A stretch of 44,041 nt of DNA, from positions 102,998,450-103,042,490 of the forward strand of contig NC_068981.1 of assembly GCF_001194135.2 (NCBI RefSeq), given 5' to 3'. Source of the DNA: Octopus bimaculoides. Its lineage: Eukaryota. Below the pieces are notes generated by a model, which saw only the letters and a program-made list of their open reading frames with translations, was not told the DNA's origin and ran no database searches. The stretch's first letter is position 1. Every line of letters begins with the position of its first letter. Shown here piece by piece: positions 1-44,041 of the stretch. Position numbers and translations under genes: made by a program.

Positions 1-1034
<1,034 letters not shown>

Positions 1035-1045
1035 AGAAGGAAACG

Positions 1046-1295
1046 TTTGATGTATTTCAGCAAGGGTTTCAGTAGGATATATAGAAAATTGCTTAGGTGG
1101 TGGGTTTCACATGCTGTGCCAGCTATAATATCTTTTAACTTTAAGTCTTCTGGTGCTAGGATATTTATGTATTTGCCTGGTGATTGTTTGCAGGCTTCAT
1201 TAAGTATCTTGCTCTTGCGTAATTTAGGTAGGCCGTATAAAAGATTAGGCTTACTTTTAAAGTTCGTGATCTAATTTATTCCTTTTTGTTTCAGG
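1046..1295 (-). mobile_element. Inverted 5' segment of a Penelope-like element (RT N-terminal part)
   Basis: Minus strand reads ITNFKSKPNLLYGLPKLRKSK..LKLKDIIAGTACETHHLSNFLYILLKPLLKYIK. This is the PLE RT region (YGLPK.HK / RPII) immediately upstream of the plus-strand segment. Confidence 0.88.
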
Positions 1296-1306
1296 CCTTT
1301 TCCATG

Positions 1307-2370
1307 GAAACCCTTGCTGAAATACATCAAAAGTTTCATTAGAGACGATCTAGACATGCTTGAGCACCTACTAAAAACAACTAACGAAGAGACATTATTG
1401 GTTTTCTTCGATGTTATTCATCTTTACACTAACATTCCACATGGCTATGGAATAGAAGCAATAAAATTCTGGCTGGAAAAGTATCCTGAAGCAATTCCGG
1501 AACGCATAAACCAGGTTTTTGTGACCAGGCACCTACTATCGTCAAAAATGCGGAATTGCGATGGCAACGAAAGCAGCCCCTATTCTTGCGAACGAATAAT
1601 GAGATATTTTGAATTCATCATATATAAAGTATCACTGCAAAAATATGTAAATCCATTTCTCCATTATAGAAGGAAGAACTGGAAAAGATGCATGGATGAC
1701 TGCTTTGTCATTTGGAAAGAAACCATTGATAAACTTTTGGAATTTAAATCAATACTAAATAATATAAACCCTAACAATCAATTTGCAATGGAATATAACA
1801 AAGAACAGATCCCTTTATTGGATATTATGATAAAAAAAAGTCAACAACCAAATTATAACTGACATTTATCCTAAACCAACGGACTCGAAGCAGTATTTCC
1901 TATTTCGCTCATGCCACCCGAAGCACATCAAGAGAAATATCCCCTTTAATTTAGCAAAAAGGATTTGTACAATAGTGTTTGATGAAAATACTCGGGACCT
2001 TCGTCTTCAAGACCTCAGAACAATACTAACTGAAAGACAATACCCACCCTCACTTATAGATGATGGGATTAAGCGTGCTAAGAAATTAGGCATTAAAACA
2101 CTAGGGGTAACGAAATGTGACACCCCACCTCATCTCAAAATACTACCGTATATATATGAACTCACAATCCTAGAAACAATGAGGCATGCAACACTACTGT
2201 TCACGATCTAACATTTTGAAAACATAAATTCATCAAATGCAAAAGTCTTTGAAAAGACTTCTAACAAAAGCGAAGATTACACAACAACTACGAAACCAAT
2301 GGTTGAAAAATGTGGACGCCCAAACTGTGAAACATGCTCCAAACTTCTGAAATGCTCGGAATTAACCAGC
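1307..2370 (+). mobile_element. Decayed Penelope-like retroelement: RT, thumb and Cys-rich linker; GIY-YIG domain missing
   Basis: Motifs FDVIHLYTNIP, GIAMATKAAP (alternative frame), WKRCMDDCFVIW, IPLLDIMI, DIYPKPTDSKQY..SCHPKHIKRNIPFNLAKRICTIV, and CGRPNCETC near 2310-2340. Frameshifts and stops are present. Confidence 0.93.
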
Positions 2371-2780
2371 TGAGCATGTCCCTTAGTGGCTGACGATATG
2401 TGTATCTCTGATCACGAGCAGAAGTAGTGGGGAGCATCATAGCCATGTGTTGAGAAGAATTCTTTTAGGTTTGGACATTTCACCTTTGGAAACATGGATG
2501 TTTTGTTCAACATCCTTAAACGACCCTTATTCAGGGACCTTTTGAGCAAGATGGCCTACTCGACCAGAAAAAAAATTCTAACTGGGCCGCATCTGAAAGG
2601 TCATGCACTGTTTATCTTGATGAAATCACCATGTCGCACACATATTGTTGTGATGCATCTGCCTGCTGCACCCTTATCAGACAGTAGTCATGATGCGTAT
2701 ATTGGGCTTCGTATATTTTATCCCAGTGTCACTTTGGTGGCATGCATTGCTCTCTCACTCAATAATGATAATACTTTAGT
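2371..2780 (+). repeat. Probable interspersed retroposon-derived repeat ending in a degenerate (AAT)n tail
   Basis: Abrupt break from the PLE and an end at CTCACTCAATAATGATAAT. It resembles a high-copy Octopus repeat as I recall it (not verified). Single copy in this window. Confidence 0.45.
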
Positions 2781-3099
2781 AACCAATTTGAATGTAGCTC
2801 AACATATAACCGAAAAAAAGCAACATGGCTGAAGATGACATTTTTTCGACCAGAGGATTTAGTGGTTAAGAACAGACTTGGAGCTGAAGAAAATATCAAC
2901 GCATTGATGTAGCTGTATGACTGATGACATACATATATTTTATCTGCTAATATAATACATTAAATCAATTACAAACAAAATATTTTTTTGATTTTCTTTG
3001 TGTGTAATTGATTTATTATTTTCTTTTCTTTTCTTTTAAATTTAATGCCTCGGAATCTGTTCCACTAATGAATTAAAAGTGTTATTAACACATACTCAC

Positions 3100-3164
3100 C
3101 GTAAAGGAGAAAGTGTTCGCCAGTGACAAATGCATCAGGGATTACGACGCTTGTTTCTTCGAAT
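3100..3164 (-). CDS. Candidate 65-nt internal coding exon of an unknown gene (FEETSVVIPDAFVTGEHFLLY)
   Basis: Pyrimidine-rich acceptor (ctttcttaatacatttcggcag) and consensus donor G|GTGAGTATGT. Exactly one of three frames is open. No homology recognised. Confidence 0.4.
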
Positions 3165-3556
3165 CTGCCGAAATGTATTAAGAAAGATATATGCAAATCA
3201 TCATTTCGATTCTCGTTCCTCACCGTGCAAATAGCGATGTGGTATGTGGTCGGTTAGCATATATCAGCACGTTCAGAGAATAGATGGTTTGCTGAAATTA
3301 TAAACAAGGCCATCAGTTCTCGTTAGATTCGTTGGCCCGGGTACTTCTGGCTGGGGATACACAACATATTAAAACACCGTTTTCCCACCATCCCTTGCAC
3401 TAATTGAGTGCTTTATGAACACACTGTCATCGTAAAAGAGGAGCCGTACTCCTGTGAGGTTTAGATTAATTATATTCGAATCTACCGGAATATATTAAGA
3501 ATATGTGCTGTGCAAATAACGATTTACTACTTAAATTATTATTAGCGTGAAAGGAA

Positions 3557-3722
3557 AGGGGGTGAGCTGGCAGAATCGTTAGCACCCCGGACAAAATGCT
3601 TAGCAGCATTTCGTTCTGCCTTTCATCGTTTCGGGGTCGATAAAATAAGTGCCACTTGAGCTCTGGGGTCGATGTATTCGACTTGCCACCTCCCCCGAAA
3701 TTGCTGGCCTTGAAATCAATAT
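3557..3722 (+). mobile_element. tRNA-derived SINE, family A (internal deletion removes the B box)
   Basis: GAGCTGGCAGAATCGTTAGC head and GCCTTTCATC..GGGGTCGATAAAATAAGT central block, shared with the copies at 9252, 11110, 13582, 22606 and 42381. Confidence 0.85.
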
Positions 3723-4943
3723 TAGTCCGAAAAGTGTTGTTGATGACCGAGTATATATATATATATATATATNNNNNNNNNNNNNNNNNNNNNNNNNNNN
3801 NNNNNNNNNNNNNNNNNNNNNNNNNNNNNNNNNNNNNNNNNNNNNNNNNNNNNNNNNNNNNNNNNNNNNNNNNNNNNNNNNNNNNNNNNNNNNNNNNNNN
3901 NNNNNNNNNNNNNNNNNNNNNNNNNNNNNNNNNNNNNNNNNNNNNNNNNNNNNNNGTGGATCATAGATATTGTTGTTTTTCGTACGACACACCACAAATC
4001 CAAATTGGCAGAAAGACAATTCAAATAATGAAATGATTTTAAAGGTGGCATCAAGAAAATAATGCTGATATTTCTAAAAATTGTATTTGCGCTTAATGTA
4101 ATATCTATTAAACTTTATACTCAAGTGTTTATCGTGTTTTCGTGTATAATGCTTGTCGTATGCTAATTAAGCATGTTTCTATTCGAAATTCATAAAAGGA
4201 ATGAACAATTTTCAACACACAATTAAACTCTCTTTCTCCCCCTATTTCTCTTTCTGCCTGAAGAAGAAAAAACAGCCATATCAATGTACAACATCAAATG
4301 CTCACTATCCAACTATACATATCAACGAAAACCGTGATGGTGATTATAAAAGGAAGGAACTTTGTGAAACTTTAGTCTAGGTTAAGAAAAGTAGACAGTC
4401 ACGAAACTAAATATATTGTTCACTTGCAAGCTGTTATGAGAAACGGAGCAGTTGCATTGATCAACTGACTGACATATTGTTATAATATTTATTATTCTGG
4501 ATTTTGAAAGCATATTATCAAAGAACGCAATTGAAATCAAGTATGGCATAGGGAAACATCAGGCAATACGTAATTAACCTAAGGTTTCACTTTGTCAAAA
4601 ACAGTTTCTTTCGGTATTATTAATCCGCCATACCTTTTGTAACTGAAGAACTATATTTAAAAAAGAAATCTGTCTGAAGTTACTGTTCCCAACAGCAAAC
4701 GGAATTATTTTATTTCTCGAATTTTATTTTATTTTTTTTTCTCGTGTGTGCCAATACACCATTACTAGTTTTCCGCAGAGTCTAGGCTTTAATTTTCACA
4801 TTTTAAAGAAAGATTTGGTTTCTTTAGAATGACTTGCTCGGTGGACGAATACATGAACACAGTATATTCTAGACAGAATATTTTTTAAAATTTAGATAAA
4901 TCAAAATTTATTGTTAAATGTCTAAATAACAACTTTATAGTAA

Positions 4944-4993
<50 letters not shown>

Positions 4994-5499
4994 TTGATTA
5001 TGGATATATATATATATATGTGCATGATCAGCGAGTCTGAAGATCATAATAGAAGATGAAACTTAAATGTGCGATTAAAGATAAATGAAATTAGTTCAGA
5101 GTAATTAGCATGAACCTTGTTTGAAATCAAATAAATTGGTAATAACAAAATTCTTTTTCGTTCTTTGTTTTTGATTTTCCTGGAAATAAGAAATACTTCT
5201 GGCGACTTTTTTACTAGTACCCCCCACCACCACCATTACCGAAGAAATTTAACGTAATTTATTACGATACTCTAAAATCTGTTTCCAATAATAGGCAAAT
5301 GAACTACTAAATGCAAAATTTAATTTGGCAGTAATTAAGTGTATTGTGGGAGGTTAGGGATTCTTCTCTTCCCTTTAATTACTAACGAAAACTTTTGTAA
5401 AATTGAATGATTTTGAGTAAAGTGAGGATTAAATGAGATCTCTTTCCCATTTCTCTCTCTATACACACACACACATGCTTATATATATGTATATGTATT

Positions 5500-5542
<43 letters not shown>

Positions 5543-6984
5543 ATTCCCTCTGCTGTGCACAGATTGCATTCTTTTGATTTGTTTGTTTGTGGTTTTGGTA
5601 TTCTTTTTATCAGCTAAGGTAAATGCATCAAATAAACCACTCCAGTTGATTATGCAGATGTGAAGAATCTTGGGCATTAGCTTAAGCATGTCACATAGAA
5701 TCAAGCTGATGTCAACTCAAACACACGAAAACTGATGTCCGGCAAAAATGTTTCATTGGTATGAGCAAAGGCGGATTCAAAAAAAGAATAATTGGATACA
5801 CATAATTTCGATTTGCAGCTGACTGACAACCACGATTGAATGACAAGCACGATAGATCGTGCGGCAAAAATATTTTCTGATATTTAATGCCTGTTACATT
5901 TTCAGGTTCAAATTCCGCCGAGGTCAGCTTTGCTCTCCGAGTCGATTTCTCATAGCAGATAGAACTAGGCGAGCTGGGCCGGGTGTGGAGAGCTAGTAGT
6001 TGAAAATGAAGCGGGCTAATCGGTTTTAAACTTTACAGCCACAGTAAAGGAAGAAGAATTAAATAGGTTCGAGTTATTTCGTCTACTCATTAGTAAAGAT
6101 ATGTGGACTCTACCTCTAAAAATTTACCGTTACTGTTGTGGGAATGAGTCTGGTCTTTGTCAATTTTAGCATGACTGATTTAATTCAGTTACACTGGTGC
6201 CTCAGCTTTCTTCAAGTAACAAACTATAGCTGAGTATCCCGAACGTATCTTCCATGTGCTTCTTAACTGGTTCTTTTAAAACAATGCTGAAGAAAACTAA
6301 CGAGAGCTACAGCAACGGAACTTAAATTCATAGAGTCAGGAAGTACTGTATATTAGCTACCACTTTCACATTTCGTACGCAAAACTCCCAAAGACTAACT
6401 ATGGCATTAATAATAACTATGGCTAATGTTGCACGCATATGTTCTTCTTTAGTCTGGAGTGGAGCTTTGGATACTATTTCTAACAGGTGAAGCAACTGTG
6501 TGTAGAGGCTCCTTTCATTTGCTTGAAACGAACACTATTTTTACTCTCCGTATCCAGCCAGTGATTGAAAGGAGGTAAACAGAGGAATAAGACATAATTT
6601 TCCAACAGTGTAACACAAAGACCTAGTTTCCAGTAATGCGTCAGTGCTCTTCTAATCATAACAGATTGGCACGTTATTAGCTTCGGTTAGATTCTCTGAT
6701 CCAAGGCATGTGTTTTACAACGTCTTAATACTTAATTTAAAAGACACTATATTGGGTGACTTCTTTAATGAATAATAGGGGCCGATATCTCATGGAATTT
6801 AAATTATCAGCACTAGATCTAGCTGCAAGGCTTACTTCTTTTTCAGGGGAGAAAAACCGACACTAATTACTTCGTTCTGAATAGGAGTCACTTGGGAAAT
6901 ATACTTGCCTGTTGTTTTTGTTGTTATTATGCATACATACACACACATACGCACACACATTGTGTGTGTGTATGTGTGTGTGTG

Positions 6985-7032
<48 letters not shown>

Positions 7033-7095
7033 AGATGTACACACACACACACACACACACACACGTATATATATATATGTACGTACATATATACA

Positions 7096-7178
<83 letters not shown>

Positions 7179-8164
7179 TTGTATATATGTGTGTGTGTGT
7201 GTTTTCCTTCATATTTGCATATAAATAGAACTGGTGAATAAAATACTCTGAAGAGATCATTTACAGTGCTTGCGTATATGTATTCATGTATATATGCAAA
7301 TGTGCGTGCGTCCGTACTTGTGCATGTGTGTATGTTCGTATGCGTGTGCATGTGTTTATGCGTATGCTTTTGTGTGTTTATGTACGCGTTTGGTCAATAA
7401 GGATAATCATTAATAGATTTCTAGCTCTGATTACAAGGAGATGAATTAATTGGTAATTAAGACGTTTTGCTACAATGTCTCAATGTTCCATCATTGGAAA
7501 TGAATTTCTCACGTTACTCCTTCCACTAACTGAAAATATTTAATTATTTAAAAGAGCAGTGCAGATTAACCAGAGAGTAGAGCAACGCGCTATGCATCAT
7601 ACAATATTTAGTTTTGAGTGTCATACCATCGAACCATTAAGCATGAAATAAACTCTCGGCAGGTCGAGGAGATCTAAGTAATACAAATTTACTTCACTTC
7701 GTCATTAATACTAAACATCATATCTCACCTTCACATCAAAACAGTGGCCCTTAAATGATGTCCCACGAGGAAGAGTATCTAGGTGCACTGAATTAAAAAA
7801 AAAAAATTTATAACTTTAGAAAAGCCAGTCTATTGGTTGAATGTTTCGAAAAACAGACTACTGTAAATTTTCTCTAATCCGGTACTCTAGTAACCGGAAC
7901 ACTCAAGCAACCGGCTCCCAGAGCAAAAGACAAAGAAAAGAAAAGAATATGAGTTGTTATTTAGAATTTGTGCTATTTCCTGTTAACTAATTAATTGTCA
8001 TTACAAGAAAGTTTCTACTCCTTTTCAAATGGAACGTTATTTCTCAAAGTTCTGTACAATATCAGAACAAAATCGTTACGAAAGATCATATCTCGCAGTT
8101 TGCAAAAACGTCATGTTTTCGTGAATCTATAGAAGCAATAGTTTCCACGTGGTTGTTTAGTCTG

Positions 8165-8215
8165 GTAGAAATAACAGCCCAATCACCCTCAAAATTAAAC
8201 CCTACTGTATTAAAA
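8165..8215 (+). repeat. Fragment of an old degenerate SINE-like family (E)
   Basis: TAGAAATAACAGCCCAATCACCCTCAAAATTAAACCCTACTGT aligns with motifs at about 20582, 39770, 40008 and 40220. Confidence 0.55.
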
Positions 8216-8234
8216 AAAAAATTGAAAAGCACAT

Positions 8235-8520
8235 ACGTGCAGGCGTGGCTGTGTAAGTGAGCAGTTCGCTTACCAACCTCAGGTCTATCAAAAGCTTGTG
8301 AGTGGATTAGGTAGACGGTAACTGAAAAGAACCTGTCGTGAATATATGTGTGTCTTTGTGTTTCTCCTCCATAACCTCTTGATAACCAACGCTGTTCTGT
8401 TTACGGCCACGTAACTTAGCGGTCCGACAAATAAAGAGCTAGGGTAAATACCTGGCCTATAAAAATAAGTATTGGAGTCAATTCCTTCGACCATTTAAGG
8501 TGGTGCCCCAATATGGCCAT
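8235..8520 (+). mobile_element. tRNA-derived SINE, family B (internally deleted)
   Basis: GTGGCTGTGT head, TTGTGAGTGGATT.GGTAGACGG.AACTGAAA block and GTAACTTAGCGG block, shared with many other copies in the window. Confidence 0.85.
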
Positions 8521-8860
8521 AGACGTATGTATGTGTGTGCTTGTATGTATGTGTGTGTATGTGTATGTGTGTATGTATGTGTGTGTATGAATGTGTGTGT
8601 GTGTATGCATGTACTTATGCATGTGTGTATGTATGTGTGTATGTATGTGTGTGTATGTGTGTGTATGTGTGTGTATGTATGTATGAATGTATGTGTGTAT
8701 GTTTGTATGTGTGTATATGTGTATGTGTGTGCATGTATATATGTGTGTATGTATGTATGACTGTATATATGAGTGTATGTATGTATGTATGAATGTACGT
8801 ATGTATGTATGTATGTATGTATGTATGTATGTATGTATGTATGAATGTATATGTGAGTAT
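8521..8860. repeat. (TG)n/(TATG)n compound microsatellite
   Basis: Directly visible. Confidence 0.9.
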
Positions 8861-9251
8861 CTTTGTGTCTCTGTGTTTGTGTGGTTTGTCATCCCCTCCG
8901 TTTGAGAACCAGTGTTAGTTTATTTACATTCCCGCAGAAGAGACTGATAGAATAACTACCAGACCTCAAAACTTGGGTTAATCTGTTCAACTAAACAGCA
9001 TGACTGCAGTTCACTGACTGAATCAATTAATAAAGATTAAAGATAAAAGTTGGACTTATATATCACAAAAATATAATGTCAGAAAAACAAGTACAAGACA
9101 AAATGATCGCAACTCGAACATCTTTTGTCGTAGGTTTACTTAAATCAGTGTTTCCCAGCCTATTTTCGCATAGGCCCCACTGTAAAAAAAATCTATGCTC
9201 CACTAATAGTTGGAAAAAAACAACTTTATTTTTAAATATTTTATCACAGTT

Positions 9252-9470
9252 AAGGCAGCGAGCTGGCAGAATCGTTAAGACGCCGGGCAAAATGCTTAGC
9301 GGCATTTCGTCCGTCTTCATGTTCTGGGTTGAAATTCCGCCGGGGTTGTCTCTGACTTCCATCCTTTCGGTGTAGGTAACATAAGAACCAGTTGAGTACA
9401 GGAGTCAATATAATCGACTTATCTTATTCCCCGAAATTGCTGGCCTTGTACCAAAATTTGAAACCAATAT
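9252..9470 (+). mobile_element. tRNA-derived SINE, family A, near full length
   Basis: GGCAGCGAGCTGGCAGAATCGTT head, B-box-like GGGTTGAAATTCC, and tail CCCGAAATTGCTGGCCTTGTACCAAAATTTGAAACC. Confidence 0.9.
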
Positions 9471-9642
9471 TCTATTAGAATTATTTGATACAAAAGAACC
9501 GACAGGTAGCTCTTTCGTTAAGTACTGAGTACAAAAACAAAGGAAGTACATTATTGACTAAGAATATAAAAAAGTCACTTTGACGAGAACCTTGTGCATA
9601 GCGACTACGGCGTCACGCCCTACCACAATTTTCCCAAGCCCC

Positions 9643-9804
9643 TGTTGTGTCGACGTCCCCAGGCGAAGAAGTAGATCTCCCAAGACATAAATAGAGGTAG
9701 TCTGGCCGTGGTAGGAGTGTTGAGTAGCATTCGAGTAGCAGTTGTGTAGCGGTTGAGTAGAGATCATCCGAAGGTGCTAGATAGCAGTAGCTTGAGACAT
9801 AACA
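9643..9804. mobile_element. Solo-LTR-like element (162 bp) with 5-bp TSD GCCCC
   Basis: Termini TGTTGTGTC...GACATAACA form an imperfect inverted repeat. GCCCC lies at 9638-9642 and 9805-9809. A second homologous copy is at 18632-18790. Confidence 0.85.
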
Positions 9805-10260
9805 GCCCCATCGGTGGGGAATCAATGGCTTAAATAGACCAGATCTGTTGAGAACAACACTGAACAAATCAAGCAACAACTACAATAACGATAATAATTG
9901 TAGGATATATGGTTTCAATGTGCTCGAATTACTTTTCTTACACAACTCGAGTTTCTATGAAATAATTATATCGATTATAAAATCTGTAATCGAAAGTCGG
10001 TGTTTTATTATAGTTGATTGATACATGCCGTGGGAATGGTTTTGAAGTTGATTGCGACATTAATCAAATCTAATTATATATACGTTTATGGAAATTATGG
10101 AGTTCTTATTTATTCCTCTCTGATTCATTTGTTTATTCGAATGTTTATATATTTATTTATTTTTGTTCAACTGCAAATCCAGCAGAAATAAAATTAACAC
10201 CCAAGCTTTAGTCGATTTGAAAGCATTGACTCAAATATTCAAATATATATATATACATAC

Positions 10261-10291
<31 letters not shown>

Positions 10292-10773
10292 NNNNNNNNN
10301 NNNNNNNNNNNNNNNNNNNNNNNNNNNNNNNNNNNNNNNNNNNNNNNNNNNNNNNNNNNNNNNNNNNNNNNNNNNNNNNNNNNNNNNNNNNNNNNNNNNN
10401 NNNNNNNNNNNNNNNNNNNNNNNNNNNNNNNNNNNNNNNNNNNNNNNNNNNNNNNNNNNNNNNNNNNNNNNNNNNNNNNNNNNNNNNNNNNNNNNNNNNN
10501 NNNNNNNNNNNNNNNNNNNNNNNNNNNNNNNNNNNNNNNNNNNNNNNNNNNNNNNNNNNNNNNNNNNNNNNNNNNNNNNNNNNNNNNNNNNNNNNNNNNN
10601 NNNNNNNNNNNNNNNNNNNNNNNNNNNNNNNNNNNNNNNNNNNNNNNNNNNNNNNNNNNNNNNNNNNNNNNNNNNNNNNNNNNNNNNNNNNNNNNNNNNN
10701 NNNNNNNNNNNNNNNNNNNNNNNNNNNNNNNNNNNNNNNNNNNNNNNNNNNNNNNNNNNNNNNNNNNNNNNNN

Positions 10774-10805
<32 letters not shown>

Positions 10806-10830
10806 GTTCAGGTCACTACGCCATATGCCC
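10774..10830 (-). mobile_element. Inverted, internally deleted copy of the adjacent HHR-SINE head
   Basis: The reverse complement reads GGGCATATGGCGTAGTG joined to ACCTGAACAATAATAAT, i.e. the SINE start fused to its post-tRNA segment. Confidence 0.75.
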
Positions 10831-10832
10831 AC

Positions 10833-11075
10833 GGGCATATGGCGTAGTGCTTAAGATCGCGGATTACTAACCCCAAGATTCCGAGTTCGATTCCAAGCAA
10901 TGACCTGAACAATAATAATAATAATAATGATGATGATAATAATATAACATCGAAAAACACCTTAGGAATGAGAACCCAGGTTCGAAATTTCCCCAAGACA
11001 CCTGAAGATGGCTGGAGGGTATATCAGCTGAAACGTTGTGTTAACAAAGAAGATGAGGACATATATCGGTCTAAT
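10833..11075 (+). mobile_element. tRNA-derived SINE whose 3' tail carries a Penelope-type hammerhead ribozyme
   Basis: A-box-like TGGCGTAGTGCTTAAG (10840-10855), anticodon-loop-like TTACTAA, B box GAGTTCGATTCC (10883-10894), an internal (AAT)n, then the HHR at 10997-11042 in the same orientation. Confidence 0.8.
10997..11042 (+). ncRNA. Minimal type-I hammerhead ribozyme (PLE-type, palindromic stem III)
   Basis: Stem I GACAC/GTGTT; core CTGAAGA (11002-11008) plus 1 nt; stem II GGCTG/CAGCT with a 10-nt loop; GAAA (11030-11033); palindromic ACGT; GUU triplet (11035-11037). Confidence 0.8.
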
Positions 11076-11109
11076 GTAAATAATTATTATTGTTGTTGTT
11101 ATTGTTATT

Positions 11110-11285
11110 AAGGCGGCGAGCTGGCAGATTCGTTACCGTCTTTACGCTCTGAGTTCAAATTTCGTCGAGGTCGACTTTGCCTTTCATACATGCGGGGTTA
11201 ATGAAACAAGTACCAGTCGAGTACTGGAGTCTACGTAATCGACTTACTTCCACACCACGAAATTACCAAAATCTGAAGTCATTAA
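11110..11285 (+). mobile_element. tRNA-derived SINE, family A (partial deletion)
   Basis: GGCGGCGAGCTGGCAGATTCGTT head, GAGTTCAAAT B box and GGTCGACTTTGCCTTTCAT block. Confidence 0.85.
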
Positions 11286-12957
11286 TACAACTAACACCTT
11301 TGGCGGGACCAACGTAGATGCTTGAAATATTGCACTGATATTGAACCCGCTTAATAGTTTCCAAAGTATCAAAACAATACTTCAGGCAGTATGTCATTTT
11401 GACATTCAGTTTATTTGTTTATTTGTTGGTTGTATTTTTTTGAAGGAGGGTGATGGATGGTAGGCGAAGGACATCGTTTTTAATGACAGCGTGTATGCAT
11501 ATTATTTTATTGAAAAATTCTTCAGACTCTTCGCTAGGGTGCGGAAAGCAGACACCTGAAAAAGTGGCAAGTGTGCAGATGAATGAAAAGTAAATTACAG
11601 AATTGTTGGACGAGATGTTCAACAAAAAGTAATTTGTTATAGCGTATGCAGGTGCACGAAAAGGAAGGAAGTTAGGGGAAGTGATAGAGAAAGGGAACAT
11701 ATATGTGGATGTGGATGTGTATATGTGCGTATGTTCGTGTATATACATGCATATATATATATATATATATANNNNNNNNNNNNNNNNNNNNNNNNNNNNN
11801 NNNNNNNNNNNNNNNNNNNNNNNNNNNNNNNNNNNNNNNNNNNNNNNNNNNNNNNNNNNNNNNNNNNNNNNNNNNNNNNNNNNNNNNNNNNNNNNNNNNN
11901 NNNNNNNNNNNNNNNNNNNNNNNNNNNNNNNNNNNNNNNNNNNNNNNNNNNNNNNNNNNNNNNNNNNNNNNNNNNNNNNNNNNNNNNNNNNNNNNNNNNN
12001 NNNNNNNNNNNNNNNNNNNNNNNNNNNNNNNNNNNNNNNNNNNNNNNNNNNNNNNNNNNNNNNNNNNNNNNNNNNNNNNNNNNNNNNNNNNNNNNNNNNN
12101 NNNNNNNNNNNNNNNNNNNNNNNNNNNNNNNNNNNNNNNNNNNNNNNNNNNNNNNNNNNNNNNNNNNNNNNNNNNNNNNNNNNNNNNNNNNNNNNNNNNN
12201 NNNNNNNNNNNNNNNNNNNNNNNNNNNNNNNNNNNNNNNNNNNNNNNNNNNNNNNNNNNNNNNNNNNNNNNNNNNNNNNNNNNNNNNNNNNNNNNNNNNN
12301 NNNNNNNNNNNNNNNNNNNNNNNNNNNNNNNNNNNNNNNNNNNNNNNNNNNNNNNNNNNNNNNNNNNNNNNNNNNNNNNNNNNNNNNNNNNNNNNNNNNN
12401 NNNACAGAAGCGTGTGTGCAGGTGAATATGTGAATACTTAATTATTCGTGTGCGTTGATTGATGTATGTGCACATTTATGGGCATATGTGGGCGCAAATA
12501 TGCGTGTATGTATGTGTGCAATTGCGTGCATATACTTCCGTGTATGAGACACATTTGCATGTGTATGTGTATGTGTGTATGTATGTATGTATGTTTGCAT
12601 GTATGTATGGAGTGTGTTTGTATGTGTGCGTGTGTTGGACGGGATTTTTTCTTGTGTAAGCTCTATACGCATGCGTACTGAATAGCAATTATAGAGTATT
12701 AAAAGCACTTTCTATATGATAATCTGTGTTACTAATGCTGCGGAGGTATCTGATTTGAATTTCTATTGCTTCTCAGCATGATTTGTCATTTGTTTACTGC
12801 TTTCACGTGACCCTTTTTTTATTCTTCAAACATCATAACGCACACATCGTTTCTACATACGGTAATGGCTAGTACGGATCTCCTGTACCGCGAATTGAGG
12901 AAGGAAACAGCAGATGACAGATATTTATATGTATACATACATTCACGCACGCACACA

Positions 12958-12999
<42 letters not shown>

Positions 13000-13379
13000 C
13001 ACATAGATATATATATGCATATATATGTATACTCGTATCTATAATAATATGTATATGTACTTATGGTGGTGTTATTGTTTAGAATTTTTATGTTTTTCAT
13101 AATAACCGACCATGGAACCCTAGTTACTACCCCACTAAAACCAACATACACCCAAAGATGATTTTTATAGTCCCAACAGAGACTATATAAGGGCATGACT
13201 AACTCTAATGCATTGCAGTCCAACTATGGTTTAGCTGGCTGAAACTTCGAAGTCACTGACAAAGCTTTCTTGCATAAGAATAACAAATTTGTAGTCTACA
13301 AAAGTATAGAGTAACCCTTCAGATTAATGTAAAGTTGTTTTTATTATATTGTAACTGTACATAAAAACAAATTTCTATA

Positions 13380-13465
13380 TAATAATTATAATAATAATAA
13401 TAATAATAGTAATAATAATAATGATGATGATGATGATGCTGATGATGATAATGATGATGATGATG

Positions 13466-13546
<81 letters not shown>

Positions 13547-13581
13547 GTAATAATAATAATGATAATAATAATAATAATAAT
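13380..13581. repeat. Long (AAT)n/(GAT)n trinucleotide array
   Basis: Directly visible; forms the (ATT)n tail of the minus-strand SINE at 13582-13750. Confidence 0.95.
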
Positions 13582-13750
13582 CCTTTCTAATATAGGTACA
13601 ATGCCTGAAGTTTGGGGGAGGGGAATAGTCAATTACATCGACCCCAGTATGTAACTGGTACTTAGTTTATCGACCTCGAAAGGTAAATCGATCTTGGCGG
13701 AATTTGAACTCAGAACATGTAGACGGATGAAATGCCGCTAAGCATTTCGC
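13582..13750 (-). mobile_element. tRNA-derived SINE, family A, 5'-truncated
   Basis: Plus strand shows CGACCCCAGT..ACTGGTACTTAGTTTATCGACC..GGCGGAATTTGAACTCAGAAC..AATGCCGCTAAGCATTTCGC, the reverse complement of family A. Confidence 0.88.
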
Positions 13751-13751
13751 A

Positions 13752-13816
<65 letters not shown>

Positions 13817-13818
<2 letters not shown>

Positions 13819-15320
13819 TGCAGTACACACCACCCACCAGCCCAAAGGTGCAACAAATGATGCAATAGAAAGTTGCTTGAAACTATCAGATGTCGAAAAA
13901 TAATAGTGGTGATGACGTTGGTGACAAACGTTACCTTACCTCAGTTTATGACAGACAGGAGTTTCTGAAGAAACTCTGAGTGTAGCAGCGAAAATGAAGC
14001 TGGACCTTTTAGAGGAGGCCTCTAAAAGTTCAGCAGTGGTTCAGTAAAGATGCAGACTGAGCACAGAATAATAGAGTAAGGAGGAGGAATTGGACCAGCG
14101 AAGAAAACAGGATAGTGATGCAGTGCTACTTAGAAAGTGAACCTAAAAGAAGAGGCTATAGAAAACGAATGTTTACACTTTGGGCAGAGAAGAGTATATT
14201 TAAAGCGGCTGAGAAGAGATTAGTTGATCAAACTAATGCTATTAGGAGAAGAAAGTGGATGACATAATTTGAGGTAGAAGAGATCACAAGAGAACTGGAA
14301 AAGAAAGACAAACAGTAGGAAAGACAAACAACAACATAAGAGATACAGATCAAACCAAAGAAGAACCTAAAGGGAAAAAAACAATAATAGCGCTACCAAT
14401 AAGGAAGGGACAATTGGCACCAACTACTTAAGTGTTTTAAGTGAGGAAGATCAGAAGATTTTAGATAAGTTGCAGGAAGTAATGACGAAAGAAGTAGGAA
14501 AAAGACTGCCAGCATTAAAAGGCACCAACAGAAGGAAGTTGCTAGAAAAGACTAGGAAAGTAGATTCTGTGATCATTAGGATAAGTACTAAAAATATAAG
14601 AGACACTAACTTATTCTTCTATGCAAGAGAGGCAGTAGTCACTAGAAGATTAGATATCTTACAGAGAAAGATTAAAAAAGAGCAAATATGGAAAAGGAGA
14701 CTACAAAATAAAGTGAAGACTTTGTGACAAGTTCTGGGTAGAATAGAAGCCTAGAAACTGAATAAGTTAGGAAGCACAAGATACAGATCTTGTCTCGAGA
14801 AAAGATACTTAGTCAAAGAGAAAGGATTTGGGACAGTAATAGAAGAGTTGAAACAGCGTATCATAGCAGTTGCAGGCAAGCTCTACAGATATCAAGAAAG
14901 ATTGGATCAGTATCAACACGAGAGATTATTTAAGACAGAGCAAAAAAGATTTTATAATCAAATAAATAGTGGAGAACGAAGTAATGAAGATGAGAAACCT
15001 AATGCAGAGGAAGCTAGAAAGTTCTGGAGTAATATTTGAGATAAGCCAGTCAATCATAATAGAGATGCAGTATGGGTAAAGAAAGTGAGGAAAAAGATAG
15101 TGAGTGAGAAGCAGCCAGTTCTAAGACTAACTAGTGCATTAATGAATAAAGTGTTAGGAAAAATACCGAATTGGAAGGGCCCAGGACCAGATTTAGTTCA
15201 AGGGTACTGGCTAAAAAAATTTAGTAGTTTACATGGGAGCCTGGGGAACGACTTCAGGATTGCCTTAATGGAGGAATAATACCGGATTGGATGACTAGAA
15301 GGCGGACGTTAATGCATAAA
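13817..15320 (+). mobile_element. 5' half of an R4/Dong-clade non-LTR retrotransposon (pseudogenised; ends at the start of RT)
   Basis: Myb-like RRNWTSEENRIVMQCY..RGYRKRM..EKRLVDQTNAIRR, then IWKRRLQNK, LKQRIIAVAGKLYRY, LFKTEQKRFY, KIPNWKGPGPDLVQGYWLKKFSSLH and PDWMT. Begins directly after (AAT)n at about 13752-13816. Confidence 0.88.
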
Positions 15321-16212
15321 GCACATTTTAGAAGACCCCCGAAATTAAACCTTTATAATTACTAAATTCATTAATTAGCAAGAAATTTTGTGAAATATTT
15401 CTGAACATTTATTTTAGATTGAGAATATTGTTGACATTTTCAGGTATAGCAGCATCAGTAAAAAGAACTTTTATCAACTTCAAGCATACCAAAAACTGTT
15501 AAAGGTCTACCATGCCTTAAACCTGAATTGTTGATTTAGTATGGGTGAGTATCGAAATAAGTATTGCCATTGATAGTATTATGAAAAATATTTCTCATAA
15601 AAACAGCCAGTAAATCTAATTTCATTAACCTGATTAGATTTGCTGTTGCATTGTTATCTTCTACTTTAAGTGTGTAGGGAATAAAGCATTTACATATATT
15701 TTCCACTGGTCATATTCAGATAATCTGTGATTAGCCATCATGTTCTTATCATGCTTTCATATTCATGCACCAATAGCCAACTTACATAATATTTTATTTT
15801 AATCATACTTTTTTAGAAAGAAGGAAAACCTACAAGTTCAAAATTTCCATGTTGTACCATTATATTACTTGAAAACACTTAATCGAAGAGTTAAGGTTCA
15901 GATAATTTAAAAACCCTTCTTGTTGCTTCAATTAGGCAAAAAATCATCCATAGTAATAAAGGTGTGCCCTAATTGTAAGCTGTGTTCTAACAGTCTCACA
16001 GGAGTGGAAAGTGGAATAGAAATGATGACAGATAGTATAGTATATGAAAGATTGTGAAAGTCAGTTTAAGTTGGTGTGTGGACGAATAACAATGCAGTGT
16101 GCATATGCATATTAGCATTTGCATTCCAACAAACGTGCATAAAATCGCTCTAATCAATCAGAGTTGACCTGGTGCTAAGCCACAGTAACAAAAAACAACA
16201 GAAATAACTCAC

Positions 16213-16270
16213 CATAGTTTCATTGATAACGTGTTGATATCTCGACCAGTAGATTCTTTGGTTTCAATAT
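16213..16270 (-). CDS. Weak candidate internal exon (IETKESTGRDINTLSMKL)
   Basis: Acceptor tttttgcacacatag and donor G|GTGAGT; one open frame. Phase-compatible with 16669-16737. Confidence 0.25.
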
Positions 16271-16668
16271 CTATGTGTGCAAAAACATGACTATGTATAC
16301 ATTTTTCTCAATGATTAAAAATGGCCGTATTCTTATTTTTCTGTGATTGTCCTCCACGTCAATTTTATCCTCGTCTTGCCACTACCACAAATGTAAATTT
16401 GGTTATAAACCGTTTAGTTTTACATAATCTCTGGGGTTTCTGGTTCATCCGGTCCATTGAAATCATTATAAGATTTTGTGATGTTAAAACCATCTGTCAT
16501 GAAAGTGGCCACCAGGAAGCACATAAAAGAGACAAAACTATATTATCTACAGCAAGAAGAGGATTTATTGAAGAAGAAATACGTTTAAATGTCTTTTCTT
16601 CTTTAAAAACTTTCGTTGTGCAATAGTTTTGGGTATATTAAGTGCATGCGATAAACTTCTACTCTTAC

Positions 16669-16737
16669 CTCCTTTTTGATTTAATGCAATATCATTCAAT
16701 TTTCCAATAATCTGGAACGATCTTTCTTTTTTGAACT
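16669..16737 (-). CDS. Weak candidate exon (FKKERSFQIIGKLNDIALNQKG)
   Basis: Donor GAG|GTAAGA and one open frame, but a poor acceptor. Confidence 0.2.
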
Positions 16738-17634
16738 CTAACATTTAAACATAGATTGTAAGTTCTTTTTACAGAACATGCTTATGATCGGGAAATTGCG
16801 ACTTAACGTTCTTTAAATTCTTTTGAAACAGCAGTTATTGCGCTGTTCATCAATTTTTCATTTTTTAAATCGTTGCAACAAATACTTTATAACTGCAGTT
16901 TAAATATCACTTATCGATTCGGATTTTGACTTCCGTTTTCTTAAATTTCTACCCATCATTATCTATTAAAATATATAAACATAGCAGGTGCCGTGTTGAA
17001 AATTTTAACCTCTACATAAATTTGAACAATTAGTTTCAAAGCACTTCAGGTTATTAAAAGTGAATTATTAATTAAGTTCAAACGTAACATCACAATATGG
17101 TTGCTAGGAAATACAAACATAACCTTTAATAAGTATCGCAATTAAGAACAATATATGCAAATATAATAACTATTATGAGACAGAGGGAATAGAATAAATG
17201 TTAGCGAGAAGAAACCAGAAGCTGAAATTAGAGGAGATAAGGACATGAAAAGGAGAATACTCTAATAAGTGGTGATAAATGAGCGAAAATCAAATATGTT
17301 TATGTCACGATGTGCGACGATACCTTGTTTATGACAGCCATTAGCATTGTTGTTGTTTAGCAATAAATCAGTTGTGATCAAGCAGACTTATAAACAAAGG
17401 CTTTTCATCCACGATTTTCAGATCATTTTGAGCATCTTGGATTCCATTGATCAATGTGTCCTTTCTTTAAGATGATAGAGTATGTGAACTGAAGGAGACT
17501 TGATTGCATTTCTAGCGGATCATGTAGCCTTGTCGAGGGATCTTTGTTAACTCATTGATATCTTATTACCGAATAATTAAGTACTTTTTACACGTTATTG
17601 AATTCCCTGCTTCATCTATATCAACTCATTTTTA

Positions 17635-17655
17635 TATACATATGTATATACGTAT

Positions 17656-17701
<46 letters not shown>

Positions 17702-17713
17702 GTGTGTATATAC

Positions 17714-17783
<70 letters not shown>

Positions 17784-17889
17784 GTATATACATATATACA
17801 TACATATATATATATATATACATATATATATACATATATACATGTATGTATACATATATATATATATACATCTATACACACACATACAT

Positions 17890-17934
<45 letters not shown>

Positions 17935-17950
17935 AGAAAGAGAGAGAGAG
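17635..17950. repeat. (CA)n/(TA)n/(GA)n compound microsatellite
   Basis: Directly visible. Confidence 0.95.
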
Positions 17951-18631
17951 AGTCATAGTGAGTCGACAAACAGCTTGATATATCACTGACGGTTGTTTTG
18001 TTAGTCTGTAGTATTGAGTTCGATATTGGTCAAGAGTAAAACAAGCAAAAGATTTCACCAGTCAGCAAGTGAAACATCTTATTCATCTGCATAGCATTAC
18101 AAGAGGAACATATATTGTATCAGTTATGGAAGGTTTCTCTTGAAGCAAGTGACGAACTCTGGCATCTGTGGTCAAACATTCTTCTTACATGATATTTAGT
18201 CAAGATTGCTTTGTTGATTGCCTTTCCTTTGCTTAATCCAAAAGCATTTCTTTATCAAATAGAACTAGAACTTTGTCAATTAGAACTGTTCCAGCCATAA
18301 CAATTCCCGTTTTGCTCAGCGTGTTCTTTTTATTTAAGACGGCTTTGCATGATTTGACAAATACTATTTGATTACAGTTCCTCGCAAATTCATTCCCCAC
18401 GTTGACTTATCTAGTCGTATGCTTATATTATAGGATTGCTGTTAAGACAGATAATGTAATATTTGCACCCAAAGAGCTAACTATATCCGGACATTCTTCC
18501 GGTTGTGACAAAGGTAACCCAGTAGTAACCTTCGCCGCAGATAATATATTAGACTATAAATACGACACGTTGATATAAGGACAATAGCTTAATGGTAGGG
18601 CGTTGAGTTGAGTGAAAGAATCCTTGTATAT

Positions 18632-18790
18632 TGTTGTGTCGACGCCCCCAAGTGAAGAAGTAGGATCATCCAAGACATATAGAGGTAGTCTGGCCGCGGT
18701 AGGAGTTGAGTAGCTCTTGAGTAGCCGTCGAGTAGCGGTTGAGTAGCGATCATCCGAAGGTGCTAGATAGCAGTAGCTTGAGACATAACA
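18632..18790. mobile_element. Second solo-LTR-like element (159 bp) with TSD TATAT/TATAC
   Basis: Same TGTTGTGTCGAC...GAGACATAACA termini and body as 9643-9804. Flanks 18627-18631 and 18791-18795 match at 4 of 5 bases. Confidence 0.85.
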
Positions 18791-18824
18791 TATACGTTTG
18801 GTGCATTATTGACACTGAAATTAT

Positions 18825-19030
18825 TTAGGAGAATTTGGGCCTAGAGAATCTAGCGATGACCGGAAAGGTTGAAGGGAAAAGTAGAGACAGATATGGATAT
18901 CAAGCTTGAAAAACTGGTTGGTAGAAAGAAGCATTAAACATCAGGATGTGGAACTGTTACAGAAAATAAGGAATAAAGAATTGTGGAATGACATGATAGC
19001 ATATATCCTATATTTTTGGGAAGACATCTA
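18825..19030 (+). mobile_element. 3' fragment of an RTE (BovB-like) LINE
   Basis: LGLENLAMTGKVEGKSR, then in a shifted frame LKNWLVERSIKHQDVELLQKIRNKELWNDMIAYIL, typical of the RTE C-terminus. Confidence 0.8.
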
Positions 19031-19197
19031 AAATAGAAGAAATTCACCGAAATAGCTTAGCATCGGATTAAAAGAATCGGAATATACAAATTTATCCTTG
19101 GGCTCCCAAGTTTCGCTCCAACTGGATTCGACCTTGTTTTGTCAACAAATGTCTAGATAATAACACCCACATAGATATATACGTACATAAAAATACA

Positions 19198-19242
<45 letters not shown>

Positions 19243-19379
19243 TCTCTCTCCCTCACTCTCTCTCTCACTCTCTATCCCTCACTATCTCTCCCTCACTCTC
19301 TCTCCCTCACTCTCTCTCGCACACATACTCACACACACACACATACACACACACACACACACACACAGATACACATACT

Positions 19380-19697
19380 GGCACTCCGTCGGTTACCACC
19401 ACAAGGGTTCCAGTTAAACCGATCAGCGGAACAACTTGCTCATGTATTTAACGTGTAAGTGGCAGAGCACTCCACAGGCTTGCGCATCCTTGGCGTAGTT
19501 CTCAGAAACATTCAGTGTGAAATAGAATGTGTTCAAAGCTTGACCTTTGAAATACAGTACTACCCATTTTTTGCCAGCTAAGTGAACTGGAGCAATGTGA
19601 AATAAAGTGTCTTGCTCAAGGACTCAACAGGCCCCTATGCATCGAACTTGCGACTAACGATCTCGAACTTAATACCCTAACCACGTAGGTACGCTCT
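19380..19697 (-). mobile_element. tRNA-derived SINE, family D (CORE-like centre; 3' tail shared with family C)
   Basis: Minus strand has a head with GTGGTTAGGG and AGTTCGATGC, a central GTCCTTGAGCAAGACACTTTATTTCAC..CTCCAGTTCACTTAGCTGGCAAAAATGGG, and a tail GAGAACTACG..GTGGAGTGCTC..CCGACGGAGTGCC. Confidence 0.8.
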
Positions 19698-19767
19698 TTC
19701 ACACACACACAGACACCATCACATGCATACGAAATGCAAATAAGCAATTTTATACTCTACAGCAGCG

Positions 19768-19870
19768 AAATGGCAGAGTAGAAAGAACGTCGAGTAGGGT
19801 GCCTTGTATTATTCGTACCGGCGATCTTCGTTCAAATCCTCATTTGGCCAATTTTGCTTTTCATCAATTG
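19768..19870 (+). mobile_element. Old degenerate family-A-like SINE fragment
   Basis: A-box-like TGGCAGAGTAG, B-box-like CGTTCAAATCC and TTTTGCTTTTCATC. Confidence 0.5.
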
Positions 19871-19901
19871 AATAATCTTACTGCACAGAGAACTTGGCTC
19901 G

Positions 19902-19950
<49 letters not shown>

Positions 19951-20251
19951 CCTCTGTCTGTCTGTATGTCTCTTTTTCTCTCTCACTCACACACACATAC
20001 ACGCTGAGACCGTGTGGAAGTATAACAATATATAGATAGATACACGCATACACATACAATACATGCGCACGCACATATATATATACATATAAATACGATC
20101 ATAAATATACGTGTGTCTGTATTGTGTGTGTGAATGTGTGGGTGTAAATCAAGTACGAATCAAGTGTCGGGTGTCCCTGTCCACCTCTAGACATCTGACA
20201 TATGATTAGTACATAAATTCTCCTCTCTCTCTCTCTCTCTCTCTCTCCCTA

Positions 20252-20306
<55 letters not shown>

Positions 20307-20579
20307 CTCTCGGAGGGTTGGCTACGCTGTGAGAGGATCATGGCGGACAATTTCCAGCGATTACTATGTGAGAAAGGGCAGAAGATTACACAGACATACC
20401 ATGAATTTCTAGAGGGTTCGAAAGTACTAGACACGACGACGACGACGACGACAACGATGACGATGATGATGATGATGATGATGATATATAGCCATGCATA
20501 CAACCAGTATATCAAGCGATATATTAAACGAGCAATTTGGAAGAAGCAAGGAGCAAGTGCCTCTATATAGACACTCGAT

Positions 20580-20760
20580 CTGCTGGAAACAGCAGCAACC
20601 AAATCTCCTAATTACTCGCCTGGAAAGGAACATTGGACAATGTGGTCCCGCATAAAACTTATAAATGAATAAAAGTGGGAAACTTGGCCAGGGCTTGAAT
20701 ATCTTTTATCATAGGTTCTGTCATTGTCTGCCTGACACCAAACAACAGCAACAGCTACAA
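20580..20760 (+). repeat. Degenerate copy of old SINE-like family E with (CAA)n-type tail
   Basis: GCTGGAAACAGCAGCAACCAAATCTCC..ACATTGGACAATGTGGTCC..TTTTATCATAGG..AAACAACAGCAACAG parallels 39770-39950. Confidence 0.55.
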
Positions 20761-20997
20761 GAACCAGCGATGTCACCTTGAACGTTGTCCTTCGAAAGTC
20801 AATAGATCGTTGCCGCTTCTTCAAATCGCATCCTTCCATCATAACGTGTGTTGAGGACGCATTAGCTAAAGTAATCGTAGACACTCCACAAAACACTACG
20901 TCTATCTGGGGAAAAAATACAGATACCAACCTACCAAACAATAAATATGATAGTCACAGCTGGAACGCCTTTTATTCTAGATCTACTCAACCGGGGT

Positions 20998-21307
20998 GGA
21001 GGCGCAATGGCCCAGTGGTTCGCGCAGCGAACTTTCAGTCGTAGGATCGCGGTTTCGATTCCCAGACCGGGCGTTGTGAGTGTTTATTGAGCGAAAACAC
21101 CTAAAGCTCCACGAGGCTCCGGCAGGGGATGGTGGCAAACCCTGCTACACTCTTCCACCACAACTTTCTCTCACTCTTACTTCCTGTTTCTGTTGCGCCT
21201 GTAATTCAAAGGGCCAGCCTTGTCACACTGTGTCACGCTGAATATCCCCGAGAACTACGTTAAGGGTACACGTGTCTGTGGAGTGCTCAGCCACTTGCAC
21301 GTTAATT
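20998..21307 (+). mobile_element. tRNA-derived SINE, family C (3' end runs into a gap)
   Basis: A box TGGCCCAGTGGTT and B box GGTTTCGATTCCC; the tail aligns with family D. Confidence 0.88.
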
Positions 21308-22103
21308 NNNNNNNNNNNNNNNNNNNNNNNNNNNNNNNNNNNNNNNNNNNNNNNNNNNNNNNNNNNNNNNNNNNNNNNNNNNNNNNNNNNNNNNNNNNNN
21401 NNNNNNNNNNNNNNNNNNNNNNNNNNNNNNNNNNNNNNNNNNNNNNNNNNNNNNNNNNNNNNNNNNNNNNNNNNNNNNNNNNNNNNNNNNNNNNNNNNNN
21501 NNNNNNNNNNNNNNNNNNNNNNNNNNNNNNNNNNNNNNNNNNNNNNNNNNNNNNNNNNNNNNNNNNNNNNNNNNNNNNNNNNNNNNNNNNNNNNNNNNNN
21601 NNNNNNNNNNNNNNNNNNNNNNNNNNNNNNNNNNNNNNNNNNNNNNNNNNNNNNNNNNNNNNNNNNNNNNNNNNNNNNNNNNNNNNNNNNNNNNNNNNNN
21701 NNNNNNNNNNNNNNNNNNNNNNNNNNNNNNNNNNNNNNNNNNNNNNNNNNNNNNNNNNNNNNNNNNNNNNNNNNNNNNNNNNNNNNNNNNNNNNNNNNNN
21801 NNNNNNNNNNNNNNNNNNNNNNNNNNNNNNNNNNNNNNNNNNNNNNNNNNNNNNNNNNNNNNNNNNNNNNNNNNNNNNNNNNNNNNNNNNNNNNNNNNNN
21901 NNNNNNNNNNNNNNNNNNNNNNNNNNNNNNNNNNNNNNNNNNNNNNNNNNNNNNNNNNNNNNNNNNNNNNNNNNNNNNNNNNNNNNNNNNNNNNNNNNNN
22001 NNNNNNNNNNNNNNNNNNNNNNNNNNNNNNNNNNNNNNNNNNNNNNNNNNNNNNNNNNNNNNNNNNNNNNNNNNNNNNNNNNNNNNNNNNNNNNNNNNNN
22101 NNN

Positions 22104-22140
<37 letters not shown>

Positions 22141-22605
22141 CGAGCTTGTATGAATTTATATGCGTATATGTATACGTCTACATAAATATTTTGTAGGTGT
22201 TTATATATGTGTGTGTGTGTGTGTGTGTCTTTGTGCCTGTGTTTTCACCCTGCTGGAAGCCATATTTAAGTACATATATACCATATTAACATTTTAACTA
22301 TGAGGCTTGAGATGCACCAACGGTACACACACTTGCGCGCGCACTCACACAAGTATTACGATACATCTGAACACAAACAAATATCTACATCACTCTTAAA
22401 CAAAGATCGATATATGGATTGTCTGACAATAAACATTCAATGATAATTGTTTATTCAATCAAGAAAATTATATTCGTTACATTTTGTCTGATTGTTTGTG
22501 GAAACAAGTGAAATTCATCTTAAAATTCACGTGATCAGAAGATAATCGATGGCAACATTGGTAAAGTGACAGAAAAAAATGTCGTGCAATGTAATGCAGT
22601 AATTT

Positions 22606-23465
22606 GGCGGCGAGCAGGCAGACATGTTAGCACGCCGGTATTTTGTCTGTCTTTACGTTCTGAGTTCAAATTTTGCCGCGGTCGATTTTGCCTTTCATCC
22701 TTTCGAGGTCGATAAAATAAGTACCAGTTACGCACTGGGGTCGATATAATCGACTTAATCCGTTTGTCTGTCCTTGTTTGTCCCCTCTGTGTGTAGCCCC
22801 TTGTGGGCAGTAAAGAAATAACAAACTTATTAAATAAAGAAATTGGTATTTCGTCTGTCTTCACATTCTGAGTTCTAATTTTGCCGCGGTCGATTTTGCT
22901 TTTCATCCTTTCGGGGTCGATAAATTAAGTACCAGTTACGCACTGGGGTCGATATAGTCAACTTAATCCCTTTGNNNNNNNNNNCGCACTGGGGTCGATA
23001 TAATCGACTTAATCCGTTTGTCTGTCCTTGTTTGTCCCCTCTGTGTGTAGCCCCTTGTGGGCAGTAAAGAAATAACAAACTTATTAAATAAAGAAATTGG
23101 TATTTCGTCTGTCTTCACATTCTGAGTTCTAATTTTGCCGCGGTCGATTTTGCTTTTCATCCTTTCGGGGTCGATAAATTAAGTACCAGTTACGCACTGG
23201 GGTCGATATAGTCAACTTAATCCCTTTGTCTATCCTTGCTTGTCCCCTCTATGTTTAGCCCCTTGTGGGCAATAAAGAAATAAGAAACGTTAGCACGCCG
23301 GGAAAAATGCTTAGCAGTATTTCGTTTGCCGTTACGCTCTGAGTTCAAATTCCGCCGAGATTGACTTTGCCTTTCATCCTTTCGGGGTCGATAAATTAAG
23401 TACCAGTTGCGACTGGTCCCCTCTCCAAACATTTCGGGCTTTGTTCCTAAAGTAGAAAAAAATTA
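22606..23465 (+). mobile_element. Head-to-tail array of family A SINEs (three real units plus a probable assembly duplication)
   Basis: Repeated TTCTGAGTTC..GGTCGATAAA.TAAGTACCAGTT blocks. 22731-22974 is identical to 22985-23228 across a 10-N gap. Confidence 0.9.
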
Positions 23466-23589
23466 GTGACGTCCCTTTACTTTGTGAGTTCAAGCTCTAC
23501 CGAGAAGAAACTTTCAGTTCCATCCTCCAAGATTCCATAAATTAAGTAGATTTCTGTTACTGTTACTACTACTCTTATCATTCTGTGAG

Positions 23590-23769
23590 CAGTGCTCCGC
23601 AACCGGTATGCCGCGGCATACTGGTGTGCCACGAGATGATGCTATGTGTGCAACGTGAATATAATTTTTTTTCCCTATTCTATACTTTTAGTTATATTTT
23701 TAATTCAGGTGTGCCGCCGAATTTTGAAAAGAATGTGTGCCGCATGTGAACAAAGGTTGCCGAGCACTG
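23590..23769. mobile_element. hAT (Charlie-like) MITE, 180 bp
   Basis: 15-bp TIRs CAGTGCTCCGCAACC / GGTTGCCGAGCACTG (one mismatch), subterminal GTGTGCC(G) motifs, and a flanking direct repeat CTGTGAG at 23583-23589 and 23770-23776. Confidence 0.85.
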
Positions 23770-23816
23770 CTGTGAGAAAAGAATTTTCGGCCTTCTGTTC
23801 ATGACAAAAATCAATG

Positions 23817-24180
23817 TTTTATCTTTTATCTGTTTCAGTCACTTAGTTGCGGTCATGCTGAGGCACCACTTTGCAAGGTCTTAGTCGAACGAATCGAGTG
23901 CATTATTAATTTTTAGACTGGTACTTATTCTAGTGGCCTTTTTTTGCCGAACCAGTGATCGTTTATTTATGTCAAGCAGTGGTGACGGGACAAACTCAAG
24001 CACAAGCAGATACATACAAGTATACATATGTAAAACGGGCTTCTTTCAGTTTCCGCCTACTAAATCCGTTCACAAGACTTTGGTTGACGAAGGCTATAAT
24101 AAGAGGCACTCGACTAAGGTGTTAGCCCGGAACCAAGTGGTTGGCAAATAAACTTCTTAGCACACAGCCACGCCCGCATC
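23817..24180 (-). mobile_element. tRNA-derived SINE, family B, near full length, diverged
   Basis: Reverse complement of family B, from the (GATAAAA)n tail to the GTGGCTGTGTG head. Confidence 0.85.
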
Positions 24181-24184
24181 TAGT

Positions 24185-24348
24185 TCCCACACCGTCACAA
24201 TTCTCCAACCTTGGGCAAGTGTCTTCTACAATAGCCTCGAGCCGACCAAAGCCTTGTGAGTGGATTTGGTAGACGGAAACTAAAAGAAGCCAATCGTATA
24301 TATGTGTGTATATATATATGTGTGTGTCTGTGTGTGATTGTGTGTGAG

Positions 24349-24397
<49 letters not shown>

Positions 24398-24652
24398 TTG
24401 TGTGTGTATGTGTGTGTGTTTGTGTTTGCACCCCACCCTGCATCAACTGACAACCAGTGCTGGTGTGTTTACATCCCTTTAATTTAGCAGTTCGACAAAC
24501 AATACCGATAGAATAAATAGTAGGCTTACAAAGAATAAGTCCTGGGCTCGATTTCTTTGACTAAAAACTCTTTAAAGCAGTGCTCCGGCATGGCCGCAAT
24601 CAAATGACTGAAACAAGTCGAAGAATAAAAGAATAAAAGAATAAAAGAATAA
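24185..24652 (+). mobile_element. tRNA-derived SINE, family B, 5'-truncated, with internal (TG)n expansion and (GAATAAAA)n tail
   Basis: CCTTGGGCAAGTGTCTTCTAC..GTGAGTGGATTTGGTAGACGGAAAC..GCATGGCCGC..ACTGAAACAAG. Confidence 0.9.
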
Positions 24653-25015
24653 CCATCAGACATTAGAGTGAAACATGGAATTCATTTTTCGAAGGTTGAC
24701 AAAATAAGTTCCAATCAAATATTTGATGCCATTTTACGAAATTATTCTTCTGACCTGCAGTTTGAAACCTTTGGGCATGTCCTCTGTTGTATTTCAGTCT
24801 TACTCTCTCTATTGTATTACTTTGCGTGCAGTGCGTAGAAAAGTTATTTCCCGCACATTGTGGATATTAGTCGGCACATTTTTCTCTACCATTCCTAAAG
24901 CTTCTATTAATATATGGATTATTTCTATTTCCAGCCTCTTCTCTCAAGTTCGTGTTATCCCCATGTCCAGATATTTGGATAATTTCCGCATTTCTTTTAG
25001 AAATAATCTGCTGGG

Positions 25016-25055
<40 letters not shown>

Positions 25056-26394
25056 ATACTACTATTACTGATGATGATGATGATATTCAACATCAGTGTT
25101 ATTATTATTCTTATAATAATTGGTTTTATTTATTGTAGTGAACCGACTTATTTGACGTAGCTCCGGTTTATTTTTGGGTTTTACGATGTTTTACTAACAC
25201 CAGCCAATAAACCACCTTCTTCTGTCTCACACTTGCAACTCTAACACACAAAAACACATGCACAGATACTTACATCTTGTATCAGAAAACTAATGTTTTG
25301 TTTCGTTTTGTTCACAAGGTACTTTGGAACTTTCGAGTTTCTGCCTCGTTAACCATGTAATGGGAAAATAAGTTATGTTCTCAGACATTTTTACATCTTA
25401 TATTTCTGCAAACTTTTGTTCACTTGTAGTATTTTAATGGCCGTATCGTATTGGCGTACCTGCAAGAAATGCTATCCAGTAACGTGGCAGCAATGAATAC
25501 ACCCATAAGAATTTCATAATGTTGAAAATAAAAACAAAGACCATGAAAAAGAAAAGACAAACAGAAAAGGTTATAGTAATTAAACAAAAAGATATGGTTG
25601 CGAAACCAGGCAGCTATACATTCAGAATAACGTAGGAAAACGACAATTCTAGAAACGGACACGTTTGTAAGCACAAACGTCTATATCCCGTTACAAACAA
25701 ACAGCGATGACCGAAAACTTTGCAATGAAGTCAGCAACAAGAGCATTGGTAGAATTGCGGGTAGTAGAGAGACACTGGACTAGGGTCAGCTCCCGAGCAA
25801 AAAGCGCAGAAGAAATAAAAACGGTAGAATGGTGTATCATTAAAAAAAAAAAAATAAAAAAGAGAGAGCAAAGAGAAAGTGCCATACATCCGTTTTCCCA
25901 AAGAACATTCTTGTATACGGTTAAAGCTCGGTGTACCATGAAATGTGACCCATTGACGGGGTTTGGTCATATGTGTATTTAGGTTTTAAGACACATTGCT
26001 GTATCAGCCTTCCCACAGGCTGAGACAGTAGTGTATAGGAAAATGCGACACAAAGGTCATAGTTGAAGCCATTGGTTTGGATGTTGAATCTTAGCTCATC
26101 GGCACCTTACTGACGAATGTGACACTAATGAAAAGAGGTAGATTGGAGTGTACAGGGGCATGCACATCCTGTTAACTCCAAAAACCACTAGATAATCTTG
26201 CAGCGCGAATCATCGTAAATGTGATTAGTATCTCATGGAGTAGCCGACGATTAACGTAATGTAACCAAACATTTCCTTCCTTTATTTCCTTTCTCTTACA
26301 TGCCTTCAAACTTGATTAATTTTCTGTTTACTTATTCCTGATGAAGGGGACATGTCAGTATATGTGTGTTTATATGCATGTATGTATGTATATG

Positions 26395-26714
26395 TAGGGG
26401 CAGGAGTGGCAGTGTGATAAGTAGCTTGCTATCCAACCACATGGCTCTGGGTTCAGTCCTACTGCGTAGCACCTGGGGCCCACCAAAGCCATGTGAGTGG
26501 ATTTGGTAGACGGAAGCTGAAAGAGGCCCGTCGTGTATATATATATGTGTGTGTGAGTGTGTGTGTGTGCGTGTTTGGGTATCTCTGTTTGCCCCCCCCC
26601 CCACCGTCGCTTGACAACCGAATCTGCTATGTTTACGTCCCCATAACTTAGCGGTTTGGCCTAAGAGGTCGATAGAATAAGTACTAGGATTACAAAGAAT
26701 GAGTCCTGGGGTCG
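26395..26714 (+). mobile_element. tRNA-derived SINE, family B (3' end runs into a gap)
   Basis: GGCAGGAGTGGCAGTGTGATAAGTAG head, GGGTTCAGTCC B box and family B body. Confidence 0.9.
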
Positions 26715-27261
26715 NNNNNNNNNNNNNNNNNNNNNNNNNNNNNNNNNNNNNNNNNNNNNNNNNNNNNNNNNNNNNNNNNNNNNNNNNNNNNNNNNNNNNN
26801 NNNNNNNNNNNNNNNNNNNNNNNNNNNNNNNNNNNNNNNNNNNNNNNNNNNNNNNNNNNNNNNNNNNNNNNNNNNNNNNNNNNNNNNNNNNNNNNNNNNN
26901 NNNNNNNNNNNNNNNNNNNNNNNNNNNNNNNNNNNNNNNNNNNNNNNNNNNNNNNNNNNNNNNNNNNNNNNNNNNNNNNNNNNNNNNNNNNNNNNNNTAT
27001 ATATATATATATATATATATTTACACATATTTGTGCACGTAATCACACGCCATGCATATACATAGATACAGGTTATGATATGTGCAGAAACGCTTACACA
27101 CATAGACGTACAAACATATCTATGTATAATCATGTTTGATTCGACTTATGAAAACACGAACGTCTACATACACACGTGACCAAGCAAACATAAATTCACA
27201 CATTCTTTCTCCTCCGTTTTCTCCTTCTCTTTTTCCTCTTTCACTCTCACTCACTCATACA

Positions 27262-27293
<32 letters not shown>

Positions 27294-27623
27294 ATCTGAC
27301 TCCGCCTATATTTCGACACTTTTTTCACAGCATATAAACACACGGCTACGCGTCTACAGAAATGTGCATCAGTTTGTAAATGTATATGTGCTTTCAGTGT
27401 GAATAACCGTATTTTTATGGTCCGAATTTCTTTCTCACATCACATCGATCATTATCAAATGTCAAATGGGAGGGTTCACCTAACGGAATGGACTTTTTAA
27501 GAGAATTTTGGCAAAAATCTCTCAGACTTGTCAAGAAGGGGAAAAATACCAAAATGATTTACTGTTCTTACATTTTCGAGGAGAAATTAATCGAAATGGC
27601 AAAGTATAAAAGATAGCTTGGCA

Positions 27624-27691
<68 letters not shown>

Positions 27692-27703
27692 GATCTATCT
27701 ATG

Positions 27704-27788
<85 letters not shown>
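27624..27788. repeat. (TCTA)n tetranucleotide array
   Basis: Directly visible. Confidence 0.95.
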
Positions 27789-27882
27789 GTCTCTATCTTT
27801 CTATCGGTCTCTTTCTGTCAAGGTATATATATATATATTCATACATATATTTATATATACATATATACAAACATACATATAC

Positions 27883-27921
<39 letters not shown>

Positions 27922-28582
27922 NNNNNNNNNNNNNNNNNNNNNNNNNNNNNNNNNNNNNNNNNNNNNNNNNNNNNNNNNNNNNNNNNNNNNNNNNNNNNNN
28001 NNNNNNNNNNNNNNNNNNNNNNNNNNNNNNNNNNNNNNNNNNNNNNNNNNNNNNNNNNNNNNNNNNNNNNNNNNNNNNNNNNNNNNNNNNNNNNNNNNNN
28101 NNNNNNNNNNNNNNNNNNNNNNNNNNNNNNNNNNNNNNNNNNNNNNNNNNNNNNNNNNNNNNNNNNNNNNNNNNNNNNNNNNNNNNNNNNNNNNNNNNNN
28201 NNNNNNNNNNNNNNNNNNNNNNNNNNNNNNNNNNNNNNNNNNNNNNNNNNNNNNNNNNNNNTATATATATAATGACGTTTCCTTCATGAATACGAGACAT
28301 GCAATGCATGCGCCTGAAGTTGTAAAAATGAACGCAAAAACATATCGAGTTGTAAAAGAAATCTTTATTTTCGAGATAGATTGAAAGTGGGTACATGCTT
28401 CTGTATTACTTACTCTCAGTTATATTGCTTTGTTTTATTTTTTAAAGTTCCATACTGTAGATAATATGCCAGGAATCACCTATCACACGCACACACACAC
28501 ACACACACACTCTTACACACATACATATATACGTACATACATACATGCATACATACGTACACGAATACATATCTCCTTTTAC

Positions 28583-28730
28583 CTTTTACTTGCTTCAGTC
28601 ATTTTGACTGCGGCCATGCCGGGGTATCACTTTGAAGAATGTTTTAGTCGAATAAATGGACCATCCTGCTTATTTAAAAATATATATCTGGTACTTATTC
28701 CATCGGTCCATAATGCCAAACCACTAACGA
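28583..28730 (-). mobile_element. 3' fragment of a family B SINE
   Basis: TTTTACTTGCTTCAGTCATTTTGACTGCGGCCATGC..TGGTACTTATT matches the family B tail reversed. Confidence 0.75.
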
Positions 28731-29089
28731 TTTAATATTAAACTGATCGATTACTCAATCATTTTAGTAGAGCATATTTTTTTTTATTAACTTTTGCAAG
28801 GATACGGTTGATTGTGATTTCGAAGTTTCGGCCTGCTCGTACTGAGTGGGATTTATTTTGGTGCTTTCTGTCTTTATATAGACTTTAATATGTTTACATT
28901 TGGGGTCAGATAGGACTATGTGGTATAAAATGCAAGAGATGAAATTTTATAAGAAGGTTTGGAGCAAAGGAGAATAGGAAGAAAGCATGTTTTTACAGGG
29001 TGTGAGTTGATAGAACGTTATGCTTAGGAGAGTTATTTTGGTTTGATGTTGGGAAGATTTTATTTTTGGGTGTTTTTCTTCGAACACTA

Positions 29090-29262
29090 TTCAATTTTTT
29101 TTCTCCGTGTTTTTCTCCTTGTATCCGTATTCTTTCTGTTGAAGAGCGTAGCTCGAAACGTTAAAGACTTTCCGTATTCCCGAGCGTGATACTAATACAT
29201 CCTTTTGTTGTTTACACCACCTGTCCTCGTCTGTTGTTGTTTTTTCGTACATTCTCCTATAT
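29090..29262 (+). mobile_element. PLE pseudo-LTR-like terminal remnant ending at (TA)n
   Basis: Contains a PLE-type HHR motif and terminates in TA repeats. The boundaries are approximate. Confidence 0.5.
29131..29167 (+). ncRNA. Minimal type-I hammerhead-like motif with variant core (CUGUUGA)
   Basis: Stem I TCTTT/AAAGA; core CTGTTGA (29136-29142) plus A; stem II GAGC/GCTC with loop GTA; GAAA (29155-29158); palindromic ACGT; GUU triplet. Confidence 0.65.
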
Positions 29263-29749
29263 ATATATACATACACCACAACTAGATATTCACTTAGCTC
29301 CACCTAACCCTCAAAACCACATCTGCCAAAGTCATTTTGAAGTCTCAAACAAGAAACAAAGTGAATCAGTTTTATGAAGGAGAAGAAGCTGAACTTTCGA
29401 AGTCCCTATCAAACTTTACCCTGTAAAAGATTACTCATACGTATGTGCATGTGTATGTAAGTATGAATGTATATATACATAAATGTATGTGTTTGTGTGT
29501 ATATTGCACACACACACACGCACACACACAAATACATACAGACACGAACATCCATCTACTCAGGCGCAGACACGCGCCTGCGCGCACGCATGCACACACA
29601 CACACAAAGACATTCGATTCGAAATTTCCTGCACTTATTTTTCATATTCTTTATTTGTTGATCGAATTAACTACCCATTTTGGTGGGGTTTCTAATTTCG
29701 GTTAAATTCCTTATTAATTTACCATCCCTTTCTTTCTCTCCACCTCCCC

Positions 29750-29807
<58 letters not shown>

Positions 29808-31001
29808 TACTCTGACCTTTTTTACTGTCTCTTACGCAGTTGTTTGTTTATTTATTTATTTATTTTAAATTTAATTCATATGAATTACAAAAGTAGTTTT
29901 TACCTTCCCTACTTCGACTCCACCCTGCAATAATGAAAATAACAAAAACAAACAGCACGAGACACCATACAGAGCTTAATATTTATTAAATGCAAAAAAT
30001 TCGTAACTGTTGTCGCTGCTGTATCAAAGCTATTCATGTCCTTATAACATTCAGTGTCAAATCCCATTAATACACTGTGTAGGTCATTACCATAATATTT
30101 CCATAATTTTAAATGTAGGGTGTTTTCTCTATGAAAGCGCAGATATTGTTGTTTATTTTGTTTTATTGTTAGCTTCTTCCTTTAGCTATTACCAATGGAA
30201 AATTTTAGCATGTAATTTTTTTTTTAATTCAAGACGCATACAAATTACGAGTAGAAATGACCTAGACACACTGTAAAATCCACCCTAACTCCTACCACAA
30301 AATGAAAAAAACAAAGAAGAAAAAAGATAAATAAAATCACAAAGCATAAAATAAAATTACAAAAAGAAAACGACTGACAACTTAGTTTCAGGAAAAAAAT
30401 ATCAGCTTCGATAAAATTGAATTTATAAAGTTTAATGAGTAAAATATAAATAATAAAGAAAGAAAAAGATAAAAAAATTCTCTCCTTTTATTATGTCCCT
30501 TTACAGCCACTCTCTAGTAAAGAAAAAGGAAAATAGAGACACAGTGAAAGGGAGAGAGAGACGCATTCGCTTCTTTCTTTCTAAATCATCAATTGTATAC
30601 AAAGACAGACGATAAAGTTGGTTCGACACATCATTAAATAAATGAGAGAAAATTTAATTCCGGTTTTCAATGTAAGAGGAATGAAGATGAAGCCACATAG
30701 TTATAAAATTCTCAGTTGAAGCCATCTCGCCTCACTTATGCAGTCAACAACCCTTGGGAAACATCACGATTTCCCATTTCCTCTTTTCTATACGAATCTA
30801 TGGCGTTATTACTGATGAAAGAAATTCATTTCTTGGTGAACTGAGCTTTGTGAACCGTTTCATTTACTTCTTGGAAAGAGATGGACGTCACAACTTCCTT
30901 TGCAATTTCCTTCTAGAAAACATTCGAGAGACAATGTAATGAGGAGGAACAAGTAGGCAGAGAGACTAAAAAGGAATGGAGATAGATTGACAGACATATA
31001 C

Positions 31002-31049
<48 letters not shown>

Positions 31050-32284
31050 GCATACATACACACACACATAAATACATACATATATATATATATATGTATG
31101 CATAAATAAAACATATATGCTCATATGTACTTACATACAAACACACATACACACGCTCATATATATATATATATATATANNNNNNNNNNNNNNNNNNNNN
31201 NNNNNNNNNNNNNNNNNNNNNNNNNNNNNNNNNNNNNNNNNNNNNNNNNNNNNNNNNNNNNNNNNNNNNNNNNNNNNNNNNNNNNNNNNNNNNNNNNNNN
31301 NNNNNNNNNNNNNNNNNNNNNNNNNNNNNNNNNNNNNNNNNNNNNNNNNNNNNNNNNNNNNNNNNNNNNNNNNNNNNNNNNNNNNNNNNNNNNNNNNNNN
31401 NNNNNNNNNNNNNNNNNNNNNNNNNNNNNNNNNNNNNNNNNNNNNNNNNNNNNNNNNNNNNNNNNNNNNNNNNNNNNNNNNNNNNNNNNNNNNNNNNNNN
31501 NNNNNNNNNNAGAGAGAGAGAGAGAAAGACATTAGATGTTAAACACATACAAACTGCCGAGTGTTATACTATACAACTTAGTAGATAGAGATGGCCAGTG
31601 AATAAATAAAGGAGTGTGTGGTTTGAGAGAAGTGAGGAGTAAAGTAAATGCTGGTGTAGAGTTTGGAAACAGTTGGAAATTAAAATAAGAGTGAGACAGA
31701 CAGTGCGTGTTTGTCTGTTTGTTTCTCTATGCGCATGTGCGTGTGGCGAGATGATGAAGATGAGAGAGCAGTGGAAAGAATGAGAGTTGAATGAATATTA
31801 TAAGACGGGCGGATGAAGAAAACGAATGTTAGAAATACAGCGGGAAGTGTTGAACAATAAAGTAAGCTACCCAGATAGAGAGGTAGAAAGAGAAAGGGTA
31901 GTTAAGTGAAAGAGAGAGGAGGAAGAAGAAGAGGAAGTGGTAAAGACAGAGATAGAAATACAGAGAGGAATTGAGTAATAAAGCCGAGGGTTGATATTAA
32001 GTTATAGCAAAAAGCAAAATAGATAGGTAGATAAGAGGTAGAAAAAGCGAGTGAAATATATTGAGAGAGATATATGTATATAAAGAGTGGGATAGAGTGA
32101 GATAGAGAGATAGAGGGGGTGAGATGAAGGTAGATAGACAGATAGATAGGGAGAGACAGAAAAAGAGAGACTGAAAGAGAGAGAGAGAGAGAAAGGGAGA
32201 GAAATATGTTGAGTAATAAAGCAAAAAGGAATGTAAAGTTATACAATAAAGCAAACTAGATTGGTATGGAAAAAGCATGAGTAA

Positions 32285-32354
<70 letters not shown>

Positions 32355-33827
32355 AAGGAGAGAAAGGGGGGAGCGAGGTGTCGAGCAGCAGAAGCAAAAG
32401 TAATATATTTTAGGTTGTCATTTCTTGCATACAAGATCGATCTTTGTAGCCTAAGAAGACCTTATTTATACAGGCTTAACGTTCATATTGAGTCTGCACG
32501 TGCAAACAAAATAGATGTTGTTGTTGTTGTTGTTATTAGCAATGGTGGTGGTGGTGTGTGGGTGGTGTCGATGTCGGTCATGTCGATGCTGTAAAAGCGG
32601 GGGGTGGGTGGAGGGAGGCGGAGTGTGACGTTCGTGTTTATAATCATGGCGAAGGTGAAGGTGAGTGTGAAGGTGAGAGTGATGGTGATGGTAGCCTTGC
32701 TGATTTTTATCGACACTTCCCAATTTCTAAGCTGTCTACAGACCGGCAAATTTCGTACATGGACACACATAAATACGAACACACACACATATACTCCCAC
32801 ATGGTCACAAAACGTAAGCGCGCGTGCGAGCACACACACACACACGGGTAGACACTCAGTCAGTCGCTTTCTCTTATACATACAGAAATGAACAGATATA
32901 CTCACACGTAAGTGTACATACCTACATACGCATAAAACATACATATATTCATACATATAGATACATATATAAATACATATATATATAAATACATACATAT
33001 ATAAATACTTACATACATATACATATATGTATGTCTGTGTATGTGTGTGTGTGTGAATGTGTGTGTACGTGAATGTGTGTGCATATCCCGGCTCACGTTA
33101 AGAACATATAATCCAGAAACCTATAATATTCGTATTTCACATGTAGATGCATACATACATGAGGTATGTAGTACATACTAAAAGAACACGCAAATATATA
33201 TGCAGATTTAAACATATACATGTTCAGAATATAACAACATACTTGTACACACAAACAGAAGCATACCTCTCTATACGTAAATACATACATACATACATGT
33301 AGGCATACATAAATGTATACATACATGCATGCATACGCGCTTGCATGCATACATAACAAGACTTAAAGGATATTTGCTTACTAAGCGCATAGACTTTCTC
33401 ATTCGTATACATCACATCACTCAGAACCTTACAGACGAACGCACACACATATACATACACACATACATACACACATACACACATACATACATACATACAT
33501 ACATACATACATACATACATACATACATACATAAGGTTGAAGAGTCAATCAGTTATCTAGCCATGCACGCAGACCAACATACGTATTGTGAAACGTAAAG
33601 CCATGTACAAAACATAGACCAACAGAGACACACACAAAGACTACGTATAGAAGGTTTTAGCAGAACATATTTTCAATGCCAAGACAAGATGAGTTGCAGA
33701 AACAATTTTGATCAATTTTGGGATGGTAAAAGGTAATTTTAATGAATGTCCAAACTACGGTGATAGTCGAGTCAAAGGATACAGTGGGAGGGGAGGACAA
33801 GAGAAACTGAGAGATAATATACATACA

Positions 33828-33863
<36 letters not shown>

Positions 33864-34433
33864 CACACATACATATATATGCACACATACATACATACGT
33901 ACATACATACATACATACATAGGCACNNNNNNNNNNNNNNNNNNNNNNNNNNNNNNNNNNNNNNNNNNNNNNNNNNNNNNNNNNNNNNNNNNNNNNNNNN
34001 NNNNNNNNNNNNNNNNNNNNNNNNNNNNNNNNNNNNNNNNNNNNNNNNNNNNNNNNNNNNNNNNNNNNNNNNNNNNNNNNNNNNNNNNNNNNNNNNNNNN
34101 NNNNNNNNNNNNNNNNNNNNATATATATATGCATTTATACAGATATACATATATATATATATATATATGCGTGTATAGAAACACACAGGCTCACACACAC
34201 ATATATGCATATATACTTATATATAAGCACATACACACACGCGCGCGCGTGCACACACTTGTTATATATGAAACACACACATACACACATGTGTGTGTAC
34301 ACACACAGAAGAAGAGATTGAGATAGACAGAGATCAAGAGAATTGAAGCCGGGAAATAAACACAAGTACAAGCCAATGAGCAAACAAACGTGTAGCTAAA
34401 TAAAATATAGAAATATATATACGAAAATAAATC

Positions 34434-34466
<33 letters not shown>

Positions 34467-34968
34467 ATATGTATGTATATATGTATGTATGTATGCATAT
34501 ATCCATATACGAGAAAGGTGGAAAAAGTCGACCTTGAAGACAGGGTCAAAGCGGTGGCTAGAAAATCGAAAATAAATGTAAGAATAAAACAAAGACGCAC
34601 ATCGGTGTAGGGAGGGACAAATGCCGAGTGGATGGGGTGGATCGGTTTTTATATTGTTTATAATGTGTACAGAATCCCATTTGGTGAACAGAGAGCAGAC
34701 TCTTCTTACAAAAGCAATGCACATCAATTATTTGGCCAGTGGTCTGGAAGTAGACACTATCCGTCAGGCTCTTGCATGCATGTATGTATGTATGCATGTA
34801 TGTATCTACGTATGTTTATTTTTATGTACGTACGGATGTACATATTTATGCGTATACGGTTATATATATGTATATATGCACAAGCTCACAGACATACATA
34901 CATATATACATATAATATGTATATACTTACGTGCATACATACGCGCATGCATAATACATACATAACAG

Positions 34969-35023
<55 letters not shown>

Positions 35024-35182
35024 NNNNNNNNNNNNNNNNNNNNNNNNNNNNNNNNNNNNNNNNNNNNNNNNNNNNNNNNNNNNNNNNNNNNNNNNNNNNN
35101 NNNNNNNNNNNNNNNNNNNNNNNNNNNNNNNNNNNNNNNNNNNNNNNNNNNNNNNNNNNNNNNNNNNNNNNNTATATATGTA

Positions 35183-35213
<31 letters not shown>

Positions 35214-35227
35214 ATATATATATATAT

Positions 35228-35265
<38 letters not shown>

Positions 35266-35925
35266 GAAACACACAAAATCACGTGTGCGCTCACCCACAC
35301 ACACATACACTCACATGCATATACATATGTTTACACATATTATTGACTAACTTGGATTTGGCGAAAAACAGCACAAAAGAAATTGACTAAAAACATTAAA
35401 AAAAGATATATAAAATAGCATAACCTGGGGTGCGATATGGCAGACATGGGTAGGTAAGGAGAATTCAGAAAGAAGGAAGAAATTTAGAACTTGCTGCTGC
35501 TGCTGTTCATGATGATGGTGCTGATGATTGTGATAACGATAGCGTTGCTGATCATGTTTTCGGTGTTAGTAAAAGTGAGTGGATTGTGCAATGTTGTGTG
35601 TGCATTTATTCCAGTCGTTGAATTTAGCATTGTGACATTATAGTAACTGAACAGAAAATGGAGGAGGAAAGAAAGAAAGAAAGGAAGAAAGAAAAAATAA
35701 GGAATATAATGCAGAATAATAATCTAAAATATTAATAGGCGCAGGCGAACCAAAGCTTTGTGAGTGGAGTGGATTTGGTAGATGGAAACTGAAAGAAGGC
35801 CGTCGTCTATATATATATATACACAGACATGCAGGGAGTAAATAAACATCTTTAATTTTCAAAATCTTTTATTTAATACGCAAAGCGAACAATTGAAATG
35901 TAATCGATAGGCAGGACTACATACT

Positions 35926-36930
35926 TTAGTATTTAGTTGACATTCCCTTTCCAGTTTTTAGTTCAGAAACTCTTTTTGGCATTGAACTGATGAGCTTTGT
36001 GATTGTCTCTTGTGGAATTTCTGCCCACTTTTCACGCAACAATCGAAGCCATTCATCTTTAGATTTAGGTTTTTGTTGAGTTTTTTTTGTATAGCTCTAC
36101 CTAGTACGCTCCAAAGATTTTCAGTCGGGTTAATGTCAGGGGATTGTCTGGGCCAAGGAAGCTTTTTGATTCCATTTTCAGTCAGCCATTGTTGATTCCT
36201 TTTCGCTGTGGCATGGAGCCCTATCTTCTATGAATAAAAACTCATTTTTCCTTATTTTATCGTATGTATACATCGGAAGTAGTTCTTGTTTAAGTATTTC
36301 GATGTATTTTTCAGAATTTATGGTTCCAACACATTCGATCAGCTCTGAACGACCATTGCTGGTGACAGCTCCCCATACCATTACAGAGATACCGCCATGT
36401 TTCACAGTTGGTTGGAATCGTTTCAAATCAAATTCTTGATTGAGAAACCTCCAGACCCAAACACGTCCACTGTCTAAAAATAATGCAAATTTGGATTCAT
36501 CTGAGAAAATCACTCTATCCCAAAATGAACTGAATTTTTCTGACATCTCTTTAGCCCATTTCTTTCTTTTCATGATATTAATTGGTTAAAGGAGAGGTTT
36601 TCTTCTCGCTGCTCGTCCATAATACCCAAGATTATGCTGATATGTAACACACGGTCTTGGACTGACTTCTAGGTGATTTGCAATATCAGAAGCCTTTGAA
36701 CAGGGTTCGTTTTCCACGATCCTCTTCAAACAGTGAAGCTTCCTTTCCAAGGGCCCAGGTCGGCTGGGACGAGAATCTGTTGATTGTTTTCCTTGTCTTT
36801 TGAATTGCACTATAATTGTAATTAACAAAGCAAGAGGAATTTGAAGATTTTCGGCAATTTCTCGTTGGCTAAGACCAGCCTCAGATTGACCAACAATACG
36901 ACCTCTTTGAAAATTTGACTGCGTTGATCA
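35926..36930 (-). mobile_element. Decayed Tc1-like (DD34E) transposase, near complete coding region
   Basis: [23 protein letters not shown]; [11 protein letters not shown]; VIFSDESKF; PTVKHGGISVMVWG; EDRAPCH; WPRQSPDINPTENLW. The D-to-E spacing is 34 after correcting one frameshift. No TIR pair found. Confidence 0.95.
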
Positions 36931-37799
36931 TGTTCTATGAACACGAATGTGTTTCTTGAAGCCTGCTGGTGCAAACCTTTTGGCAAATGGAGCAAGTTGG
37001 GGGCTCAATTTGCTCTAGTGCTTGTGGATCATTTACTATGTGTTTTCTTGAGTGTGCCTCAAAACTACAATGACATGTAAGGTTTTTATTCAGAAGAACA
37101 GTGTTTTTCCAGTGTGCCTTTATGTTTGCACGCGGTTAGTCTCAATGTTGGAGTCGACTTTGCTCGAATTTTCAAGTCTTTTTATTTGTTATTCATCTCC
37201 ACCTCCACCAACAGTTGACTGATCTTGGTGGTCTGATATAGCATTCGGGCCATATAATGGCTTGAGAGCGATAATGGTAGCATTTACGCGGTACATCCAT
37301 CCTGTCATATAAATGTGCCATCGATGATAAAAACTTCATTCCCAGCAGCGAATCCTGGTGAGAAAGATTACTATAATTCTATACTTATTTCAACTGTGCA
37401 AAAACAGTAATTGTCTAGTGGAGAGGAACACTCTTTTGGTAAAAGATTATGAAGTAATAGCATGAAAATTTAGATTGGAGTACACATTAGTTCTCGTTTA
37501 AGCATATCTCTTGGCTTCGATTAAAAGCAGAATGATCAGATAATTATTATTTTATTCAACATATCCTCCTCTCGGATTCAAACACTTGTCGCAGTGGTCC
37601 TTCAATTTTTCTAAGCCCAGTAAAAGAAGTCGGAAGAATGGGCCTCCAGCCAAGCCTTTCGCGTTACCCTGAAAGCCAGGAACTTTTCAGCACTACCTCG
37701 TATATATTATAGTCCAATATACTACGCCGGGGATCGAAACCAGGCCCTCGTGTTTGGTTATCTACACACACGCGCGCGCACGCACACACACGCACACAT

Positions 37800-37841
<42 letters not shown>

Positions 37842-38893
37842 ATATATACATGGTGCGAAGGATAAATTGTAGGCATTTTATATTTTTAATTTCACGCATG
37901 CACATTGTTTGCTTTTGATTTTTTCAACTACGCAGTATTGTAGGGTGAGTTGAGCACCGTCTGTGAGAAAAAGCATCAACATGATGCAATTCACTCTGCC
38001 AGAAATTTGGAAACAATATGCTGTAATGCTTGGTATTCGCGCCGGAAGCTCCAATGCGAACACTTCACAATGTTTGGGTGAGGACAGTACAAAGGATTCG
38101 GAAAGAGTTGAATGAATCTAATGGTGACTACGAAGGTACAGCAGCTCAGAAAACTCACTCTGATCGTTCTGATAAGGAAAAAACTCCTGAATTTGTTGTT
38201 AAGATTCAGGCCATTATTGACAACGATCCCTCCAAGTCAGTCAGATCTGTCGTCAGTGACATAGGAGTGTCTGCATGAAGACATTCAGTATTCATCATGC
38301 AAGATGAAAAAGGGCCGAATTTCATCCCAAGCCATCAAGGACAAGGTGAATGACCGCGCTACGAAGCTTTTCAACAAAGTCAAGCATCCCCTCCAACCGA
38401 CATCATGGTGTTAGGAGTGATCACTAGTGATAGTGACATTATGCCTCCAATTATCTTCCCACAGGGCCTCAGGCTCAACATGGGGGCCTACATCAAATGC
38501 TTGGAGAAGGTACTGCTGCCATGGGTCAAGAGGTTGGTTGCTGGAAGACTCTATGTCAGGAAACAGGACGCTGCACTATATCACACAAGCAGGAGAACCT
38601 AGCCATGGCTGTCAGACAATTTCTGCAACCACATTACTCTTAACATTTGGCTTCCTAACTCCTCACACTGCAACCCCCTTGATTATTATGTGTGGGGTGC
38701 AGTTCAGCGAGAGACCAACAAAACTCCTTGTAACACGAAAGATGAACTGAAGGCAAGGATTAAGGCAGCATTCACCAACTTAAACAAGGAGACCGTCCAG
38801 AAGAGTTACAGGAGATTTTGAAGTCATCAGGAGGCCATGGTGAAGCCGATGGCGATTTTATTGAATAGATTTACTCTTTAGTATTTCAAGATA

Positions 38894-39190
38894 GTAAAAC
38901 CAGTAGCTAGCAGACTATGGCTATCACTCTGGCGTACTCGCGACTGAGGATAAGCCAAATAGCTCGAAACTGAGTCAGTCTCGCGATCCTAATACCTGCT
39001 AGATAGTTCGCTCCCCCTTCTAACAATATCTTGTATATAAAGGGTGCGAGTCGCACCGAAAGCCAGCTGGCGGAGAATCTGCCTGCGGTTAAACTAGTAG
39101 TAACATTCAACAGCCACTTTGATGTGGCGACTGGCTTTACTGTTTAGTATAGTTATTACTTTAGTCTCTCTGTGAGATTTTACAACTAGC
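38894..39190 (+). mobile_element. Retrozyme-like non-autonomous retroelement (297 bp, non-coding) with 12-bp TSD
   Basis: Interrupts the maT 3' region. Flanked by TATTTCAAGATA (38882-38893) and TATTTGAAGATA (39191-39202). Contains a type-I HHR and several hairpins. Confidence 0.8.
38934..38993 (+). ncRNA. Extended type-I hammerhead ribozyme (Sm-alpha1-like)
   Basis: GTAC, then stem I TCGCGA (38938-43)/TCGCGA (38981-86); core CTGAGGA (38944-50); stem II AGC/GCT with loop CAAATA; GAAA (38966-69); stem III ACTG/CAGT; GUC triplet (38978-80); then TCC. Confidence 0.88.
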
Positions 39191-39496
39191 TATTTGAAGA
39201 TATTTTTAAGTAACTGTGGTAAATATATCTGTTAAAATGTGATGGCAGTGTTAACATTTGTGCGTAATTTAGACAATTTATTCACGCACCCTATATATAT
39301 ATATATATATATATNNNNNNNNNNNNNNNNNNNNNNNNNNNNNNNNNNNNNNNNNNNNNNNNNNNNNNNNNNNNNNNNNNNNNNNNNNNNNNNNNNNNNN
39401 NNNNNNNNNNNNNNNNNNNNNNNNNNNNNNNNNNNNNNNNNNNNNNNNNNNNNNNNNNNNNNNNNNNNNNNNNNNNNNNNNNNNNNNNNNNNNNNN

Positions 39497-39560
<64 letters not shown>

Positions 39561-39739
39561 GGGGTGACTTAGAAATGGTTGTGGAGATAATTTAGCGAAG
39601 AAAAGAAAATTTGTGAATGGAAGTTACAACAACAATATAATAAGATGGCCGAAAGAATAGAGTTATTAAAATGTTGGGAAACATCCAAGACAATTTGTCG
39701 CCACTAGAAAACAATCTCCGATAAGTCGAGCCAACAGGG

Positions 39740-40390
39740 AGCCTCTATTTAGTCACCCCATATGCCAGACATAGCAACCAAATTTCCCTCAAATTATATC
39801 TTATTGTCTTTAAAAAAATAGTAACGACTCATTGGATAACATGGTCCTGGGCTCTCATTACATAGGAGAAAAACAGGATGGTCTTTGCCTGAATGGTTTT
39901 AAACATAGATCTGTTCGGTCTAAGCTAACCTGATGTTAAACAACATCATCGACAGCATTTCCTTTATGAAGCCAGCAAATGAATCTCTTGGTGGTTATTC
40001 GACATGTTAGAAATAACAACTGAATTTCTCTCAACTGACACCTTACTGTCTAAAACAAAAGGTGGAGAAATTCATTCATACATAACGTGGTTCTGTGTTG
40101 TCTAGAAAGAAGACGAAAAAGACGAGGTAGCCACGGATAGAATACTTGTGTGCAATAACAACAACAGTGACATCTCTGATACGAAGCCAAAGCGCGAGTG
40201 TTTTCGTAACAAGTCTACCTGCTAGAAATAACCACAAAATTACACCTGACTTGCTTCAAAACGAGAAGGAAACAATAACAAATATATTTCAAGATGCACT
40301 AAGGCAAGAAAAATAGTGGGACTGTCACGGTTGGAACGACTTTCATCATAGATCAACCCCATCAGGCTCATTTAGAGCTAAACTGTAATA
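39740..40390 (+). repeat. Cluster of three degenerate family E SINE-like copies
   Basis: Recurrent (TAGAAATAAC)..AAATTTCCCTCAAAT..ACTGTCT and GGATGGTC..GAATG..CATAGATC motifs at about 39770, 40008 and 40220. Confidence 0.55.
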
Positions 40391-40420
40391 ATAGTGAAAG
40401 CATCCACGAAACCTCTAATC

Positions 40421-40630
40421 TTTTACTTGTTTCAGTCATTGAACTGCGGTCATGCTGGAGCACCGCTTGAAAGCTTTAGTTGAACAAATTGAAACCAGTA
40501 CTTACTTAAAAAAAAATCTAATGCTTATTCTATTTTTGTCCTCTTTAGCCTGACTGCTAAGTTAGAGGACGTAAACAAACCAGCACTGGATGTCAAGTGG
40601 TGTGGGGTCGGGACAAACACAAAAATACAC

Positions 40631-40690
<60 letters not shown>

Positions 40691-40845
40691 CGCGCGCACG
40701 CACGCACACACCTACATATGACGGGTTTCCACACAGTTTCTGACCACTTAGTTTCTTCACAAGGTACTGGTTGGCCCGGTGCTATAGTAGAGGACACTTA
40801 CCAAGAGTGTCACGCAGAAGGACTGAACTCAAAACTGTGTGGTTG
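40421..40845 (-). mobile_element. tRNA-derived SINE, family B, diverged
   Basis: TTTTACTTGTTTCAGTCATTGAACTGCGGTCATGCTGGAGCACCGC..GCTATAGTAGAGGACACTT. Confidence 0.85.
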
Positions 40846-40996
40846 CAAATCGGAAGCTAAGACATCAAAGGAGAGAAAATAATTAATTGCATAAATGAAT
40901 ATATAAATAACCGCAGAGAAAAAGAAACTAAAACGCAACGTAGATTTATGAGCTAAGGAAAAAATGCTACGTGGCCGCTCTGTCTGTTAGAAATAG

Positions 40997-41402
40997 TTAC
41001 TCTTTACTCTTTTACTCTTTTACTTGCTTCAGTCATTTGATTGTGGCCATGCTGGAGCACCGCCTTTTAGTCGAGCTAGTCGACCCCAGGACTTATTCTT
41101 TGTAAGCCTAGTACTTATTCTATCGGTCTCTTTTAGCCGAACCGCTAAGTTACGGGGACGTAAACACACTAGCATCGGTTGTCAAGCGATGTTAGGGGGA
41201 CAAACACAGACACACAAAAACACATATATATACATATATACGACGGGCTTCTTTCAGTTTCCGTCTACCAAATCCACTCACAAGGCTTTGGTCGGCCCGA
41301 GGCTATAGTAGAAGACACTTGCCCAAGGTGCCATGCAATGGGACTGAACCCGGAACCATGTAGTTGGTAAGCAAGCTACTTACCAAACAGCCACTCCTAC
41401 AC
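40997..41402 (-). mobile_element. tRNA-derived SINE, family B, full length and best preserved copy
   Basis: Complete from the GGAGTGGCTG head and GGGTTCAGTCCC B box to the (GAGTAAAA)n tail. Confidence 0.95.
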
Positions 41403-41908
41403 CTAGTTGTGAAATATTCTTAAAAAATAAAGCACCCGACTGTCTTGCTAAAAGAAAACCTGATGGACAATAATACAGATCTAGATGCACATAAAAAAAT
41501 GAGATGGTCATAATTGGATTGCTTCTAATAATGGATAAGGTCAGTGAAGGAGTTAAATAGCAGCAGCAATAGCAATAATGTAGATTTACGATAGTTGATT
41601 ATAAGATTTTCCGTTTGAGACATGATGTGTTGATTAAATATCAAACTGATGATTACCGAGGATGGGTTGTTGTTAATTAGATCTTAATTAACTTCTTGTT
41701 TACTTTAGACGTGCTCTGCGTTTCGTTCGGTTTTGATCTCTGATTGTTATCAAATATCCTTTCCTGGATGTATACAACAACACTCTCGATTTAATTGGAA
41801 CAAAGTATCTTTATTTGTAAAATTAAGAGTCACAACATTTTTATCCATTAAACCAAAATAAAGGAAATGGCGGGATCAGAAGTGAAACTGATCGAAGCAT
41901 CGTTTCAG

Positions 41909-42187
41909 TATCTTTCTTTTATCTTTTATCTGTTTCAGACATTGCACTGCGGCCATGCTAGGGCACCGCCTTGAAGGGTTTACTCGAATAAATCAACCCC
42001 CAGTACTTATTTTCAAGCCAGGTACTTATTCTATCATTCGTCTTTGCCGATCTGCAAAGTCATAGGGACGCAAACAAACCAACACCGGTTGTCAAATAGG
42101 GGTAGGGGAAAAAACCTAGACACACACACACTAACACATACGAATATACACACAGGTACGACGAGTTTCTTTCAGTTTCTGTCTACT
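41909..42187 (-). mobile_element. tRNA-derived SINE, family B, 5'-truncated
   Basis: Family B tail and body reversed, with a (GATAAAA)n tail. Confidence 0.85.
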
Positions 42188-42380
42188 TCAGGGTAGACTG
42201 TCATCTTTTGATATTACATACACATAAAGTGGCCAGGTGGCAGTATTAAGACTCAAACAAAAGACATAGTAAAATCACCATAGAATAATAGACAGAAAGA
42301 AAGAGAACGAAAGAATCTCACTTTTCTTTCTTTCTCGCTCTTTCACATTGGCTCTGTTATACGTTTTATTTTCTATATTG

Positions 42381-42575
42381 TTTTCAAATTTTGGCACAAG
42401 AATAGCAATTTCAGGTGAGGGAGCAAGTCGATTACATCGAGACCAATGTTGAACTGGTACTTATTTTATCGACCCCGAAGGGATGAAAGTTTAAGTGGAC
42501 CTCAGAATGCAAAGACAGACGAAATGCCGCCAGGCATTTTGTCCTGCCTGCTAAAGATTCTGTCTGCTTGCCGCC
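42381..42575 (-). mobile_element. tRNA-derived SINE, family A
   Basis: TTCAAATTTTGGCACAAG..ACTGGTACTTATTTTATCGACCCCGAAGGGATGAAAG..CTTGCCGCC. Confidence 0.88.
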
Positions 42576-42775
42576 TTTTTCTGGTTCTTTATATTACCTT
42601 TCTCTTATGCGTCGTCTATTTTCTTCTCTCCCTTTGTCTTTTTTATTGTGTTTTATAGTATGTCACTAAGTCTTTCTCTTGCGTAATAATATCGTATTTA
42701 ACAGTCATTTTTTTGTATATTTTATACTTAGAATATTAATATCTATCGATCTATATACATGTCTATATATGTAAT

Positions 42776-43075
42776 CGATGTGGTGGGGAGAACAGAGACA
42801 CACAAACGTATACACATACATACATATACACATACACATATATGTACGACGGGCTTCTTTCAGTTTCCGTCTACCAAATCCACTCACAAGGTTTCGGTCG
42901 GCCAGAGGCTATAGTAGAAGACACATGCCCAAGGTGTCACGCAGTGGGACTGAATCCGGAACCATGTGGTTGGTAAGCAAGCTACTTACCACACAGGCCC
43001 CAACATCGCTTGACAACTGATGCTGGTTGTGTTTACGTCTCCGTAACTGAGCGGTTCGGCAAAAAGAGTTGGATA
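42776..43075. mobile_element. Family B SINE with its 5' half inverted
   Basis: 42776-42996 is the reverse complement of the head-to-middle region; 42997-43075 is the forward 3' half. Both halves meet at the CCCCA(C)CACATCG/CCCCAACATCG motif. Confidence 0.8.
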
Positions 43076-43215
43076 AATTAAAAGGGTGAGTTATTAGCAA
43101 TTAGGACCTAAAGGCAAAATTAATAGAGATCACAAAAGTGACAGAGGGCGCTGACTAGCACCGCTTATGCTAAAAGAGTTAAATTGACTCCAAAACCATT
43201 ATATACATACATACA

Positions 43216-43247
<32 letters not shown>

Positions 43248-44041
43248 NNNNNNNNNNNNNNNNNNNNNNNNNNNNNNNNNNNNNNNNNNNNNNNNNNNNN
43301 NNNNNNNNNNNNNNNNNNNNNNNNNNNNNNNNNNNNNNNNNNNNNNNNNNNNNNNNNNNNTATATATATATATATATATTCTTATAGTTTCTTTTGCTAC
43401 TTGTTTCAGACATTGTACTGCCGCCATGTTGGGGCATCGTCTCTAGGCTTCATTTTAATCTGTCATGCCGCCCCCAGTAGTTATTTCAGATAACTGCTTG
43501 TTTTATCGATCGATATTGAACTGAATAACTCAGTTAACATTTCGACTCAACACTGGTTTTTTCCTCTCCTTGTCCTAGTTGCTTATCAACAAACAGGACG
43601 ACATTGATTCAGCATTCACATCATCGAAATTATTCCAGCCATAACCAGCCTGTGGTCTTTGAAACTACCCTGTGCTATATTATATGTGTGCCCTATTTGT
43701 AAGACGATAAACTGTTATTTGAGAGACGTTTGAGTGGTTTTTGTAGCAGGTCAAGCTGTATCAATTACGTAAACACATACGTAGGCTAACACAAATCGAT
43801 ATATACACATATTCACACACAAACATGCACGTGCACATACATACACATACATACTTGGGGCATGTTTTAAGAGTCACCTTAAAAACATAAGCTGACAAAG
43901 CAAGCAATAAAATAGAAGAATGAAAAAATATTTGCGCAAAGGAAATCGAAGATACTTGGCAATTCGTTTGAATTGTGTGTGTGTGTATGTGTGTGTGTGT
44001 GTGTGTGTATGTGTGTGTGTGTGTGTGTGCGTGTGTGTGTG

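What the first reader, a model, noticed from the sequence alone, without database searches (positions are those of the whole stretch)
38882..39202. Retrozyme candidate: 297-bp non-coding insertion with a tertiary-stabilised type-I hammerhead and a 12-bp TSD
Seen: the insertion splits the maT transposon and is bounded by TATTT(C/G)AAGATA. It carries GTAC-TCGCGA-CTGAGGA-t-aAGC-CAAATA-GCTc-GAAA-CTGAGTCAG-TC-TCGCGA-TCC, giving a 6-bp stem I, a 4-bp stem III (part of the near-palindrome ACTGA-G-TCAGT, so it could also pair as a dimer) and a canonical GUC site. Established: the Schistosoma Sm-alpha1 hammerhead has the same CAAAUA loop II, the same GUAC located 6 nt before C3, and UCC after stem I; these form the loop-bulge tertiary contact needed at low Mg2+. 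Small HHR-bearing non-autonomous retroelements (retrozymes) that give circular RNAs are known from amphibians, schistosomes, crickets, corals and mussels. Inference: this is a monomeric genomic copy of a cephalopod retrozyme family, probably mobilised by PLEs. I do not know of one described from octopus. This copy has an extra U after A9 and an A-C mismatch at the base of stem II, so it may be weakened.
Basis: partly seen in the sequence, partly recalled or inferred. Interest (0 to 1): 0.88.

Follow-up and report, generated by a model that had tools for sequence, protein, structure and literature searches.

The report
Lone hammerhead-ribozyme retroelement in octopus transposon
A 297-base non-coding mobile element carrying a Schistosoma-type hammerhead ribozyme has jumped into an old octopus transposon; it is most likely a dead single copy of a known kind of element (an animal "retrozyme"), and no second copy or RNA evidence could be obtained here.

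Summary
Window 38894-39190 (297 bp) is a real insertion. Four related maT copies (O. vulgaris, three ENA contigs) run straight through the site with one TATTTCAAGAT(A/G); here it is duplicated 11/12. At 38934-38989 (+) lies a type-I hammerhead with an intact core, a 6-bp helix I and the GUAC / CAAAUA / UCC contact motif of the Schistosoma Sm1/N79 ribozyme. Chance expectation is about 4e-11 per genome.

Corrections:
- Rfam scores it only 23.1 bits (HH9 gathering 52).
- The "extra U after A9" is a documented natural feature, conserved in Penelope-element hammerheads.
- The clear lesion is the A-C pair at the base of helix II.
- Helix III is weak as a monomer (-1.2 kcal/mol) and strong as a dimer (-14.6), yet this locus has one ribozyme.

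The retrozyme label is only partly supported. Size, GC, lack of coding, TSD and ribozyme type fit. The tandem arrangement is not met. No second copy exists in about 170 kb of DNA examined (about 64 kb of it certainly octopus). It is a new member of a known kind, of modest interest.

The parts
38882..38893 (.). Left copy of the 12-bp target-site duplication, TATTTCAAGATA
   Evidence: It is present once in the empty sites of L002, L001, L013 and L015.
38894..39190 (+). 297-bp non-coding insertion (hammerhead-bearing retroelement copy). GC 45.1%, CpG o/e 0.86. No poly(A), no terminal inverted repeats, no tRNA-like head.
   Evidence: Its ORFs have no true homologue.
38934..38989 (+). Type-I hammerhead ribozyme motif including the helix-I bulge context (GUAC ... 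UCC)
   Evidence: Rfam HH9 at 23.1 bits, E = 0.0023, covering 38935-38989. Layout. Same geometry as the Sm1/N79 ribozyme and as the Rfam Hammerhead_1 consensus.
38938..38943 (+). Helix I, 5' strand UCGCGA (palindromic, pairs with 38981-38986)
38944..38950 (+). Core C3-A9: CUGAGGA (N7 = G)
38951..38951 (+). Unpaired U between A9 and position 10.1, a feature conserved in Penelope-element hammerheads
   Evidence: PMC4209133; PMC1636495
38952..38965 (+). Helix II (A-AGC / GCU-C) with loop 2 CAAAUA. A38952 opposite C38965 is the one clear lesion (A-C instead of G10.1-C11.1).
   Evidence: (non-canonical pair flagged)
38966..38980 (+). G12 A13 A14, helix III ACUG-AGU-CAGU (near-palindrome) and C17. 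Predicted cleavage is 3' of 38980.
   Evidence: Hairpin -1.2 kcal/mol against dimer duplex -14.6 kcal/mol.
38981..38986 (+). Helix I, 3' strand UCGCGA
39191..39202 (.). Right copy of the target-site duplication, TATTTGAAGATA (one C>G change)
37849..38881 (+). Host: 5' part of a degraded, internally deleted Tc1/mariner transposon of maT type (5' inverted repeat, transposase remnant with stops, stop codon about 15 nt before the insertion)
   Evidence: There are 37 residues between the 2nd and 3rd catalytic D in the translation.
39203..39293 (+). Host: 3' end of the same transposon with its terminal inverted repeat

Best explanation
The 297-bp segment is one retroposed copy of a small, non-coding, hammerhead-bearing non-autonomous retroelement. 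That kind is called an animal non-LTR retrozyme (Schistosoma Sm-alpha, newt satellite 2, and the coral, mussel and axolotl elements).

Shown:
- It entered the 3' untranslated end of an already old maT transposon, with a staggered cut that duplicated 12 bp.
- It carries a canonical type-I hammerhead with the helix-I bulge / loop-2 contact motif.
- It has no ORF with relatives, no poly(A) and no small-RNA head.

Inferred:
- The source was an RNA, probably a circle or multimer made by hammerhead self-cleavage and host ligation.
- That RNA was copied into the nick by the reverse transcriptase and GIY-YIG endonuclease of a Penelope-like element. This would explain the variable-length TSD and the intact ribozyme lying inside the insert rather than at its ends.

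This copy is probably inert, for three reasons. It has one ribozyme, so it cannot excise a unit. Helix III is only stable as a dimer with a second ribozyme. The G10.1-C11.1 pair is lost to an A-C mismatch.
For: - Insertion and TSD: four empty sites.
- Hammerhead: core intact; 6-bp helix I, 4-position helix II, CAAAUA loop, GUAC six nt before C3 and UCC after helix I, exactly as in Sm1/N79. Chance expectation 4e-11 per genome.
- Architecture: matches the 'canonical metazoan type-I' description (helix I 6 bp, helix II 4 bp, short palindromic helix III). It does not match Penelope minimal hammerheads (PMC4209133).
- Published criteria: 297 bp, GC 45%, TSD >4 bp and no coding fit PMC7229834. Monomeric derivatives are reported as common (preprint 10.64898/2026.07.22.740005).
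- Penelope-like elements: they give variable TSDs (PMC8557442). One degraded copy lies at window 1314-2370.
- Age: CpG o/e is 0.86 in the insert against 0.44 in the host, so the insert is younger than the host.
- Dimer mode: helix III hairpin -1.2 against dimer -14.6 kcal/mol.
Against: - No second copy was seen in the window, in 20 kb of O. vulgaris, or in about 106 kb of other fetched DNA (about 66 kb with maT copies, about 40 kb of unrelated metagenome contigs).
- Six-frame and ORF protein proxies found nothing real.
- There is no tandem arrangement, which is the feature used to define animal retrozymes.
- Terminal redundancy that would betray a circular template is weak (9/11 to 9/14).
- The Rfam score is far below gathering (23.1 against 52; under 34 for Hammerhead_1).
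- Whole-element folding is only mildly better than shuffles (z = -2.1 linear, -1.6 circular).
- The nearest-neighbour model does not favour the hammerhead fold.
- No expression or cleavage data exist.
Confidence: 0.6

Rival explanations
1. It is a heavily 5'-truncated Penelope-like element. Only the terminal pseudo-LTR or 3' end with its hammerhead was copied in by target-primed reverse transcription. On this reading it is not a separate non-autonomous family.
For: - Penelope-like elements are typically strongly 5'-truncated, give variable TSDs and carry hammerheads in their pLTRs.
- The unpaired nucleotide after A9 is a Penelope-hammerhead hallmark.
- A PLE RT-EN remnant and an abundant Penelope-type minimal-hammerhead repeat are present in this genome.
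- Retrozymes are reported to be sister to pLTRs.
Against: - Metazoan PLE hammerheads are described as minimal variants (helix I 4-5 bp, helix II 6-8 bp, no real helix III, no loop contacts).
- The example in this very window (11002-11042) has that form.
- The ribozyme at 38934-38989 has the canonical 6 / 4 / CAAAUA architecture.
- There is no similarity between the insert and the PLE fragment or the minimal-hammerhead repeat.
Confidence: 0.2
2. It is a SINE-like element with its own Pol III promoter (as proposed for Schistosoma Sm-alpha / Sj-alpha), mobilised by a LINE (RTE, CR1 or L2 type) rather than by a Penelope-like element and without a circular RNA stage.
For: - It has a defined unit length with the ribozyme about 40 nt from the 5' end and a 12-bp TSD.
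- The insert does not start or end at the cleavage site.
- Weak A-box-like (pos. 37) and B-box-like (pos. 112) matches exist.
- Animal retrozymes 'could be regarded as a novel family of SINEs' (PMC7761336).
Against: - The box matches have 2 mismatches each, roughly what chance would give by my own hand estimate (about 0.7 such matches expected in the element; not a tool output), and are 75 nt apart.
- There is no tRNA, 5S, 7SL or other small-RNA match.
- There is no poly(A) or simple-repeat tail.
Confidence: 0.1
3. It is a one-off event: a retro-copy or templated repair insertion of part of a cellular, non-mobile hammerhead-containing transcript, so there is no family.
For: No other copy was detected by any route available.
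Against: - The clean 12-bp TSD points to endonuclease-mediated integration.
- The sampled octopus DNA is only about 64 kb, so absence is uninformative.
- Isolated conserved animal hammerheads (HH9/HH10 type) are intronic and not known to be mobile.
Confidence: 0.06
4. The hammerhead resemblance is a chance or low-complexity artefact.
For: - It is below Rfam gathering.
- A loose CTGANGA...GAAA...TC pattern is at chance level in the window.
Against: - The full descriptor has an expected 4e-11 hits per genome.
- A stricter descriptor gave 0 hits in 30 shuffled windows.
- It agrees position by position with Sm1/N79.
Confidence: 0.01

Closest known systems
Animal non-LTR retrozymes (Cervera & de la Pena 2020, PMC7229834: coral, mussel and axolotl; earlier newt satellite 2 and cricket pDo500)
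   Same: - Non-coding unit of 170-400 bp
- GC below 45-50%
- Canonical type-I hammerhead with helix I / loop 2 contact
- Short palindromic helix III suited to dimer cleavage
- TSD longer than 4 bp
- Co-occurrence with Penelope-like elements
- Monomeric derivatives are known
   Different: - Here there is a single unit, not a tandem array.
- Copy number, circular RNA and activity are unknown.
- Helix II base pair 10.1-11.1 is broken.
- An unpaired U follows A9.
Schistosoma mansoni Sm-alpha / Sm1 hammerhead (N79 derivative, sequence in PMC12550524)
   Same: - GUAC six nt before C3
- 6-bp helix I
- Loop 2 CAAAUA
- 4-position helix II
- GUC site
- UCC directly after helix I
   Different: - No sequence similarity outside the ribozyme.
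- N7 = G rather than U.
- Helix II is AAGC/GCUC with an A-C mismatch rather than GUCC/GGAC.
- There is an extra U after A9.
- Helix III is a different 4-bp near-palindrome.
Minimal hammerheads of Penelope-like elements (Cervera & de la Pena 2014, PMC4209133; Lunse et al. 2017)
   Same: - Unpaired nucleotide between A9 and 10.1
- Palindromic helix III
- Dimer-dependent activity expected
- Dispersed single motifs from truncated copies
   Different: - Those have helix I of 4-5 bp, helix II of 6-8 bp, essentially no helix III and no loop-loop contact.
- The window's own example at 11002-11042 shows that form, unlike 38934-38989.
Rfam Hammerhead_HH9 (RF02275) and Hammerhead_1 (RF00163)
   Same: Best Rfam match. 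Core, helix I, loop 2 and helix III align.
   Different: It scores 23.1 bits against gathering scores of 52 (HH9) and 34 (Hammerhead_1). A bona fide tandem locus from a metagenome (L010) scores 56 and 51 bits.

Membership tests
Animal non-LTR retrozyme | Type-I hammerhead with complete catalytic core (C3 U4 G5 A6 N7 G8 A9, G12 A13 A14, A15.1-U16.1, H17) | tested here: met
   All core positions are present at 38944-38950, 38966-38969 and 38979-38980.
Animal non-LTR retrozyme | Canonical helix sizes and conserved helix I / loop 2 tertiary-contact nucleotides | tested here: met
   Helix I is 6 bp, loop 2 is CAAAUA, and GUAC and UCC flank helix I as in Sm1/N79. Helix II has 3 pairs plus an A-C mismatch.
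Animal non-LTR retrozyme | Head-to-tail tandem repeats (dimer or more), one hammerhead per unit | tested here: not met
   One unit and one hammerhead are flanked directly by the TSD. There is no other copy in the window. Monomer derivatives are, however, described.
Animal non-LTR retrozyme | Unit of about 170-400 bp, non-coding, GC below 45-50% | tested here: met
   297 bp; GC 45.1%. The longest ORF is 67 aa with no true homologue.
Animal non-LTR retrozyme | TSD longer than 4 bp when present; no LTR, PBS or PPT | tested here: met
   12-bp TSD (11/12), verified by four empty sites. No terminal direct repeats.
Animal non-LTR retrozyme | Multi-copy family in the genome with stem covariation | not testable with these tools
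   No octopus genome could be searched by DNA. About 64 kb of octopus DNA and about 106 kb of other fetched DNA (about 66 kb with maT copies, about 40 kb of unrelated metagenome contigs) hold no second copy. Pattern scans of viral and prokaryote collections were empty.
Animal non-LTR retrozyme | Expressed as linear and circular RNA of unit length | not testable with these tools
Animal non-LTR retrozyme | Self-cleavage of the hammerhead (monomer or dimer) | not testable with these tools
   Only thermodynamic hints are available. The hammerhead fold is -9.4 against an MFE of -13.3 kcal/mol; helix III is -1.2 as a hairpin against -14.6 as a dimer.
Rfam Hammerhead type I / HH9 (CL00010) | Covariance-model score at or above the gathering score | tested here: not met
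   No hit at gathering. HH9 scores 23.1 bits against 52. The Hammerhead_1 gathering score is 34.
Penelope-like element (truncated copy / pLTR) | Contiguity with, or similarity to, a PLE RT-EN unit or its pLTR | tested here: inconclusive
   There is no RT/EN next to the insert and no similarity to the PLE remnant at 1314-2370 or to the minimal-hammerhead repeat. No octopus PLE termini were available for comparison.
Penelope-like element (truncated copy / pLTR) | Minimal hammerhead architecture (long helix II, short helix I, no helix III) with an unpaired nt after A9 | tested here: not met
   The unpaired U is present, but the helix sizes are canonical (6 / 4 / 4 bp). Contrast window 11002-11042.
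SINE (Pol III, LINE-dependent) | tRNA / 5S / 7SL-derived head with A and B boxes; LINE-related or A-rich 3' tail | tested here: not met
   No tRNA and no small-RNA family match. The box matches have 2 mismatches each, roughly what chance would give by my own hand estimate (about 0.7 expected). There is no tail.
maT clade of Tc1/mariner (host element) | DD37D catalytic spacing, TA target, terminal inverted repeats | tested here: met
   37 residues lie between the D of 'KQDAAL' and the D of 'NPLDYY' in the translation. Inverted repeats and flanking TA are shown. Relatives carry DDE_3 PF13358. That DD37D defines maT rests on my own knowledge.

The most novel reading that the evidence does not exclude
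Octopus harbours a so far undescribed, possibly still active retrozyme family that makes about 300-nt circular RNAs. Its ribozyme combines the canonical Schistosoma-type tertiary contact with the unpaired nucleotide typical of Penelope-element hammerheads. That would make it an intermediate form linking retrozyme ribozymes to Penelope pLTR ribozymes.
Probability: 0.25. Interest if true: 0.5.

Novelty: new member of a known kind. Interest (0 to 1): 0.3.

Why it matters
If a family stands behind this copy, it would extend hammerhead-bearing retrozymes to cephalopods. Those genomes are famous for transposon expansions and heavy RNA processing.

It would also give a ribozyme with mixed canonical and Penelope-type traits. 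That bears on the current proposal that animal retrozymes derive from Penelope pLTRs.

As it stands, the locus is a clean example of a monomeric, probably dead insertion. It is useful as a seed for a genome-wide search but not surprising: type-I hammerheads are already known in molluscs and were counted in the giant squid genome.

Tried and rejected
I did not try to get round it, so there are no depth, copy-number or back-join data.
2. Protein proxies for other copies:
   - The 67-aa ORF and a six-frame concatenate of the element found nothing in 5.8 billion proteins.
   - The exhaustive 1.84-billion search gave one hit, P0051. I rejected it as spurious: a 9/22-residue similarity repeated ten times in a repetitive GC-rich protein.
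   - Exact look-ups of three window ORFs were not on record.
3. Pattern scans:
   - The family-specific 25-mer is absent from viral and prokaryotic contigs.
   - The generic Schistosoma-type pattern in JGI metagenomes gave true hammerheads (L010; L006/L007/L011), but they are unrelated outside the ribozyme.
4. ENA contigs with maT relatives: sample ERZ21867824 proved to be a distant animal sharing no other repeats with the window, so it was of little use for copy finding.
5. Whole-window Rfam scan at E-value threshold: it was swamped by microsatellite-derived microRNA false positives.
6. Terminal redundancy as a trace of a circular template: only 9/11 to 9/14 matches, not convincing.
7. Pol III boxes: matches with 2 mismatches each, roughly what chance would give by my own hand estimate.
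8. Nearest-neighbour folding neither supports nor excludes the hammerhead fold.
Full report
**1. The observation**

TATTTCAAGATA (38882-38893) and TATTTGAAGATA (39191-39202) bracket 297 bp (38894-39190).

The host is a degraded Tc1/mariner copy spanning about 37849-39293. Its features:
- Terminal inverted repeats and flanking TA.
- A transposase remnant full of stops.
- 37 residues between the second and third catalytic aspartates in that translation. This is the DD37D spacing that, to my knowledge, defines maT.

The transposase stop lies about 15 nt before the insertion point.

I fetched relatives of the transposase and the DNA around them. Four copies align straight across the junction once the 297 bp are removed: O. 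vulgaris OX597814.1 (L002), an ENA long-read contig (L001) and two Brazilian metagenome scaffolds (L013, L015). Each carries a single TATTTCAAGAT(A/G). The segment is therefore an insertion that duplicated 12 bp of target. The refutation criterion 'maT consensus copies already contain this segment' fails.

**2. The ribozyme**

Rfam finds nothing at gathering score in the whole window. With permissive thresholds on 38800-39300 the best match is Hammerhead_HH9 at 38935-38989 (+), 23.1 bits (gathering 52), E = 0.0023. The two helix-II closing positions are flagged as non-canonical.

The layout:

| Element | Sequence |
|---|---|
| 5' context | GUAC |
| Helix I, 5' strand | UCGCGA |
| Core C3-A9 | CUGAGGA |
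| Unpaired nt | U |
| Position 10.1 | A |
| Helix II / loop 2 / helix II | AGC - CAAAUA - GCU |
| Position 11.1 | C |
| Core G12-A14 | GAA |
| Helix III | ACUG - AGU - CAGU |
| Site | C17 (38980) |
| Helix I, 3' strand | UCGCGA |
| 3' context | UCC |

Every invariant core base is present.

The Sm1-derived N79 ribozyme printed in PMC12550524 reads GGTAC-ATCCAG-CTGATGA-GTCC-CAAATA-GGAC-GAAA-...-TC-CTGGAT-TCC. The Rfam Hammerhead_1 consensus has the same loop.

A descriptor of these fixed bases and stems is expected 4e-11 times in a 2.7-Gb genome of this composition. A somewhat looser descriptor gave no hit in 30 shuffled windows. The motif is a genuine hammerhead relative, not chance. The CM score alone would not show that.

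**3. Is it damaged?**

The first, the extra U after A9, is not a defect in itself. [quoted passage not shown] They note that it also occurs in some canonical ones (PMC4209133). The CChMVd (+) hammerhead carries an extra A there with only a moderate kinetic cost (PMC1636495).

The second, A38952 opposite C38965, does break the highly conserved G10.1-C11.1 pair. G10.1 is part of the A9/G10.1 metal site (PMC7151607). Without other copies this stays a prediction.

Helix III is marginal as a hairpin (-1.2 kcal/mol), but two copies would form a -14.6 kcal/mol duplex. This is the dimer mode typical of animal type-I hammerheads.

Nearest-neighbour folding does not favour the hammerhead fold for either the window copy or the A38952G variant. 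That is uninformative, because the core and tertiary contacts are not modelled.

**4. The rest of the element**

- GC is 45.1% against 36.7% for the window.
- CpG o/e is 0.86 against 0.44 in the host transposon. The insert is therefore younger than its host.
- The one mismatch in the TSD suggests it is not brand new.
- There is no poly(A), no simple-repeat tail and no terminal inverted repeat.
- There is no tRNA and no other RNA family match.
- A/B-box matches have 2 mismatches each, roughly what chance would give by my own hand estimate.
- The longest ORF, 67 aa on the minus strand, has no true relatives.
- Folding is only mildly better than shuffles (z = -2.1 linear, -1.6 circular, 56% paired).
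- The ribozyme lies 41-96 nt from the 5' end, so the template was not a self-cleaved linear monomer. It was an uncleaved or re-ligated (circular or multimeric) RNA, or an RNA with defined ends.

**5. The search for a family**

This was the decisive test and I could not complete it.
- No tool searches an octopus genome by DNA.
- There is no second copy in the window.
- There is none in 20 kb of O. vulgaris, which shares many other interspersed repeats with the window at 81-86%. The window is therefore from an Octopus species.
- There is none in about 106 kb of other fetched DNA: about 66 kb of contigs with maT copies and about 40 kb of unrelated metagenome contigs.
- Protein-level proxies and pattern scans were empty or spurious.

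The sample is far too small to bound the copy number usefully. A TSD-flanked insertion implies at least one source copy, but array structure, consensus and covariation remain unknown.

**6. Context**

The same window holds a degraded Penelope-like RT followed by the CxxC linker of its endonuclease, at 1314-2370.

It also holds a Penelope-type minimal hammerhead at 11002-11042. That motif has a 5-bp helix I, an unpaired nt after A9, a 6-bp helix II and only the palindromic CG as helix III.

The minimal hammerhead sits in a roughly 160-bp repeat. The repeat has three more copies in 20 kb of O. vulgaris and a relative in the distant ENA animal. So Penelope-type elements and their ribozymes are abundant here. 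They also look different from the ribozyme in the 297-bp insert.

For scale, a metagenome contig (L010) with a 511-515-bp tandem repeat has two Hammerhead_1 hits of 56 and 51 bits. That is what an intact retrozyme locus looks like.

**7. Comparison with the known**

Animal non-LTR retrozymes are defined as tandem units of 170-400 bp with low GC and canonical type-I hammerheads. Their TSDs are longer than 4 bp, and they are expressed as circular RNAs and thought to use Penelope-like elements (PMC7229834; PMC7761336).

A 2026 preprint adds two points. Monomer derivatives range from 0 to 100% of units, and retrozymes are sister to PLE pLTRs.

The insert meets the size, GC, coding, TSD and ribozyme-type criteria. 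It fails the tandem criterion, and the rest is untested.

The main rival is a 5'-truncated PLE, or solo pLTR. The canonical ribozyme architecture argues against it, but it cannot be excluded. A Pol III SINE reading has no positive support.

I found no paper on octopus hammerheads or retrozymes in the held library. The giant squid genome paper does report 235 Hammerhead_1 loci.

**8. Verdict**

Best reading (0.6): a monomeric, probably inert copy of a hammerhead-bearing, Penelope-dependent non-autonomous retroelement. It is a new member of a known kind, of modest interest (0.3).

Noticed in passing
window 10927-11085 (hammerhead 10997-11042, + strand); L002 16401-16559, 18481-18658, 19470-19560; L001 12473-12513: A roughly 160-bp interspersed repeat carries a Penelope-type minimal hammerhead (CUGAAGA + unpaired nt + 6-bp helix II + GAAACGU). 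It has one copy in the window, three in 20 kb of O. vulgaris and a relative in a distant animal. Rfam does not see it. A GGTTCGAA B-box-like motif lies about 25 nt upstream.
   Followed up: partly
window 1314-2370 (+), probably continuing about 2830-2960: A degraded Penelope-like element. It shows an RT fragment (weak RVT_1, FDVIHLYTNIPH motif), a thumb-like KPTDSKQY...SCHPKH stretch and the CxxC linker of the GIY-YIG endonuclease. It is interrupted by another repeat at about 2380-2830.
   Followed up: partly
window 38863-38884 vs 39129-39150: The flank just upstream of the insertion (GAATAGATTTACTCTTTAGTAT) resembles a stretch 40 nt before the insert's 3' end (GACTGGCTTTACTGTTTAGTAT) at 18/22. 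I estimate about a 0.1 chance by a hand calculation. It could be microhomology used during integration or a coincidence.
   Followed up: partly
window 37849-38893 vs 38894-39190: CpG observed/expected is 0.44 in the host transposon but 0.86 in the insert (window 0.78). The insert has escaped, or not yet undergone, the CpG decay seen in its host.
   Followed up: no
L006 668-702, L007 1788-1822, L011 1007-1041 (JGI/GenBank metagenome contigs): Identical Schistosoma-type hammerheads have a U-U at the base of helix II, a zero-loop palindromic helix III (ACGCGU) and a GUA site. In L007 the ribozyme lies between AACCCT telomere-like arrays, reminiscent of telomere-attached EN-deficient Penelope elements or Terminons.
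   Followed up: partly
L010 115-159 and 630-674: Two near-perfect Hammerhead_1 ribozymes (51 and 56 bits) lie 515 nt apart in a 511-515-bp direct repeat on a 1.1-kb metagenome contig. This is an apparent tandem retrozyme from an unidentified animal.
   Followed up: partly
window 36178-36828 (-): A second, unrelated Tc1/mariner transposase remnant (DDE_3, E = 4.6e-4) lies about 1 kb upstream of the maT copy.
   Followed up: no
window 41003-41418, 22637-23417, 24208-24638, 26395-26714, 20996-21307: SINE-like repeats of about 300-340 bp are shared at 72-86% with many places in the O. vulgaris locus L002. These families are far more abundant than the hammerhead insert.
   Followed up: no
window-wide (e.g. 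6973-7055, 17629-17907, 34445-34513): TA/CA-rich microsatellites produce dozens of sub-threshold Rfam 'microRNA' matches (mir-297, mir-466, mir-3149). These are false positives to be ignored. Twelve N-gaps are all flanked by such repeats.
   Followed up: no
P0051: A 2096-aa repetitive, GC-rich predicted protein ends in a GIY-YIG-like motif (VIYALFDD...VAYVGQT). It matched the element's ORF only through a 9/22-residue similarity repeated ten times. The E-value of 3e-18 is an artefact of repetition.
   Followed up: yes
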